A stretch of DNA of 64,000 nt from Alphaproteobacteria bacterium (GCA_965232515.1 CBDDPY010000002.1:6976001-7040000); one strand, 5' to 3'. Positions 1 through 64,000 are shown, numbered from the stretch's first letter. The notes: generated from the sequence alone by a model not told the origin. Translations and numbers: made by a program.

Positions 1-1443
1 GAACATCTCCGGCGTGGTCGTTTCGCCGTCATCGCGAAAGGCCTCGACTCCAAAGTTGAGAGAAAGATCTCCGAAGCCAAGTGCAAATCGGCTGGTGTTT
101 TGGAGGCTGCCGCCAAATGTGGCCAGCTCGTAATCGATATGCCTGAATTCCCCCAAACGATCCGCGGTGCGGGCGCCGCGCTTTTCTTTGTTCTTGGTTT
201 GCGTGTACCAAATCTGAGTATCGATATGAAAAAGATCGCTCTCCGGATCCCATTCAAAGGATGCCGTCAGAGTATTGTTGGTAACATCCTGCTCATCTTC
301 CCGCTTGAAAGTCTCTTCAATGGTATCTCCCCGGTAGATGCCCTGGCTCGAGTCTGTTTGGTTGTGGAACCATCCCACGATCAGCCTGGCGTTGTCGGTG
401 ATGTCCGCCTCTGCCTTGAGCAAGCCCGACCAGGTCTCCGATCCGCTGAAAAGGAGTCCCTCGTCTCTGTAGGTCCCCTCCCAGATGTCGATATCGCCGT
501 TCCCCCCGATGTCGTACGCGCCGATGTCCCTGTGGCTGACGCCGCCGAGAAGGGAGAGCCTGTCGCCAATGCGGGTGGCCACCGCGGCGGAACCGTGGAA
601 ATTGTATTCGTTCGTGCCAGTCGCCGCGTTCAGTTCGGTACCCCAACGCCGGCCAGGTTCGATGAGATCATCCGCGATGAGCGTACGGAAATTCACCGTG
701 CCGCCGAGCGCGCCGGCGCCGCCAACGGCGGATGTTGCGCTCTTCTCGATCTCCACCTGTCGGATGAAGCTGGTATCGACATAGGTCCGCTGGGTCGAGC
801 CATGCGCGTTTCGCTGAAAATTCTGCCGCGCGCCGTCGATCATTGTGACGACGCGGTTTTGGTCCTGAAGACCGCGGACATTCACGCTTATGCCGGGATT
901 CTGCCCCTCGGACCGATTGGCATAGACACCCGCGACATTGTCGAGCAAATCGCGCGCGTTTCGCGACGGGGCGCGCTCGATGGCTTCGCGCGAAATCACG
1001 CTGACACTGGCCGGCGTCTCGTAAACCCAGTCCGGCGTGCCTTGATAGCCCGAACCCGAGGCGGCGGTACGATCGTCGCTGGCGGTAATCGTGATCGGGG
1101 ACAGCTTCATCGGCCCGCCGTCCGCCTGTCCGCCTTTGATCTCTAGTGTTACCGCGTCGACGCTCGTGTAGCGGTAAGTAAGATCGCTGCCCGCGAGGAG
1201 CTGGCGCAACGCCACCGCCGAGGTATAGCTGCCGCGCACACCGGCCGAGGTTTTGCCTTTGGCGATCCGAGCGTCGAACAGGACTTCCAGTCCGCTCTGC
1301 TCGGCGAAGGCCAGAAGCGCCGAGGATAGCGGCTGGGGCACGATCTCAAAGGCGTGTGTTTCGGCTTGCTGTGCTGCGGCCATTCCCGCGGCGCCAAGAC
1401 CCAAGACGATACTAAAGGCCCATACGCATACCCTGGTCATCAT
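1..1443 (-). CDS. TonB-dependent heme/hemoglobin-type receptor with N-terminal signalling (STN) domain; 3' end runs off the window
   Basis: Not in the ORF track (no stop in window). Manual translation from ATG 1443: MMTRVCVWAFSIVLGLGAAGMAAAQQAETHAFEIVPQPLSSALLAFAEQSG (signal peptide + STN), then plug motifs TPASVSVISRE, VNVRGLQDQNRV, IDGARQNFQRNAHG, GALGGTVNFRT. Lies downstream of fecI-fecR. Confidence 0.85.
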   Translation of the reverse strand, partial: MMTRVCVWAFSIVLGLGAAGMAAAQQAETHAFEIVPQPLSSALLAFAEQSGLEVLFDARIAKGKTSAGVRGSYTSAVALRQLLAGSDLTYRYTSVDAVTLEIKGGQADGGPMKLSPITITASDDRTAASGSGYQGTPDWVYETPASVSVISREAIERAPSRNARDLLDNVAGVYANRSEGQNPGISVNVRGLQDQNRVVTMIDGARQNFQRNAHGSTQRTYVDTSFIRQVEIEKSATSAVGGAGALGGTVNFRTLIADDLIEPGRRWGTELNAATGTNEYNFHGSAAVATRIGDRLSLLGGVSHRDIGAYDIGGNGDIDIWEGTYRDEGLLFSGSETWSGLLKAEADITDNARLIVGWFHNQTDSSQGIYRGDTIEETFKREDEQDVTNNTLTASFEWDPESDLFHIDTQIWYTQTKNKEKRGARTADRLGEFRHIDYELATFGGSLQNTSRFALGFGDLSLNFGVEAFRDDGETTTPEMF

Positions 1444-1492
1444 GACCTGTCCCTAACTCCCGCCGCTATCGCCGATGGTCGTGCATTCATTG

Positions 1493-1513
1493 GGCGCGAA
1501 TGCGTCTCATTTG
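1493..1513. promoter_or_regulatory. Fur-like box upstream of receptor 1
   Basis: GGCGCGAATGCGTCTCATTTG resembles the imperfect palindromes at 3276, 5983, 10765 and 12643. Confidence 0.45.
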
Positions 1514-1528
1514 CAGTAACTATGATGG

Positions 1529-1557
1529 AAGACGGGAAAGGTCCGGGGGACCATTAC
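1529..1557 (-). promoter_or_regulatory. Putative ECF sigma promoter, type A, for receptor 1
   Basis: Minus strand GTAATGG-N16-CGTCTT; same boxes and spacing as 2682-2710. Confidence 0.65.
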
Positions 1558-1579
1558 AAGCGGAATGAAAAAAGTTTTG

Positions 1580-1614
1580 GGCCGTAGTCCCGAGTCGGCC
1601 GATGGGCTACGGCC
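1580..1614 (-). terminator. Stem-loop after fecR1
   Basis: GGCCGTAG...CTACGGCC inverted repeat just past the stop codon, with a T-rich tract shortly after on the minus strand. Confidence 0.45.
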
Positions 1615-1619
1615 TCGGT

Positions 1620-2600
1620 CTACGACGTGGGATCGGCGTCGACCAGGATAAGCAGATCGCTCAGGCGGCGCAGCCGCACCGGCAGTGATCGCTCGATTGT
1701 CTCGAGCGTGGCGTCGGTGTCCGTGATGGCGAACGATCCGGTGACGCGGAGGGCCTCAACCGCACTGTCCAGAATGACGATCCGCCCCCTACGGTAGCGT
1801 TCTAACTCGCCGAGAACTTCGCCCAGCGGCCGGTTGTCGAAGACCAGTCTTCCCCGGCGCCACGCGAGGGCCGTCGCTGCATCGGCCTTGGTAATCGTAC
1901 CAAGTCCGGCATTGGTGACGCGAATGCTCTGCCCCACGGCGACGACCGCCGAACCCTGGCCGTGATCCGATACCGCGACGTTGCTCTCCGTCACGATCAC
2001 CTCGACCCCACCCTCTATGTGTCGCGCCGAAAAAGCGGTGCCAAGGACTTCGATGCGCCCAATGGAGGCGTCCACGATGAAGGAGCGGGCCGCGTCCCTC
2101 GCAACCTCGAAGTACGCTTCGCCAGCGTGCAGCGTGACCTCGCGACTGTCGGCGTTGATGTCAACGGAGAGAGCGGTGTCCGTGTTGAGGTGTACCGTAG
2201 AACCATCTACCAGTCCGATCATGCGTTGCTCGCCCGGCCAGGTGCGGTGGTCGGCGAAGAGGCCCGGTCTGGTAAGACCGTAGGCACTAACGCAGACCGC
2301 AACGGTTACCGAGGCGGCAATCGCCATCCGACGCAAGGCGTGCCGGCGGCCAGGAGAGGCCGGGCCCGCTGTATTGGTCCGGGTGCTTTTCGCGCCGTTT
2401 CGGTCATCCGGACACCGGGCGATTCGATCGAGGCCCGCCCAGAGGCGCTCGATCTCCCGATAGGCCTCGGCATGGGCCGGGTCGGCTTCCCGCCAAGCCT
2501 CGAATTCCCCCCGGTCGCTATCGGAGATCTCCTCGTCACGCAAACGCACGAACCATGCCGTGGCCGCGTCCTCTACCGATAGTCCGTTGGATTCGTGCAT
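1620..2600 (-). CDS. fecR: FecR-family anti-sigma/transmembrane sensor
   Basis: AATAWFVRL, FEAWREADPAH, L.DGSTVHLNTDT, GEAYFEV, AWRRGRLVF motifs. Start taken at MHESN (track ORF starts at 2657). Confidence 0.9.
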   Translation of the reverse strand: MHESNGLSVEDAATAWFVRLRDEEISDSDRGEFEAWREADPAHAEAYREIERLWAGLDRIARCPDDRNGAKSTRTNTAGPASPGRRHALRRMAIAASVTVAVCVSAYGLTRPGLFADHRTWPGEQRMIGLVDGSTVHLNTDTALSVDINADSREVTLHAGEAYFEVARDAARSFIVDASIGRIEVLGTAFSARHIEGGVEVIVTESNVAVSDHGQGSAVVAVGQSIRVTNAGLGTITKADAATALAWRRGRLVFDNRPLGEVLGELERYRRGRIVILDSAVEALRVTGSFAITDTDATLETIERSLPVRLRRLSDLLILVDADPTS

Positions 2601-2681
2601 CAGGAGATCTTGCCTGCCAGAAGGTGGTTGGTCGTGCGCACCTCCAAATCCTTGCACTGCCTATGTCGCCTCCCATCGCAT

Positions 2682-2710
2682 AAGACGTTGTCCGCCAGCA
2701 TCGCCATTAC
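2682..2710 (-). promoter_or_regulatory. Putative ECF sigma promoter, type A, for fecR1
   Basis: Minus strand GTAATGG-N16-CGTCTT in the fecI-fecR gap. Confidence 0.65.
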
Positions 2711-2732
2711 TCAAAAATTCCATCTTCATATG

Positions 2733-3230
2733 TCAGTCCTTGGAAAGCCGATCGCGGCAGTGTGCGAGTGCCCGCATCATGTGCACCATCACTGTGTTTT
2801 TGGAGATGCCGAGTCGCTCGGCGATCGCTCCATAGCTAAGGCCGTCGAACTTATGAAGCAGCATGACGTCCCGCTGGCGCGGCGGCAGCTCTTCTATGGC
2901 CCGTTCCAGGCGGCGCAACTCGTCCCGTGTCAGAAGCGCCCATTCCGGGCTCGGCGCCTCGTCCGGGATCGCATCCCAAAGGGATGTGTCGGCTAAATCG
3001 GCCCGCCGCTTCATGCCGCGGAAATGGTCGGCCAGCAAGTTCGACGCAATCCGATAGAGGTAGGCGCGTGGGTTCTCCACCGTGCCAGGGGGCTCGCTGC
3101 GCAGCAGCCGGACGAAGACCTCCTGCGTCAGGTCCGCGGCCGTCTGAGCGCAGTTCAGTCGCCGGGTCAGGTAGCGGCGAAGCTCCTCGCCATGCTCCGA
3201 GTAAAACCGTCTGACATCGCTATGCCGCAC
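2733..3230 (-). CDS. fecI: FecI-like ECF sigma-70 factor
   Basis: AADLTQEVFVRL, AYLYRIASNL, LPPRQRDV..L.KFDGLSY..IAERLGIS; adjacent to fecR. Confidence 0.9.
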   Translation of the reverse strand: MRHSDVRRFYSEHGEELRRYLTRRLNCAQTAADLTQEVFVRLLRSEPPGTVENPRAYLYRIASNLLADHFRGMKRRADLADTSLWDAIPDEAPSPEWALLTRDELRRLERAIEELPPRQRDVMLLHKFDGLSYGAIAERLGISKNTVMVHMMRALAHCRDRLSKD

Positions 3231-3275
3231 CGAAATTCAACTTTCGAGAACTAATACGCACTTAACCCCTATCGC

Positions 3276-3296
3276 AATTGAGAACCGTTCGCAATT
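3276..3296. promoter_or_regulatory. Fur-like box upstream of fecI1
   Basis: AATTGAGAACCGTTCGCAATT, a near-perfect 21-bp palindrome matching the alphaproteobacterial Fur motif type (TGCGA-N5-TCTCA). Confidence 0.7.
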
Positions 3297-3504
3297 TCAT
3301 TTGCCTTCAACGACTTGCGTGTCCGCCGACATTCAACGAAGGCCAGTGGCGGTTTAGAGCACTTGCACTGTCTTTCAGGCAGGACTGACGTGCCTGTTAT
3401 CATCTGCGTCTTCAATTCGGCCGGAAAGAGCGCACCGGAATAGGAGGAAGACCTCGCGACGGTTGCCGACCTTTCTTCGTAGACTGACGAAAGAACGCTG
3501 GCCG

Positions 3505-4314
3505 TCAGGTGATGAAGAACTGCACGGGCACAATGAACTCCAGACGTTCCTTACGCATATCGTCGGGTATGGGAGGGAGCGGCTGTGCGCTCTCCAACAT
3601 GTCAAGGGCCGCGTCATCGAGCAGACGATGTCCGGAGCTTTCTCGAATGCGTGAGTCGATTACGCGACCTTCCCGGTCGACAACGATGTAGAGCAGAACG
3701 ACACCCTGTTGGCGCCGTTGTTGGGCGGCCCGAGGATACTCTTTATGGCGCTCAAGCCAAGCGAGCAGCACGGAGGCATAGTCGGCCTCGGCTCCTGCCA
3801 TTCCGCCAGCGCTTGCGTCAGCCGCGCTGTTTCCAGCGTCCCGACTATCTTGGGTGCCGGCCTTACCGCCCGCGCCTGGCGTGAACGGTTCGACATCCGC
3901 AAGATCGATCTCCGGTATTGGCTCGATAAGTGTCGGCCGCACAGGTGCTTCGGGCTTGCGCATCGGCGGTGGCGGCGCCAGTTCCGCGATTTCGGCCGGC
4001 GTCTCGATAACCTCGGGAATCTCCGGCTCCGCTGGCTCGGATTGCGGTTCGGGCATCGGTTGCGCTGTTTCCGGTGGCGGCGGCTCGGTTGCTGGTTCAG
4101 TTGGCGCGACCTCATCCGCGTCTGTCGGACGTGGTTGAGCAGCGACACCGCCCGGCGCGCCGCCGGCGGGACCAAGGGCGATCTCTATGCCGCCTATCCC
4201 GGGCGCCTTTGCCCCCGCATCCGCTCGTTGCCAGAGCATGGCGGCGGCGACGCCAGCATGAAACACGATGGCCGTGATGACTGCAATCATCCAATGCCGG
4301 CTTCCCATCCGCAT
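3505..4314 (-). CDS. tonB: TonB energy transducer
   Basis: N-terminal TM helix with His (AIVFHAG), Pro/Glu-rich linker, C-terminal YPRAAQQRRQQGVV...SSGHRLLDDAAL. Start MRMGS overlaps the exbD stop (TGATG). Confidence 0.9.
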   Translation of the reverse strand: MRMGSRHWMIAVITAIVFHAGVAAAMLWQRADAGAKAPGIGGIEIALGPAGGAPGGVAAQPRPTDADEVAPTEPATEPPPPETAQPMPEPQSEPAEPEIPEVIETPAEIAELAPPPPMRKPEAPVRPTLIEPIPEIDLADVEPFTPGAGGKAGTQDSRDAGNSAADASAGGMAGAEADYASVLLAWLERHKEYPRAAQQRRQQGVVLLYIVVDREGRVIDSRIRESSGHRLLDDAALDMLESAQPLPPIPDDMRKERLEFIVPVQFFIT

Positions 4315-4730
4315 CAGTCGGCCCCGTCGATCACGGCCGGTATTGTCAGCAACTTCAGACGCTCCACGCCAGCTTCGCGCAGAATTTCCATGATTGTGAT
4401 GACTTGCACCGAATCCGTCCCGCTGTCGGCTTTCAGCCATACTTGTAGGCTGGCGTCGCCGATCAGCCTTTTCGCAACAGATTCCTCAAGGGAGGCTTGA
4501 TCGATCCGTTCGCCGTCGACGGCAAGGTCTCCATTGGCGCCGATCACGATTACCAGTTCGCGCGCATCAATCGTCCCCTCGCTGGCTGACCGCGGCGGCG
4601 TGACTTCGATCGGGTCGACTGAGGCCAGCTTGCCTGTCAGCATAAAAAAGATCAGCAGCAAGAACACCACGTTGATCAAGGGCAGGATCCGTTCGTCGTC
4701 ACTCTTCGGCCGGGGCGGTTGAAAGCGCAT
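4314..4730 (-). CDS. exbD: ExbD/TolR biopolymer transporter (TM Asp replaced: PLINVVFLLL)
   Basis: ILPLINVVFLLLIFFML, LKAD motif; operon context. Confidence 0.88.
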   Translation of the reverse strand: MRFQPPRPKSDDERILPLINVVFLLLIFFMLTGKLASVDPIEVTPPRSASEGTIDARELVIVIGANGDLAVDGERIDQASLEESVAKRLIGDASLQVWLKADSGTDSVQVITIMEILREAGVERLKLLTIPAVIDGAD

Positions 4731-4733
4731 ATC

Positions 4734-5156
4734 TCACCCGCCGCCGTCGCGGATCAGCGACATATCCGCAACGCCGATCGCTTTCAGCCGGTCGAGCACA
4801 TCGACCGTGCGCTGCAACGGAACACCTTCGGACGGTTTGATCAGCACGCGTTGATCGGGCTTGACGACGAGGCGTTCGCCGACGCGGCCGGCCAGGGCAT
4901 CGAGCGTCACCGGCTCGGCCGCCAGCCGCAAGCCGTCGGGCTTGATCTCTATGAGAAGCGCGCCCTCGGTGGATGCGGCGGCGCCAGACGCCTGAACCGG
5001 TGCGTCGAGATCGATCGCCCGCCAGTCGAGGAAGCTCGACGCCAGCATGAAGAAGATCAGCAAGATGAAGACCACGTCTATCAGCGGTGTAAGGCTGATG
5101 AGCGGGCGCTTGCGTGCCGGCTTACTCAGCAGCGGTGGCGAGGTTGCTCCGGTCAC
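4734..5156 (-). CDS. exbD: ExbD/TolR biopolymer transporter
   Basis: ISLTPLIDVVFILLIFFML motif. Confidence 0.9.
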   Translation of the reverse strand: MTGATSPPLLSKPARKRPLISLTPLIDVVFILLIFFMLASSFLDWRAIDLDAPVQASGAAASTEGALLIEIKPDGLRLAAEPVTLDALAGRVGERLVVKPDQRVLIKPSEGVPLQRTVDVLDRLKAIGVADMSLIRDGGG

Positions 5157-5919
5157 GGTGCGTGTCTTTCTGCTTTTTATCTTCTTGATTGTGGACCTCC
5201 TCCGACAGATCCTCCGTGAAGACCTGGGTGACGAGGTTGTCCATTTCGTGCGCGAGCCCGTCGACCCGGCGTTCCAGCCAGTTGAGGACCGCGACCACCG
5301 GAATGGCGACGGCGAGGCCCACGGCGGTTGTCAGGAGCGCCTGCCAGATGCCGCCGGACAAGATGGCTGGATTGACCTGGTTGCCCGCAGCTTCGAGCTC
5401 CTGAAAGGCCTCTATCATGCCGAGCACCGTGCCAAACAGGCCGAGTAGCGGCGCCAAGGAGGCGATCACCTCCAGAATCCGAAACCCACCACGGAGGTTC
5501 TCGAGCACGTCGCCGCCGTAGCGGAGGAGTTCCTCGCGGATTTTCACCTCGGGTACGCCGCGCTGCAAACCACGGATCGCGCGCGCCAGAACCTCGCCGA
5601 CCGGGCTGCGGGCGCGTTTGGCCGCGGCGAGGGCTTCCTTCGTCTTACCTTCTTTGTACAGATGAAGCGCCTTACGGCCGTTGCGGCTCCGGCCCACATT
5701 GGTCCGGCTGAATTGCCAAAGTTTCAGAAGGATAACTGCCGTCGCCAGCACCGACATGGCGATCAGGATCATGACCACCGGACCGCCGGCCTGGATCATG
5801 TCGAAAGCCTGTTGAAAACCGTCGGCAGGAACTGCTTGTTCCTCTAGGCCCTCGACCGGCGACACCGCATCGGCGGCATCCTCGTCTGTCACGATTTCTG
5901 TTGTTGTCTGTTCATCCAT
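5122..5919 (-). CDS. exbB: ExbB/MotA/TolQ proton channel
   Basis: APLLGLFGTVLGMI, GGIWQALLTTAVGLAVAIP. Confidence 0.92.
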   Translation of the reverse strand: MDEQTTTEIVTDEDAADAVSPVEGLEEQAVPADGFQQAFDMIQAGGPVVMILIAMSVLATAVILLKLWQFSRTNVGRSRNGRKALHLYKEGKTKEALAAAKRARSPVGEVLARAIRGLQRGVPEVKIREELLRYGGDVLENLRGGFRILEVIASLAPLLGLFGTVLGMIEAFQELEAAGNQVNPAILSGGIWQALLTTAVGLAVAIPVVAVLNWLERRVDGLAHEMDNLVTQVFTEDLSEEVHNQEDKKQKDTHRDRSNLATAAE

Positions 5920-5982
5920 ACAAGTTGCCCCTTGGTCCGGCCACCGGGGCGTTTCGCATTCGCCGTGCCCCTCCTGTGCTAA

Positions 5983-6003
5983 ATCTGAGAATGAGACGCA
6001 TTA
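5983..6003. promoter_or_regulatory. Fur-like box upstream of exbB
   Basis: ATCTGAGAATGAGACGCATTA, similar to the other four boxes. Confidence 0.5.
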
Positions 6004-6022
6004 CCATTAAATCCAACGTGCC

Positions 6023-6334
6023 TCAACGAGAGTTGCGGGAGATGCCGTCGGATGCCGCGGTTGCGGCGCGCAGCACATAAGGTAAGAGGAACGCCAATGT
6101 CAGACCTGCGGCGGTCAGCGTGCCGAACCATCCCACGACGCCGGTTGCTACTCCCCAAGCGCGGATAGAAAAGGCAAGAGACAATCCGAGACAGAGCCAG
6201 CCGATAATGCGAAGGGCGGTACGCGCCAACGGAGTCTGGTGGCCTGTCCAAACCAGCCGCTGCCGCCATTGCATCGCGAGCCAAAGTCCGACGAAGCCCG
6301 AATAGGCTAGTAACAGGGCAAGCGCTGCGTTCAT
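6023..6334 (-). CDS. DUF3325-like small membrane protein
   Basis: MNAALALLLAYSGFVGLWLAMQ...LRIIGW...GVVGWFG; ATG overlaps the PepSY stop; usual partner of PepSY-TM/DUF3649. Confidence 0.75.
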   Translation of the reverse strand: MNAALALLLAYSGFVGLWLAMQWRQRLVWTGHQTPLARTALRIIGWLCLGLSLAFSIRAWGVATGVVGWFGTLTAAGLTLAFLLPYVLRAATAASDGISRNSR

Positions 6335-7911
6335 GAGCGGCGCTCCGCCCGCACTTGAGATGACGCGACTGCGAACCGAGCCGAATGTCTTGGGCTCGAA
6401 CGGCGACTTATCGAGCGATGGACGTGCAAGGCCAAGTAGGCGAGGAGCAGACCAATGGCCAATGCGGCCAGGTCGAAACCCGCTAGAACCCAATTCCTAT
6501 TCGCCAAGGTGACGCCGAGATGAGCGCTGGTCGTCACCGCGTTCAGAATTGGCAAGGCGAAAAAGAGAAGTGCGGCGAAAGCGAGTTGCTCTGACCATGC
6601 CCTTTCAATGGGACGTACAATGGCGTGGGCGCCAGCTAACAGCCATGCCGCAAAAAAGACGGTGACTTCCCAATCAGGACGCTGAGCAATGCTCACTGGC
6701 AGAAGTCGATTGGCCCAGAAGAAAGCGGCGATGGCGATCGGCAACCCAACGATCGTTCCGACATTGAGGTTTTCCACGAGCCGCCGGCCAAAGCCTATCC
6801 GCGATTTATCAGTTTTCGGGCAACGCTTGACGGCCCAAAGCAAAAGGCCGGTCCCAATCATGGCGGTCCCGGCCATGCCCGAAAGGAAATATAGGAGCCG
6901 CAACAACGGATCGGCGAAGCGTCCCATATGCAGTCCGTACATGACGCCCTTTGTTTCGGCGGCCCACATCGTGTTGTCCATTGCAGCGACGACATCGCCC
7001 GAGACGCCATCGAAAGTGATCTTTCTGCGTTGGTAGGCGATCTGCGCCGAATCCGAGGCCGTCAATTCTATGAGCGCGTTGGCGTCTCCCGGTCGATGGA
7101 TATCGATGCGGCCAACCGTTACGCCGTCCCATCGCCGCGATGCTTCATCGAGGATTGGACCAAGCGCCACGAGAGGCGCAGAGATGTTGGAAGGTTCGAC
7201 ATTGATCGTGCTGAGCGCCATCTCTGAACGGAACGCGCGATCATCGCCTTGATAGACAATGTCTTTGCCCCACGGCATGTAGAGAAACATCAAAGTGATC
7301 AGCCCGGTGTACGTGATCATCAGGTGAAATGGCAGCGCCATCACGCCAACGATGTTGTGCGCATCGAGCCAGGAGCGCTGGGCGTTTTTGCCGGGCCTGA
7401 ACGTGAAGAAATCCTTGAAGATACGCCGGTGCGTGATCACGCCGCTAACGAGCGCAACGAGCATGATGATGGTAGCCGCCCCAACGATTAGCCGCCCCCA
7501 AACGGACGGCATATGCAGGTCGAAGTGGAAGTAATACAGAAAGTCGCCGCCATGAGTGGGGCGGGCTACGATGGGCGCTCCGGTCGACGTGTCCAGTGCC
7601 TCGCGATGAAAGGTCGGCTTCTCTCCTGGATCTCGCCAGACAAACAGGTGCGCTACCGGATCTCGATCGTCCGGCAAGTCGATAAGCCATCGACGTGCGT
7701 CCGGAGCGATCGTCCGCAGTCTGCTTAAAGCAACGGATGTCGCGTCCCGAGACGGAGCCATCTGACTGAGCTCAGGCTGCATCCACTGGGAAATCTCTTG
7801 TCGATAGACGCTTGCGGTTCCCGTGAGGAAGATGGCGAAAAGGAGCCACCCCACGACAAGACCGGACCAGGTGTGGAGCCACGCCATCGATTGTCGGAAA
7901 CCTGCCTTCAT
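6331..7911 (-). CDS. PepSY-associated TM domain protein (putative ferric-siderophore reductase)
   Basis: FRQSMAWLHTWSGL, YYFHFDLH, WLDAHN, YGLHMGRF His motifs. Confidence 0.9.
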   Translation of the reverse strand: MKAGFRQSMAWLHTWSGLVVGWLLFAIFLTGTASVYRQEISQWMQPELSQMAPSRDATSVALSRLRTIAPDARRWLIDLPDDRDPVAHLFVWRDPGEKPTFHREALDTSTGAPIVARPTHGGDFLYYFHFDLHMPSVWGRLIVGAATIIMLVALVSGVITHRRIFKDFFTFRPGKNAQRSWLDAHNIVGVMALPFHLMITYTGLITLMFLYMPWGKDIVYQGDDRAFRSEMALSTINVEPSNISAPLVALGPILDEASRRWDGVTVGRIDIHRPGDANALIELTASDSAQIAYQRRKITFDGVSGDVVAAMDNTMWAAETKGVMYGLHMGRFADPLLRLLYFLSGMAGTAMIGTGLLLWAVKRCPKTDKSRIGFGRRLVENLNVGTIVGLPIAIAAFFWANRLLPVSIAQRPDWEVTVFFAAWLLAGAHAIVRPIERAWSEQLAFAALLFFALPILNAVTTSAHLGVTLANRNWVLAGFDLAALAIGLLLAYLALHVHRSISRRSSPRHSARFAVASSQVRAERRS

Positions 7912-8210
7912 AACATGGTCCCGACCTTATGAACGGCGATGAGCATACCAAGCAGTGCAGCGCATAAAACCAGGCCGGCCCAGGCACGAGCGGCGCTTGG
8001 GGCGGAGAAAACCCACAAGATCACGGAAACATAGATGACGAAACTCGCCATCGTCCCGACAAGCACGGCCTCGGCGCGCGCCATTGGCAGAACGATCGAG
8101 AAGCATACGGCCGCCAGCGACGACAGTGCGTAGCCGCCGACCGCAGCAGCGACGACGCGGGATATGATCTGTATCCACACGCCGCGGTTCTTGATAGGGC
8201 TGGTAGGCAC
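7908..8210 (-). CDS. DUF3649-like membrane protein (start approximate)
   Basis: SRVVAAAVGGY...ARAEAV...SF...LWVFSA.SA.RAW; stop overlaps PepSY start. Confidence 0.75.
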   Translation of the reverse strand: MPTSPIKNRGVWIQIISRVVAAAVGGYALSSLAAVCFSIVLPMARAEAVLVGTMASFVIYVSVILWVFSAPSAARAWAGLVLCAALLGMLIAVHKVGTML

Positions 8211-8301
8211 GTTGAGAACACCGGGTTGTCGCGTAGTCGGCGTTCCCTGCAACGTCACCATCGGAACTCTAAAGGCGCGATCACGTTGCATCCGTTTCCT
8301 A

Positions 8302-10755
8302 TCACCAGGTCGCACGGACGCTCAGCAAGAATGCGCGGGGCTCGCCATAGAAGTTCTGGCGACGAGCATCGCTCACTTTTTCGTAGTACTTCTCGTCAAA
8401 GAGATTCGTGACCGTAAAGGCACCCTCTAAATGCTCCGACAGGCGATAGCCAATCTGAGCGGATACCGTCGCATAACCGTCCTCAACGAAACGAACGCTG
8501 CCACTCTCTGAGTAGAACTGGCTAACCCATTTCACGCCTCCGCCAACACTTAAGCCATCAAGCGGGTCTTTGGAGAACTCGTATTTGGTCCACAAATTGA
8601 ATTTGTGTTTGGGCGTGAAAGTCGCGAAGGTCTGCCCCTCTTGCGTGGCCGCCGCGGTCACATACTCGGTCGTCGTATAGGCATAGCCGACCAGTATGTC
8701 CCACCCAGGAAGTGGACTGCCGCTCACCTCCGCCTCGAAACCTTCGCTGCGCACTTCGCCCGCCGCGATGGAGAACATCGGATTGCTGGGGTCTTGTAAG
8801 GCCCGGTTTTGATCTTCGATACGGTAGGCGGCAAGATGGCCCAAAACCGCGCCGTCCAGGAACTCGGCCTTTAGGCCGATCTCGTACTGATCTCCGGTTC
8901 TCGGCTCGAGCAAGTCTCCAGACGCCGTGCTCGCAGACTGCGGTTCGAAAATCGATGCATAAGATCCGTAGACAGAGATATTGGTGTTCAAGTCGGCAAC
9001 CAGCGCAACATAAGGCGTGACCTCCCCGTCAACGCTCTGCCGATCTCCTGAAAAAGAGACCTGCCGCCACCAGCTTGCCCGCCCGCCGACGACGATCGTG
9101 CCCCAGTTGATCGGTTTCATTCGGAGCTGGCCGTAGACGCCATACTGTTCCTGTTCGGACTCAGTAGGGTCGAATGGGGCGAAATCCGGCTCCGGAATGT
9201 CGTGGACGGGGTTGAAGATGTTTGACGAAAAGGCAGGGCCTACGGCGAAATGCGTTCTCTTCTCCTCATACTCGCGATAGTCAGCGCCTATGAGGATGTT
9301 GTGTGTCTGTCCGCCGAGTTCGAAAGGTGTGGCGCCATGAGCATCCACGGTTATCGTCTCGCGGTCGCGGCCCCATTCAACCCTTTGGATGGCGAAGTCG
9401 CCGGTGACCGGATCGATCGCGCTATTAGCCCGGGCGGCACGGTAGTACATCGTCCGATCCACTTTTCTACCCGACGCTTGCAAATGGCCACCGTTTTCCA
9501 ATCGATGGTTCAACTCTATGAAGTAGTCGCCGGTCGTAATTTCCTGCCGGTTCCAATCAGCGCCCGTGAAGGTCGAACGATCAACGTCGGCCAATGTTCC
9601 GTCAGCGAAAGCTGGGAGACCCTGATCCATCACCGAGTCGATATCCTGATAAGTCGCTCCCACCGACAATGTCGTCATGTCCGTGACATCAAGCTCGACG
9701 GTGCCATAGGTGAGCCACTTTTCCGACCCGACGATATCGACAAACGAGTCCCGATCGTCATAAAGCCCGACGATCCGAGCGCGCAAACGTCCAGAGTCGA
9801 CTAAGGGCCCCGCAACATCCAACTCACCGCGGTACGTATTCCACGATCCGACCAGAGCTCCCGCCGCCGCAGCAAACTCAGTACTCGGACGTTTGCGCAC
9901 GAGATTGATCGTGGCGCCGGGCTCACCGGGCCCTTGGAACAGACCGGCCGGCCCTCGCAACACTTCGATTCTGTCGTAGATCGCCAGGTCGAGGCTCGTT
10001 GCGATGTTGCCATCCGCCGACGTTGATACGCCGTCAAGGAGCACCGAGTTAGCCTCATATCCACGGGCCGTGATCCTGTTGAAATGCCCGGCGCCATCGA
10101 ACCTCTGGACCGTCATACCTGTGGTCTGCTTCATGGCATCCTGAAGCGTCGTGAAATTCTGATCGTCCATCCGTTGCCGGGTCACGACACTGACGGATTG
10201 GGGCGTTTCACGGATACTGGTCGGTATCTTCGAACCAACGGAAACTCTCGAACCTGTATATGAACCGGTGCCTTCGGTTCGGCCGGGATCGGCCGGGGAG
10301 GCAGCCTCCACCGTGATAGGCCTGAGCCGCATCGGCCCATCGCCTTCTTGCGCCACGTCGCGCTCCAGCGTGACGGCATTGGCGCTGGTATAGCGGTAAC
10401 TCAGGCCGCTCCCTGCCACGAGCCGTTCGAGCGCCTGTCTGGCCGTAAAAGCCCCGCGCAGCGCCGGCGCCGTATGATCATATGTCGATGTTTCGGTATA
10501 GAGCACCTGCAGGCCGGTTACGGCGGAGAAGTCGGCGATGGCCCGCGGCAATGGTTTGGACGGGATATCGAACTCGTAAGTCTGCTCGGCCTGGGCCAAG
10601 CGGACGGCGCCAGCGCCCACCTCATCAACCTGACTCCGCGCCACAGCCGGCGATACCGCCGTTAATGCCAGCGCTGATGCGCCCGCCAGCAACCAAACAC
10701 ACCAAATACCCCTTACGCCCCCCGCAACTGAAACCACGTCCTTGTCTCCTTCCAC
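8302..10755 (-). CDS. TonB-dependent siderophore receptor (FpvA/FhuE-like) with STN domain
   Basis: RETPQSVSVVTRQRMDDQ, YDRIEVLRGPAGL, NLFDEKYY, YGEPR, C-terminal Trp. Confidence 0.92.
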   Translation of the reverse strand: MEGDKDVVSVAGGVRGIWCVWLLAGASALALTAVSPAVARSQVDEVGAGAVRLAQAEQTYEFDIPSKPLPRAIADFSAVTGLQVLYTETSTYDHTAPALRGAFTARQALERLVAGSGLSYRYTSANAVTLERDVAQEGDGPMRLRPITVEAASPADPGRTEGTGSYTGSRVSVGSKIPTSIRETPQSVSVVTRQRMDDQNFTTLQDAMKQTTGMTVQRFDGAGHFNRITARGYEANSVLLDGVSTSADGNIATSLDLAIYDRIEVLRGPAGLFQGPGEPGATINLVRKRPSTEFAAAAGALVGSWNTYRGELDVAGPLVDSGRLRARIVGLYDDRDSFVDIVGSEKWLTYGTVELDVTDMTTLSVGATYQDIDSVMDQGLPAFADGTLADVDRSTFTGADWNRQEITTGDYFIELNHRLENGGHLQASGRKVDRTMYYRAARANSAIDPVTGDFAIQRVEWGRDRETITVDAHGATPFELGGQTHNILIGADYREYEEKRTHFAVGPAFSSNIFNPVHDIPEPDFAPFDPTESEQEQYGVYGQLRMKPINWGTIVVGGRASWWRQVSFSGDRQSVDGEVTPYVALVADLNTNISVYGSYASIFEPQSASTASGDLLEPRTGDQYEIGLKAEFLDGAVLGHLAAYRIEDQNRALQDPSNPMFSIAAGEVRSEGFEAEVSGSPLPGWDILVGYAYTTTEYVTAAATQEGQTFATFTPKHKFNLWTKYEFSKDPLDGLSVGGGVKWVSQFYSESGSVRFVEDGYATVSAQIGYRLSEHLEGAFTVTNLFDEKYYEKVSDARRQNFYGEPRAFLLSVRATW

Positions 10756-10764
10756 ACAAATTAC

Positions 10765-10785
10765 GAATGAGAAGCATTCGCATCA
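10765..10785. promoter_or_regulatory. Fur-like box upstream of receptor 2
   Basis: GAATGAGAAGCATTCGCATCA imperfect palindrome. Confidence 0.6.
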
Positions 10786-10789
10786 TTGA

Positions 10790-10818
10790 TATGACCGGTG
10801 AGACAGGGCAAATCCCCC
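10790..10818 (-). promoter_or_regulatory. Putative ECF sigma promoter, type B, for receptor 2
   Basis: Minus strand GGGGGATTTGC-N12-GTCATA; same as 11953-11981. Confidence 0.65.
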
Positions 10819-10863
10819 TAACTGCGAGAGTCCTTTTTTGGGGGCGGTGGAAAGCGACGGCGC

Positions 10864-11868
10864 TTAGCGCAGCAGCACCAGAAAATCCGTCATGCGGGTC
10901 ACGCGCACGGGTAGTGTGTCGGCGATGACTCCAAGTGCTGCGTCCGGATCGTCGGTTGCGAACACACCGCTAACCTTCAGATCTTCAAGGCCGCCGTCTA
11001 CGATGACGATATGCCCGCCGCGATACCGGTTCAGTTCGGCGATGACCTCGCGCAGGGGGGTGTTGAAGAAAACGAGCTGACCGCGCAACCACGCCGTGGC
11101 GGCGGTCTTGTCCAGGGTGATCGGGTCGGAGATTGCGCCATCGGACAGATGTGCTTGTTGCCCCGCATTCAAAGCAAGATAAGAGGGGGCGCCACGGTCC
11201 GGCTTGGCGGAGAGTTCAAGCTGTCCCTCGGTCAGCGTCACGATTGCTCCATCGTCTTCCAGACGCACGCCGAAACTTGTGCCCGTGACGCGAATATCGC
11301 CTTCCGTCATCTCTACCAGGAAGGGATGGTCTCCGTCCGGGCTTACGTCAAACCAGGCTTCGCCGCGCAGCAGGCGAACCCGCCGCTCGTCTGTCTCCAG
11401 GTTGACTGAAATCGCACTGTCCGTGTTCAGCATAACCCGGCTGCCATCCACCAGAGTGATCTGTGTTCGCTCGCCGACCGATGTCATATGATCGCTATTC
11501 AGTCGGATCATGACGTCATTGCGGTAAATCACGCCCGTCATCATCACGATGGCCAGACACGCGGCCAGGACCGCCGGTCCACGTGGAAATGCTCCGAAGC
11601 CAGACGGCTCCCGCCTGGTAAGCGCAGGTTTCTGATTGATCACCTGTTTGACGGGCGCTTCAAGCGCATTCCAGAGACTCTTGGTCTCCTCGAAGGCGCG
11701 CGCGTGACGCGGGTCGGCGGCCATCCACTGATCGAATTGAGCCCGTTGGGACGCCGCCGCGGCAGGATCGCTGTCGGGTTCTCGCAGGCGCGCGTGCCAG
11801 ATGGCCGCAGCTTCCAGAATGGTATCCGGAAGCTCTTCCGGTTTGCCTCTTCGACTTTCAGACGTCAT
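10864..11868 (-). CDS. fecR: FecR-family anti-sigma/transmembrane sensor
   Basis: AAIWHARL, WMAADPRH, LVDGSRVMLNTDS, GEAWFDV, AWLRGQLVF. Confidence 0.9.
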   Translation of the reverse strand: MTSESRRGKPEELPDTILEAAAIWHARLREPDSDPAAAASQRAQFDQWMAADPRHARAFEETKSLWNALEAPVKQVINQKPALTRREPSGFGAFPRGPAVLAACLAIVMMTGVIYRNDVMIRLNSDHMTSVGERTQITLVDGSRVMLNTDSAISVNLETDERRVRLLRGEAWFDVSPDGDHPFLVEMTEGDIRVTGTSFGVRLEDDGAIVTLTEGQLELSAKPDRGAPSYLALNAGQQAHLSDGAISDPITLDKTAATAWLRGQLVFFNTPLREVIAELNRYRGGHIVIVDGGLEDLKVSGVFATDDPDAALGVIADTLPVRVTRMTDFLVLLR

Positions 11869-11952
11869 GCCATGCCGTTCTCGCGAAGAGCGATGTAAAA
11901 GTGTCGCCGTAGCTTGGCGGCGTTTTTCTCAAACACATCGAACTGATGCTTC

Positions 11953-11981
11953 TATGACGGTTCCGCGCATGCAAATCCCCC
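11953..11981 (-). promoter_or_regulatory. Putative ECF sigma promoter, type B, for fecR2
   Basis: Minus strand GGGGGATTTGC-N12-GTCATA in the fecI2-fecR2 gap. Confidence 0.65.
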
Positions 11982-12027
11982 CAAGCCAAAAAGTACACGT
12001 ACTGAAAAACCCACATACGGCGGCGCA

Positions 12028-12561
12028 TCAAAACTCGCGCCCCGCGTCCCTCAGCCTCTTCCGGCAATGAACCATGGCCCGGGCAATCTGGTTTTCCACG
12101 GTCTTTTCCGAGATACTTAGCCGCTGCGCGATCTGGCGCATCGTCAACCCCTGGCCCCGATAGAGAATGAAGATATGCCGGCGTTTGGCGGGTAACTCCT
12201 GAACCGCCGCGGCCAGGGTCGCGAGTTCCTGCCGCGCCGCCACTTCCGTCTCCGGCGACAGGACATCGCACACCGTCTGATCGGCTGCAATTCCCGCTTC
12301 CCGGTCGGACCGCACGGTTTCACGCTTCAGGTGATCGATCGCCAGATTGCCCGCCATGCGGAAGACATAGGCCTTGGCGTTCTCCGGCATCGCGGCGGCG
12401 CTGGTGCTTGCGCGAACCCAAGTGTCCTGGACAACGTCGTCAGCCAAGCTCTCCGAGCCGGTTCGGCGTCGGACGAAACGGCGCAAATCCTCATAATAGG
12501 CTTCGACAGCCTGCGCCAAAGTTTTGAACCGGATCTGCGTCATTCCATTGGCCGTGTTCAA
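12028..12561 (-). CDS. fecI: FecI-like ECF sigma-70 factor
   Basis: ADDVVQDTWVR, AYVFRMAGNLAID, LPAKRRHIF...IAQRLSISEKTVE. Confidence 0.9.
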   Translation of the reverse strand: MNTANGMTQIRFKTLAQAVEAYYEDLRRFVRRRTGSESLADDVVQDTWVRASTSAAAMPENAKAYVFRMAGNLAIDHLKRETVRSDREAGIAADQTVCDVLSPETEVAARQELATLAAAVQELPAKRRHIFILYRGQGLTMRQIAQRLSISEKTVENQIARAMVHCRKRLRDAGREF

Positions 12562-12642
12562 CCCACACCGAATGCGCCGACGTCACCTGCAACGTCGACC
12601 CGTCCGTGTTCGTTCAAAGCGGTGAAAAACCTACCCTATGAT

Positions 12643-12663
12643 AGATGCGAGTCATTCTCAATA
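12643..12663. promoter_or_regulatory. Fur-like box upstream of fecI2
   Basis: AGATGCGAGTCATTCTCAATA, close match to the alphaproteobacterial Fur motif. Confidence 0.72.
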
Positions 12664-12913
12664 GGAGGAATCCCGTCAACGAACGCCCTGACGCTTGGGG
12701 GAAACCGGCCGCCGCACCAGTCATACCTGTAAGCGCATCGCTTGCATTACGCTTCGAGTGCGGCGGTGAGATCAAACTGTGGATCAGGTCATTTGTTGCG
12801 GAAATGGGAGCCGGCAGGGCGATTTCATGGCTAATGAAGAGGAAGCAAACGAAAAAGTCCGTCCTCTGGGTGGGCCGCGAAGTGTAAGGAAATCGGCGTG
12901 CTCTTCGTGCAGC

Positions 12914-13522
12914 ATGTTTTTATCGCCGCAAAATTCGGTCCTGATTGTTATCGACCCTCTAAAGTCCATCGTCTCTGGCTTTAATCCATCGATAAAGAAA
13001 GAGCTGGGGGCGAAAACGACCGCACTTCTCAGGGCGGCGACCAACTTGAACATCGCCGTCATTGTCTCGGCGCTCGGGGTTGACGGTGACACCGCTGAGT
13101 TGATCGAAGGCACGAGGATCGAAAGCGATGGCTGCCAGGTCATATGGCGCGAAACGGTCAGTCCTTGGGATGGGGGTGAGTTGCTGTCACAGCTTGAATG
13201 CTATAGCCGCCCCGCATTGGTAATCGCCGGTGTAGCAGGGACCCCCTCCATCGCGCTGACCATCCTTGGTGCGTTGCAGGAGGGCTATGACGTCCATTTC
13301 CCCACCGACATTTGTGTAGATGCATCACGAAGCCTCGATGCCGAGATCTTCCCCCTACGTCTGGCTCTGGCGGGTGCTGTGCCGACGACGCTCAATCAGG
13401 TTCTCGCCGAATGGGCGCGAGACGATCCAAAGTCCGTATGCCGCGCCGTTCTTGCCGACAGCGACCAAAAACCAAATCTTCAGATAGCGTTTTGGCGCTT
13501 ATTGGACGGTTTGAACAAGTAG
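12914..13522 (+). CDS. Isochorismatase/YcaC-like hydrolase fold protein, catalytic Cys apparently absent
   Basis: SVLIVID, LVIAG, ALQEGYDVHFPTDIC, RLALAGAVPTT...LAEWARD. Start uncertain (track ORF from 12779). Confidence 0.6.
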   Translation: MFLSPQNSVLIVIDPLKSIVSGFNPSIKKELGAKTTALLRAATNLNIAVIVSALGVDGDTAELIEGTRIESDGCQVIWRETVSPWDGGELLSQLECYSRPALVIAGVAGTPSIALTILGALQEGYDVHFPTDICVDASRSLDAEIFPLRLALAGAVPTTLNQVLAEWARDDPKSVCRAVLADSDQKPNLQIAFWRLLDGLNK

Positions 13523-13669
13523 CGCAGCTATTTGCGCACCGCATTCCTTATTCAAAGGAGTTTGGAATCCGCAGGCTGTCGAGGCTTCAATGACAATCAT
13601 AGGACAAGCATGCTGGGATGAAGATTCGGCATACCGCCTATGGGTTGATCAGAAACGCGATCTGTCAGT

Positions 13670-14116
13670 TCATCCGGCTTTTTTGTCTCGGTCGTTTCGG
13701 ACTTCGACTGCAAGGTCCGTCAACGCCGAACGGACGTCCGAGGCGGCTCTGTCGAGTTTCTCAGCAAGTGCGGCCAGTTCCCGCCGGTCGGAGGCTTCCG
13801 GGCCGCACTGCACCCGAGCCAGCATGGATTTCAGGAGATCGTCGATTGCGCATTGCGGCAGCGGGCCATTGTGGCCGGCAAGCGCCAGGAGCACTGGTTC
13901 CGGCAACGCATCGCTCTGAAGACAGACGGTTCCGTCCGGTGTCAGCGCGTTCTCGAGTTCGAGAACGCGGGCCAGTTCGACCAAAATCGGCGCAAGCGGG
14001 AATTTGAGCGTAGCGAGCTGGCTTGCGCCCGCGGCCTTATACCCCACCGTCAGGGTCGAACTCTCGGCCGAGTCGCTCCAATCGATTTCGACAAAAGGCT
14101 GTCCCTGGGATGGCAC
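13670..14116 (-). CDS. Hypothetical protein divergent from the XRE regulator
   Basis: 148-aa ORF with plausible composition and a helical C-terminus; family not recognised. Confidence 0.5.
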   Translation of the reverse strand: MPSQGQPFVEIDWSDSAESSTLTVGYKAAGASQLATLKFPLAPILVELARVLELENALTPDGTVCLQSDALPEPVLLALAGHNGPLPQCAIDDLLKSMLARVQCGPEASDRRELAALAEKLDRAASDVRSALTDLAVEVRNDRDKKAG

Positions 14117-14189
14117 GTTCGAACGTCGCCCCGCTTTTTCTTAGTTGAATGGCCCCTAACGCCCCTATTTTGCAAGGGCGATCCGAATC

Positions 14190-14219
14190 CCTAGTATACT
14201 AGGTGGCAATATACTAGGT
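14190..14219. promoter_or_regulatory. Controller (C)-protein-type double operator
   Basis: CTAG-TATA-CTAG-GTG-GCAA-TATA-CTAG: a perfect palindrome, a GTG spacer and a degenerate second site; TATACTAGGT repeats with 15-bp period, about 20 bp before the XRE gene. Confidence 0.65.
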
Positions 14220-14238
14220 ACGGCGGCTGTCTTTCGCA

Positions 14239-14457
14239 ATGACGTTGCGAGAGACAGTAGCAAGAAATTTGCGCCGAATCAGGGCCGAAAAGGGTGTTAG
14301 TCAGGAAGAATTGGCTGACCAGGCGGATATGAATCGCAATTATGTTGGCATGATCGAGCGCTGCGAGAACGCGGCTACGGTCGATACGCTGGAACGGTTC
14401 GCCGAAGCCCTTAAGGTCGATCCGGTCGAGTTCTTCTCACCACCGAAAAAGGGCTAA
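14239..14457 (+). CDS. XRE-family HTH regulator (C-protein/QseC-like)
   Basis: NLRRIRAEKGVSQEELA...RNYVGMIER...TVDTLERFAEAL. Confidence 0.85.
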   Translation: MTLRETVARNLRRIRAEKGVSQEELADQADMNRNYVGMIERCENAATVDTLERFAEALKVDPVEFFSPPKKG

Positions 14458-14521
14458 ACGGCTCTCTCCTACGCCGTCTCCATCGCTTTCCCACATGAAC
14501 CATCCGTGCCGTCTTCAGTAA

Positions 14522-14659
14522 GGCTGGCCCCGTGTTCCTCCGGGGAATCCCTCCTGCCCAGAAAGTGAAAGTCTCCCTCCCGCCGGGCGAAGCCCGGCGT
14601 CCTGAAAAGCAAAGCAGCCGGAGCTTCTTGTCGCCACCTGACCTGAAGGAGACCGGCCC
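14522..14659 (+). repeat. Structured leader element, copy 1
   Basis: AAAGTGAAAG...CGCCGGGC-GAA-GCCCGGCG...AAAGCAAAG...GGAGCTTCT...AAGGAGAC..ATG; shared with 15588-15729. Confidence 0.8.
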
Positions 14660-15538
14660 ATGCCCGCCGCCACAAAGGAGAATCCCCATTCTTCAATAGA
14701 TACGCCGTTTTCGCTGCCTGAAGGCAACGTGCAAATCGCATTTTCCGGAGGCAGATCGTCTGCTTACATGTTGCATCATATTTTGCAGGCGAATGGCTCG
14801 CTCCCCAACAGTGTGCAAGTGCTGTTCACTAACACCGGCCGCGAGTTCAACGAATCCCTCAACTTCGTTCAGGAATGCGCGTCCCGTTGGCAAGTGCCGA
14901 TCACCTGGTTGGAATACCGTCCGGACCCGCCTTATTTCGAGACGGTCAGCCATAACACCGCTTCGCGAAATGGGGAGCCGTTCGAGGCACTCATTAAAAA
15001 GCGACGCTACCTTCCAAATCAGCATGCGCGCTTTTGCACGGCGGAACTCAAGGTGCGTACGGCCTCACGATATCTTCGCTCAAAGGGTTGGGAGCATTGG
15101 ACGACCGTGTTGGGCATCCGCGCCGACGAACCGAAACGGCTAAGCGGACCGCCGCCGCGCGAGCGTTGGACCTGCGCCTATCCGCTCTCAGTGGCTGGCG
15201 TCACACGCAGGTGCGTCGAGGCGTTTTGGAAGCAACAGCCGTTCGACCTCCGACTTCCATCCGTAAATGGACGTACGCCGCTCGGCAATTGCGACGGCTG
15301 TTTTCTGAAGTCGGAGCGCTTGATCGCCTCGCTCATACGGGATTTTCCCGAACGCGCCGATTGGTGGGAGCGCATGGAGCGCGAGACGACGGAGATCGCC
15401 AACAAGCCGTCCGGCGCGCGGTTCTCGAAAAACTACTCAAGATCTGAAATGCGCGATTTCATCGAGCGTCAGTCGGACTGGATCTTCGACGACGGCGTAG
15501 ATCTGTTGTGTGCCGCCAATGGCGGCGATTGCCTTTAG
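14660..15538 (+). CDS. PAPS-reductase-family (PP-loop) protein of the phage/ICE type
   Basis: FSGGRSSAYM, NTGRE, RFCTAELK, GIRADE, GNCDGCFLKS, terminal Cys pair. Confidence 0.8.
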   Translation: MPAATKENPHSSIDTPFSLPEGNVQIAFSGGRSSAYMLHHILQANGSLPNSVQVLFTNTGREFNESLNFVQECASRWQVPITWLEYRPDPPYFETVSHNTASRNGEPFEALIKKRRYLPNQHARFCTAELKVRTASRYLRSKGWEHWTTVLGIRADEPKRLSGPPPRERWTCAYPLSVAGVTRRCVEAFWKQQPFDLRLPSVNGRTPLGNCDGCFLKSERLIASLIRDFPERADWWERMERETTEIANKPSGARFSKNYSRSEMRDFIERQSDWIFDDGVDLLCAANGGDCL

Positions 15539-15587
15539 CCCCTCGTCGAAGCGGCATTATTGGGGCGCCACGGACGAGACCGGCAAA

Positions 15588-15729
15588 CCGGCCTCGCTCT
15601 CCCGCGCCATTCCCCGAAACGTTCCCCCAAAAAGTGAAAGTCCTGTTCCAGCCGGGCGAAGCCCGGCTTCCCGGAAAGCAAAGAGGCCGGAGCTTCTCCT
15701 TATCCACTCGAACCCAAGGAGACTGGCTC
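15588..15729 (+). repeat. Structured leader element, copy 2
   Basis: CCGGCCTC...AAAGTGAAAG...AGCCGGGC-GAA-GCCCGGCT...AAAGCAAA-GAGGCCGG-AGCTTCT...AAGGAGAC..ATG. Confidence 0.8.
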
Positions 15730-17730
15730 ATGACCACCCAGCCCCAAACCGGGGAGATCGTGCATCTTCCCCTGTCCAAACTCATCATGTCCCGTGACAA
15801 CCCGCGCAAGAGCCGGGCAAAGACGCCTGACGACTTCATGGTCGCGTCGATCCGCTCCCGCGGCCTCTTGCAGAACCTCGGGGTCCGTCTATCCGAGACC
15901 AATGCCGGGAAATATGAGGTCCGCTATGGCGGCCGGCGCCTTGCAGCCCTCCGTCAACTGACAAAGGATGGACACTTCGCCAAAACCCAAGAGTTCCCCT
16001 GCCGTATCGTGCCGGACGATGACGCCGATGCATCCGAGGAGGCCTTGGCCGAAAACATCGTTCGAGAGGCGCTTAGTCCGATCGACGACTTCGAAGCCTT
16101 CGCCAAGCTGGAAGGTCTCGGCCTCAGCGTTGAGGAAATCGCACGACGTTTCGGCATAACCGAGCGGGTCGTGCGTCAACGCCTGTCCCTTGGCCAGGCG
16201 GCCCCCTGCGTCCGCAAGGCCCTTCGGGAAGGCGATATCAATCTGGAGGTCGCCAAACTGTTCGCCGGCTGTCCCGATCTCGCCCGGCAAGAGCGGGTCT
16301 TCAAGGCGATCGACGAAGGAGGCCATTTCTCGGACCACTACGTTCGCAGAATGCTTTACGAAAATGCGGCGTCGAGCAACGACTCCATCGTCAAGTTCGT
16401 CACATTGGAAGCCTATGAAGCGGCCGGCGGGACGGTCGAACGCGATCTTTTCAGCGACGAAGTTCATCTTACGGACCTGGAGCTGCTCTCGACCCTGCGG
16501 GACGCCAAGCTTGCCGAAGAAGTCGAACGTCTGACCGCCGATGGCTGGTCCTGGGTCGAAGCCCATGAAGGCTATGCCTACGATCTCATGCACGGCTTCG
16601 ACCGTATCTACGGCAAGGTGGCCGAGAAGACCCCCGAGGAACTGTCCGAAGCCGTCAAGCTTCATGAAGAGCTCGATGACCTCCTTGAGAAAAACGCCGC
16701 CGCCGAAGATTGGAGCGATGAGGATTCCGAGCGCTACGATGCGATCGAAGAAAGGCTCGATGAATTGCGCGATGTTCAACGTGCTTTCACGGCCGAACAG
16801 AAAGCCGTCGCGGGTTGCATCATCTATCCGTCTAATGACGGCATTTCCGTCCACGAAGGTCTCGTCCGTAAGGAAGACCGAAAGAAAGTTCGTGCGCTTG
16901 CGGCGGATGATGGAGGGGCTGGAGATGGTGCAACGGACGATGGCGACGAAGAAACGCCGTCCACGTCAGCCGGCTATGGCCTCGGCCTACGAAGCGATCT
17001 TTCCGTCTATAAGGCCCAGGCCGTTCAGGCGGCCCTTGCGGAGACGCCGGAGACAGCGACCCTCGTGCATCAGTTCATCCTGGTGCGGCAAATCTTCGGA
17101 CCTGTCTTCGCAGCGGCGGACGGGACGACGCAGAAGGCGAACAAAGCGCATCTGACCGTTGAACGCGGCGAGCTTGGCGAGACAGCCGCGGCCGCAATCC
17201 TCGACCGGGCCGAGCGGGCGTTGCGCGCCGACATCTTCGACAATGCAGGCCTCGTCGGAAGCTGGAATGCCTTCAAGGCGCTCGACGCGAAGGAACGGGA
17301 CAGTCTCGTCGCCTTCGCCGTGGCCATGACGGTCGAAACCATGAGCAGCGGGGCGACACTGACGGCCCTCGTCGCTCACGAGATGGATCTCGATATTCGC
17401 GATTATTGGAAGCCCACGGGGGAGAACTTCTTCGCACGCATCAAGAAGGACCAGCTCGTCGCGTTTCTGAAGGAAACGGTAGGCGGCGACCTCGCAGCCA
17501 AACTCTCCAAGGACTTCAAGGCCAAGAAACCGGAATTGGTCGATCTCTGCGACGGTCTCATCCACGAGACGACGCCGGTCGATGACAAGCACCGCCAAGC
17601 CCTGGATGGTTGGGCGCCGCAGGACATGGGCTTCTCTGCGCCGGACCCGGATGACCGCGATGAAGCCGACGAACCGGAAGGCGATGGCGCACCGGCCAAC
17701 GACATCGATGTCGGCGAAGCCGCCGCCTGA
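15730..17730 (+). CDS. Large ParB/RepB/Spo0J-domain protein typical of conjugative leading regions
   Basis: NPRK, SIRSRGLLQNL, GGRRLAAL, AENIVRE, YEAAGG..ERDLF, YWKPT.ENFF.RI.K; AAGGAG before ATG 15730. Confidence 0.88.
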   Translation: MTTQPQTGEIVHLPLSKLIMSRDNPRKSRAKTPDDFMVASIRSRGLLQNLGVRLSETNAGKYEVRYGGRRLAALRQLTKDGHFAKTQEFPCRIVPDDDADASEEALAENIVREALSPIDDFEAFAKLEGLGLSVEEIARRFGITERVVRQRLSLGQAAPCVRKALREGDINLEVAKLFAGCPDLARQERVFKAIDEGGHFSDHYVRRMLYENAASSNDSIVKFVTLEAYEAAGGTVERDLFSDEVHLTDLELLSTLRDAKLAEEVERLTADGWSWVEAHEGYAYDLMHGFDRIYGKVAEKTPEELSEAVKLHEELDDLLEKNAAAEDWSDEDSERYDAIEERLDELRDVQRAFTAEQKAVAGCIIYPSNDGISVHEGLVRKEDRKKVRALAADDGGAGDGATDDGDEETPSTSAGYGLGLRSDLSVYKAQAVQAALAETPETATLVHQFILVRQIFGPVFAAADGTTQKANKAHLTVERGELGETAAAAILDRAERALRADIFDNAGLVGSWNAFKALDAKERDSLVAFAVAMTVETMSSGATLTALVAHEMDLDIRDYWKPTGENFFARIKKDQLVAFLKETVGGDLAAKLSKDFKAKKPELVDLCDGLIHETTPVDDKHRQALDGWAPQDMGFSAPDPDDRDEADEPEGDGAPANDIDVGEAAA

Positions 17731-17761
17731 CGGCAACGACTGATCCCTTCATCAACCCAAC

Positions 17762-17794
17762 AGCGCCCGCGGTTTCCGCGGGCGCTTTTCTTTT
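17762..17794 (+). terminator. Intrinsic terminator-like hairpin between parB-like gene and ardC
   Basis: AGCGCCCGCGG-TTT-CCGCGGGCGCT-TTTCTTTT. Confidence 0.65.
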
Positions 17795-17807
17795 CCGGAG
17801 ACTGAAC

Positions 17808-18746
17808 ATGACACGCAACAAGAAACCACGCCGGGACGTGGCGCAAGAGATCACCGACCGTATCGTCAAGGCTCTCGAAGCCGGGACGCCACCCTGGAAG
17901 AAGCCGTGGGCGAACGGCCTTGGCGGCCTTCAGCCGCTGCGCAACACCGGCGCTCCCTACACCGGCATGAACGTTCTTATCCTCTGGGACCGTGCAAGCC
18001 AAATGGGCTTCGAGAACCCTCGTTGGATGACGTTTCGCCAGGCCCTGGAGCTGGGCGGACATGTACGCAAGGGTGAAAAGTCCGTATCCGTTATTTATTA
18101 CGGCAAGACGACGAAAACGCTCGAAGACGACAAGGGTGAAGAGGTCGACGAGACAATCCGCTTCCTCAAGTGCTACCCGGTTTTCAATGTCGAACAGATC
18201 GACGAACTGCCGGCGCATTTCTATCAGCATCAGCGATCAGATATCGAAAAGACGCCGCCGCCATCGGAACGCGAGGCTTTCTTTGTCCGTATCGGCGCCG
18301 ACGTGCGCCATGGCGGCGACCGCGCTTTCTATCGCCGGTCGGAAGACTTCATCCAGATGCCGCCCTACGGTGCGTTCGACGATCCGGAATGCTATTTCGC
18401 GACCCGAGCGCACGAGACGATTCACTGGTCCGGCGCGTCCCATCGCCTTGATCGAACCAAGGGAAAAACCTTCGGCGATCCGCAATACGCCTTCGAGGAA
18501 TTGGTCGCCGAAATCGGCTCGGCCATTCTTGGCGCTGCAATCGGCCTGCGGCCCGATCATATCGATGATCACGCGGCTTATGTGGGCTCCTGGCTCAAGG
18601 CGCTCAAGAACGACAAGCGCTTCATTCTGAAAGCGGCGGCAGACGCGCAGAAGGCCGCCGATTTCGTTCTAGCCCGCGCCGGACGCGGGGCCTCCAACAA
18701 CGATCAAGCCGACGCCAGCGAGAGCGGCGTCTGCTCTGCTGCGTAG
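17808..18746 (+). CDS. ardC: ArdC-family ssDNA-binding antirestriction protein (DUF1738 + zincin-like domain)
   Basis: PWKKPW, Y.GMNV..LW, WMTFRQA..LGG.VRKGEK, VFNVEQ, HETIHWSG, YAFEELVAE, AAYV.SWL. Confidence 0.9.
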   Translation: MTRNKKPRRDVAQEITDRIVKALEAGTPPWKKPWANGLGGLQPLRNTGAPYTGMNVLILWDRASQMGFENPRWMTFRQALELGGHVRKGEKSVSVIYYGKTTKTLEDDKGEEVDETIRFLKCYPVFNVEQIDELPAHFYQHQRSDIEKTPPPSEREAFFVRIGADVRHGGDRAFYRRSEDFIQMPPYGAFDDPECYFATRAHETIHWSGASHRLDRTKGKTFGDPQYAFEELVAEIGSAILGAAIGLRPDHIDDHAAYVGSWLKALKNDKRFILKAAADAQKAADFVLARAGRGASNNDQADASESGVCSAA

Positions 18747-18756
18747 GGAGGCCATT

Positions 18757-19377
18757 ATGGGTTGGACTTACACCTCCGATTATCGGGGCGGTGGCATCCG
18801 CGCCTATTTGGATCGCCAGTTCGCGAGCGAGAATGACGCCGGCAAGTGGGAGATCCTCGACAGCGCCCTGGTTCAGATGCGCCGGTACTACGCCGCCATG
18901 CGATGGACGAATAAGAAGCGCAACGAAGTTCGCACGCTCGCGATTGTCTGTCTCGTCAACTATGTGCCTCGTGCACGAGACGGCTACACGCTGGGCTGGA
19001 AAGACATGTCCGAAGACATGGGGCCGGTTGCCACGGATTGCCCGTTGCGCATCCTCGAACAACTCGACCCGCCTCCAAACGACCATGCCCGTAAATGGCG
19101 CGAAGACGTTGGCGCCTATCACGCCAACCGCCGTGCGCGACCCAAGGTCGGCGACGTCATTCGTTTGGCGACGCCGATGACGTTTACGGACGGATCTGTC
19201 GAGAGCCGTTTCCGGGCTGAACGATACCGCAAACGAGGCGTCGCCTATCGTGGCCTCACAACGGGCGGACTCTACTGGATTTCGAAAATCGAAACTGTGG
19301 ACTTCGTCATCGAGAATGCGCCGGGTGCTCAGTCGTCCCCGGCGAACGACCCGAAGACGCAAGGGTCGCTTTTCTGA
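18757..19377 (+). CDS. Conserved ICE/plasmid protein (DUF6927-like)
   Basis: MGW start, YYAA, GWKDMSEDMGP...CP.RIL, A.KWR; GGAGG RBS. Confidence 0.7.
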   Translation: MGWTYTSDYRGGGIRAYLDRQFASENDAGKWEILDSALVQMRRYYAAMRWTNKKRNEVRTLAIVCLVNYVPRARDGYTLGWKDMSEDMGPVATDCPLRILEQLDPPPNDHARKWREDVGAYHANRRARPKVGDVIRLATPMTFTDGSVESRFRAERYRKRGVAYRGLTTGGLYWISKIETVDFVIENAPGAQSSPANDPKTQGSLF

Positions 19378-19441
19378 AACGGCCTCCAACCGGGCGCCCG
19401 TTGTCAACATCTACCCTTCTAATCAGGAAAGGAGCTCTGCC

Positions 19442-19648
19442 ATGTCAGACTCACGGATTATTGTCGGCTATTCGATCATCGATGCCGACGGTCACTATCC
19501 GAGCACGCCGGAATACGGGATCGGCTGCCTCGAAGCCGCGCGCCAGGAGGCGCTCGCGCTGAACGAAGACTTCGCGGAGGAACTCGAAGGCGGCGTTTAC
19601 GCCGTCGTCACGCTGTTCGCGGACGGCACCGCGGAACACGTCGCATAA
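19442..19648 (+). CDS. Small acidic hypothetical protein (68 aa)
   Basis: AAAGGAG RBS then ATG 19442; 13 D/E versus 2 R and no K. Confidence 0.65.
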   Translation: MSDSRIIVGYSIIDADGHYPSTPEYGIGCLEAARQEALALNEDFAEELEGGVYAVVTLFADGTAEHVA

Positions 19649-19691
19649 CGGCCGGCAGCCGCGCCAAGCCCAACCTCCGCGTGGTCCTTGA

Positions 19692-19804
19692 ACCCGCACC
19701 GTGCTCCTGCATCACAAAAGAGAAAGCCAGCTTTCCGGGCGGGCGTAGGCCCGCCGCTGGAAAAGAAAGCGGGTCATCACGTCCTTTCGACAGGAGAAAG
19801 ACCC
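19692..19804 (+). repeat. Structured leader element, divergent copy 3
   Basis: ACCCGC...AAAAGAGAAAG-CCAGC...GGCGGGC-GTAG-GCCCGCC-GCTGG-AAAAGAAA-GCGGGT...AGGAG..ATG. Confidence 0.65.
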
Positions 19805-19872
19805 ATGAACGAACTTCGATCCCAGGCCGCACGTTCCCCGCGGCTCTTTGTTACGTCCGAGGAGAACTCATC

Positions 19873-20127
19873 ATGATGCGTTGTCCTCATTGCGGCTCGC
19901 ACGACTTGCGTGTCAGTGCGGAAATCACCTGCACCGTCGTCCAGAAGACATCACCAAACGGCAATGTTTATGACGCCCTCGAAGTATTGCAGGGAAGCGA
20001 ACCCTATTGGGATCGCGACACTTTCACGTCCTGCGCCGATTGTTGTCACGACGGCGAAGCCAAGGATTTCGAATTGTTGTCATCGACACATCCGCCGCAA
20101 ACGGAGACCTGTCATGAACATCGTTGA
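19873..20127 (+). CDS. Small zinc-ribbon-like hypothetical protein (84 aa)
   Basis: GAGGAG RBS; CPHCGS ... CADC motifs. Confidence 0.6.
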   Translation: MMRCPHCGSHDLRVSAEITCTVVQKTSPNGNVYDALEVLQGSEPYWDRDTFTSCADCCHDGEAKDFELLSSTHPPQTETCHEHR

Positions 20128-20449
20128 TCCGAAGGCTGACCCGTCGCCCAAGTTCGAGTCGGGCGGATCGGACATTGATGCTCTTGAAGTTGCGCCCATG
20201 CGCGATCTCTCGCAACACGTCGGCGATCTGAACAAAGAGATCGTCACGATACGTCCAGTCAGACCCGGTGAGATGCCAGATCTGTGGACCGTGATCGCAC
20301 GCCGTCACGGCGGACGCGGTGACATACTCGCTGATCAGCCGAGCCGTAGAGCTGCCTTCGCACTCGCACGCCGGTTGCGCCGCAAGCTTGTACAAGCCGA
20401 ACAGGCCGCCGGCTTGCCACCACGGTCGCGTCAAATCGTCGAACGCTAA
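20114..20449 (+). CDS. Hypothetical protein
   Basis: GGAG RBS, ATG 20114 overlapping the upstream ORF. Confidence 0.5.
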   Translation: MNIVDPKADPSPKFESGGSDIDALEVAPMRDLSQHVGDLNKEIVTIRPVRPGEMPDLWTVIARRHGGRGDILADQPSRRAAFALARRLRRKLVQAEQAAGLPPRSRQIVER

Positions 20450-20585
20450 TCGGCGTTCCAGAGCTTTCGCTCTGCGCTCGCCGCCAGACGCCTAAGCCGC
20501 CCATCTCAACTCACCCCGCGAATACACCGCCTCCGGAAGGCTCCGCAGGCGGTGTTTTCGTTCGTCCAAAACAAGGAGACACCCA

Positions 20586-23500
20586 ATGGATCTTTTCTCG
20601 CCTTCCGAAAACCCGCTCACTGAGTCCGGCGCCGCGACGCCATCGGGCTCGGAACAAACACCACCGCCTCCCGAGCCTCGAATGGAAGCGGCGCGCCTCA
20701 TCGCCTACCGTATTGCCAACGGCCAACGCATTTCCCGCGCCAAACTGCGCGAGGCCATGACCGCCTCCTATGGCGGATCGGACGCCGAAGGCGTCTGGAC
20801 ATGGAAAGACGCGTACGACGCCGCCGAGGTCGCTGAAGGTCGCCATCTGCTGAAAGTCGGCAAAGCGCTCATCGCGGCCGATCCGGCTACGGTCCTGGAA
20901 CGTCTTGAGAGCCTGGCCGCACTACAGCCGCCCAATCGTCACCGTACGGAAGAGAGCCTCGCCCTCCAACAGTTCTCCACGCCGGCGCCCTACGCCTATG
21001 CCGCCTTTCTCGCCGCCGAGGTGCGCGAGAACGACGTTCTTCTGGAGCCCTCGGCCGGCCACGGCGCGCTCGCGATATTCGGCCGCATCGGCGCCGCGCG
21101 TCTTATCCTAAACGAGCTCGACACGGATCGCGCCCGCGCGCTTACGGCTTTGTTCAGGCAGGACGTCCACAGCGAAGACGCCGCCGAGATCGACGATCGC
21201 TTACGTGATCCTACACGCCCCAGCATCGTCCTGATGAATCCGCCATTTTCGAAAAACGTCACCCGCGGTGATCATGCTGGCGAGGCCGCGGCCCATGTCT
21301 GGAGCGCCTATAAGCGTCTCGCGGCTGGAGGACGACTCGTTGCGATCACCCAACACGGATTGGTCCCCGACGCATCGACTCACGCACGTTTCTGGCAGCG
21401 TCTCTTCGAAGCCGGACGCCTGCGGCTCGCGGCTGGTCTTGATGGCGCGGTCTATGCCCGCAAAGGCGCCAACGTTTCCACCCGTCTACTGGTGATCGAC
21501 AAGCTCGCCAATGATGACACCGGCGGCGCCGATCCAAATGCGGTCTGCGAGGCGGGAACGCTTGATGGCCTTCTCCAAAAGATCGCTTCGCTGCCCCCAC
21601 GCTCAGGCGCTGTCAAGGCCGCACCGCGTCGTATCGATCGCAAGCCGCCAAGGGCGATCAAGGGTTCAACGGTGGCGCCCATCATTCGCAGTGTCTCCCG
21701 CCAGGGCGAAGAGATCGTCTACGAGATCATCGACAGCTCAGAAACCGTCCAAGCTCAAACCGACGCTTCGGGCATCTATGAGTCTTATCGCGTTGCGCGA
21801 ATTCGCATCCCTGACGCCAAAGGCCACCCCACGCCGCTGACCCAATCGACGGCGCTTGCATCGATCGCGCCGCCCGCGCCGTCCTACCGCCCACATTTGC
21901 CCAAGCTGCTTGTGACAGACGGCGTTCTGTCGAACGCCCAGCTCGAGAGCATCATCTATGCCGGCGACGCCCATAGCCGGTTCATGGACGCCGCATTTCT
22001 CCGCGATCCGGAAACCGGCGACGTCGTTGAAATCCACGCAGATGAACCAAACGCCTTCCGCCTGCGGATGGGCTATTTCATCGGCGACGGCACCGGTTGC
22101 GGCAAGGGCCGCCAGGTCGCTGGGATAATCATGGACAATTGGATCAAGGGCCGCCGCAAGGCGGTTTGGATATCCAAGTCTGACAAGCTGAAAGAAGATG
22201 CTATTCGCGACTGGACGGCGCTTTGCGGCGGCGCGAACGAGATTATTCCGCAATCACGCTACAAGCTTGGACGGCGCATCAGCGCCTATGAGGGCGTCCT
22301 TTTCACCACCTTCGCCACCCTGCGCGGATCGGGGCGCGACGGTAAGGCATCGCGTCTCGATCAGCTTCTTGAATGGCTCGGGGAAGATTTCGACGGCGTG
22401 GTTGCCTTCGACGAGGCGCACGCGATGCAGAACGCCGCCGCCGTAAAGAGCGACCGGGGCTTAAAGGCCGCGTCGCAACAGGGCCGCGCAGGGGTCGATC
22501 TGCAACTGCGCGCTCCCGGCGCCCGTATCGTCTATGCCAGCGCCACGGGCGCGTCGGCCGTGGAGAACCTAGCCTATGCGGAACGGCTCGGGCTTTGGCG
22601 CGGCGCGGACGCCCCGTTCAAGTCGCGCGAGCATTTCATCAGTGAGATGAATAAGGGTGGTGTCGCCGCCATGGAGATGGTCTGCCGCGATCTTAAGGCC
22701 ATGGGCCTCTACTGCGCCCGCAACCTTTCTTTCGACGGGGTCGAATACGCTTTTCTCGATCACACGCTTACGCCGCAGCAAATCGAAATCTACGATTCTT
22801 ATGCGGACGCGTTCAAAATCATCCATCACAATCTCGAAGCCGCTCTTGAGGCGATGAACGTCGTCGATGAAGACGGCACCAGGAACCGCAATGCCGTGTC
22901 AGCGGCCCGCTCGGCGTTCGAGTCCACCAAGCAGCGCTTCTTCAACCATCTTCTCACGGCGATGAAGGTCCCGACGCTGATCAAGGCGATCAGGACGGAT
23001 ATGGAGGAAGATCGCGCCTCTGTCATCCAAATCGTATCCACCGGCGAAGCCGTGATGGACCGCCGCCTGGCGGAGATTTCGGGGACCGACCTGCGCGAAG
23101 GCAATTTTGATCTGACACCGCGCGAAGCGGTGATGGACTATCTCGTCAATTCGTTCCCGACGCAGCTTTTCCGCATCGTGCGTAAGGAGGACGGTTCGGA
23201 AGTCGCCGAGCCCGTTTTCGACGAGACTGGCGCGCCGGTTCAGAGCCAAGAAGCTTTGGAACGCCGCGAGGCGATGATCGAACGGCTCGGCGTCTTGCCT
23301 CCGGTGACATCGGCGCTCGACCAGATTATCTGGACGTTCGGTCCGGAAGCTGTCGCCGAGATCACCGGACGCCGCCGGCGGGTCGTCCGTCACAAGGACC
23401 TGGGCAGCGAACGGGTCGAGATCGAGAACCGTCCGGCTTCTGTCAATATCGCCGAGACCAACGCTTTCATGGACGGCGCCAAGCGCATCCTGATCTTTAG

Positions 23501-24926
23501 TGAGGCGGGCGGTACGGGGCGGTCCTATCACGCCGATCTCGATCGGCGGAACCGGCGACGGCGCTGCCACTATCTTCTTGAGGCCGGCTGGAAGGCGGAC
23601 GCCGCCATCCAGGGGCTGGGACGCTCGCACCGGACCCGTCAAGCCTTGGCGCCCTTGTTCCGTCCGGTCGCCGCGAACGTGAAAGGCGAGAAGCGCTTCT
23701 TGTCGACCATCGCCCGGCGCCTCGATGCCCTTGGCGCCTTGACCAAGGGCGAACGACAGACCGGCGGCCAAGGACTCTTTCGCGCCGAAGACAACTTGGA
23801 AAGTAACGAAGCACGCGATGCCTTGCGCATCTTCTTCCGGCGCATCGCCCATGAACCCCAGGGCGGCATCAGCCTTGCCCAGTTCGAGGATATGACCGGG
23901 CTCATTCTTCTCGACAGGGACGGCACGTTGAAAGAGAATCTGCCGCCCATCCGCCGTTTCCTGAATCGTCTCCTGGCATTACCGATCAGCGTACAGAATA
24001 CGCTGTTCAGCGTTTTCGAAGAGATCGTCGAGACGCGGCTCGAGGCGGCGCGTTTGGCCGGTACGCTCGATGTCGGTGCGGAAACGATCACGGCTGACTC
24101 CCTGAAACTGATCGATGCCCATGTCTTGCGCATCGATCCCAAGACCAAGGCCGAAACACGCCTGCTACGGATTGCTCGGCGCACGCGAAGCCGGCCGCTC
24201 ACTCTGGAAACGCTTCACGAGGTGCACAACGCAAGCGAAGGCGAATACGTCGTAAACGAGCGCTCCGGTCGCGCCGCCTTCGTTCGTCCGACAACAGCGC
24301 TCACCGACGAGAATACCGGCGCCGTCCTGTCGCGTGTCGAGCTGATCCGCCCCAACGAACGCCAGAAGATGCTCACGCAAGAGTTCGAGGAAACAGCCTG
24401 GACGTCAGCCCGCTGTCCAGATTTCGAACGCATCTGGCGCAAGGAGGTTGCGGCCACGCCTGAGTTCAGCAGCGATGAGTTCGGCCTCGTCGTCGGCCTG
24501 ATCATGCCCCTTTGGTCGCTGCTCGCGGCCAAGCGTCCGATTGTCTATCGGCTGACCGATGATGACGGCGCATCTCATCTCGGGCGCTATATCGCGCCTG
24601 CCATGATCGCACCGCTGCTTGAAGCTTGCGGCGTTGACGGCGGTCCCGTCCGCCTGACGGTTACCGACGCGCTGGCGGCCCTTGATCGCGCCGAACGCGT
24701 TCCGCTCAGCGAGAGCGCCTTCATCGCCCCTTGCCGGGTGATGGACCAGAAACGCATCGAGATTCGCGACGCCCCGGCCTCTTGGCTGCCCGGCCTTAAA
24801 GCCTGCGGATGCTTCACCGAGATCATCCAATGGCGGACCCGTGTCTTCGCGCCGATCGGCGATACGCATGTCCTTGATCGCGTGATCGACCGCTTTGGAC
24901 CAGGTCTCGCTTCCGAAGCGGCCTGA
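20586..24926 (+). CDS. Fused adenine methyltransferase / strawberry-notch SF2 helicase
   Basis: QQFSTP, LEPSAG.G, MNPPF (MTase); GDGTGCGKGR, FDEAH, YASAT, GGTGRSYHAD, QGLGRSHRT (helicase); AAGGAG RBS. Confidence 0.9.
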   Translation: MDLFSPSENPLTESGAATPSGSEQTPPPPEPRMEAARLIAYRIANGQRISRAKLREAMTASYGGSDAEGVWTWKDAYDAAEVAEGRHLLKVGKALIAADPATVLERLESLAALQPPNRHRTEESLALQQFSTPAPYAYAAFLAAEVRENDVLLEPSAGHGALAIFGRIGAARLILNELDTDRARALTALFRQDVHSEDAAEIDDRLRDPTRPSIVLMNPPFSKNVTRGDHAGEAAAHVWSAYKRLAAGGRLVAITQHGLVPDASTHARFWQRLFEAGRLRLAAGLDGAVYARKGANVSTRLLVIDKLANDDTGGADPNAVCEAGTLDGLLQKIASLPPRSGAVKAAPRRIDRKPPRAIKGSTVAPIIRSVSRQGEEIVYEIIDSSETVQAQTDASGIYESYRVARIRIPDAKGHPTPLTQSTALASIAPPAPSYRPHLPKLLVTDGVLSNAQLESIIYAGDAHSRFMDAAFLRDPETGDVVEIHADEPNAFRLRMGYFIGDGTGCGKGRQVAGIIMDNWIKGRRKAVWISKSDKLKEDAIRDWTALCGGANEIIPQSRYKLGRRISAYEGVLFTTFATLRGSGRDGKASRLDQLLEWLGEDFDGVVAFDEAHAMQNAAAVKSDRGLKAASQQGRAGVDLQLRAPGARIVYASATGASAVENLAYAERLGLWRGADAPFKSREHFISEMNKGGVAAMEMVCRDLKAMGLYCARNLSFDGVEYAFLDHTLTPQQIEIYDSYADAFKIIHHNLEAALEAMNVVDEDGTRNRNAVSAARSAFESTKQRFFNHLLTAMKVPTLIKAIRTDMEEDRASVIQIVSTGEAVMDRRLAEISGTDLREGNFDLTPREAVMDYLVNSFPTQLFRIVRKEDGSEVAEPVFDETGAPVQSQEALERREAMIERLGVLPPVTSALDQIIWTFGPEAVAEITGRRRRVVRHKDLGSERVEIENRPASVNIAETNAFMDGAKRILIFSEAGGTGRSYHADLDRRNRRRRCHYLLEAGWKADAAIQGLGRSHRTRQALAPLFRPVAANVKGEKRFLSTIARRLDALGALTKGERQTGGQGLFRAEDNLESNEARDALRIFFRRIAHEPQGGISLAQFEDMTGLILLDRDGTLKENLPPIRRFLNRLLALPISVQNTLFSVFEEIVETRLEAARLAGTLDVGAETITADSLKLIDAHVLRIDPKTKAETRLLRIARRTRSRPLTLETLHEVHNASEGEYVVNERSGRAAFVRPTTALTDENTGAVLSRVELIRPNERQKMLTQEFEETAWTSARCPDFERIWRKEVAATPEFSSDEFGLVVGLIMPLWSLLAAKRPIVYRLTDDDGASHLGRYIAPAMIAPLLEACGVDGGPVRLTVTDALAALDRAERVPLSESAFIAPCRVMDQKRIEIRDAPASWLPGLKACGCFTEIIQWRTRVFAPIGDTHVLDRVIDRFGPGLASEAA

Positions 24927-25200
24927 TTTGCAACCCGTTTCATCCATAGCACGCTGGCTGTTGGCGGCCCCGGTCGCGCAAGGCGGTCGCTGGGTGTTCT
25001 TCTCCTCGCCCGGCGGCCGCCTCCCTTGGATTCCCCACGCGCCGCTGATCCTTGTGCTGAGCATAAGTTCCGAGGCTGCCTCAACGCGACCGTCGCTCGG
25101 ATCGCCATCAATCGAAGAGCGGCCCCGAGGCTCCGTGACGCCCAACGCCGCGCCCTCGGTCCAGCCCTTGTCTTCTTTCAATTCGAAAGCACGCCCGCGC

Positions 25201-25338
25201 CCCGAGCGAAGGGGCGGGAACCGTGCGGCCGGGCGCCCGCCTGTCAAGCGCTCACGCGCTCGGACTCGCTAAAGCGGTCCGCCCAAAGGGTGACAGCCGG
25301 GCTCCGGTCCCGACCGCAAAGGGGTCCCGCCGCTCGGG
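25201..25338. promoter_or_regulatory. Long nested hairpin upstream of DUF2493 gene (candidate ssDNA promoter)
   Basis: CCCGAGCG/CGCTCGGG, GGCGGGA/TCCCGCC, TGCGG/CCGCA and CTGTCA/TGACAG nested pairs. Confidence 0.55.
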
Positions 25339-25371
25339 AGCGCCGGGCGGCCTCGAACAAGGAGACAAGCC

Positions 25372-26259
25372 ATGGACTCACCGACCGCCCGTGTCTTAGA
25401 CGATCTCGCCCTCTACGGAACCGGCCCCATCCCGATCGAAAACGATCCATTACCGGACGATCACGCATCGGAACGATCCGCCGCCGCGCTCATCATCGCC
25501 CTGCACGAAGCATTCGACGGCACGGCGCTGGAGACCCATACGGAAGACGTCGCCTGGGGTCTCGTCAACGTCTTCCACCGCAAGATCGACCGCCTGGAGC
25601 GCTACTTGGCCGACAACGAAGCCCGTCAGCGGACCCTCATCGATGAACAGGACGGCTCTGAGATCAAATCCGTCGAACTCGAACGCGAAACCGCCAAGGG
25701 CCAGGCGCTGCTGGAGCACATCCGCGCCTTCGAGGACATGCGCACCGCCATGGCGGATGCGTTCCACACGGTCACGGGATCCACCTGGAAGCCTCGGTCA
25801 GGCTCCCGCAAGGCAGCGCCGGGACTCACGTCAGCCATCATCGATGCACGAGATTTCTCGCGCGCGCTCGCGAAGCGCGATCTGGCCGATCATCTTCCCG
25901 AAGGGCCGAAGATCGCCTTCGGCGGCGGCGCCGACTGGCTCGACATCGACGCCATATACCGCGTGCTCGACAAAGTGCATGGCCGCTATCCCGACATGGT
26001 CCTCTGCCACGGCGGGCAGACCCGCGGCGCCGAAGTCGCGGCCGCCGCCTGGGCCGAGGCACGCGGCGTCGCCCAGATCGTGTTCAAGCCCGACTTCGCG
26101 AAGCACGGCAAGGCCGCGCCTTTCAAGCGCAACGACATGATGGTCGCGGCCGGTCTCACGGGGGTCGTGCTCTTCCCCGGAAACGGCATCACGCTCAATC
26201 TCGGCCAGAAAGCCGATCACGCGAGTATCCGCGTCATGCGCTGCGGAGTCGGCCGTTAG
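25372..26259 (+). CDS. DUF2493 / YspA-like SLOG domain protein
   Basis: WGLVNVFHR, TG..W.P..GS, LDKV..RYPDMVL.HGG, AAPFKRND, FPGNGI..NL. Confidence 0.82.
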   Translation: MDSPTARVLDDLALYGTGPIPIENDPLPDDHASERSAAALIIALHEAFDGTALETHTEDVAWGLVNVFHRKIDRLERYLADNEARQRTLIDEQDGSEIKSVELERETAKGQALLEHIRAFEDMRTAMADAFHTVTGSTWKPRSGSRKAAPGLTSAIIDARDFSRALAKRDLADHLPEGPKIAFGGGADWLDIDAIYRVLDKVHGRYPDMVLCHGGQTRGAEVAAAAWAEARGVAQIVFKPDFAKHGKAAPFKRNDMMVAAGLTGVVLFPGNGITLNLGQKADHASIRVMRCGVGR

Positions 26260-26594
26260 GCCGTCTCCATCGCTCCGTTCTCACATCGATCCAAGAGCTG
26301 GTCCTGCGAGCGCAATTGTCTGTTGGCCCCTAAAGCGTCTCATGCCGTCTGTCCACGAATGAACCGTGTCCATTCACCATACACGCATTGTCGGATCCCA
26401 TCACGACCATCAAACAGTCTGAGATGCATAAGACAACTTTGCACTGGACGCGATCCCAACAATTACATGCCGCTTCCAATAGAAAACAGCGATGAGGGTC
26501 CTTTCTCCTACGCTGAATGCGACAATAGGCGCTATATAGTTCGGTTGACACTCGCCGCGGCTATCATGTTCAGATATCGCGGCTGGAGGCGTGA

Positions 26595-26996
26595 TTGAAC
26601 AGACGCGGACATCTTTTGCGATCCTTAGGTTGCCATCTGGCGATCATAGCGTTGTTCGCGCAATTAGTGGCGCCGGTCGCATTCGCATCGCGTCCAGGCC
26701 TCGACGTCGCCGGCTTCCTTTGTATGCCGTTGGGAACGCTGTCCGAAGAGGCGCGTGCCGAAGCCGAAGCTCTATTGTCGGACCTTCTCGGCCACGAGCA
26801 AAACGACAACCGCAACACCTCACACTGTCCATTCTGTGTTCTCGTCCATGGTGTTCCGTTGCCGGAACACTATGCGGCGCCTCTCATCTTTGTCGGACAC
26901 CGGGAAGTAAAGACGCGCTCATTCGAAGCGCCCGTCGTCTACCGCCCGCACGGACCGCCGCTGGGCTTACGCGCACCTCCCTCGATCTCTCTCTAA
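26595..26996 (+). CDS. DUF2946 family protein (CruR/CutF-like), CxxC + C-terminal RAPP
   Basis: Signal/TM segment, FLC, HCPFC, ends GLRAPPSISL; GGAGG before TTG. Confidence 0.8.
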   Translation: MNRRGHLLRSLGCHLAIIALFAQLVAPVAFASRPGLDVAGFLCMPLGTLSEEARAEAEALLSDLLGHEQNDNRNTSHCPFCVLVHGVPLPEHYAAPLIFVGHREVKTRSFEAPVVYRPHGPPLGLRAPPSISL

Positions 26997-27080
26997 ACCG
27001 CTCCATCGCCTTTGCCGTTTGTATCGCGCGTCGAACCGCGACGTTCCATCGCGCGCGACCGAAAGAGAGAAGCCTGTTCC

Positions 27081-29240
27081 GTGAATACGAAAGCTGCTTG
27101 GTTCGCGGCCCGCGCCTTTGCGGGCGTCGCGACATTCCACCTGCCTGTCGGCGCTCTTGCCCAAGGCGTAGGGCAACAGATCATCCTCGATGAAATCACC
27201 GTTTTTGGAGAACGGTCGTCGTTAACCGCGCCGAACGCGGACGAAGCCCGTGACGCCTTGGAACGTGTCCCGGGAGGCATCGGCTTTGTCGAATCCGATG
27301 TCTTTCTAGACGATTTCGCTCAGAGCATCGGCGATACGCTGGTCTTCACGCCCGGCGTTTACGCCGACACCTCGGCGCAACGGGAAACCCGAATCTCCAT
27401 TAGAGGGTCAGGCCTCAATTCCACCTTCGAGCGGCGGGGAATCACTGTCCGCCGGGACGGCGTGCCGATCTCGCGGGCGAGCGGCAGCACCGAGTTTCAG
27501 GAAGTCGATCCGCTGACGATCGATTACATCGAAGTCTTCAAAGGCGCGAACGGTCTGCGCTACGGCGCGGCATCCCTCGGCGGCGCCATCAATATCGTTT
27601 CGCCCACGGGCCGGACACGAGAGGAAACGTACACGTTCCGCGCCGAAGGCGGCAGTTTCGGCACGGCGCGCACGAGCGCCAGCGTCGCGCACGCCGATGA
27701 CGAATGGGACTTCTATGGCGGCGTAACGGGCTTGCGCTCGGACGGCTATCGCGACCACAGCGATGTGCGCAGCGTCTACGGACACTCCAATATTGGCCGC
27801 ACGTTCGAGAACGGCGTCGAGACGCGCGTGTATCTGACCGCGCTTAGCGACAATTTCGAGTTGGCGGGCAGTCTGGCGCTTGACGACGCGCTGGCCAATC
27901 CGACGGCGGCCGGCCGTCCGGTGACGATCGGTCCCTTCTTTCCCGGAGGGCCGGTGACGGTGCTGGATCCGGGTCCGGAAGCGGACGACTGGGACCGCAA
28001 CCTGGATGTGTTCCGTATCGCCAACAAGACTGCCATTCCATTGGATGACGTCACGCTGGAGGTAGGCGCGTGGTACGCGCTGCGCGATCTTGACCATGCG
28101 ATTACCCGCTTCGCCGGCATTATCGTGCAGGAAGAACATGAGGTCGGCGGCTTCCTTCGCCTCGCTGGCTACAACGAATTGGGCGGGCGCACGGTTGACT
28201 GGTTAGTCGGCGCAGAGATCGCTGCGTCGGACAATGACGCGCGCCGCTTCGAAAACGATTTCGGCGCACGTGGCGCCTTAGCGAGCCGGAGCGACCAGGA
28301 TGCGCGCAATGTGCTGGTCTACGGCCAAGCAGATATTCCATTGACGGATGACCTGACCGCCATTGTCGGCATCCAATATCTCAACACCCTTCGCAAGAGC
28401 GAAGACGTGTTCAACGCCGTCGACGGTGATGTCAGCGAATCCCAGATCAATCCGCGTTTGGGCTTGCTCTGGGACATCGACGACAGTGCGCAACTTTTCT
28501 TCAACGTCAATCGCGGCTTCGAGCCTGCCGGTATTTCCGACCTCACAGCCGGCGGCGTTCTCGACTTCACTCCGCTTGATGCGCAAGAAGCCTGGACGGT
28601 CGAGGTCGGTACGCGCGGCCAACGCGACTGGATCGCCTGGGACCTCTCCGTCTACCGCAGTTGGATCAGGAACGAGTTTATCGATCTCGCCCAGCCGGGC
28701 TTTGGCGGCTTCGTCTCGGCCACGTTCAATGCCGACAAGACGGTCCATCAAGGCGTCGAGCTCGGCGTCGACCTGTTTTTGACGCCGTCGGCCCTCGAGG
28801 AAAAGGGCGGCAAACTCATCTGGCGGAATATCTATACCTATAACGACTTTTTCTTCGCGAGCGATCCTCGGGACTTGAATGGGCAGGCATTTTCGTTCGA
28901 CGGCAACCGTCTCGCCGGCGTGCCGAAACACGTCTATGTGTCGGAACTCCGCCTGGAAAAAGACCGATGGTACGCCGCGGTCAACTTCCGCTGGGTGCCG
29001 GACGGGCATTTTGTCGATTTCGCCAATACGGTTCAAGTTCCGGGATATGAGCTCGTCGGCGTGACGGCAGGCTACGACGTCACCGACATTGTACGCCTCT
29101 TCGTCTCCGCGGAAAACCTGACCGACAAGCGATACATCTCCAACGTTTCGACCGTTGCCGATCAATCCGTCGAGAACGCCCGGGTGTTCACGCCGGGGCA
29201 AGGGCGCGCCGTCTTCGGCGGTCTCTCCGTCTCTTTTTAA
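27081..29240 (+). CDS. TonB-dependent receptor (probably metal/copper-related)
   Basis: ISIRGSG, IEVFKGANGLRYGAASLGGAIN, NLTDKRY, C-terminal Phe; follows DUF2946. Start uncertain (27012 or 27081). Confidence 0.88.
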   Translation: MNTKAAWFAARAFAGVATFHLPVGALAQGVGQQIILDEITVFGERSSLTAPNADEARDALERVPGGIGFVESDVFLDDFAQSIGDTLVFTPGVYADTSAQRETRISIRGSGLNSTFERRGITVRRDGVPISRASGSTEFQEVDPLTIDYIEVFKGANGLRYGAASLGGAINIVSPTGRTREETYTFRAEGGSFGTARTSASVAHADDEWDFYGGVTGLRSDGYRDHSDVRSVYGHSNIGRTFENGVETRVYLTALSDNFELAGSLALDDALANPTAAGRPVTIGPFFPGGPVTVLDPGPEADDWDRNLDVFRIANKTAIPLDDVTLEVGAWYALRDLDHAITRFAGIIVQEEHEVGGFLRLAGYNELGGRTVDWLVGAEIAASDNDARRFENDFGARGALASRSDQDARNVLVYGQADIPLTDDLTAIVGIQYLNTLRKSEDVFNAVDGDVSESQINPRLGLLWDIDDSAQLFFNVNRGFEPAGISDLTAGGVLDFTPLDAQEAWTVEVGTRGQRDWIAWDLSVYRSWIRNEFIDLAQPGFGGFVSATFNADKTVHQGVELGVDLFLTPSALEEKGGKLIWRNIYTYNDFFFASDPRDLNGQAFSFDGNRLAGVPKHVYVSELRLEKDRWYAAVNFRWVPDGHFVDFANTVQVPGYELVGVTAGYDVTDIVRLFVSAENLTDKRYISNVSTVADQSVENARVFTPGQGRAVFGGLSVSF

Positions 29241-29268
29241 TCAAGACCTTCTGTGAACGGAGAGAACC

Positions 29269-30780
29269 ATGCGTGTCCAATCGATTAAGCTTCACCGTTT
29301 CCTCGCAATCCTTGGCGGGATCGGGCTCTTGCTGTGGGGCGGCTCTGGTCTCCTACATCCAATCATCACCACCTGGGGCCCCCAGCAGGCAGTGTTCTAC
29401 CCGCCATCGCATCCTGTCGATCTCGCTGGCATCCGGCCGATTCACGAAACGCTGGCGGATGCAGGTATCGCGCAAGCCGCCGCCATTCGCATCGTCCCCG
29501 GTAATAATGAAAGCCTCCTACAGGTTACCGAAGACCCGCAAGCGCCTCGGCGATATTTCCGCCTCGGTGACGGCGCGGAGTTGCCAGACCATGACAAGAC
29601 GCACGCCGTATTTCTGGCGCGCCACTACACGCGGGAAGAAGCGCCGGTGCGCTCCGTCGAATGGATCGACGACTTCACGCCCAGCTATCCGTGGGTCAAT
29701 CGTCTCTTGCCGGTCTACAAGGTCACGTTCGACCGGCCGGACAATCTCACCATCTATGTCTACACGGAAACCAACGCCGCCGCGGGTGTCGACAACAGAT
29801 TCAAATCCTTTCTGCAAACCGGCTTTCGCTGGTTCCACACCTGGAGCTGGTTCTCGGTCGAGGCTGATTGGGCCCGTGTCATCCTGATGGCGCTCTTCGT
29901 CGGATCGCTTCTGGCGCTGGCGCTCAGCGGCGTCACGATGATCGTGCTCATCCGCCGCAAGGCACGCGCACCCGGCATCCGCGGATGGCATCGCATCGCC
30001 GGCTACGCGGCGGCGCTGCCGCTCTTGATGTTCACCTCGAGCGGGCTTTTTCACCTTATTCAGTATGCGGCGACGCCACCGACCAAGAACCTCACCCTGT
30101 CGCCCTCCGTCTCCCTCGCCAGCGCGTCCTTTCCGATTCATGAGCAATGGGCTGACCTGAGCGCCGGACTCAACGTATCAACGGTCTCCATTATCGAAGA
30201 TGCAAACGGTCGCCTTTTGTATCGCCTGGGACTTGCGGCGCCCCGTCGTGGCGGCCCTGAGACCCCGTCGGAAATCCGCAACGCCCGCTTTGACGGCGTC
30301 GAACGCACGGGGCCTGCGCTCTATATCGACGCATCGACCGGCGCGCCGCTTAAGGACGGCGACCGGGAAATCGCCTTGCAATTGGGCGAGCGGTTTACCG
30401 GCGTCTCGCGACAGGCGATCCACAACACCGAACTCGTCACGCGGTTCGGGCCGCAATACGATTTCCGCAACAAGCGTCTACCCGTCTGGCGGCTCGACTA
30501 TGGCGCGCCGGTCAACGCAACGATCTTCGTTGACACCACGAGCGGTGTTCTCGCCGACCGCACGCCCGACCATGCGAAAGCCGAACAGTGGAGCTTTTCC
30601 TATCTCCATAAATGGAATTTTCTCTTTCCACTCGGTCGCGAGGCTCAAAACGTCATTGTCTCCATCGCGGTGGCATTCAGTCTTGTGTTCATGGCTGGGA
30701 TCGGGCTCACACTCGATCTGCGGCGCAGAAAGAACTCACGTAGTTCTCGTCGCAAGCGCAAACATCCCAAGCCCTCTTGA
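29269..30780 (+). CDS. PepSY-associated TM protein
   Basis: KLHRFL...SGLLHP, YPWVNRLLPVY, FHTW, WHR, YDFRNKRLPVW, YLHKWNF. Confidence 0.82.
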   Translation: MRVQSIKLHRFLAILGGIGLLLWGGSGLLHPIITTWGPQQAVFYPPSHPVDLAGIRPIHETLADAGIAQAAAIRIVPGNNESLLQVTEDPQAPRRYFRLGDGAELPDHDKTHAVFLARHYTREEAPVRSVEWIDDFTPSYPWVNRLLPVYKVTFDRPDNLTIYVYTETNAAAGVDNRFKSFLQTGFRWFHTWSWFSVEADWARVILMALFVGSLLALALSGVTMIVLIRRKARAPGIRGWHRIAGYAAALPLLMFTSSGLFHLIQYAATPPTKNLTLSPSVSLASASFPIHEQWADLSAGLNVSTVSIIEDANGRLLYRLGLAAPRRGGPETPSEIRNARFDGVERTGPALYIDASTGAPLKDGDREIALQLGERFTGVSRQAIHNTELVTRFGPQYDFRNKRLPVWRLDYGAPVNATIFVDTTSGVLADRTPDHAKAEQWSFSYLHKWNFLFPLGREAQNVIVSIAVAFSLVFMAGIGLTLDLRRRKNSRSSRRKRKHPKPS

Positions 30781-31292
30781 AAGTCCCCGCCACGCTGAAG
30801 ACCGAACGCAGACTTTACCTGACCGTTGCCAATGCAGATCTGGAAGCGTTCTTGCGTACCCGATCTTTCAACCGAGACTTGGCGCTGAGCTTTAGGACAT
30901 CGTCGTCTTGTCGTATCGGCAGGTTCCGTTGGTGAAGGTCCGGGCCGGCATCGCGGCGGGAGTGCTCTCAACGCGGCTGTTCGCAAAAGCTCCCTCTCTT
31001 CTAACCGCATTGGACTGGGCGTGCCGCTTAAGTCCGCATCGACGCGTTCGTCAATCCATCACGTTTTCAGTCGGTCTACCGGCGATCAACGGGCTGCCTT
31101 CCAAGCTTTGCCGGCACACGGTCAAAGGCCGCTGTTCACCCCTTCTTTCATTGGTGATTGCGACCGTTTCCATCACACCGGCGCCAATTGATTTCGCTCC
31201 GTTCCGCTTCCTTCTTCATGGATCGATCCCCACCGAAGAACCTGATCCCTTCGTTCGGACGGGTCTTATGAGGGCCGCGATACGCGGTCTCA

Positions 31293-31418
31293 ACCCGGCC
31301 CGGCTCCCCCCGTGTTGTTCGCGGGGCCGACGCATAGGAACCCGCGCCGGACTGACGCCGGCGCGGAACCCTTGCGCGTCCACCCGCTCACGGCCCGCGC
31401 CAGGGGGCCGGTCCGGGT
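31293..31418. promoter_or_regulatory. Long nested hairpin upstream of DUF736 gene (candidate ssDNA promoter)
   Basis: ACCCGG/CCGGGT, GGGCCG/CGGCCC, GACGC/GCGTC and CCGCGCCGG/CCGGCGCGG pairs. Confidence 0.55.
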
Positions 31419-31584
31419 CCTCCGCTAACGCTCCGGTCCGCTCTTCTTAATCAGGAGACGGACCGCTTGCGCGGCCCGGCATTTTCTTTTGCGCGGATGA
31501 AACCCCGATCTTTGCGCCCCTCATTGGCCGACCCGTCGAAGGGATCGGCCCTTCGGCATTCATCTTGAAGAAGGAAATCGAACG

Positions 31585-31908
31585 ATGTCGAACATTGGCT
31601 ATGTGAAGCAAACTGGCGAACACCACTATGAAGGTGAACTCTCCGGCCTCCTGAACTGGCGTGGCAAGATCCGTCTGCAACCCCTGACGAACGCCGTCTC
31701 GCCCAACGCTCCCGAGATGGAAGTCGTCGCGGAAAACGGCGCTCCGATCGGCACGGCCCGGGTCCGGATGAGCAGAAAGTCCGGCAATCCTTACGTCAAC
31801 CTGGCGATCAAGCATCCCCAGATCGCCCGCGGCGGCCCGATCTTCGCCAACCTCGGTCCCGCGAACGACCAGGACGACGGAGACGTCTTCGCCATCATCG
31901 CCAACTAG
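31585..31908 (+). CDS. DUF736 family protein
   Basis: IGY...YEG.L...NAP...IGTA...SG.PY..L...P; AAGGA RBS. Confidence 0.72.
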   Translation: MSNIGYVKQTGEHHYEGELSGLLNWRGKIRLQPLTNAVSPNAPEMEVVAENGAPIGTARVRMSRKSGNPYVNLAIKHPQIARGGPIFANLGPANDQDDGDVFAIIAN

Positions 31909-31924
31909 CCCCGGTTGGCGCATC

Positions 31925-31962
31925 GGCCCCGCGCGGGAAACCCTCCCGGCCCGCGCGGGGCC
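31925..31962 (+). terminator. Strong stem-loop after DUF736
   Basis: GGCCCCGCGCGGG-N12-CCCGCGCGGGGCC then TTCCTCATT. Confidence 0.55.
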
Positions 31963-32175
31963 TTCCTCATTCCAGCCGGCTTTCGCCCTCCGGCCCACCA
32001 CAGGGATGGCCGCCCTCCCGCTGCGCCGCGCGTCGCCCGCCAAGCGGGGGCGAGCGAGCGACGGCGGCTCCGCGGGGATGGCTTTGCGAAGCCCGGTGTT
32101 TTCTTTCAGAAATCAGAGCGTGGAGATTGGATCCCGTTCGCCATTAACCGAGGATGCCGGAAACGCCCGTCCGCC

Positions 32176-32275
32176 TCAACGATCGGCGGTCCCCCCAATT
32201 TTTCCCTCCGCTAGCGCTCCAGAAAAAATCGGCACCCCCGCCGACCCTCCGGGCGCGCGTGCCGCGCGTCGTTGA
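32176..32275. promoter_or_regulatory. Long nested hairpin upstream of small ORF (candidate ssDNA promoter)
   Basis: TCAACGA/TCGTTGA (contains TTGACC), TCGGCGG/CCGCCGA, ATTTTT/AAAAAT. Confidence 0.5.
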
Positions 32276-32336
32276 CCCGGCCGACCGTTTCCGACCGCCA
32301 GGCGGTGTCGAAACGTTGATCAAAGGAGACACCGAA

Positions 32337-32549
32337 ATGACTCGTCAAACCGACACTGCCTTTCCGTTCGATATCGATGAAGAAATCGCCATCCGTCGCA
32401 AGGAACTCGACCGCGAGATCGCACACGTCAGAGGAGCAGAAGCCGACTTCGACGACTACGGGGTGGAAGGGACGCCGCATCTGAAAGAAATGGCGGACCT
32501 GCTGGATGCGCTGATCGCGGCGCGGCAACAGGAGCTGGGGGGCGCTTAA
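32337..32549 (+). CDS. Small acidic hypothetical protein (70 aa)
   Basis: AAAGGAG RBS, ATG 32337, own terminator; 17 D/E versus 8 K/R. Confidence 0.7.
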   Translation: MTRQTDTAFPFDIDEEIAIRRKELDREIAHVRGAEADFDDYGVEGTPHLKEMADLLDALIAARQQELGGA

Positions 32550-32561
32550 GCCCCCTTTTTT
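32538..32561 (+). terminator. Intrinsic terminator
   Basis: GGGGGC-GCTTAA-GCCCCC-TTTTTT. Confidence 0.7.
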
Positions 32562-32645
32562 GCTTCGGCGCCTCGGCGCAAACTGAGAGTATGTGCTCTT
32601 CTGTACAATCCAGAGTTTACAAATCATAAATGTATATAGACGAGA

Positions 32646-32969
32646 ATGATAAGTTGCGGCGCACTTCCTCAAAGAACGCTTGAACCTGTATTTGAGGTGC
32701 TGACACCGCCAACTGAACGGAAGGTGGAGGGCATGGTCGGCAGAGTTTTGGCAGTTGAAGACGTATTGGCGGCGCCGCGCATCGGCAGGCTTTCAAATGC
32801 CGCATGGGCATGGGAATTCCTGCGGCGCAACCCGGATTATCAGCGGGCCTACCGTGCCAATCGTCCAGGGATGATGAAGCCGATCACACTCAAGTCGCGG
32901 ACGCGCCTGATCCGTTTGCGCAAGCGGTTCCCGGAGGCAGAGAACTGGGGGTTGCTCTTTTTTCGCTGA
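32646..32969 (+). CDS. fseA: N-terminal part of FseA-like activator (Msi172/DUF6499-like); start uncertain
   Basis: WAWEFLRRNPDY motif; ends WGLLFFR* at a slippery site. Confidence 0.8.
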   Translation: MISCGALPQRTLEPVFEVLTPPTERKVEGMVGRVLAVEDVLAAPRIGRLSNAAWAWEFLRRNPDYQRAYRANRPGMMKPITLKSRTRLIRLRKRFPEAENWGLLFFR

Positions 32970-33546
32970 TCCGGCCCTAAGCGCCGGAGAGGCCGACGTG
33001 TTCTGGCGGCCCGATCTTTTTCCTGCGACGCTGGGCGTGCGCGTCGATCCGGTCGACGAAAGAACGAACGGCGATGTCATAACGCTGGACCGGATTCACA
33101 GCCGGCGCACCATCGCCGAGGTGCCGGGCTGGGGTCAATTCGCCGTGCTGGATTGCGACCGGTATTGGGTTCAACTCGCATATCAGGGCGAGGCGCCGGT
33201 CGGCGACCGAGGGGCCGTCAGGGTACAGATCGATGGCGTTGAACATGGCCATCGGCATATCAAATCGGCTGCGCAATTGCTCGCGCTCTACCGGGAAACG
33301 GACCGCCCTTTGAGCTCAATCGGGGTTCGCCGCAACGGCAAGAGGCTTGGGGATGCGCTGCTGGCGCACGACATAAAGTCGGTGGGCGGCAGCCTGCGCG
33401 ACATCGCAACGGGCCTATATGGCGCACAGATTGTAGAGCGCGATTGGAGCGGCGAAAGCCGTTACCTGAAAGAAAGAGCGCGTCGTGCGCTCGAACGCGC
33501 CAAGAAAACCATCGACGGCGCCTATCTGAATCTATTAGAAGAATAG
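32962..33546 (+). CDS. fseA: C-terminal part of FseA-like activator (Msi171/DUF2285-like), in the +1 frame
   Basis: +1 frame reads FADPALSAGEADVFWRP... to AL.AHD...SLRDIA.GLYG...W...R..ERA...GAY..LL; no clear RBS of its own. Confidence 0.8.
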   Translation, partial: FADPALSAGEADVFWRPDLFPATLGVRVDPVDERTNGDVITLDRIHSRRTIAEVPGWGQFAVLDCDRYWVQLAYQGEAPVGDRGAVRVQIDGVEHGHRHIKSAAQLLALYRETDRPLSSIGVRRNGKRLGDALLAHDIKSVGGSLRDIATGLYGAQIVERDWSGESRYLKERARRALERAKKTIDGAYLNLLEE

Positions 33547-33583
33547 TCAGGCGCACACAGAACGCCACGGTCGCGCCCAAGGG

Positions 33584-33615
33584 GTGTCGTTTCTGAAGTA
33601 GTTTGAAAACGACAC
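33584..33615. promoter_or_regulatory. Inverted repeat upstream of rdfS (candidate FseA site)
   Basis: GTGTCGTTT-N14-AAACGACAC about 90 bp before the rdfS ATG. Confidence 0.5.
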
Positions 33616-33706
33616 TACCGAAACCCTCGAACAGGTCACACTATTCCTTTAGAGCCCCCCAAAAGGCTCCGTGACGTACTGTCTGTGTATTGTGGGGTAT
33701 CTAGAG

Positions 33707-33919
33707 ATGGCGAATGATGATGACATCAATGAAAGCCCGTTCAAAACGACCGTAGAAGCCGCGCGATTCCTGCGTCTGAAGAAGCGGACGCTCGATAATA
33801 TGCGTTGGCGTGGCGTCGGTCCCAAGTACCGCAAACATGGCGGTCGCATCTGTTACCACGTTGAAGACCTGACGGCATGGTCGAATGCGCATGAGAGCAC
33901 TCATGCCGCAGAAAGATGA
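33707..33919 (+). CDS. rdfS: RdfS-like winged-HTH excisionase
   Basis: T.EAARFLRL..RTL...R..G.GP.YRK.GGR..Y...DL..W. Confidence 0.85.
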   Translation: MANDDDINESPFKTTVEAARFLRLKKRTLDNMRWRGVGPKYRKHGGRICYHVEDLTAWSNAHESTHAAER

Positions 33920-34379
33920 CCATCTAACCCGCGTCGATCTCGCGTTTTATCCGGACACGGTCAATGACTGGCTGCGGTTTGGCGCGCCCTTGCGCCTCGA
34001 TCATCTAGACCGCCGACGAAGCCGAGCTTGGTTCCGGCCGCACTCTACCTTTAGCTATATACGCTGGCGCGCAAACGAATACGGCACGCAGTCTTGGCGA
34101 TGCTTCGTGTTGCGAGCGGCAGCGCCCGGGGAGATCGCAACGCGCGTGCCGGGCGTTTATCCCGGCGCCCATGTGCTCGTCAATGTGTCGGGTGTCACCT
34201 ATTCAAAGCGGCTTCTATCCATGTTCGATGACCTTGAAATCATCGTCAATGACCTGAGTGACGTGTCGCCTGCTTATTGGCGTCAGGCACAGCTTCGCGT
34301 TCCCTTGAAGCTGGAGCCGCACGCCTATGCCGCCGAACAATCGGTCGGCGCGGCAATGCTGGCGGGAATTGCTTCGTGA
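33903..34379 (+). CDS. DUF2840 family protein
   Basis: LT.V.L, WLRFG, RWRANEYGT, VPGV.PGA, VSP.YWR. Confidence 0.8.
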   Translation: MPQKDDHLTRVDLAFYPDTVNDWLRFGAPLRLDHLDRRRSRAWFRPHSTFSYIRWRANEYGTQSWRCFVLRAAAPGEIATRVPGVYPGAHVLVNVSGVTYSKRLLSMFDDLEIIVNDLSDVSPAYWRQAQLRVPLKLEPHAYAAEQSVGAAMLAGIAS

Positions 34380-34882
34380 GGCGCGGGGCGGCGACATTCG
34401 CTTGCGGTTCGGCCGCCATCGCCGCGATTTTGGCAGCGAGCTTCAATGCGTTCAGCCCGCGTCTCATTTACAATCCGAGCCCCAGCGCGCCGCTGGGTTT
34501 CTATCTGATCGACCGAAAAACGCCCTTCAAAACCGGCGACCGCGTGGCCGCATTCGCGCCGGAATGGGCGCGCGAACTGGCCGATGAACGCGGCTATCTG
34601 CCTGGCGATTTGCCGGTGATCAAGCAAGTTTGGGCGATGGCCGGAGATGAAATCTGCGCCGAAAACAGACTGCTTTTTGCGCCCAGTCAGCCTCCGATTC
34701 ATGCAAGAGACAGCGATAGTTTAGGCCGTGAAATGCCGGTCTGGACAGGCTGCCGAACCCTTCAGCAAGGGGAATACCTGCTCATTTCCAACGATGTGCA
34801 GGGCTCGTTCGACGGCCGCTATTTCGGGCCGGTGACGGATGAGGAAATCCTTGGCCGCGCCCGCCTGGTGTGGCGGCACTAA
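34376..34882 (+). CDS. traF: S26-family pilin peptidase TraF
   Basis: YNPSPSAPLGFY, RGYLP..P.IK, DS.GR.MP.W.GC, SFDGRYFGP. GTG start overlaps the DUF2840 stop. Confidence 0.88.
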   Translation: MRRGAATFACGSAAIAAILAASFNAFSPRLIYNPSPSAPLGFYLIDRKTPFKTGDRVAAFAPEWARELADERGYLPGDLPVIKQVWAMAGDEICAENRLLFAPSQPPIHARDSDSLGREMPVWTGCRTLQQGEYLLISNDVQGSFDGRYFGPVTDEEILGRARLVWRH

Positions 34883-34934
34883 AGCACGGACTGATCATAT
34901 GGAGCGGATGAGAGACGGTGTGCGGGGAGAGTCG

Positions 34935-35035
34935 GAGGTAGGGCAAGATAAAAGGGACCTGCGCACAGTGCGCTGCGAGGCCAGCCTGCACATCACTTTT
35001 GCATGCGCACGGACGAAACGTCCATGCGCATGCCT
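34935..35035 (-). other. Putative oriT; nic between 34944 and 34943 on the minus strand
   Basis: Minus strand TATCTTG^CCC versus RP4 nic TATCCTG^CCC; inverted repeats GCGCAC-A-GTGCGC (34961-34973) and GCATGCGCA...TGCGCATGC (35001-35033) lie 5' of it; directly upstream of the relaxase. Confidence 0.65.
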
Positions 35036-35130
35036 TTGACGGCAACGCCTTGATCACCTTGCGGTTTTCAATGCGCATGCTCTGAAAAATCCCGGAAACA
35101 CAACGCCTTAGCGGAGGCGAAGATCGTGAC

Positions 35131-37065
35131 ATGACGACAAAGGAGGAAAACCCGTTTCGCCCCAAGCTCGGCCGCATTCGCTCGCAGGGTTCCGCCAAAA
35201 AGGCGAAGAGCTATCTCTCCCGCGTTGTCAGGTCGGCGTCGCGGGCCGGCGGCGGGATCTCCCGGACGGCGCGGCCCAGACGATCGGCGGGAGCGGCGCG
35301 CACCTTCTCTCGGCGCGTCGTCATCAAGGCGCGTTTCGTCAAGCTCGCCGGGAGTGGCGCCAAGGCCCAGGCGCTGCATCTGCGCTACATTCAACGGGAC
35401 GGCGTGACCCGCGAAGGTGAGAAAGGTCGGCTCTACAACGCCACCAGCGACGACGTGGACGGTGATGCGTTTCTCAAGCGCAATGAGACCGACCGCCATC
35501 AATTTCGTTTCATCGTATCGCCGGAGGACGGCGAGCAGCTCAATGACCTGAAGCCGTTCATCCGCGATCTCATGGACGCCGCGGAACGCGACCTCGGCAC
35601 TAAGCTCGATTGGGTCGCCGCCGATCATTTCAACACGGAGCACCCCCACACCCATATCGTGCTGTCGAGCAAGCGCGACGATGGACGCGACCTGGTAATC
35701 CCCCGCGACTATATCCGCCATGGCTTTCGCACACGGGCCGCCGAACTCCTGACCATCGAGCTCGGCCCCCAGACCGAATTGGAGATGCGCACCAGGCTGG
35801 CGGCGGAGGTCCGGCACGAACGCTTCACGAGGCTCGATCGGGATCTGGTCGCGACCGCGACGGACGAGACCATCGATCTTTCGACGGACGGCCCCACCCG
35901 TTGGCGCGAGCGGCTGCGCATGATGCGGCTTAAAAAACTGGAGGAGTTGGGGCTCGCCGAGAAGGCCGGCGCGCGGCGGTGGCGTCTGTCGTCCGAGCTG
36001 GAACCAACCTTACGGCGTATGGGCGAGCGCGGCGACATCATCAAGACCATGCACCGCGAGCTGGCGGCAAACGGAACTGAAAGGACGATCGGCGCCGATG
36101 CGATCTACGATCCGGGCGACCCCCGCGCCAAGCCCGTCGAAGGCCAGATCATCGCCAAGGGTCTTTCGGACGAACTCAACAGCCGCGCCTATGCGATCAT
36201 CGATGCAACAGACGGGCGCGCGGTCTATGTGGAGATCGGCGCGGTTTCCAAGTCGGAGGATTTGAAGCCCGGCATGTTGGTGCGCATTGAACCGCCCGAC
36301 ATTCGCCCCAAACCTTCCGATGTCACCATCGACGAGATCGCCCAAGCCAATGGCGGCCGGTACAGCCCGGCGCTGCATATGATCCACGATGACAAGGCGC
36401 GGCCGGAATTTGTCGAAGCCCATGTGCGCCGGCTGGAGGCGGTCCGCCGCGCAGGTCACGCGGAGCGTTTCGAAGACGGATCCTGGGCGGTGCCGCAGGA
36501 TTATCTCGACCGCGCCGTTCAGTACGAACGGGAACGCGCGAAGGATGCGCCCGTCAAGGCGCATGTCCTTTCGACGCTGACGATCGATGCGCAGGTGACC
36601 GCCGAGGGCGCGACCTGGCTCGACCGGAGACTGGCGAGCGATCTTGAAGCCGATTTGGCCGGCACGGGATTCGGCGCCGAAGCGCGCGGCGCCGCTCAAG
36701 CGCGCAAGCGGTTCCTGATGCGAACCGGCCGGATCACCAAGGATCAGGCGCATAAACGGCTCGCGCAGAAAGTCCTGCGGGAGCTGGAACGCAAGGATCT
36801 GGCCGACGCGGCGCGCACCTTGTCGAAGGAACTCGGCAAGCCCTACAGCGAGATCGCCGAACGCGGAACCGTCGATGGAACCTATCTGAGGCCGGTTGAT
36901 CGCGTGAGTGGGCGCTACGCCCTCATTGAGCGTTCGAAGGATTTTACGCTGGCACCCTGGCGCGACGTGCTCGAACGCAACCGCGGCAAGTTCGTTTCCG
37001 GAGTTATCCGCGGCGAGACGATCACTTGGATGTTGACGCGGCCGCGCGGGCGGAACCTCGGCTGA
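35131..37065 (+). CDS. rlxS: MOBP-type relaxase RlxS (VirD2-like + DUF3363)
   Basis: RRVVIKAR, HLRYIQRDG, FRFIVSPEDG, DHFNTEHPHTH, GATWLDR, FTL.PWR. Confidence 0.92.
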   Translation: MTTKEENPFRPKLGRIRSQGSAKKAKSYLSRVVRSASRAGGGISRTARPRRSAGAARTFSRRVVIKARFVKLAGSGAKAQALHLRYIQRDGVTREGEKGRLYNATSDDVDGDAFLKRNETDRHQFRFIVSPEDGEQLNDLKPFIRDLMDAAERDLGTKLDWVAADHFNTEHPHTHIVLSSKRDDGRDLVIPRDYIRHGFRTRAAELLTIELGPQTELEMRTRLAAEVRHERFTRLDRDLVATATDETIDLSTDGPTRWRERLRMMRLKKLEELGLAEKAGARRWRLSSELEPTLRRMGERGDIIKTMHRELAANGTERTIGADAIYDPGDPRAKPVEGQIIAKGLSDELNSRAYAIIDATDGRAVYVEIGAVSKSEDLKPGMLVRIEPPDIRPKPSDVTIDEIAQANGGRYSPALHMIHDDKARPEFVEAHVRRLEAVRRAGHAERFEDGSWAVPQDYLDRAVQYERERAKDAPVKAHVLSTLTIDAQVTAEGATWLDRRLASDLEADLAGTGFGAEARGAAQARKRFLMRTGRITKDQAHKRLAQKVLRELERKDLADAARTLSKELGKPYSEIAERGTVDGTYLRPVDRVSGRYALIERSKDFTLAPWRDVLERNRGKFVSGVIRGETITWMLTRPRGRNLG

Positions 37066-37086
37066 ATCATCATCGATGAAACTGAG

Positions 37087-38121
37087 CTAGCTTTGCCGGC
37101 GGCGCGCGAGCGCCGACTCGAAAAAGAAACCGACGGCGAATCCGAACAGGCCGGAGAAAACAAACAGGAGATACTCCTGCCACTTCGCCCAGACCGTATC
37201 CTGCAATACCGCATGGAGGCTCACCCAGTGACCGAGATTCGCGTCGTTGCCGAGCAGGCTTTCAAAAAGAAGAAATTCGTACCTCGGGCCGCGGTTCGTC
37301 GCGAGCACGTTGGTCGGTCCCGGAATGGATAAATTCTGAACGAGCCGGTAATCGGCCGGAATGGCCAGCGAAGCCCCGATGGAGACGGGTGCGTTCTCGC
37401 CCGGTGAAGGCGACGGCAGCAAAACGCTCATCGAAAAGGTCGAGATCGATACATCCTTCTGCTCCAGGATGTTGCCGAGTTCGAAGATCAGCACGCCCGC
37501 AAAACCATCCAGTTGATCGCCAGCTAGGTGAATGCGCCATCCCCAGCGGTTGGGGTCTTCGATGGCTTTCACCGGCTTGGCATCAAAGCCGCGCATGGGA
37601 TCGACATAAAACCAGAGCGGCGGCAAGGTTGCCGGATCGCCACCCCCAATGATGATTTGAGGGCTGAGCATCTCGATGTTCGAAAACAGCTCGACCTCGG
37701 AGCAGGCCGGAACGCTGCCGTCGCCCAGCGTATCGAGCAATTGAAACGCGAGCCGCATGTCGCTGCGGCCGGAAACGAGGTCTCGCGACCTGTGCTGATC
37801 GTCAGGGATCTGGATATGGACAACCGGGTCAATTCCATCCCGGCAACTCGCCCGTATGGAAAAATTGGCGAACTCGGGCGTTTTGTCGCCCGGCAGCCCC
37901 GCGATCCAGATAACCCCGAACAGCGGGAGGACCATCAGCATCACGCCGCCGATGATCCCAGCGTGCCCCCACAGCCAGCGGACGAGATTTGCGCAAACCG
38001 TCCGACAACCGTCGATCATTCTTCCGCCAAACCTGACGACATTCCTGAGCTGTCGGCGCAATCGCCAGGCCGCGACACGAAGGTGTCGTGCCAGTCTGGG
38101 TCTTGGTTTGCCAACGTTCAT
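37087..38121 (-). CDS. Hypothetical membrane protein, TM helices near both ends
   Basis: 344-aa ORF filling the rlxS-traG gap; hydrophobic segments near residues 50-75 and at the C-terminus. Confidence 0.6.
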   Translation of the reverse strand: MNVGKPRPRLARHLRVAAWRLRRQLRNVVRFGGRMIDGCRTVCANLVRWLWGHAGIIGGVMLMVLPLFGVIWIAGLPGDKTPEFANFSIRASCRDGIDPVVHIQIPDDQHRSRDLVSGRSDMRLAFQLLDTLGDGSVPACSEVELFSNIEMLSPQIIIGGGDPATLPPLWFYVDPMRGFDAKPVKAIEDPNRWGWRIHLAGDQLDGFAGVLIFELGNILEQKDVSISTFSMSVLLPSPSPGENAPVSIGASLAIPADYRLVQNLSIPGPTNVLATNRGPRYEFLLFESLLGNDANLGHWVSLHAVLQDTVWAKWQEYLLFVFSGLFGFAVGFFFESALARRRQS

Positions 38122-38235
38122 GCCACGAAACGCCTTTCAAGCGGCATAGCCCGATAGAAATCGAAACAAAAAACAATTCATCGAATATCACCGAAGACGC
38201 TCGCAAGTACAGCGGAAACCCCTCCAACGTCACTT

Positions 38236-38248
38236 TAAGTCATTGATA
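38236..38248 (-). promoter_or_regulatory. IHF consensus site upstream of traG
   Basis: Minus strand TATCAATGACTTA matches WATCAANNNNTTR exactly. Confidence 0.55.
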
Positions 38249-38306
38249 ACACTCTCTTTTCCGTCTTGACGGTTTTGCAATTCCGACCGCATCCTCGCCG
38301 GCAGAT

Positions 38307-38322
38307 TTAATCTCTTGTTAAC
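38307..38322 (+). promoter_or_regulatory. CtrA-box match
   Basis: TTAA-TCTCTTG-TTAAC = TTAA-N7-TTAAC, 13 bp before the traG ATG. Confidence 0.55.
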
Positions 38323-38335
38323 CGGATAGGTTGCG

Positions 38336-40372
38336 ATGACGCCCACCAAGATTCTGATCGGCCAAATTTGCATCGTCTTCGCTGTCGTCATTGCGGCGGT
38401 GTGGCTGGCGACGCAGTGGGCGGCCGGTCAGTTCGGGCACGATCCGGCCCTGGGCGCGCCGTGGTTCCGCATCGCAGGTCTGAATGTCTATTACCCCTGG
38501 CGGCTCTTCGAATGGTGGTATGCGTATGAAGCTTACGCCCCCGGCGTCTTCAACCGGGCCGGCGCCATCGCAGCCGGCGGCGGCTTTCTCGGCGCCGCCG
38601 TCGCCATCGCCGGTTCGGTGTGGCGCGCGCGGCAGTCCCGGAACGTAACGACCTATGGCTCCTCCCGCTGGGCGAAGCCGAAAGAGATCGCTAGCGCCAA
38701 GCTGTTCGAGCCAGCCGGTGTTTTCCTAGGGCGTCTCAAAGACCGCTACCTGCGCCATGACGGCCCAGAGCATGTGATCGCCTTCGCACCGACGCGCTCA
38801 GGTAAAGGCGTCGGCCTCGTCATTCCGACCTTGCTGTCGTGGCCGCACTCGGCAGTGATCCACGACATCAAGGGCGAGAACTGGACGCTTACAGCGAACT
38901 GGCGTTCAAGTTTCTCACACTGCTTGTTGTTCGATCCGACCAATCCTCTAAGCGCCAAATACAATCCGCTGCTCGAAGTGCGCAAAGGACCGCACGAGGT
39001 CCGCGACGTTCAGAACATCGCCGACATCCTGGTCGATCCGGAGGGCGCGCTCGAACGCCGAAATCACTGGGAAAAAACCAGCCACGCGCTTCTCGTCGGC
39101 GTGATCCTCCATGTTCTCTATGCGGAGGAAGAAAAGACGTTGGCGCGCGTCGCCACGTTCCTTTCCGATCCGGGCCGATCCTTCGAGCGCACGCTCTGGA
39201 TCATGATGACCACCAACCATCTGGGCGACGAGGCCACCCCAAGCGTCCATCCCGTCGTCGCGAGCGCCGCACGCGAGCTTCTGAACAAATCGGAGAACGA
39301 ACGGTCGGGCGTCCTGTCCACCGCCATGTCGTTCCTCGGGCTTTACCGCGATCCGACCGTGGCGCGCGTTACATCGGCTTGTGACTGGCGCATCGCCGAT
39401 CTTGTGGACGCGGCCCGTCCGGTATCGCTCTATCTCGTTATTCCGCCTTCGGACATATCGCGCACCAAGCCGCTGGTGCGCCTGATCCTCAACCAGATCG
39501 GCCGGCGACTGACCGAGAAACTCGAAGGCGATCATACGCTCGCGGGCCGCCGGCGGCTGTTGTTCATGCTGGACGAGTTTCCCGCGCTCGGACGGCTCGA
39601 TTTCTTCGAAAGCGCGCTCGCCTTCATGGCGGGCTACGGTGTGCGCTCCTATTTGATCGCGCAGTCCCTCAATCAGATCGAAAAGGCCTACGGCGCCAAC
39701 AACTCGATCCTCGACAACTGCCATGTGCGGATCGCGTTTGCGTCAAACGACGAACGCACGGCAAAGCGCATCAGCGACATGCTGGGCGCGACGACCGAGC
39801 TGCGCGCCATGCGCAACTATGCGGGCCACCGTCTCGCGCCGTGGCTTGCGCATGTGATGGTGTCGCGGCAGGAAACCCAGCGTCAGCTTCTCACCCCCGG
39901 CGAGGTGATGCAGCTTCCGCCCGACGATGAGCTGGTGCTGGTCTCCGGCATGGCGCCGATCCGCGCCACCAAGTTGCGTTACTTCGAGGACCGGAATTTC
40001 ACCGAGCGCCTTGGCGACGCGCCGGCTCTCTCCGAGAACGCCTACGAGGACTGCCCACCGGCGCGGGGAGACGATTGGGGCGGCCATGTGCGCGACGTCC
40101 ATGAGGAACTCGCGCGTCCGTGGTTCGAACTCGTCTCGGGCGGCGAGGACGAGGGAGGCTTGCGCAAGCAGCTGGAACTCGATCCTCAAGGCGAGGACCA
40201 GCCTCAAAAAACACCGGATACGGAGGAACGGCCTCGAGACGACGATGCGCCCGATATCGCCGCCAGGCGCATGGCGGAGATGGGCCGTCGGTCGGACGTC
40301 TTGCGCCGTGCTCACGGAATCAACCTCGGCGCCAATCCGGGCGACGACCAAGACATCCTGAAAGGCTTCTGA
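38336..40372 (+). CDS. traG: Type IV coupling protein TraG/VirD4
   Basis: APTRSGKGVG, HDIKGEN, LDEFPALG, IAQSLNQI. Confidence 0.95.
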   Translation: MTPTKILIGQICIVFAVVIAAVWLATQWAAGQFGHDPALGAPWFRIAGLNVYYPWRLFEWWYAYEAYAPGVFNRAGAIAAGGGFLGAAVAIAGSVWRARQSRNVTTYGSSRWAKPKEIASAKLFEPAGVFLGRLKDRYLRHDGPEHVIAFAPTRSGKGVGLVIPTLLSWPHSAVIHDIKGENWTLTANWRSSFSHCLLFDPTNPLSAKYNPLLEVRKGPHEVRDVQNIADILVDPEGALERRNHWEKTSHALLVGVILHVLYAEEEKTLARVATFLSDPGRSFERTLWIMMTTNHLGDEATPSVHPVVASAARELLNKSENERSGVLSTAMSFLGLYRDPTVARVTSACDWRIADLVDAARPVSLYLVIPPSDISRTKPLVRLILNQIGRRLTEKLEGDHTLAGRRRLLFMLDEFPALGRLDFFESALAFMAGYGVRSYLIAQSLNQIEKAYGANNSILDNCHVRIAFASNDERTAKRISDMLGATTELRAMRNYAGHRLAPWLAHVMVSRQETQRQLLTPGEVMQLPPDDELVLVSGMAPIRATKLRYFEDRNFTERLGDAPALSENAYEDCPPARGDDWGGHVRDVHEELARPWFELVSGGEDEGGLRKQLELDPQGEDQPQKTPDTEERPRDDDAPDIAARRMAEMGRRSDVLRRAHGINLGANPGDDQDILKGF

Positions 40373-40373
40373 C

Positions 40374-40850
40374 ATGGCTGCGTCACGCAAACCCAGGATC
40401 AACACGCATGTTTCGCACGAGCTCCATGCCCGCTTGATGGCGGCGTCAAAACGCCCCGGTCTCACCCAGACGGAGATCGTCGAGGCGGCGCTGGCGGCGT
40501 TTCTGTCCCCCGAACGCGACGACCAGCGCGACGCCGCGATCATTCGCCGTCTGGACCGTATGACCCGACAGTTCGGGCGCATGGAGCGGGACCAATTGAT
40601 CCTGGCCGAGACCATGGCGCTGTTCATCCGCCTGTTCCTGACACTGACGCCGCCGGTGCCGGAAGCGGACAAGGACGCGGCTCGGGCCACGGGCAAGGAG
40701 CGTTTCGATTACTTCATCGATCAACTCGGTCGCCAGTTCGCCAGTGGACGCCGGGTTCTCGAAGAAGCGCTTGAGGAATTCACCGCCGAGACCGACGACT
40801 TCTTCTCGCTGCGGGATCTCGAAGAAAAGCGGGAGAACGGCCATGCTTGA
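40374..40850 (+). CDS. CopG/RHH-like protein conserved between traG and trbB
   Basis: IVEAALAAFLSP, RRLDR, E..ALFIR.FLT.TPP.P. Confidence 0.8.
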   Translation: MAASRKPRINTHVSHELHARLMAASKRPGLTQTEIVEAALAAFLSPERDDQRDAAIIRRLDRMTRQFGRMERDQLILAETMALFIRLFLTLTPPVPEADKDAARATGKERFDYFIDQLGRQFASGRRVLEEALEEFTAETDDFFSLRDLEEKRENGHA

Positions 40851-41817
40851 CCGCTTGAGCCCCGAAACCCGGTCCCGCCAGCGGGCCATGCTGAAAACGG
40901 CCATGGGGCCGGTGATCGGCGCGGCCTTGGAAGATCCCGCCGTCATTGAAGTGATGGTCAATCCCGACGGGTGTCTGTGGCTCGACCGGCACGGCGACGG
41001 CCGGGTCGCCACGGGCGATGTGATTGCACCCCAGGAAACGGAACGGGTAATCCGGCTCGTCGCCAGTCACATCCGCCAGGAATGCGACGCCCAGCGGCCG
41101 ATCGTCAGCGCAGAGCTGCCCGAAACGGGCGAACGCTTCGAAGGCGTCTTGCCGCCGGTCGCGACGGCTCCATGCTTCTCCATCCGTAAATCGGCCGGCC
41201 GCGTTTTCTCCCTGCAGGACTATGTGGACGCGCGGGTGATGACGGCGCATCAGGCCGCGATCCTCCGCAAGGCCGTCCGGGAACGGAAGAACCTGCTCAT
41301 CGTCGGCGGCACCTCATCGGGAAAGACCACGCTCGCAAATACGCTGCTCGGAGAGATCGCCGAGAGTGGTGACCGCATCATCATCATCGAAGATACACGC
41401 GAGCTTGTCTGCCATGGCGATGACGCCGTCGCGCTGAGAACCAAGCCGGGCGTCGTCACGCTCGCCGACCTGGTTCGCTCCACCATGCGTCTTCGGCCCG
41501 ACCGCATCATCGTTGGTGAAGTGCGCGGCGCCGAAGCCCTTGAGATGCTGAAAAGCTGGAACACCGGTCATCCGGGCGGCATCGCCACGCTCCACGCCAA
41601 TTCGGCGCGCGCGGGCCTTTATCGCCTGGAGCAGCTCATTCAAGAGGCCGTCGTCACGGTGCCGCGCGACCTGATCGCCGAGGCGATCGACGTGGTCGTG
41701 TTCATTCAAGGCCGAAATGCAGGACGCCGTGTCGAGGCCATTGCCTCAGTCGAAGGATTGGAAAGCGGTGACTACGCCTTGCGTGAAGAGGCGGCCGCCA
41801 AACTCGACGCCGCGTGA
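40843..41817 (+). CDS. trbB: P-type conjugative ATPase TrbB
   Basis: EVMVNPDG, SAELPETGERFEG, GGTSSGKTT, RLRPDRIIVGEVRG. Confidence 0.95.
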   Translation: MLDRLSPETRSRQRAMLKTAMGPVIGAALEDPAVIEVMVNPDGCLWLDRHGDGRVATGDVIAPQETERVIRLVASHIRQECDAQRPIVSAELPETGERFEGVLPPVATAPCFSIRKSAGRVFSLQDYVDARVMTAHQAAILRKAVRERKNLLIVGGTSSGKTTLANTLLGEIAESGDRIIIIEDTRELVCHGDDAVALRTKPGVVTLADLVRSTMRLRPDRIIVGEVRGAEALEMLKSWNTGHPGGIATLHANSARAGLYRLEQLIQEAVVTVPRDLIAEAIDVVVFIQGRNAGRRVEAIASVEGLESGDYALREEAAAKLDAA

Positions 41818-41835
41818 TTATTGGAGGAGACCACC

Positions 41836-42144
41836 ATGACCAAACACTTTCTTCGACTGAACCTCGTCTTGATCCTGATCTTCTATGCCGGCACGGCACA
41901 TGCGGCGGGCTCGGGCATGCCCTGGGAGGCGCCGCTACAGCAGATCCTCGACTCCATCGAAGGGCCGGTGGCGCGGATCGTTGCCGTGATCATCATCATC
42001 ATCACCGGTCTGACCCTCGCATTCGGAGGGACCGATGGCGGCTTTCGCCGTCTCGTGCAGATCGTGTTCGGGCTCTCCATCGCCTTCGCCGCGACGTCGT
42101 TCTTTCTGGCGTTCTTCTCGTTCGGCGGCGGCGCGGTGATTTGA
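41836..42144 (+). CDS. trbC: TrbC/VirB2 pilin
   Basis: GMPWEAPLQQILDSIEGPVA, QIVFGLSIAFAA; GGAG RBS. Confidence 0.92.
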   Translation: MTKHFLRLNLVLILIFYAGTAHAAGSGMPWEAPLQQILDSIEGPVARIVAVIIIIITGLTLAFGGTDGGFRRLVQIVFGLSIAFAATSFFLAFFSFGGGAVI

Positions 42145-42157
42145 GGGTGACGGCGAT

Positions 42158-42424
42158 ATGATCCCACAGGCTCCAGAAGGCTACGCCATACCGCTTCACC
42201 GCTCGCTGACCGAGCCCATCCTGATGGCGGGCGCGCCGCGCGCAGTCACGATCCTCAACGGCACGATCGCCGCGGCACTCGGCCTCGGTCTCCAGCTCTG
42301 GCTCGCCGGCATCGTCTTTTGGTTTGTGGCGCACTCAGCCTGTGTCTATGCGGCCAAGAAGGACCCCAAGTTCATGGAGGTCCTTATCCGGCACATCCGC
42401 CACAAGCCATTCCTGGCGTCATGA
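42158..42424 (+). CDS. trbD: TrbD/VirB3
   Basis: PLHRSLTEPILMAGAPR, AKKDP.F. Confidence 0.92.
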   Translation: MIPQAPEGYAIPLHRSLTEPILMAGAPRAVTILNGTIAAALGLGLQLWLAGIVFWFVAHSACVYAAKKDPKFMEVLIRHIRHKPFLAS

Positions 42425-42660
42425 GGCGCGCCATGGATCTGATACTCCGACTTCGTACTTTCTCAGCCCAACGCAAAGGCGCATTCGACGGCAACGAAGC
42501 TTCCGATATTGCCTGGGAGGCAGCCCGCGAAATCGAGCGGCTGCGCGAAGCAAACCAGATCATGCAAGAGACGCTCGAAGCCTACGGCATGGCTCAGGCG
42601 ATCAGTCGGCCGCAAACGGACAGAACTCGGTTCAGCGAACGGGAGGGAAGCCCATGCTGA
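42421..42660 (+). CDS. Small extra ORF inserted between trbD and trbE
   Basis: ATG overlaps the trbD TGA; stop overlaps the trbE start; contains EAAREIERLR. Confidence 0.6.
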   Translation: MRRAMDLILRLRTFSAQRKGAFDGNEASDIAWEAAREIERLREANQIMQETLEAYGMAQAISRPQTDRTRFSEREGSPC

Positions 42661-45113
42661 ATCTGTCCGAGTACCGCACAAAACCCGCCATGCTCGCCGA
42701 CTACTTGCCCTGGGCAGCGTTGGCGGCGCCAGGTGTGGTTCTGAACAAGGATGGCAGTTTCCAGCGCACCATCATGTATCGGGGGCCGGACCTGGAATCC
42801 TCGACGCCCGAGGAGCTGGTCGCCATTTGCGCCCGCCTTAACAATGTCCTGCGGCGGTTTGGCTCCTACTGGGCGCTGTTCTTTGAAGCCGAACGCAAAC
42901 CTGCGCTCGATTATCCAAAAACCGAATGGCGCGACCCGGTGGCCTGGCTCGTGGACGAGGAACGCCGAGGCGCGTTCGAAGAAATCGGCTCGCATTTCGA
43001 GAGCGCCTATTACCTGACGCTGGTCTATCTGCCGCCGGCCGATACGACGGCACGCGCCGAAAAGCTGCTTCTCGAAACCCCGCCGGAAAACCGAAGTCTA
43101 TCCTACAAGGACTATCTCGATAGTTTCATCGTCGAGACAGACCGCGCCATCGACCTTCTAACGGCCGTCATGCCCGAGGTGCGCGCCCTCGACGACGGCG
43201 AAACGCTGACTTACCTGCACGCGACCATCTCACCCAAACGGCATCCCGTTCGCCCACCCGAAACACCTGTCTATCTCGACGCGGTCCTGACGGATTCAAG
43301 TCTTGTCGGAGGCCTCGACCCCACGCTTGGGGAGAACGCACTACGCACTCTGACGATCCAAGGCTATCCGAACATGACCGAGCCGGGACTGCTCGATGAT
43401 CTCAATCATCTCGGCTTCGAATATCGCTGGACCACGCGCTTTCTGCCGCTCGACAAACCCGAAGCCAACCGCGTTCTTTCCCGATACCGCCGCCAATGGT
43501 TCGCCAAGCGCAAGTCGATCGGAGCCATTCTCAAGGAGATTCTGTTCAATCAGGAAAGCGTCCTTGTCGACACCGACGCCGACAATAAGACGGCGGACGC
43601 CGACGAGGCGTTGCAAGAGCTGGGTTCGGACGACGTCTCCTACGGCTACGTGACGACTACCGTCACGGTCATGGACCGCGACCCACGCATCGCGGACGAA
43701 AGAGCCCGCGCCGTCGAACGGGTCATCAATGGCCGCGGCTTCGCGACAATCCGCGAGTCGATCAACGCGGTTGACGCCTGGCTTGGAAGCTTGCCGGGCC
43801 ATTGCTACGCGAACGTTCGCCAGCCCTTAGTCCATACGCTGAACCTAGCGCATATGATCCCGATGTCGTCGGTGTGGGCGGGGCCGGAACGCAACGAACA
43901 TTTGGACGGACCGCCGTTGCTCTACGCGACGACGCAAGGCTACACGCCGTTCCGTCTTGTGCCTCACATGGGCGACGTCGGCCACACCCTCATTGTCGGA
44001 CCGACGGGCGCTGGCAAGTCAGTGCTTCTGTCGTTAATGGCGCTGCAATTCCGCCGTTACCCGGAGGCACAAGTTTACATTTTCGACAAGGGCGGCTCGG
44101 CGCGCTGCGCCGTCGCAGGACTTGGAGGAGATTTCTATGACCTCGGCGCGGATGCAAGCCTCGGGTTCCAGCCTCTAAAGACGATCGATCAGGCGCCCCA
44201 ACGGTCATGGGCGCTGGAATGGATCACAGCGCTCATTGCTCATGAACAGGTCACGATCACGCCGGAAGTGAAGGATGCGGTCTGGTCCGCCCTCAACAAT
44301 TTGGCGGCGGCCCCGCTCCAGGAGCGGACGCTCACCGGGCTCTCGGTGCTCATCCAGTCGAACTCTCTTCGACAGGCCCTCCAGCCTTACACCCTAGATG
44401 GCCCGTACGGACGGCTGTTGGACGCCGCGGAAGACCGGCTCAAGCTCGCCGACGTCCAGTGCTTCGAAATGGAAGAACTGATGCACGAAGAAGGCCTCGT
44501 TCTTCCTGTCCTCACCTATCTGTTTCACCGGCTGGAGGCGCGGTTCGACGGACGGCCGAGCGTGCTCGTCTTGGACGAGGCATGGGTGTTCCTCGACAAT
44601 CCGTTGTTCTCCGGCCGCATCCGGGAATGGCTGAAGACACTCCGTAAGCGGAACGTATCGGTGGTCTTCTCCACCCAGTCTCTGGCCGATATCGCGACCA
44701 GCGACATTGCCGCCGCCATTATCGAAAGCTGCCCAAGCCGTATCTTCCTGCCCAACGCAGCCGCCATCGAACCGCAATCTCGAACGATCTACGAAGCGTT
44801 CGGACTAAACGCGCGCCAAATCGAAATCATCGCGCACGCCACGCCCAAGCGCGACTACTACTTCCAGTCTCGCCAAGGCAACCGGCTGTTCGATCTGGGT
44901 CTAGGCCCCGTCGGGCTGGCCTTCTGCGGCGCCTCCTCAAAGCAGGATCAGACGCGCATCAGCCAGCTTCTCAAGGAACACGGCCCGCTGGAGTTTGCGC
45001 GTGCGCATCTGCGCGAGCGGGGGATCGATTGGGCGGCCGAACTAATAGCCGCCAATGCAGACGGCTACACCAAAGAAGGAGAAACGTCATGCGTCGCAAG
45101 ATCTACGCTTTAA
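42654..45113 (+). CDS. trbE: TrbE/VirB4 ATPase
   Basis: MLNLSEYR..LADYLPW, NKDGSFQ, GPTGAGKS, LDEAW; GGAGG RBS. Confidence 0.95.
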   Translation: MLNLSEYRTKPAMLADYLPWAALAAPGVVLNKDGSFQRTIMYRGPDLESSTPEELVAICARLNNVLRRFGSYWALFFEAERKPALDYPKTEWRDPVAWLVDEERRGAFEEIGSHFESAYYLTLVYLPPADTTARAEKLLLETPPENRSLSYKDYLDSFIVETDRAIDLLTAVMPEVRALDDGETLTYLHATISPKRHPVRPPETPVYLDAVLTDSSLVGGLDPTLGENALRTLTIQGYPNMTEPGLLDDLNHLGFEYRWTTRFLPLDKPEANRVLSRYRRQWFAKRKSIGAILKEILFNQESVLVDTDADNKTADADEALQELGSDDVSYGYVTTTVTVMDRDPRIADERARAVERVINGRGFATIRESINAVDAWLGSLPGHCYANVRQPLVHTLNLAHMIPMSSVWAGPERNEHLDGPPLLYATTQGYTPFRLVPHMGDVGHTLIVGPTGAGKSVLLSLMALQFRRYPEAQVYIFDKGGSARCAVAGLGGDFYDLGADASLGFQPLKTIDQAPQRSWALEWITALIAHEQVTITPEVKDAVWSALNNLAAAPLQERTLTGLSVLIQSNSLRQALQPYTLDGPYGRLLDAAEDRLKLADVQCFEMEELMHEEGLVLPVLTYLFHRLEARFDGRPSVLVLDEAWVFLDNPLFSGRIREWLKTLRKRNVSVVFSTQSLADIATSDIAAAIIESCPSRIFLPNAAAIEPQSRTIYEAFGLNARQIEIIAHATPKRDYYFQSRQGNRLFDLGLGPVGLAFCGASSKQDQTRISQLLKEHGPLEFARAHLRERGIDWAAELIAANADGYTKEGETSCVARSTL

Positions 45114-45808
45114 CGCTATCGCTATTTGTCGCCCTCGCGCCGCTGCGCCCAGCCTACGCCATCTTCGGCTTCGGCGACATCGTGTTCGACCCGTCGAACT
45201 ACGCGCAGAACCTGCTGACGGCGGCGCGGACCTTGCAGCAGATCAACAACCAGATCCGCCAGCTTCAGAATGAAGCCCAGATGCTGATCAACCAGGCGAA
45301 CAATCTCGCCAATCTCCCTTATTCGGCGTCGGCGCAGATTCAGGCACGGCTTTACCAAATCCAAACACTGATCCGAAGCGCCGAGGGCATAGCCTTCACG
45401 ATCGCCCAGACCGAAGCGGCGTTCGCCGCCTACTACCCGGAGAACTACGAGACGTTCAGCAATCTTGAGATGGTCACGCATGCGCGGGTGCGCTGGGAGC
45501 AAACCCGTCATGCTCTTCATGACGCGCTGGTCATGCATGCCCAGATCGCGAACGTGGTCGAGGCGGACACCGCGACGCTAGGCACCCTGATGAGCGAAAG
45601 CCAGAGCGCGGTCGGCAATCTCCAAGTGACCCAGGCGGGCAACCAGCTCGTCGCCCTCAATGTCAAGCAGGGTCTTCAGACCCAGCAGCTCTTGGCTGCC
45701 CAGTACCGGGCCGAAGCGATCGACCGCGCCCGCACCGTCGCGATCGAGGAACAGGCGCGAGTCTACACAGCGCGTTTTCTGGGAGACGGCAACGCCTATT
45801 CGCGATGA
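45089..45808 (+). CDS. trbJ: TrbJ/VirB5
   Basis: Signal peptide, VFDPSNYAQN.LTAAR.LQQINNQI, QAGNQL; AAGGAG RBS. Confidence 0.92.
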   Translation: MRRKIYALTLSLFVALAPLRPAYAIFGFGDIVFDPSNYAQNLLTAARTLQQINNQIRQLQNEAQMLINQANNLANLPYSASAQIQARLYQIQTLIRSAEGIAFTIAQTEAAFAAYYPENYETFSNLEMVTHARVRWEQTRHALHDALVMHAQIANVVEADTATLGTLMSESQSAVGNLQVTQAGNQLVALNVKQGLQTQQLLAAQYRAEAIDRARTVAIEEQARVYTARFLGDGNAYSR

Positions 45809-45837
45809 ACGCAGCAGGAAGATAGGAGGAAGAACCC

Positions 45838-47175
45838 GTGAACGACCTGAACGTCATCGATAGTTTTGTTGCGACGTTCACGTCCTACATCGACAGCGGC
45901 TTCGGCCTGCTGGGACCCGATGTCGCGTTCCTGACCGCCATACTCATCGGGATCGATATCACGCTGGCCGGTTTGTTCTGGGCGCTCAACCGCGAAGACA
46001 ACGTCCTCGGCCAGTTCCTCAAGAAGGTGCTCTATGTGGGCGCCTTCGCCTTCATCCTGAACAACTTCTCGCTGCTCGCCAACATCATCTTCAACAGCTT
46101 CGCCCAATTGGGCCTCAACGCCACGGGCAGCACTATCACCGCCGCCGACTTGCTGCGCCCCGGCTTCGTCGCCGACACGGGCTGGACAGCTTCTTATCCT
46201 TTGCTCACCGAGATTCAGAGCCTTCTGGGGCCGATCGCCTTCTTTCACAACTTCCTGACCATTGCGGTCCTGTTGCTCGCGTGGCTCATTACGCTGCTGG
46301 CGTTTTTCATTCTCGCGATCCAGCTCTTCATTACGATCATAGAGTTCAAGCTCACCACGTTGGCGGGCTTCGTGCTTGTACCTTTCGCGCTCTGGGCAAA
46401 AACATCGTTCCTCGCCGAACGGGTTCTCGGCAATGTCATCTCTTCGGGCATCAAGCTCATGGTGCTCGCCGTCATCGTCGGCATTGGGTCGACCATTTTC
46501 GGAACCATCACGGCGACTTTTACGCCCGGAGCCGTGACCCTGGAACAGGCCGCCGCGGTCATCCTGGCATCGCTTGCTCTACTAGGGCTCGGCGTCTTCG
46601 GTCCCGGTATCGCGGCCGGCCTCGTCTCCGGTGCGCCGCAGCTTGGCGCCGGCGCCGCCATTGGAACAGCCGCCGGCGTTGGCGCGGGCGTCGTTGCCGG
46701 AGGCGCGCTCGCAGGCGCCGGAGGACGCGCGCTTATCTCCGGCGGCCAGGGTGCGGTGCGGGCCGGCGCGGCTCTTACGGGTGGCGCGCAAACGTCATAC
46801 GCACTCGGCCAAGCCGCCTCTGGCGCCAGCGGCGTGCGCGGCGCGGCCGCTGGCGTCGCCGGTGTCGCGCGGGCCGGCGCAGCCTCCGTCGGACAAGGAG
46901 TTCGTCAGTTTGCGGATCGTGCCCTCGGACGCCCCGGGGAAGCGTATGCGAGCGGCGCGCAAAGCGCATTTACAGCGACTGGTGGCCGGGCACCGGCATC
47001 GGCGGCCGGTGGCCCAGCCACAACGGCCGCTGCGGGCGGCGCGCCGCAATGGGCGCAACGTCTGCGTAGAGAGCAATTCGTGCGCGACGCCGGACTCGCG
47101 GGAGCCCAAGCCGTTCGCGAAGGGGACCGCCCCGTTGCGGGGGAGAGTCCGCGGCTTACGAGAGACGATGAGTGA
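45838..47175 (+). CDS. trbL: TrbL/VirB6
   Basis: YIDSGFGLL, IEFKLTTLAGFVLVPF, Gly/Ala-rich tail. Confidence 0.93.
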   Translation: MNDLNVIDSFVATFTSYIDSGFGLLGPDVAFLTAILIGIDITLAGLFWALNREDNVLGQFLKKVLYVGAFAFILNNFSLLANIIFNSFAQLGLNATGSTITAADLLRPGFVADTGWTASYPLLTEIQSLLGPIAFFHNFLTIAVLLLAWLITLLAFFILAIQLFITIIEFKLTTLAGFVLVPFALWAKTSFLAERVLGNVISSGIKLMVLAVIVGIGSTIFGTITATFTPGAVTLEQAAAVILASLALLGLGVFGPGIAAGLVSGAPQLGAGAAIGTAAGVGAGVVAGGALAGAGGRALISGGQGAVRAGAALTGGAQTSYALGQAASGASGVRGAAAGVAGVARAGAASVGQGVRQFADRALGRPGEAYASGAQSAFTATGGRAPASAAGGPATTAAAGGAPQWAQRLRREQFVRDAGLAGAQAVREGDRPVAGESPRLTRDDE

Positions 47176-47873
47176 GGCTGATGTTCAAACGCCAAACAGA
47201 TAAATATGGAGCTACGGACGCGCCGACGACGCCGTACCAGCGGGCAGCGCAGGCATGGGACGACCGCATGGGATCGGCGCGGGTCCAGGCGCACAATTGG
47301 CGCCTTGCCGCCTTTGGATCGCTGGCGCTGGCTCTTGTCCTGGCCGGCGGTCTGATTTGGCAATCGGCGCGGAGCATTATCACGCCCTACGTCGTCGAGG
47401 TGGATAGTCAGGGCGCCGTGCGTGCCGTCGGCCCGGCCCTGCAGAACTATGAGCCGACTGATGCGCAGATCGCTTTTCACTTGGCGAACTTCATCCGCAA
47501 CGTCCGATCCATTTCGATAGATCCGATCATCGTGCGCCAGAATTGGCTTGAGGCTTACGACTACACGACTGACCGGGCGGCGCTTACCCTTAATGACTAC
47601 GCACGCGAGAACGACCCTTTCGCGCAGATCGGTCGACGCAGCGTCGCCGTTGAGATCACCAGCGTCGTGCGCTCTTCCGATGACTCGTTCGATGTTCGCT
47701 GGCGGGAAAACACCTATCGGAACGGTCAGCCCGCCGGTGCGGAAACCTACACCGCCGTATTGAGCATCGTACTCGAAACGCCCGACACGGCTGAACTCAT
47801 CCACAAAAACCCATTGGGCGTCTACGTACATGGCATCAATTGGTCGAAGGACCTCACGGCAGGAGGCCAGTAA
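47172..47873 (+). CDS. trbF: TrbF/VirB8
   Basis: TPYQRAAQAWDDRMGSARVQA.NWR, NPLGVYV. Confidence 0.93.
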   Translation: MRLMFKRQTDKYGATDAPTTPYQRAAQAWDDRMGSARVQAHNWRLAAFGSLALALVLAGGLIWQSARSIITPYVVEVDSQGAVRAVGPALQNYEPTDAQIAFHLANFIRNVRSISIDPIIVRQNWLEAYDYTTDRAALTLNDYARENDPFAQIGRRSVAVEITSVVRSSDDSFDVRWRENTYRNGQPAGAETYTAVLSIVLETPDTAELIHKNPLGVYVHGINWSKDLTAGGQ

Positions 47874-48856
47874 TGAAACCGTATGTATACCCCTTTATTG
47901 TTTTGGCTCTTGCCGCCTGTTCGCACAACAGGACACCGGACATCGTGCTCGACGGTGAGGAATTCGGGCCCGCCGTGCTTCAGGCGGAAACGCCCGATCC
48001 GGTGGAGATCGTCGAGAACTTCCGGCCCTATCCTTTGCCGGGACAGCTCAAGGTGAACCCAGCCGCCTCTGGGGAGACGGTGACTCCCCTGAAGCCACAT
48101 GAGCACATCGACCGGGCGAATGACGCCGCCGCCATTGAGCCCGACCTCGAGAACTATGTGAACGCGATCCAGATTTACCCCTACATGCCCGGTGCGCTCT
48201 ACCAGCTTTACGCCGCGCCCGAACAGGTAACCGACGTTGCTTTGCAGCCGGGTGAAGAGCTCTTGTCCGTCTCCGCCGGAGACACGGTCCGTTGGGTGGT
48301 TGGGGACACGCAAAGCGGCGCCGGTGGCAATGAGCGGGCGCACATCCTCGTCAAGCCGATCGCGCCCAACCTCACCACCAATCTCGTCATTACGACGGAT
48401 CGACGCGCCTACCATCTGGAGATGCGCAGCTTCAACGAGACCTACATGGCGGCGATTTCCTGGCGCTATCCCCACGACGAACTCACCACACGCCGCGCGG
48501 AAAACGAGCAAGCTAGACGCACCCGAGAGAGAACTGTCGAAAGCGGGTTGTCCGTAGACCGGCTTAAGTTCCGCTACGAGGTTTCGGGTGATAGGCCCCA
48601 TTGGCGCCCGCTTCGCGCCTTTGACGATGGACGCAAGGTTTACATTCAGTTTCCGTCGCGCATCGCTCAGGGCGAGGCGCCGCCGCTCTTTATCCTCGGC
48701 GCAGACGGCGAAACCGAGCTCGTCAATTATCGGGTCCGGGGGTCCTATTACATCGTCGACCGCCTCTTTGCGATCGCCGAACTACGGTTGGGCGAGGAGC
48801 CACAACAGATCGTCCGTATCTCACGGATCGATCTCAATGTGTTGAGAGGGTCGTAG
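47873..48856 (+). CDS. trbG: TrbG/VirB9
   Basis: Lipobox LAAC, ALQPGE, AGDTVRW, FDDGRKVYI, YIVDRLF. Confidence 0.93.
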   Translation: MKPYVYPFIVLALAACSHNRTPDIVLDGEEFGPAVLQAETPDPVEIVENFRPYPLPGQLKVNPAASGETVTPLKPHEHIDRANDAAAIEPDLENYVNAIQIYPYMPGALYQLYAAPEQVTDVALQPGEELLSVSAGDTVRWVVGDTQSGAGGNERAHILVKPIAPNLTTNLVITTDRRAYHLEMRSFNETYMAAISWRYPHDELTTRRAENEQARRTRERTVESGLSVDRLKFRYEVSGDRPHWRPLRAFDDGRKVYIQFPSRIAQGEAPPLFILGADGETELVNYRVRGSYYIVDRLFAIAELRLGEEPQQIVRISRIDLNVLRGS

Positions 48857-48859
48857 GCG

Positions 48860-50104
48860 ATGACGAGCCCGGCCGCACAAGCCGATGCCCCGGAGGCGAT
48901 CTCGCTGCGAGCCCGGCCGAGGCCCGTCACACGCCTGAACCGCACCGCGCTCATAGTCATCCTGGGCGGGGTTATGATCGTCATCTTCGGCGCTTTGCTG
49001 ATCGCGCTTCAACCACCGTCGATCACGGGAGACGGCGAGCGGACCGAACTCTACAACACGCGCAACAAGCCCCATGCGGAGGGGCTCGCCGCTCTGCCTC
49101 AAAGTTATGAAGGCATGCAGTCCACCCTCGGCCCACCCATGCCGGGCGATTTGGGCGCCGCGATCTTGCGCGCCCAGAACGAGTTGGGCGTTCAACCGGC
49201 GCCGCCGGCCTTGCCGTCGGAGACGCCGTTCCGCCCCAGCGCTGAGGACGAAGCCGCCCGAAATGAAGCGCTGCGCCAGGCGAAGATGGCCGTTGAAGCT
49301 CGCGAAAGTCAGGTGTTCTTCAAATTGAACAATCGGCCTGCTACGGGAGCGCGCACCGCAGCGGAAGGAACGATGCCGACGGCGGCCGGTCCAGCGACGA
49401 TCGATCTCGTCACGCGCGATGAAACCGCACTCGGACCCACGCTCGCTGAGGATCCCAATCGGCAAGCGCGCAAGCTTTCTTTCCTTGACGAAACCGTAGA
49501 CGCGGACATCTACAATCCGCACGCCCTTCAAGACCCGGTGTCGCCTTATCAAGTTCTCGCGGGAACGATCATTCCGGCGAGCCTTATGACCGGCATCAAC
49601 TCCGATTTGCCGGGCCAGGTGATCGCGCAGGTAACCCAGCCGGTCTACGACACGGTGACGGGGCAGCATATGTTGATCCCGCAGGGCTCCCGCGTCATCG
49701 GCAGATATGACAGCGTCGTCGCGTTCGGCCAATCCCGGGCGCTTGTCGTTTGGGACCGGATCATCATGCCGGACGGCTCATCGATCGTGATCGAGAACCT
49801 TCCGGCTACGGATACACGCGGCTATGCCGGCCTCGAGGACGAGGTCGACTTCCATACTTGGCGCCTGCTGAAAGGAATCGTCTTATCGACCCTGCTGGGC
49901 GTCAGCACGGAACTGACCTTCGATGAAGCCGAGAGCGAGATCGTCGCGGCGCTCCGAGAGTCGGCGCAAAGCTCGGCAAACCAAGCCGGCCAGCGCATCG
50001 TCAACCGCGCGCTCAACATCCAGCCCACGATCACCGTAAGGCCCGGCTGGCCGCTCCGGATCATCGTCAACAAGGATCTGGTCCTTCGACCCTATCAAGG
50101 ATGA
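48860..50104 (+). CDS. trbI: TrbI/VirB10
   Basis: AGTIIPA.L.TGINSDLPG, LIPQGS, NIQPTITVRPG. Confidence 0.93.
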   Translation: MTSPAAQADAPEAISLRARPRPVTRLNRTALIVILGGVMIVIFGALLIALQPPSITGDGERTELYNTRNKPHAEGLAALPQSYEGMQSTLGPPMPGDLGAAILRAQNELGVQPAPPALPSETPFRPSAEDEAARNEALRQAKMAVEARESQVFFKLNNRPATGARTAAEGTMPTAAGPATIDLVTRDETALGPTLAEDPNRQARKLSFLDETVDADIYNPHALQDPVSPYQVLAGTIIPASLMTGINSDLPGQVIAQVTQPVYDTVTGQHMLIPQGSRVIGRYDSVVAFGQSRALVVWDRIIMPDGSSIVIENLPATDTRGYAGLEDEVDFHTWRLLKGIVLSTLLGVSTELTFDEAESEIVAALRESAQSSANQAGQRIVNRALNIQPTITVRPGWPLRIIVNKDLVLRPYQG

Positions 50105-50391
50105 CGTCTATGAGCTCACACAATGTAAAGCTGGACCGGCTGCCCGACCGCACGCCTGTGAAACTCAATGTCACGGTCTCCCCGGAGCTGCATCGGGATC
50201 TGCAAGATTACGCACGCGCCTACGCCCACACCCACGGCGAGGATGAGAGCATACCCGCATTGATTCCATACATGCTCGAAGCCTTCATGGGCGCGGACGC
50301 CGGTTTCAAGCGCCTTCAGAAAAAATGGCTCAATGGCGAGGCGTCCCCGCCCGCGAGCCGTTCCCGATCATCAGCGGACGCAAATGCATAG
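50101..50391 (+). CDS. DUF2274 family protein
   Basis: KL..LPDRTPVKL, L.DYA..Y, LIP.ML..F...D..F; usual position after trbI. Confidence 0.85.
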   Translation: MTSMSSHNVKLDRLPDRTPVKLNVTVSPELHRDLQDYARAYAHTHGEDESIPALIPYMLEAFMGADAGFKRLQKKWLNGEASPPASRSRSSADANA

Positions 50392-50400
50392 GAGAGAGCC

Positions 50401-50718
50401 ATGGCTCGTATAGGAAAGTTCAAGCCCGCCAAGGATGGCTATGAAGGAGCCATCCGGACACTGACCATGAACACGAAGGCCCGCATTGTCGCGGTCGACG
50501 AGAAGCCCAATGACAACGCGCCGGACTTTCGAGTCTTCGGGGGAGATGCCGAACTGGGAGCGGCCTGGAAAGCACGCTCGAACGGTGATGACGCAATCGA
50601 TTATCTGCGCGTCACGCTGGACGATCCGAGCTTTGTTGAACCTGTTTATGCGGCGCTGTTCGAGAAGGATGGGTCCGCCGATCTGGTCTGGAACCGTAAG
50701 AAAAACGGCGCCGCTTGA
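50401..50718 (+). CDS. DUF736 family protein
   Basis: IG.F, G.IRTLT, APDFRV, ELGAAW, LDDPSF..P.YA.L, L.W.R. Confidence 0.88.
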   Translation: MARIGKFKPAKDGYEGAIRTLTMNTKARIVAVDEKPNDNAPDFRVFGGDAELGAAWKARSNGDDAIDYLRVTLDDPSFVEPVYAALFEKDGSADLVWNRKKNGAA

Positions 50719-50753
50719 CGACGGTCGGTGAGGGCCTGTCACCGTCTGGAGGT

Positions 50754-51395
50754 TCAGTTTCGAGCGGCTTCCGCAATGGCGGCCCGGGAGTCTTTCACCG
50801 CCGTTGGATGCTTCAGAGTGAGCATGCCAAGGGCGGCCGGGCCGAAACCGGCCGGAGGCTCAGTATCGAATTCGAGATAAGGTTCGGTCCGGAGGTATCT
50901 GGCGCGTGTATCGCCCCAAACCAAAAGGCTGCCTTGTTCTTCATCCGGCGCACCGTATTTGTCGAGAACCTCTGCTTGGAAGTCCGCGGCAGTCTTGCCG
51001 GCAAGAAGTCTATAGGTAACCGTGGCGACCTTTGCGCCATCAGGAGACTGAGCGTAAATGACCTCGACGGTCTCCTGTTCATTGGAAAAAGAGAGGCGTT
51101 GCACGCTTTCGAAGTCCGTGAACTGAATGGCCTTCCCGCGCGCGATGGCAACGGCCTGATCGAAAGACGGTGCGGCATTGCGTGCTGTTTCGGCGAGCAA
51201 CCGCGTTGAAGCGATGGCGGCCACTTCCTCGATCGACATGCCGAGCTCTATGCTGATTACATCGAGAACGTTTGTGTCCGCCGCACGTGACGGAACGCTG
51301 ACAACGATGAACATGACGGTGACAGCCAGTATGAGAGGTATGCGCCGCGCAAGCACAACAAGACTTACGCAATTAAAACACCCATGACCGATCAT
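50754..51395 (-). CDS. Hypothetical exported protein; start uncertain
   Basis: Hydrophobic signal-like segment ending SRA-A, then LDV..IELGMS.EEV and KYGAPD motifs. Confidence 0.55.
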   Translation of the reverse strand: MIGHGCFNCVSLVVLARRIPLILAVTVMFIVVSVPSRAADTNVLDVISIELGMSIEEVAAIASTRLLAETARNAAPSFDQAVAIARGKAIQFTDFESVQRLSFSNEQETVEVIYAQSPDGAKVATVTYRLLAGKTAADFQAEVLDKYGAPDEEQGSLLVWGDTRARYLRTEPYLEFDTEPPAGFGPAALGMLTLKHPTAVKDSRAAIAEAARN

Positions 51396-53329
51396 AACTC
51401 AATCCACTCCTCGGGAACCAAGGCTGGTGGCTTGGTCCAAGGTGCTTCCACTAGCGCGGATTGAAACCAATCATCTCGGAGGTTTGCGTGTTCGGTGACA
51501 ATGATTTGAAAGCCCGGAACATGCTCCTGCGTATATTCGTATAACAACCGGAAGAGCTTTCGGACGGTCTCCATATCAGCATCGCTCTCCGTCTTTTCAA
51601 TCGAACCACCGACGGATTTGTAGACCTCTTCGCTCGGAAAATAGACCTGTGAAGGTTGGTCGATCATCAGGAAGCGCGGAATAGGATGATTACCCTTCGC
51701 CGCGTAGCGATGCAGTGCGAGGAGAGCGCCAAGATGATAGGCAAGATGGTTTTCACCACCACCGGTCCGTTCCATGTACGTCGGACGGTCGGGACGGTCG
51801 AACACGATGGTTAGACTGCGGAGATCAAGTCTTGCGGGGAACTGTCCGAACTCGCCTCCAAGCTCGCTGACATATCCGGAAATCATCGACGAAATTCCAT
51901 TGAGCACGGAGAGCAACCGGTCTTGAGCATCGTCGCGCCCAACTTGTTTTTCTAGAGCCGCAATCCTGTTATCCAAGCGCGTTTGCGTGCGCTCAAGGCG
52001 AAGTAATTCTTCATCGGTTACGAAGTTCTCTAGAAATAGGCTAATACGCCCGACGACCCGAGCGGCTGCAGTGTTACGGTTGCCCAATTCGGCAATTTGT
52101 TCGTTGGCCGAAATCGCGGCCGCAAGTTCTTCCTCCCTTGTCCGGATCGCCTGACTTAATTGATCAATCTCAGCCTCTTTTTCAATCACATAGGCCTCGA
52201 GCTGCGGCTTCTCGGTCTCGATAATCTTCATTTCTTCATCAAGAGACGCCAACTCTTCGATTAAGGCCTGCGCAATTGGCGTGTCCAATCCCAGGTCTCC
52301 ACTGGTAAATGGCCATTGCCAGCCCCCATCACCGTTGCGAGGCAGCGAATTGATAGAAGCCAGCCGGTCTCTTTGTTCGTTGGCTTCGAACTCGAAATCC
52401 GAAGCGCGTAAGGAAAACTTCTTCGCGCTATCGATCTGCCTGCGGACACTCTGCCTTTCTTCACGAAGTCGAACCAACTCCTGCTCTAGGGCGGTAATAC
52501 GACTGCCATCTTCCTCCGGTACAGGAGTCGGTCGCCATTCTGAAGCACGTTGTAGAACGTTAATAACCGTCGATTCATCGACCGCCTCGTCTCGCAATAC
52601 ACCGACGGTTCTCGCTTCCGATAAAAGGCTGAGGCTCCGGTCGGTTGATTGCTCCACATCCAATCTGGCCTGATCCAAGCTTTTCTGATTTATCCTGAGC
52701 TGTCTTTGGAGAGACCGCAGCTCGGCCGTCAGCTTGAACTTTTCTGCCGACGCAGCACCGAACAGGATTGGGAATGTGTCTCTGATCGCTTGCGGCTGAT
52801 GATCCTCATTCTGCCGGTAGAGCAATTGGTCTTTGCTCGCGACAAATCCCTGCTTTTGGAACAGATAATAGTAAGTATGTTTCACATTCGCGTCGAAGCT
52901 TTCGCGAGAGTGCTCCATTGCAACGTCAGTCGTGTTTTCAGGAATACCCAGCAACCGTGACAGGAGAGCTTCAACGCCGGCGTCATTATCATTGATCTGC
53001 AGCTCTTCGAATTGGGGAGGCTCGATGCTCTTGCCACGTTTAACCATGGCAGTACTGCACTCGGTCGCCCCTGATTTAGGTGCAGGTTTTGCGATCAACA
53101 CTTGCTCACCGACAAACTGATAGATCACCGCATACCATGAGACGTTCTCTTCAATAACGCCATCCGGAACGTTGAAGGTCGAGCGACCCATGCAGTATTC
53201 AATAATCTCGGAAAGTGCTGATTTGCCCGTTGAGGATCGGCCCGTGATAATGTTGAGACCGTGCGCATTGAAAATTAGATCCCGCCTTTCACCAGCTAGG
53301 CTGAAGATATGGATGGAAGCAATTTTCAA
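51392..53329 (-). CDS. lmuB: Lamassu LmuB / DUF3732 SMC-like ABC ATPase
   Basis: Walker A GRSSTGKS, Q-loop FQKQ, coiled coils, signature GGGENH, Walker B IDQPSQVYF, EHA. Confidence 0.85.
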   Translation of the reverse strand: MKIASIHIFSLAGERRDLIFNAHGLNIITGRSSTGKSALSEIIEYCMGRSTFNVPDGVIEENVSWYAVIYQFVGEQVLIAKPAPKSGATECSTAMVKRGKSIEPPQFEELQINDNDAGVEALLSRLLGIPENTTDVAMEHSRESFDANVKHTYYYLFQKQGFVASKDQLLYRQNEDHQPQAIRDTFPILFGAASAEKFKLTAELRSLQRQLRINQKSLDQARLDVEQSTDRSLSLLSEARTVGVLRDEAVDESTVINVLQRASEWRPTPVPEEDGSRITALEQELVRLREERQSVRRQIDSAKKFSLRASDFEFEANEQRDRLASINSLPRNGDGGWQWPFTSGDLGLDTPIAQALIEELASLDEEMKIIETEKPQLEAYVIEKEAEIDQLSQAIRTREEELAAAISANEQIAELGNRNTAAARVVGRISLFLENFVTDEELLRLERTQTRLDNRIAALEKQVGRDDAQDRLLSVLNGISSMISGYVSELGGEFGQFPARLDLRSLTIVFDRPDRPTYMERTGGGENHLAYHLGALLALHRYAAKGNHPIPRFLMIDQPSQVYFPSEEVYKSVGGSIEKTESDADMETVRKLFRLLYEYTQEHVPGFQIIVTEHANLRDDWFQSALVEAPWTKPPALVPEEWIEL

Positions 53330-53814
53330 GGCCGCACTCCCAAAGAAGCGTAGACTGTGACCCGGTCAGAAATCCGTGCAAATTGACGGCCGAGATATTT
53401 GGCAACTAGCTGGCATTCGCGGTTTTCATCCGTGCCACTTATTGCCTTTTTTACGGTCTTTGGACGTATAGAAAGGGCACCTTTGTCGCTCACGTCTAAG
53501 CAGCCCATGTCTGCGAGGAGCGACAGACCTTCCTGACAGAACGGAAACATGCTGGTGGCACGATCAGGAAAATCGATGAGCAGTTGAGGGTAATCCTCGA
53601 CAACCTTGAGGAAGTAGCTTTTGTTGGATTTGGCTAAGATCGATCGCGTGTCCTTGTGCAAACACAGAGGGAGTACGAGCAACGAAAGCGAGTACGGCAT
53701 CGCTCTTTCAGATGTAAGCTGATGCTCGTCAATTGCCCTCGCTAACAACAGCCCGCAAAATGCTGGATTGAAGAGATTTCTGATCTCGAAAGGGCGCTTA
53801 TTCCAGGCCTTCAA
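53326..53814 (-). CDS. lmuC: Lamassu LmuC / ABC three-component middle component
   Basis: W..RP.E..NLFNPAFC, LVLPL.LH..TR, C-terminal LGVRP; overlaps both neighbours by 4 nt. Confidence 0.82.
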   Translation of the reverse strand: MKAWNKRPFEIRNLFNPAFCGLLLARAIDEHQLTSERAMPYSLSLLVLPLCLHKDTRSILAKSNKSYFLKVVEDYPQLLIDFPDRATSMFPFCQEGLSLLADMGCLDVSDKGALSIRPKTVKKAISGTDENRECQLVAKYLGRQFARISDRVTVYASLGVRP

Positions 53815-55013
53815 GTCGTGCCCTCCAAAATCCCCTCAATTCTCTCCAAGAATTTCGGGTGCCAGTGCACTCTGGGTAGAGGTCGACCGTTTGCCAGAAT
53901 ATGAAACGCCCCGCGTACAACATATGGTTCGGTCACACGCTCCCGAATACGGAGGTTTTCGGTTTCAAACTCAGCCCATCTGAAAAGCTCCTTGCCGGCG
54001 GCCACCAATTTCTCTTCCGACTCATCCGTCCCCAAAGCTTCGACAACTAAATTCTTATACCGCCTCCATTCCTCAACCAGACGATCTTCATATTCCTCCA
54101 TCTCTCCAGGTACCAAAAGATCTTCTCGCGCCCAACTTGATCGCTGTTCGAATGCTCGATAGTAATCAATGATCGCAGATTGGATCCGGTCGGTAGATGT
54201 ACCCAGGATCCGCAACTGCCGTACAAACAGCCGCTCATCGGCATCCGGATTAATCCCATCCGGTTGCTTGCCCCGAAAAGTGATTGGCAAATTGTCAGAT
54301 CGATATTCCTCGGCAATTGATGATAATTTGTCTGAGACCTCTGCCCCGTAAATTGGCTCCGTTTTGCCTCCAGCAATCTGCCGTACTGCGATGTCGTTCC
54401 ACCATCCCTCGAGGCGCTCCAGAACGGCTTGGCGGTATTCCCGTCTTACTGTCCGCAACAGCCGATCCGATAAGAGATCAGCGATATCCGTGATGCGAGG
54501 GCTCGCGTCGAAAATTGAAACTCTGCCGAGGAAGTCACGACGTTCCTCTTCACTCAGGTCTGAGTAGGAGGCCCTGATCTCGCCGATAAGCTGGGCCTCA
54601 CTTCTTTCCATCGCAGCGCCAAATTCTTCAGGAAGAGCGTCTGTGGAAGCGGAAGTGTCCATCAAAAACGCACTCAGGAAGGACGTGTCTGCAACTGTTG
54701 CGGTCGTGAACATGAAGAACTGCAGCTGACTCGTAGACCTGCCGGCCGACTTGTAACGATCGAGCCATATCCTAATGGATTTCCAAAAGTCCGTGCTCAA
54801 GTCGGTTAGTGTGCTGCCGGGCGCTCTATGCTTGAGGGACGCAAGTGAACGAGTTCCACCTTCGCCAACAAATTCCAGGTCATCTTGGCCTTCGATTAAG
54901 ACGCCTGTTCGCTCCGGTTGTTCGACTAGCTTGAACAGTGCCAGCCTCGGCTGGTAGATGTATCCTAGGCCTTGCGGCCCTGCGGAAAACTTATCACCAG
55001 ATCCGATGCTCAC
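53811..55013 (-). CDS. lmuA: Lamassu LmuA effector: Cap4-like PD-(D/E)xK nuclease + ABC-3C C-terminal domain
   Basis: LGYIYQ, IEGQDD, SLKH, LTD.S.DFWKS..IW; C-terminal A..DYYRA..QRS.W and RG.FH.LAN...V.WHP. Confidence 0.8.
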   Translation of the reverse strand: MSIGSGDKFSAGPQGLGYIYQPRLALFKLVEQPERTGVLIEGQDDLEFVGEGGTRSLASLKHRAPGSTLTDLSTDFWKSIRIWLDRYKSAGRSTSQLQFFMFTTATVADTSFLSAFLMDTSASTDALPEEFGAAMERSEAQLIGEIRASYSDLSEEERRDFLGRVSIFDASPRITDIADLLSDRLLRTVRREYRQAVLERLEGWWNDIAVRQIAGGKTEPIYGAEVSDKLSSIAEEYRSDNLPITFRGKQPDGINPDADERLFVRQLRILGTSTDRIQSAIIDYYRAFEQRSSWAREDLLVPGEMEEYEDRLVEEWRRYKNLVVEALGTDESEEKLVAAGKELFRWAEFETENLRIRERVTEPYVVRGAFHILANGRPLPRVHWHPKFLERIEGILEGTT

Positions 55014-55741
55014 ACTGTCTTCCTAGTCATATATTCAATTAGATGTACGATCACTATTCGTATTTTTGCTGCTCTAGAGTGTATCTGCAAGATTTCAAAG
55101 TAGTGATCAGAGAAGCCGCCGTGCAGATTTGAGCTCTCATAGGTGTTCTCGGTTCGTTCCGGCCGATGTCCAGTTCGACGAACCGCGCCGCAGAAGTGGT
55201 TAGTGACGGTCCGGATCTCGACATTTTGTGCGAACCTGAACGACCGCTTCGGAGCCACTGCTAGCAAGGACACTATTGTCGAAACAGCCTCCTAGCCGGA
55301 AGAGGGACTCTAGTCTGCTCCCTTGTGTCCTATTAGACGAAGAAATTCAGCGCTGATCAATTTCTGATCGCTGAGCAGTTTGTCGAACAACGCCTTCTCA
55401 TGGACCTAGACCACGTCGATGCCTTGTACAGTCTGGTCGAGCAGCAGCCGTCTGTTAATCGGATCGACCATTAATTGTTGCGCTTCTATTCAATACGTAT
55501 AGACGAGAAGCTCCCGTCTCACTCGGTAGTGTCCGCTCTTTCCACACCTTTGTTGCGATCATTTTATCAATCTTGGTGCAGCGTGAAGTGAACGGTCATC
55601 TGGCGTCCGGATACATCATGTTGGCAAGTTCAAGGGGCCGCTTCACTGTACTGAACATATGTAATGAAAGCTGCAGAGCAAAAGACCGATCTGCTTTCAT
55701 TCTCGGGATAAGAGCGGCGCGCTGTTTCATTCAGTGAGCTC

Positions 55742-56947
55742 TTAATGATCCAACTCAGCCACGCTCTCATCGTAACCGGCAGTCTTAGTTTGTGGCTTTC
55801 GCCCAAACAGAACATCGCCGATTGCCGTTGAAACCATCGCATTGGCCGCCCGTACGGGATCGTCAGCCAAGTGAGCATATCGGGCCGTGGTTTGAGCCTG
55901 CGTGTGGCCAAGGAGTTTTCCGAGGATCGGCAGACTTTGGCCAAGTCCGACACCATAAGATGCGAAGGTATGGCGCAGATCATGGATACGGATGTCCTCG
56001 AGGCCGGCGCGCTTGCGAATACGGCGCCACGGCTTTTGCAGATCGGTGAGATACTCGCCGTCCTTCTTGCCCGTAATCACATACGGATTGCCCTCAATCC
56101 GCTTGATCGCTTTCAGGACAGCAATCGTGTCTTCGCTCAGATAGACAGTCTTTTCGCCTGTTTTGGAGTCAGGCAGACGGAGCACCTTGTCCTTGAGGTC
56201 AACGAAGTCCCATTTCAGTGTTTGAATTTCTCCGAGCCGACAGCCGGTTAGAATCAAGAGCCGATATGCCGCCACGGCGGAGGGGGAGTCCGCTTCCTCA
56301 GCGTCCAACGCGTCACTCAGAGCAGTCAATTCGTCAGCCGAGAGAAAGCGCTCTCGTTTTTCCTCTTTGTACTTCTTGACGCGCAGGCAAGGGTTGCTTC
56401 CTTCCTCGCGCAAACCCCAGACTTCGGCTTGGCTCATCATTTTGGAAAGAACACCGAGCGCTCTGTTGGCCTGATAGGGAATGTCCTGCAGCTTGTGATG
56501 AAAGTCGGCAACGGTCGACCGGTCTAGGTCGGCGACTTTTCGGCTTCCGATTTTCGGTTTGATGAACAGTTTGACCGCCCGGCCGTACTCGGCCTGCGTC
56601 GACGGCTTTAGATGAACCGGGACGTATTCCTTTAGAAATCGATCGCCAAGTTGGGCGACAGTCTGTCCCTTTCGGGCTTTCTTCTCCTCGCTGGCCGTGT
56701 CTATCCCTTCCACGGCGTTTGAGATGTGCCTGAATGCGAGGCGCCGGGCTTGCTCGGTTTTCATTTTACCGTGCTTGCCTAGCGTGACGAGCCGCTGTCT
56801 GCCGCTGACCCGATAGTAGGCGATGAAGGCTTTCGAGCCGCCGGCGTTAACCCGGATGCCAAAGCCTGCCAGTTCAGAATCCCAGACGGTGAACTGTTTG
56901 CCAGTGGGGGCAATGGCGTCGACTGTGCGTTGTGTGAGTTTGGGCAT
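55742..56947 (-). CDS. Tyrosine integrase with N-terminal arm-binding domain
   Basis: WDSELAGFGIRV...G.K.F; catalytic set GCR.GE, SKTG, HDLRH, LGH, RY. Confidence 0.93.
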   Translation of the reverse strand: MPKLTQRTVDAIAPTGKQFTVWDSELAGFGIRVNAGGSKAFIAYYRVSGRQRLVTLGKHGKMKTEQARRLAFRHISNAVEGIDTASEEKKARKGQTVAQLGDRFLKEYVPVHLKPSTQAEYGRAVKLFIKPKIGSRKVADLDRSTVADFHHKLQDIPYQANRALGVLSKMMSQAEVWGLREEGSNPCLRVKKYKEEKRERFLSADELTALSDALDAEEADSPSAVAAYRLLILTGCRLGEIQTLKWDFVDLKDKVLRLPDSKTGEKTVYLSEDTIAVLKAIKRIEGNPYVITGKKDGEYLTDLQKPWRRIRKRAGLEDIRIHDLRHTFASYGVGLGQSLPILGKLLGHTQAQTTARYAHLADDPVRAANAMVSTAIGDVLFGRKPQTKTAGYDESVAELDH

Positions 56948-56993
56948 CTTTAGACAAAATCTCTTGAGGCTAGCAGAACCTGAGATCCAAAAC

Positions 56994-57015
56994 TTATAGC
57001 ATATTTATAGCAGAT
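56994..57015. repeat. Tandem 11-bp repeat, candidate integrase arm sites
   Basis: TTATAGCATAT-TTATAGCAGAT between integrase and att core; near-IHF site AATCAGTACCTTG at 57080-57092. Confidence 0.55.
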
Positions 57016-57136
57016 TTTGGAGATTCGCAGTGCACTAAAATGTGCTTAAGGGTATCATCTTAAGTATTTTTGTAAATATAATCAGTACCTTGGTGAAAGA
57101 TCGTGAGAACTTGAGAACCAGCGTGAAATTCAAAAA

Positions 57137-57187
<51 letters not shown>

Positions 57188-57332
57188 ATCATCAACAATC
57201 GCAACACGCGACACCACTGGCCCGATGCCATGTCAGGCCAACGCACGGCCGTGTCCGCATAGTGTCCGAAATCCACCCGGCGGCGAATGGCCGCGTCGTC
57301 ATGGTCATGAACGTGATTGGGTGGCGACATTG

Positions 57333-60300
57333 CTACTGCGATGGCTGCCAGTTCGCTGAAATGACCGGGATCAGATCATCCTCGTAACTTTGCGGCAATG
57401 CTGTTTGCCCTGCCGATGGCGGTGAGAATGCAGCCATGGCATTGACAAGATTCTGCACTTGGCTATTCAGCAGCGTGTCACCATCGCTGGTTTCGAACAC
57501 TTCGATCTGGTGAGCCGCGTTGTCGAACCAATTCTGGATTGTTATCCGATCGTCGGTGCCAATCACGCTGACAGAAAGATCGAGACCGTCCTGTGCAAAC
57601 CAGATCTGATCATTTGTAATCGCGGCATCGAACAGAACACTATCACTGCCGGACGAAGCCGCAGATTCGATGATCGAATCATGGCCGTCGCCACGACCGA
57701 ACAAATAGATATCGCCGTCGTTACCACCGGTCAGCGTGTCGTTGCCGGCACCGCCGTCCAGCGTATCTGCGCCGACGCCGCCATCCAGGCTGTCGACTCC
57801 CAAACCACCCGACAGCACATCATCCCCGCCATTGCCGGATAACACGTCGTCGCCCGAATAGCCTCTCAGTGTGTTCGCGCTGAGATCGCCATGAAGCACA
57901 TCGGCGTAGGCCGAACCATCGACATTCTCGATCTCGAACAACAGATCACCTTCTGCGTCACCACCGGTGCCGGATCCGTTCAATAAGTCGACAGTCACGC
58001 CTGCACTCGCGTTCGTATAGTCGGCGGTGTCAGTGCCAGCCTGTTCGCTATCGCCGTAGTCAGTAACGTTGAACAATGCCAATGGCGTGTTTCCGACCAA
58101 GTCTTCGACAACACCACCCGCAGCGGCATCAAACCGATAATAGTTGGTCAAGCCGGCGGGTAGCCGATTGAGCTGCAAGGGCACGTCAAGGTCGCCCTGG
58201 ATCTCCATCGCCGTTCTGACCGCGTCGAAGAACCGAAGCTCATCAATCTCGCCCGAAAAGACCTGATTGGGATCGAAGCCGCCGCCAAGGCTATCCTGCT
58301 CTTGACCGAGTATCAGGACTCCGTTGGTTGACAGACTCGCGCCTTGCTGGAGCGTCGATGTGCCTTGAGAAGCGCCGTCAATGAAGACCTCGACTAGACC
58401 ACTTGTACTGTCCCACGTGACGGCCAGGTCGTGGGACGTTCCATCAAAGAGCGTTGTCGCGGCGTTAACGGCGAAGGTTGCCGACTGAGACTTGATGAAA
58501 ACACGCAGATCACCGGTGGCGGCAACGAACAGCAGGAGTTCATTGTCAGATCCGGCCACGGCGTAAGAGACCAGTGGGCTGCCGCTGGTGGAAATTCCGT
58601 TTGACGTGAACCGCATCTCGATGGTGAAGGCTGAGGTCGGCAATTCCGTTACGTTATTGGCTTGGGCGCGCTGATTTGTCTGGCCACCGGTGTTCAGAAC
58701 AAGCGTCCGGTCTGTATAGCGGCTGCCGCCATGCAACAAATCGGCACCTGCGCCACCAACTAGTCGGTCATCGCCTTCGTCGCCAAATAACCGATCGGCA
58801 CCATCGTTACCGATCAACGTGTCATTGCCAGCGCCGCCGGCCAAATCGTCGTCTCCGAGACCGCCAGAAAGCCTATTTTCGCCGGTGTCGCCGATTATCT
58901 GATCGTTGTGATCCGTACCGACAACATCCTCGACGTTTGTCAGCGTATCTCCTTCAGCATCACCGCCATGACCCGTACCGGCCGCAAGATCTATGTCTAC
59001 CGCAGCGCTGGAGGCGGCATAGTCGATGACGTCGACATCGGCACCGCCATCGATTGCGTCTGCTCCGGCGCCGCCGCGAAGAATGTCGGCGCCTTCATCG
59101 CCAGACAGCGTGTCGTTCCCGGCGCCACCTTCGAGTGTATCGTTTCCTTCTCGACCGGACAGTGAATCGTTCCCGCCGGCGCCTGAAAGCGTGTTGTCGA
59201 ATTCGCCGCCGACCAGGTTGTCCGCGGTATTCGATCCGACAACGTTCTCGACGTTCAGGAACGTGTCGCCCTCGGCATCGCCACCGGCGCCCGTGCTGTT
59301 GGCGAGATTGACCGTGACGCCCAAGGCCGACTCGGCGTACCAGGCCGTGTCGATGCCGTCGCCGCCGCTCAGGTGGTCGCTGCCGGCGTCGCCGATCAGA
59401 CGGTCGTCGCCGGCGTCGCCCTTGAGAATGTCGTCTCCGTCATTGCCGCGCAGGATGTCGTTGCCGGCATCGCCGGCCAGGATGTCATCGCCCGCGCCGC
59501 CGGCGAGGCTGTCGTGGCCGGCACCTCCGGTCGCGATACGATCGGGTCCGGCGAAGATTTTCGCATAGATACCCTCGAGCGAGGCGTCCTGGGCGTGCGA
59601 CGACCAGGTGACGACGAAGCCACCATCGGGACGGGCAGCGACAACCGGCATCGATTGATGGCTATAGGTCTCGTCGTTGATCTGAAACTCGCCGCCGACG
59701 GTCGCGCCAGTGGCGTCATAGCGTTGGCCGTAGATGCCATAGCCGTTGCCGTCCTGGTTCTTCGATTGCCAGACAACGACGAACCCGCCGTCAGTCAGCG
59801 CCGTTACCGAGGCGTTGTCCTGCCAGTCGGCCGTCGTCGTGTTGACCGGGAACTCGGCGCCAGCCGCATTCCCGGCGCTATCGTAGCGTTGGCCGTAGAT
59901 GCCCAAGCGGTCGCCGTCCTGGCCGTCGGACTGCCAGACGATGACAAGGCTGTTGTCTGACTGCACGGCCGCTGACGCCTCGCGTTGATCGCCGATTGTT
60001 GTGGTGTTAACGGGGAACTCGGATCCGACTTCCGTGCCATTCGCATCGTAGCGCTGTCCGTAAATACCGCGGCCGCTGCCGTCCTGGTCCACCGACTCCC
60101 AGACGACCAGGAAGCCGTCGCCCGACAACGGCACGACCCAGGGATAAGCCTGCGTGCTTGTGGTGTGAGTGTTGACCTGGAATTCGCCGTCGACCGCCGT
60201 ACCGCTGGCGTCGTAGCGCTGACCGAAGATGTCGAAGTAGTTGTTGACGTCCAGATGCGCCGTGTCCCAGATCGCAACGAATCCGCCGCCGTCCAAGGCC

Positions 60301-63300
60301 GCGAGCGATGGACGGGATTGTCCCCGCGTCGTACTGGTATGGATCTGGAATTCGTTGCCGGCTGCGGCGCCAGTGGCGTCGTAGCGCTGGCCATAGACCC
60401 CGGCGCCGTCGCCGTCCTGGTTCAAGGACTCCCAGGCAACCACGAAGCCGTGATCGGCCAGCACGGTGACGGTCGGCGCCGTCTGCTGGTTGGCTGTGGT
60501 TGTGTTGACCAGGAATTCTGACCCGACGGTATGGCCATCGGCGTCGTAGCGCTGGCCATAGATACCGTCGCTCGAGCCATCCTGGCCATCCGAGACCCAG
60601 ACGATGACAAACCCGCCGTCGCTGAACACGGCGGCAGATGGCTCGTTCTGCGCATTGGGCGTATGGCTGTTGACCGCAAACTCCGGTTCCGACGGACCCA
60701 CCACATCGATTGTGATCGTGGCGACGGAGACGTTGCCGTCGGCGTCGGTGACCTTGTAGTCGAAGCTGTCGGCGCCGGCGTAGCCCGCCGCCGGCGTATA
60801 GGACCAGGAGCCGTTGGCATTCAGCGTCAGCGTGCCGTGCGCCGGGCCCCTGGCCTGGGCATAGGTCAGCAGCTCCGGCGACGTTGCGTCATCGATCGCC
60901 CAGAGCTGGCCGGCGACCGTGCCATCCATGCTGACCGATGCAACGCCGTCCATCGCCTCGGGCAGTGCCGCAACAACGACATCGCCGTCGGCAAAGCGTA
61001 GCTTTTCGATACCGGTCAGACGATCCGTGCCGTCGGCCGGTGCCGCCCGTCGGTCTTCGACGATCGTCTCGACGCCATTCCGTCGCACCCAATAGTCGGC
61101 GATGTTGCCGCCATAGGCTGCGACGTCGGTGCCCGCACCGCCATCGAGAACATCATCGCCGCCATTGCCGCGAAGGACATCGTCGCCCGCGCCGCCGATC
61201 AGCGTGTCGCCGACAGCGCCGCCAGCCAGCCCATCGTTGCCGTCACTGCCGGAAAGATCTTGACCTTGCCCTTCGTAGACCTTGGCGAACACGCCATAGT
61301 CGCTGCCGTCCTGGCCTAGTGACGACCAGGCAACGGAAAACCCACCGTCAGGCCGGGACCAAACCGCTGGATTGGATTGGGCACCGGCGCTGTAGTCGCT
61401 AATTCGGAACTCGTCGCCGATACTGTTGCCTGCCGAGTTATAGCGTCGGCCATAAACGCCGTTGTCCGACCCATCTTGGCCAAAGGAACGCCAGCTGACG
61501 ATAAAACCGCCATCCGCAAGTCCGGCTGCGACCGGCACGTGCTGACTATCCGTCGTGTAGCTGTTGACCTGGAACTCACCGCCGATCGTGTTGCCGGCAT
61601 TGTCATATCGCTGCCCGAAGATGCCAAAGCTCGAACCATCTTGGCCGTCCGAGGGCCAGACAACCACGAAGCCACCACCCGACATTGCTGCTACGGACGG
61701 GACGTTCTGCACGCCTGTGGTGTAGACATTGTTGACACGGAACTCGGTGCTCAGCGCCGTACCGTTGGCATCGAAACGCTGGCCATAGATGCTGCTGGCG
61801 CTCCCATCCTGGCCTTCCGACTGCCAGACCACAACAAGACTGCCGTCCGATAGTTCGGCAGCGGACGGGTTGGCTTGCTCTCCGATCGTATGGCTATTGA
61901 TGCCGAATTCACCACCGACCTTCATGCCGGTTGCGTCATAGCGTTGCCCATATACTCCTGCCAGATCGCCGTCTTGGCCCCGACTGCTCCAAGCCACGAC
62001 AAAGCCTCCGTTGGACAAGGATGCAATCCAAGGTTCGGTTTGGTCGCCTGTCGTGTAGGTGTTGATCTGAAACTCATTACCGGTTTTGTTGCCGGCCGCG
62101 TCGAAACGCTGGCCAAAGACGCCGAGTGCACTTCCGTCCTGGCCGTAGGAGCGCCAGGCCGACACGAATCCGCCATCCGCCAGGGCGGCGACAAATGGGC
62201 GCGACTGATCGCTCGTTGCGTACGAGTTTATCTGAAACTCTTGACCAAGCTTCGCGCCATTCGCATCGAACCGCTGACCGAAAACGCTACTGGAACTGCC
62301 ATCCTGCACGTCTGAGCGCCAGATAACCACAATGCTGCCGTCCGATAGGGTTGCGATCGACGGCTCGCGCTGAATGCCGCTCGTATAGCTGTTGACCTGG
62401 AATTCGGTGTCGCCGAAGACCTTGGTGTAGATGCCATAGTCGCTGCCGTCCTGGCCGAACGAATGCCAGGCCGCAACAAAGCCGCCGTCCGGGCGGCCGG
62501 CGACAACCGAAAAGCTCTGGTCGCCGGCCGTGTAATCGTTCAACCGGAACTCTTTGCCGACCCGGTTGCCGGCCGCGTCGTAACGCTGGGCATAGGCGCC
62601 GCTGCCGCTAACGCCGCCGTCCTGGAGGTCGGACGACCAACTGACGAGGAAGCCGCCGTCTGCCATGGCGGTAATCGTTGGTACGGACTGCGCGCCCGTC
62701 GTATAGGTATTGACCTGGAACTCGCCACCTACCGTCGCGCCGATGCCATCGTAGCGCTGGCCATAAATGCCGTAGCTGCTGCCGTCCTGGCCCAGCGACT
62801 GCCAGATGGCAACGAAACCGCCGTCCGCCAGCGCCGCGGCGGCAGGATAGGACTGGATGTCGTTCGAATACGTGTTGATCTCGAACTCGCCGCCGACAGC
62901 GACTCCCGTCACATCAAAGCGTTGGCCGGTAATGCCCTGAATGCTGCCGTCCTGCGACGACGCCCAGATCACGGCAAAGCCGCCGCCCGCCAGACCGACA
63001 ACCGCCGGGTCGCGCTGATCGCCAACCGTCGTGGTGTTGATCCGGAACTCGCCGCCGACGGTGGCACCGCTGGCATCGTAACGCTGCCCATAGACGCCAT
63101 AGCTATCGCCGTCCTGAAGGTTTGACCGCCAGGCGACGACGAAACCGCCGTCCGCCAACGCGCCGACCGCCGAAACGTTCTGAACGTCGGCAGTATGGGT
63201 ATTGACGCGGAACTCATTGCCGACGGCCATGCCGCTGGCGTCGTAGCGCCGCCCGTAGATACCGAGATTGCTGCCGTCCTGTTCGGACGAGTGCCAGACA

Positions 63301-64000
63301 ACGACGAAGCCGCCACCCGAGAGTGCGGTTATTCGCGGATCATATTGACCATCGACGTTGTATGTATTGACGCGGAACTCGGCATCGATCGCGTTGCCAA
63401 TGGCATCGAACCGCTGGCCGTAGACGCCGTATCCCGATCCATCCTGGCCGTCCGAGCGCCAAACCACCACATGGCCGCCGTCGGGCAGGACCGCAATCGA
63501 TGGCGTCGACTGTATGCCCGCCGTATAGCTGTTGACCTCGACTTCTTCGCCCAACGCAATGCCGCTTTCCGTCGGCCTCACGTCGATGGCGACGCGGGCA
63601 ACCGAGACGTTGCCGTCGCCGTCGGTGACCTTGTAGTCGAAGCTGTCGGCGCCGGTGTAGCCAGGATTCGGGGTGTAGGACCACGAGCCATCGGCATTGA
63701 GGGTCAGTGTGCCGTTTGCCGGGCCCTTTGCCTGGGCGTAGGTCAGCAGTTCCGGAGACGTCGCCTCGTCGATCGCACCCAGCTGGCCGTTGACCGTGGC
63801 GTCCTTGCCGACCGCTGCAACGCCATCCACCGCTTCCGGCAGCAATGCCACATCGACGTCGCCGTTAGCAAAGCGCAGCGTTTCAATAGCGGTCAAACGA
63901 TCCGTGCCGTCCGCCGGCGATACCCGCCGGTCCTCGACGACCGTCTCAAGGCCATTCCGCCGTACCCAATAATCCGCGATGTTGCCGCCATAGACCGCGA
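57333..64000 (-). CDS. Giant RTX/T1SS-secreted adhesin-like protein, 5' end off the window
   Basis: Frame stays open to the window edge; GGxGxD repeats, Ig/cadherin-like units (GTLTLNA.GSWSYTP...G.DSFDYKVTD), 21 repeats of about 55 aa, pentraxin/LamG-like domain, C-terminal LVNAMAAF...ISANW secretion-type tail. Confidence 0.9.
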   Translation of the reverse strand, partial: AVYGGNIADYWVRRNGLETVVEDRRVSPADGTDRLTAIETLRFANGDVDVALLPEAVDGVAAVGKDATVNGQLGAIDEATSPELLTYAQAKGPANGTLTLNADGSWSYTPNPGYTGADSFDYKVTDGDGNVSVARVAIDVRPTESGIALGEEVEVNSYTAGIQSTPSIAVLPDGGHVVVWRSDGQDGSGYGVYGQRFDAIGNAIDAEFRVNTYNVDGQYDPRITALSGGGFVVVWHSSEQDGSNLGIYGRRYDASGMAVGNEFRVNTHTADVQNVSAVGALADGGFVVAWRSNLQDGDSYGVYGQRYDASGATVGGEFRINTTTVGDQRDPAVVGLAGGGFAVIWASSQDGSIQGITGQRFDVTGVAVGGEFEINTYSNDIQSYPAAAALADGGFVAIWQSLGQDGSSYGIYGQRYDGIGATVGGEFQVNTYTTGAQSVPTITAMADGGFLVSWSSDLQDGGVSGSGAYAQRYDAAGNRVGKEFRLNDYTAGDQSFSVVAGRPDGGFVAAWHSFGQDGSDYGIYTKVFGDTEFQVNSYTSGIQREPSIATLSDGSIVVIWRSDVQDGSSSSVFGQRFDANGAKLGQEFQINSYATSDQSRPFVAALADGGFVSAWRSYGQDGSALGVFGQRFDAAGNKTGNEFQINTYTTGDQTEPWIASLSNGGFVVAWSSRGQDGDLAGVYGQRYDATGMKVGGEFGINSHTIGEQANPSAAELSDGSLVVVWQSEGQDGSASSIYGQRFDANGTALSTEFRVNNVYTTGVQNVPSVAAMSGGGFVVVWPSDGQDGSSFGIFGQRYDNAGNTIGGEFQVNSYTTDSQHVPVAAGLADGGFIVSWRSFGQDGSDNGVYGRRYNSAGNSIGDEFRISDYSAGAQSNPAVWSRPDGGFSVAWSSLGQDGSDYGVFAKVYEGQGQDLSGSDGNDGLAGGAVGDTLIGGAGDDVLRGNGGDDVLDGGAGTDVAAYGGNIADYWVRRNGVETIVEDRRAAPADGTDRLTGIEKLRFADGDVVVAALPEAMDGVASVSMDGTVAGQLWAIDDATSPELLTYAQARGPAHGTLTLNANGSWSYTPAAGYAGADSFDYKVTDADGNVSVATITIDVVGPSEPEFAVNSHTPNAQNEPSAAVFSDGGFVIVWVSDGQDGSSDGIYGQRYDADGHTVGSEFLVNTTTANQQTAPTVTVLADHGFVVAWESLNQDGDGAGVYGQRYDATGAAAGNEFQIHTSTTRGQSRPSLAALDGGGFVAIWDTAHLDVNNYFDIFGQRYDASGTAVDGEFQVNTHTTSTQAYPWVVPLSGDGFLVVWESVDQDGSGRGIYGQRYDANGTEVGSEFPVNTTTIGDQREASAAVQSDNSLVIVWQSDGQDGDRLGIYGQRYDSAGNAAGAEFPVNTTTADWQDNASVTALTDGGFVVVWQSKNQDGNGYGIYGQRYDATGATVGGEFQINDETYSHQSMPVVAARPDGGFVVTWSSHAQDASLEGIYAKIFAGPDRIATGGAGHDSLAGGAGDDILAGDAGNDILRGNDGDDILKGDAGDDRLIGDAGSDHLSGGDGIDTAWYAESALGVTVNLANSTGAGGDAEGDTFLNVENVVGSNTADNLVGGEFDNTLSGAGGNDSLSGREGNDTLEGGAGNDTLSGDEGADILRGGAGADAIDGGADVDVIDYAASSAAVDIDLAAGTGHGGDAEGDTLTNVEDVVGTDHNDQIIGDTGENRLSGGLGDDDLAGGAGNDTLIGNDGADRLFGDEGDDRLVGGAGADLLHGGSRYTDRTLVLNTGGQTNQRAQANNVTELPTSAFTIEMRFTSNGISTSGSPLVSYAVAGSDNELLLFVAATGDLRVFIKSQSATFAVNAATTLFDGTSHDLAVTWDSTSGLVEVFIDGASQGTSTLQQGASLSTNGVLILGQEQDSLGGGFDPNQVFSGEIDELRFFDAVRTAMEIQGDLDVPLQLNRLPAGLTNYYRFDAAAGGVVEDLVGNTPLALFNVTDYGDSEQAGTDTADYTNASAGVTVDLLNGSGTGGDAEGDLLFEIENVDGSAYADVLHGDLSANTLRGYSGDDVLSGNGGDDVLSGGLGVDSLDGGVGADTLDGGAGNDTLTGGNDGDIYLFGRGDGHDSIIESAASSGSDSVLFDAAITNDQIWFAQDGLDLSVSVIGTDDRITIQNWFDNAAHQIEVFETSDGDTLLNSQVQNLVNAMAAFSPPSAGQTALPQSYEDDLIPVISANWQPSQ

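Follow-up and report, generated by a model that had tools for sequence, protein, structure and literature searches.

A purine-box and hairpin module before establishment genes of an alphaproteobacterial conjugative element is probably an undescribed control region of their mRNAs

In the window, by which we mean the entire analysed stretch of 64,000 nt, three copies of a short element lie within an integrative conjugative element. All genes called between 14.2 and 26 kb are co-oriented with the relaxase and T4SS genes, and an XRE (HTH) gene stands at the head of the row, preceded by a promoter-like TTGCAA/TATACT, which falls below the threshold of the promoter scan, and by a 12-bp palindrome, CTAGTATACTAG. 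An 11-bp hairpin with a T-run separates the ParB-like gene from ardC and ends 22 nt 5' of the ardC start; it is kept in locus L004 with a compensatory G-C to A-T change, and L005 has a hairpin there with another stem. A second T-run hairpin is located about 30 nt 5' of a Sno/SNF2-type helicase gene. A search for att repeats marking the ends of the element found none, and ARAGORN reported no tRNA. The copies, which we call e1, e2 and e3, and the genes that follow them are:

14557 to 14659, + strand: copy e1, whole module, from 5 nt 5' of box 1 to the last base preceding the ATG of the PAPS-reductase-like gene
14562 to 14571, + strand: e1 box 1, AAAGTGAAAG
14581 to 14599, + strand: e1 central hairpin, CGCCGGGC-GAA-GCCCGGCG
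14604 to 14614, + strand: e1 box 2, GAAAAGCAAAG
14660 to 15538, + strand: PAPS-reductase-like gene after e1, 292 aa (Pfam PF01507, E 7e-8)
15626 to 15729, + strand: copy e2, whole module, 5' of the ParB-like gene
15631 to 15640, + strand: e2 box 1, AAAGTGAAAG
15650 to 15668, + strand: e2 central hairpin, AGCCGGGC-GAA-GCCCGGCT
15673 to 15683, + strand: e2 box 2, GGAAAGCAAAG
15690 to 15729, + strand: e2 pyrimidine tract GAGCTTCTCCTT pairing with the ribosome-binding site (AAGGAGA..GGCTC), better than 99% of shuffles
15730 to 17730, + strand: ParB-like gene after e2, 666 aa (Pfam HTH_ParB and ParB_N)
19713 to 19804, + strand: copy e3, whole module, 5' of a small ORF
19717 to 19726, + strand: e3 box 1, AAAGAGAAAG
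19738 to 19755, + strand: e3 central hairpin, GGCGGGC-GTAG-GCCCGCC, which, compared with e1 and e2, has C-G swapped to G-C and a loop of 4 nt
19759 to 19769, + strand: e3 box 2, GGAAAAGAAAG
19805 to 20127, + strand: ORFs after e3, a 23-aa ORF (19805-19876) with an ATGA overlap to an 84-aa cysteine-rich ORF (19873-20127); no Pfam family was found for either

All three copies lie on the same strand at the positions given in the initial annotation, with conserved cores at 14557-14617 (e1), 15626-15686 (e2) and 19713-19773 (e3) on the + strand. A composite pattern (AAAG-NN-AAAG, GC hairpin) matches only there: it occurs 3 times in the window, is absent from all 100 shuffles and, over the whole genome of 7.39 Mb, gives 3 forward, 0 reverse and 0 control matches. 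Model R1 scores the copies at 71.9, 77.1 and 64.2 bits, respectively. The hairpins of e1 and e2 read C/A-GCCGGGC-GAA-GCCCGGC-G/T, and in all three copies box 2, AGGAG and ATG follow, the start codon lying 34-46 nt from the end of box 2. Copies e1 and e2 are 85% identical over 72 nt and 78% over the leader; their flanks 5' of the module are unrelated (49%, global alignment), and the edge is sharp, as the similarity ends about 5 nt 5' of box 1, with none upstream of 14557. Judging from these alignments, e1 is a duplicate of e2 set before another gene. The module is a conserved signal of about 100 nt, composed of two A-rich boxes flanking one small GC hairpin. We rejected a dispersed repeat of the MITE or REP type, given just 3 copies in 7.39 Mb, all 5' of start codons, and orthologous positions elsewhere.

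At corresponding positions, two further genomes and 18 of 22 metagenome loci carry related elements, but a sample of 29 other ParB-like loci from across Alphaproteobacteria yielded only 1. We count 20 distinct members in the family: the three window copies, four from L004 and L005, L064, and 12 metagenome sequences. Every one of them lies on the coding strand, with a ribosome-binding site and an ATG or GTG 29-52 nt past the core, and the module occurs two to three times per element (3 in the window element, 2 in L004, 3 in G183), each time directly 5' of the start of a different gene; in G183 these are an 89-aa ORF, the ParB-like gene and a DUF3768 gene. Orthologues of e3 are found at L004:9987 and at seven metagenome loci, six of which precede the same ORF as e3. 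Between the window and L004, e2 is 95.8% identical from box 1 to the pyrimidine tract, compared to 75-77% for the ParB coding DNA and 53% for the upstream flank; e3 is conserved at 69%, no higher than adjacent coding DNA (74-79%). Six loci on viral contigs that matched a loose pattern proved to be chance matches without a true hairpin. Metagenome loci L058 and L044/L047, as well as L031 of G071, were also judged to be chance, with weak R1 scores (E 0.047, 0.46 and 0.006, respectively); no SD/start follows the core in L031 and L058, the one in L044 is remote, at about 90 nt, and all were excluded from every count. BLAST of e1, e2 and e3 against 72,556 plasmids gave no match. That the module is not a named family, as previously stated, holds for Rfam 15, whose families, radC, STAXI and alphaproteobacterial sRNAs included, gave no match at the elements, either at gathering score over the window or with E up to 10 over 13500-21000. 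A full-text literature search, which cannot query by sequence, found no description of the motif.

The initial annotation had argued for selection on a fold from an outer stem that differs in sequence yet pairs in each copy. In two of the three copies this stem turned out to be no better than chance, and the homologues lack it. The best 5'/3' complementarity is 6 bp in e1, 8 bp in e2 and 6 bp in e3, equalled by shuffled upstream flanks in 25%, 1.8% and 24% of 500 trials, and in 15 homologous copies it is 4-7 bp, a value matched by 14-99% of shuffles. The closest e2 orthologues (L004, L040, L043) lack e2's outer-stem partner, and RNAalifold did not recover the stem. With the outer-stem covariation, the argument built on it fails too. 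Folding of the whole element is, on either strand, not clearly better than that of shuffles (z -0.2 to -2.1), and the central hairpin is the only helix common to all members. A second helix extending it (UUCC/GGAA type), found in e2, e3, L046, L057, L048-type members and L054, is not universal, being absent in e1, L005u and L005b.

What is under selection are the two purine boxes, the one hairpin and their spacing of 44-46 nt. The layout is [AAAG-NN-AAAG], 9-13 nt, a GC hairpin of 7-8 bp with a loop of 3-5 nt, 5-8 nt, and [AAAG(C)AAAG], followed after box 2 by a G-rich clamp, a pyrimidine tract, the ribosome-binding site and the start codon; the box-to-box distance is kept in 19 of the 20 distinct sequences, despite loops of 3, 4 or 5 nt. 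In the stem, the e2 type has C-G where the e3 type has G-C, the outermost pair is A-U, C-G or G-C, and L005:3479 has an 8-bp stem of wholly different sequence. Loop length varies even within single elements, being 3 or 4 nt in the window and 3 or 5 nt in the L040/L059 contig, a pattern that fits a folded strand more readily than a dimer operator. The boxes vary among copies from purine to purine only, as expected of an unpaired single-strand site. One-sided changes in the outer pairs of the hairpin comprise one G·U, three A·C and one C·U; the asymmetry of G-U versus A-C, which had been suggested as a strand test, thus comes to 1 versus 3 events, too few to call the strand. Several other candidates were rejected: an intrinsic terminator (e1-e3 are absent from the terminator scan, with purine or mixed sequence 3' of the stem on both strands), a DnaA-box-like TTATCCACT in the e2 loop (lost in orthologues), and sigma-54, ECF/FecI-like GGAAAG-N16-TCC and CsrA GGA motifs, which, sought by eye, were inconstant in spacing or presence across copies.

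A commoner type of leader occupies the same gene position in other Alphaproteobacteria; in the 15 ParB-like examples that we found, each from a different genome, a purine box is followed by a long hairpin pairing UUUC with the GGAG site. In these sister leaders, 96.8% of cells pair, versus 40-51% when slid; read on the sense strand, G·U accounts for 73 of the 283 pair cells. As each of these G·U cells would be A·C on the complement, the sister leaders are clearly sense-strand RNA folds. Besides their position, they share with the window module a tandem purine hexamer box about 80-100 nt 5' of the start (GAAAGTGAGAGG in L077, AAAGTGAAAG in the window, both on the sense strand) and a pyrimidine strand resembling the 16S 3' end. 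However, their own long G·U-rich hairpin pairs with GGAG, whereas the window module has a short, self-contained hairpin between two purine boxes, with site occlusion being optional. Model R1 has no match at the 15 sister loci, and the two types are linked by architecture and position only. Neither a publication nor an Rfam family was found for the sister leaders.

Within the module family, e2 orthologues keep the arms of the site-occluding hairpin, the loop diverges, and the pairing is stronger than in 96.5-100% of shuffles. Pairing of the tract with the site is not significant (p 0.15-0.73) in e1, e3, the e3 orthologues or L046/L057/L051. Universal occlusion of the ribosome-binding site, which fails in several members, was rejected; occlusion is lineage-specific. 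The energies for opening the start region are 14.5 (e1), 8.4 (e2) and 6.0 kcal/mol (e3), ranking 5, 29 and 43 among 51 window genes. With the 16S 3' end (...CACCTCCTTTCT) the boxes can form just 4-6 A-U-rich pairs, which we treat as a suggestion and do not count among the evidence. Of four RNA runs, one metatranscriptome (contigs) covers parts of the genes and none of the leaders, and three poly-A runs yielded 0 reads.

We interpret the three elements as a portable sense-strand leader module of establishment (leading-region) genes, most likely acting in mRNA, and put the probability of this reading at about one half. Of the two functions proposed originally, a cis-regulatory RNA or protein-binding leader fits better, since the module lies on the sense strand at a short, fixed distance from the start codon in every copy and homologue, travels with different establishment genes, and has sister leaders at the same gene position that are sense-strand RNA folds; for the other, a single-strand promoter, no testable defining feature was found. 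The hairpin would hold the two purine-only, unpaired boxes side by side, forming a platform on which the 30S subunit/S1, or else an RNA-binding protein such as Hfq, may land. The pyrimidine tract, with its likeness to the 16S 3' end, would pair with the ribosome-binding site in some lineages and with box 2 in others. After transcription of the operon in a new host, the platform would set the translation efficiency (or message stability) of the downstream gene, on transcripts that would originate not from the element, but from the candidate repressor-controlled promoter 5' of the HTH gene, where the promoter-like TTGCAA/TATACT suggests a conventional source, or from read-through. The mRNA-leader reading is weakened by the lack of any helix beyond the one hairpin common to all members, by the non-significant site occlusion and the start-opening energies given above, by a tie to the sister leaders through architecture and position only, by one-sided hairpin changes that do not favour the sense strand, by weak folding z-scores, by e3 being no better conserved than adjacent coding DNA, and by the HTH-gene promoter lying below the scan threshold, with L004 having no HTH gene. 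An analogy, and only that, is offered by 5' leaders like those of tisB and rpoS, with ribosome standby sites and (ARN)n Hfq sites, where an unpaired A-rich stretch likewise sits beside a stable hairpin, 5' of a structured start region; box 1 of L040, L043, L057 and L064 reads four ARN triplets, while the window copies break the ARN register.

The alternative that survives best, although we consider it unlikely, is a signal read from the single strand that is transferred; the prediction here is the - strand. The GC hairpin and pyrimidine tracts (CTTTC..CTTT) would recruit RNA polymerase or primase before complementary-strand synthesis and thereby start early (zygotic) transcription of the downstream gene and/or supply primers, as a new class without -35/-10. 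In F and RP4, the transfer genes enter last; if this applies here, the transferred strand would be the template of the co-oriented genes between 14.2 and 26 kb. This polarity is only predicted, and the relaxase nick consensus YATCCTGY occurs at chance frequency (7 matches versus 5.3 expected), with none beside the relaxase gene or its upstream inverted repeat. Frpo/ssi elements of IncF/IncI leading regions are described in PMC12672017 and PMC11541004 as long imperfect stem-loops that rebuild -35 and -10 boxes. By that description, our copies resemble them, classes 1-3 included, in their number in a region thought to enter first, in preceding establishment and anti-defence or anti-restriction-type genes in one orientation, and in having no evident double-strand promoter, but differ, with one 7-8 bp hairpin as the sole conserved helix, no hexamers in either arm, and non-complementary purine tracts on both sides. 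A promoter of the Frpo type was rejected, as 14100-20700 holds 0 promoter-like sites on either strand and the elements have no long fold-back. The same lack of sigma-70-like promoters (0 on both strands of 14100-20700 versus 1.2 expected) speaks for a single-strand signal, and so do the conserved terminator that separates ardC from the ParB-like gene, the three one-sided A·C changes, which would read G·T on the - strand, and the very strong primary-sequence conservation of the e2 core. Against it, - strand DNA folds no better than shuffles (z -1.1 to -1.7), the closing outer stem is not conserved, and the sister leaders, the commoner ones at this gene position, are sense-strand RNA. More doubtful still is the fuller claim of a new entry signal, in which mini-hairpin and pyrimidine tracts start transcription or priming on the incoming DNA strand without -35/-10 boxes; if true, it would be the Alphaproteobacteria's own counterpart of the enterobacterial Frpo promoters and explain the absence of an ordinary promoter before these genes.

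Less probable again is a double-stranded DNA operator, a palindrome of 17-19 bp with or without A-rich direct repeats, that would be bound by the ParB-like protein, with KorB of RP4 as the model for such a regulator, or by the XRE repressor, shutting the establishment genes after entry. The hairpin is indeed a perfect palindrome and its sole compensatory change is symmetric, but the half-sites differ in sequence, the palindrome of L005:3479 is a different one, and the loop lengths given above shift half-site spacing by 1-2 bp within one element. One copy precedes the ParB-like gene itself and an XRE gene heads the gene row, yet the XRE gene has its own palindrome, unrelated to the module hairpin, and L004 carries the elements but no XRE gene. 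The constant box-to-box distance (44-46 bp) would fit an operator, whereas the boxes tolerate A/G exchanges, and neither strict orientation nor a fixed distance to the start codon is required of one.

In the pLS20/p576 family, EGeRS1 and EGeRS2 are described as conserved sequences repeated before each establishment operon, including ardC (PMC8708921). According to that account, EGeRS1 spans 400-600 bp with many inverted repeats, blocks read-through, contains no constitutive promoter and acts by an unknown mechanism, while EGeRS2 is a repressor-controlled promoter (PMC8708921). Compared by description, the module is like EGeRS1 in its several copies (3 in the window) 5' of establishment operons, but unlike it in its length of about 100 nt, its single hairpin, the absence of a U-run and the other host phylum; as with EGeRS2, an XRE gene and a palindrome head the gene row.

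Least likely of all is a nut/put-like processive antitermination signal in nascent RNA, by which RNA polymerase would read through the terminator-like hairpins before ardC and the helicase gene: the box-hairpin-box layout resembles lambda boxA/boxB, and e2 and e3 lie upstream of the pre-ardC and pre-helicase hairpins, respectively, but no antiterminator protein was identified, no terminator lies between e1 and e2, and the module's loop sequences are not conserved, unlike the loop read by lambda N.

After entry, a conjugative element needs fast and brief expression of its establishment genes, those for anti-restriction among them. To our knowledge, the timing of these genes is known only for a few enterobacterial plasmids, with single-strand promoters, and for two Bacillus plasmid families. 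The module, probably an undescribed control region of establishment-gene mRNAs, provides a compact, easily recognised tag by which to find such genes in a marine lineage of alphaproteobacterial elements, and its two boxes and one hairpin make a small test object for control on RNA versus the entering DNA strand. As the sister leaders show, ParB-like genes in Alphaproteobacteria are commonly preceded by a structured RNA leader on the sense strand, a kind absent from Rfam. As unannotated members of the establishment set, the tag points to the PAPS-reductase-like gene, the small cysteine-rich ORF, the DUF3768 gene and the 89-aa ORF. In L004 and L048, the counterparts of the 23-aa and 84-aa ORFs that follow e3 are fused into one continuous ORF.

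Three intergenic stretches of the window, e1, e2 and e3, share one module, always on the forward strand. Its box 1 is separated by a pyrimidine-dominated spacer of 9-11 nt from a GC hairpin and the hairpin by 3-4 nt from box 2, which is followed by a G-rich stretch, a pyrimidine tract, AAGGAG or AGGAG, and ATG.

Module features in the window
14562 (e1) and 15631 (e2), + strand: box 1, AAAGTGAAAG
19717 (e3), + strand: box 1, AAAGAGAAAG
14581-14599 (e1), 15650-15668 (e2) and 19738-19755 (e3), + strand: GC hairpin
14604 (e1), + strand: box 2, GAAAAGCAAAG
15673 (e2), + strand: box 2, GGAAAGCAAAG
19759 (e3), + strand: box 2, GGAAAAGAAAG
14660 (e1), 15730 (e2) and 19805 (e3), + strand: ATG after the module

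A composite pattern of box 1, gap and hairpin arms matched only e1, e2 and e3 in the window and 0 of 100 dinucleotide-preserving shuffles; across the whole 7.39-Mb genome it returned the same three places, all forward, with 0 control matches. e1 and e2 are 85% identical across 72 nt, e2 and e3 69% across the 61-nt core. The three-copy module is real and far from chance, which bears out the initial annotation in its claim of three intergenic elements with one architecture. The structural argument built on it, however, was largely wrong. The outer stem that had been its main evidence for a fold measures 6, 8 and 6 bp, and shuffled flanks equal it in 25%, 1.8% and 24% of cases; among 15 homologues tested none exceeds chance, and the closest e2 orthologues lack its partner. 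RNAalifold, applied to both subtypes, returned the central hairpin only, plus weak local pairs, and whole-element folding stayed about 2 standard deviations or less from shuffles on either strand, for RNA folds and DNA folds alike.

Pfam scans identify the region as an integrative conjugative element.

Genes and other features of the host element
14239-14457, + strand: XRE-type HTH gene (Pfam)
directly after e1, + strand: PAPS-reductase-like gene (Pfam)
15730-17730, + strand: ParB-like gene, after e2 (Pfam)
17808, + strand: ArdC gene (Pfam)
between ArdC and e3, + strand: DUF6927 gene, then a 132-aa ORF
after e3, + strand: 23-aa ORF overlapping an 84-aa cysteine-rich ORF
between the 84-aa ORF and the helicase gene, + strand: 111-aa ORF
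20586, + strand: 1446-aa Sno/SNF2-type helicase
25372, + strand: YAcAr/SLOG protein
3' of the YAcAr/SLOG gene, + strand: cargo genes, DUF736
3' of DUF736, + strand: FseA-like regulators (PF20109, PF10074), DUF2840
35131, + strand: DUF3363 relaxase
38336, + strand: TraG
40.7-50.4 kb, + strand: Trb-type T4SS
55742-56947, - strand: tyrosine integrase, beside the tRNA fragment
57120-57183: tRNA fragment (Rfam, 31 bits, D-arm truncated)

The tRNA fragment, for which ARAGORN reports no tRNA, is probably the duplicated 3' portion of a tRNA gene at the integrase-side junction of the element; a direct repeat matching it was not found within 12-57.4 kb. The genes behind e1, e2 and e3 are of a kind that occurs in plasmid leading regions, and by analogy with F and RP4 this region would enter first, with the - strand transferred. 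A search for the nick site did not locate it. An imperfect 15-bp inverted repeat at 35001-35033 (GCATGCGCACGGACG-AAA-CGTCCATGCGCATGC), about 100 nt 5' of the relaxase gene, is a candidate origin of transfer; an unannotated reading frame 5' of it resembles a TraF-like signal peptidase, by eye only. A possible decayed fourth module copy lies at 25282-25371, 5' of the YAcAr/SLOG gene. It is made up of CCCAAAGGGTGACAG, a hairpin of just 4 weak bp, CGCAAAGGGG and then AAGGAGACAAGCCATG; R1, a 61-position covariance model of the module core, matches it at E 1.9, and its box-to-box distance is about 11 nt below that of the module. Behind e3 (19805-20127), the 23-aa and 84-aa ORFs overlap by ATGA. In L004, a locus from another genome, and in L048-type contigs they form a single continuous ORF with the same initial residues (MN-D/E-L...); the window pair is therefore frameshifted, or its N-terminus has turned into an upstream ORF.

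A protein-anchored scan yielded two genomes with close ParB-like relatives, and in both the module lies directly 5' of that gene (L004:5882 and L005:5867, as locus and position). R1 added the e3 counterpart at L004:9987 and two copies in G183, the genome of L005, namely L005:3479 (weak, E 0.34-0.7) and L064 (E 3e-8). Immediately 5' of L005:3479 lies a MucR/Ros-family gene (L005 2939-3415); in the window element it is an XRE gene that heads the row. A pattern scan of a metagenome collection gave 22 loci, 18 of them with R1 E <= 6.5e-7; 11 of these strong loci sit before a ParB-like start, and the other 7 are e3-type, of which six precede the small ORF that e3 precedes and L054 precedes a different ORF. 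Both module types occur together on three metagenome contigs; the one that carries L050 and L042 has its two copies 4.09 kb apart, as in the window. The weak matches L058, L044, L047, and L031 from G071 are probably due to chance and were excluded from all counts, and genome G071 underlies none of the conclusions. Among 32 further genomes from the order none had the module, and of 29 other ParB-like loci in a 400-genome class sample one (L073) did; another 150 genomes from across the class gave one weak match. None of 72,556 plasmids matched it, and Rfam had no match to it either, whether at the gathering threshold across the window or, within 13500-21000, at E <= 10. The covariance-model search proposed at the outset recovered relatives, and the family is narrow, restricted to a single lineage of conjugative elements from marine Alphaproteobacteria. 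The earlier statement that this is not a named family holds for Rfam. Full-text literature searching, which cannot query by sequence, found no description of the motif. As a leader module it is real and conserved and has so far gone undescribed; we class it with the regulatory leaders of establishment genes.

When 20 distinct sequences were aligned and folded one by one, box 1 read AAAG-NN-AAAG, or nearly so (ATAGTTAAAG, AAAGCTAGAG), in all of them; box 2 reads AAAG(C)AAAG, and nearly all changes inside the boxes are A/G. The hairpin is present in 20/20, with 5-9 pairs and a loop of GAA, GGA, GAAG, GAGG, GTAG, ATGAG or CACCC. Its second outer pair is C-G in the e1/e2-type and G-C in the e3-type, and its outermost pair is A-U, C-G or G-C, with A·C in two copies; the inner five pairs are uninformative because the metagenome pattern fixed them. 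L005:3479 has a distinct 8-bp stem. Box-to-box spacing is 44-46 nt in 19 sequences and differs only in L004:9987, where 4 nt are deleted. The 5' edge is sharp, as similarity between paralogues and between orthologues stops about 5 nt 5' of box 1. From box 1 to the tract, e2 and its L004 counterpart are 95.8% identical, compared with 75-77% for the ParB coding DNA and 53% upstream; for e3 the value is 69%, below the adjoining coding DNA (74-79%).

We put the probability that the module is a cis-acting mRNA leader at about one half. This reading builds on position, strand and portability, on the selection seen on boxes, hairpin and spacing, and on the RNA nature of analogous leaders, all of which the comparisons establish. 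The hairpin would clamp two unpaired purine boxes side by side, and the pair could be where the small ribosomal subunit/S1, or else an RNA-binding protein, lands; in some lineages the pyrimidine tract may mask the ribosome-binding site, coupled to the box platform. The module would thereby affect translation or stability of the message, with transcription supplied from upstream. The gene row probably has its promoter/operator at 14170-14220, 5' of the XRE gene. This stretch holds a TTGCAA...TATACT pair, which is below the promoter-scan threshold, a 12-bp palindrome CTAGTATACTAG (14191-14202) and a direct repeat TATACTAGGT (14195-14204 and 14210-14219). This suggests that the row may be induced under repressor control after entry, as in p576 (PMC8708921).

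In e2 with its orthologues (p 0-0.035, non-independent), in L064 (p 0.005) and in L005:3479 (p 0), the tract pairs with the ribosome-binding site better than shuffled sequences do. It does not in e1 (p 0.44), the e3 types (0.34-0.73) or L046, L057 and L051, and occlusion as a universal feature was rejected; in L046 and L057 the tract pairs with box 2 instead (p 0.02 and 0). Likewise discarded as universal was a UUCC/GGAA-type hairpin extension, found in most lineages and missing from e1, L005u and L005b. Start-region opening energy is unremarkable, with e2 ranking 29 and e3 43 among 51 genes.

The analogous leaders come from 170 nt 5' of each of 29 ParB-like starts sampled class-wide. Fifteen, from 15 genomes, were chosen by eye for a common CGTGACGG-type hairpin in the last 100 nt before the start (L076, L077, L079, L083-L085, L090-L092, L094-L097, L099, L101); 14 with other leader types were excluded (L073-75, L078, L080-82, L086-89, L093, L098, L100), among which at least three further types are visible. 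In these sister leaders a tandem purine box (e.g. GAGAGGAAGAGGG) precedes a long hairpin; at the foot of its stem, UUUC is paired with GGAG, the ribosome-binding site. Of 283 cells 96.8% are paired, vs 40-51% with the partner slid, and 0 of 500 shuffles reached the covariation score; on the sense strand 73 cells (26%) form G·U and 2 form A·C. Pairing, covariation and the predominance of G·U over A·C therefore mark the sister leader, which is widespread, as sense-strand RNA. Rfam gave no match in the four of 15 loci scanned (L077, L083, L090, L094). The module resembles these leaders in gene position, in the upstream tandem purine box (GAAAGTGAGAGG in L077) and in a pyrimidine strand similar to the 3' end of the 16S rRNA (...CACCTCCTTTCT); R1 does not detect the sister leaders, so homology is at most putative. 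The RNA reads examined cover none of the module leaders. Within the module family, one-sided hairpin changes are G·U once (L041) and A·C three times (L042, L050, L005u), too few events for the asymmetry check suggested in the initial annotation to assign a strand.

That annotation had offered two functional readings, and the evidence favours the cis-regulatory leader. The other, a signal on the transferred single DNA strand, is unlikely: context and gene orientation both fit it, and no promoter was found in 14100-20700, which begins about 140 nt 5' of the row's first gene, but none of the testable defining features of Frpo-type promoters is present. Frpo/ssi promoters, the new classes 2-3 included, form large stem-loops in which -35/-10 boxes are rebuilt (PMC12672017, PMC11541004). 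EGeRS1 from pLS20 spans 400-600 bp with multiple hairpins and has an unknown mechanism, and EGeRS2 is a promoter under repressor control (both PMC8708921). The module is, like these, a tag repeated before establishment genes, yet in its layout it fits none of them. Less probable still is a double-strand DNA operator, for which the hairpin sequence would supply the palindrome, although palindrome spacing and sequence differ within a single element. A nut-like antitermination site, prompted by conserved terminator-like hairpins directly before ardC (window, L004, L005) and one before the helicase gene (window), is the most doubtful reading.

The strong terminator-like hairpin between the ParB-like gene and ardC (17762-17786; L004 8076-8100; L005 ~8108-8128), an 11-bp GC stem with a T-run, ends just 22 nt 5' of the ardC start, and ardC therefore seems to need read-through or some signal in the hairpin. 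L004 has it conserved, with a compensatory change that turns G-C into A-T, and L005 also has it, although built on another stem. A second hairpin with a T-run, at ~20524-20560 (ACACCGCC...GGCGGTGT), lies about 30 nt 5' of the helicase start; it contains GUUUUC, which could base-pair with the ribosome-binding site GGAGAC in the manner of the sister leaders.
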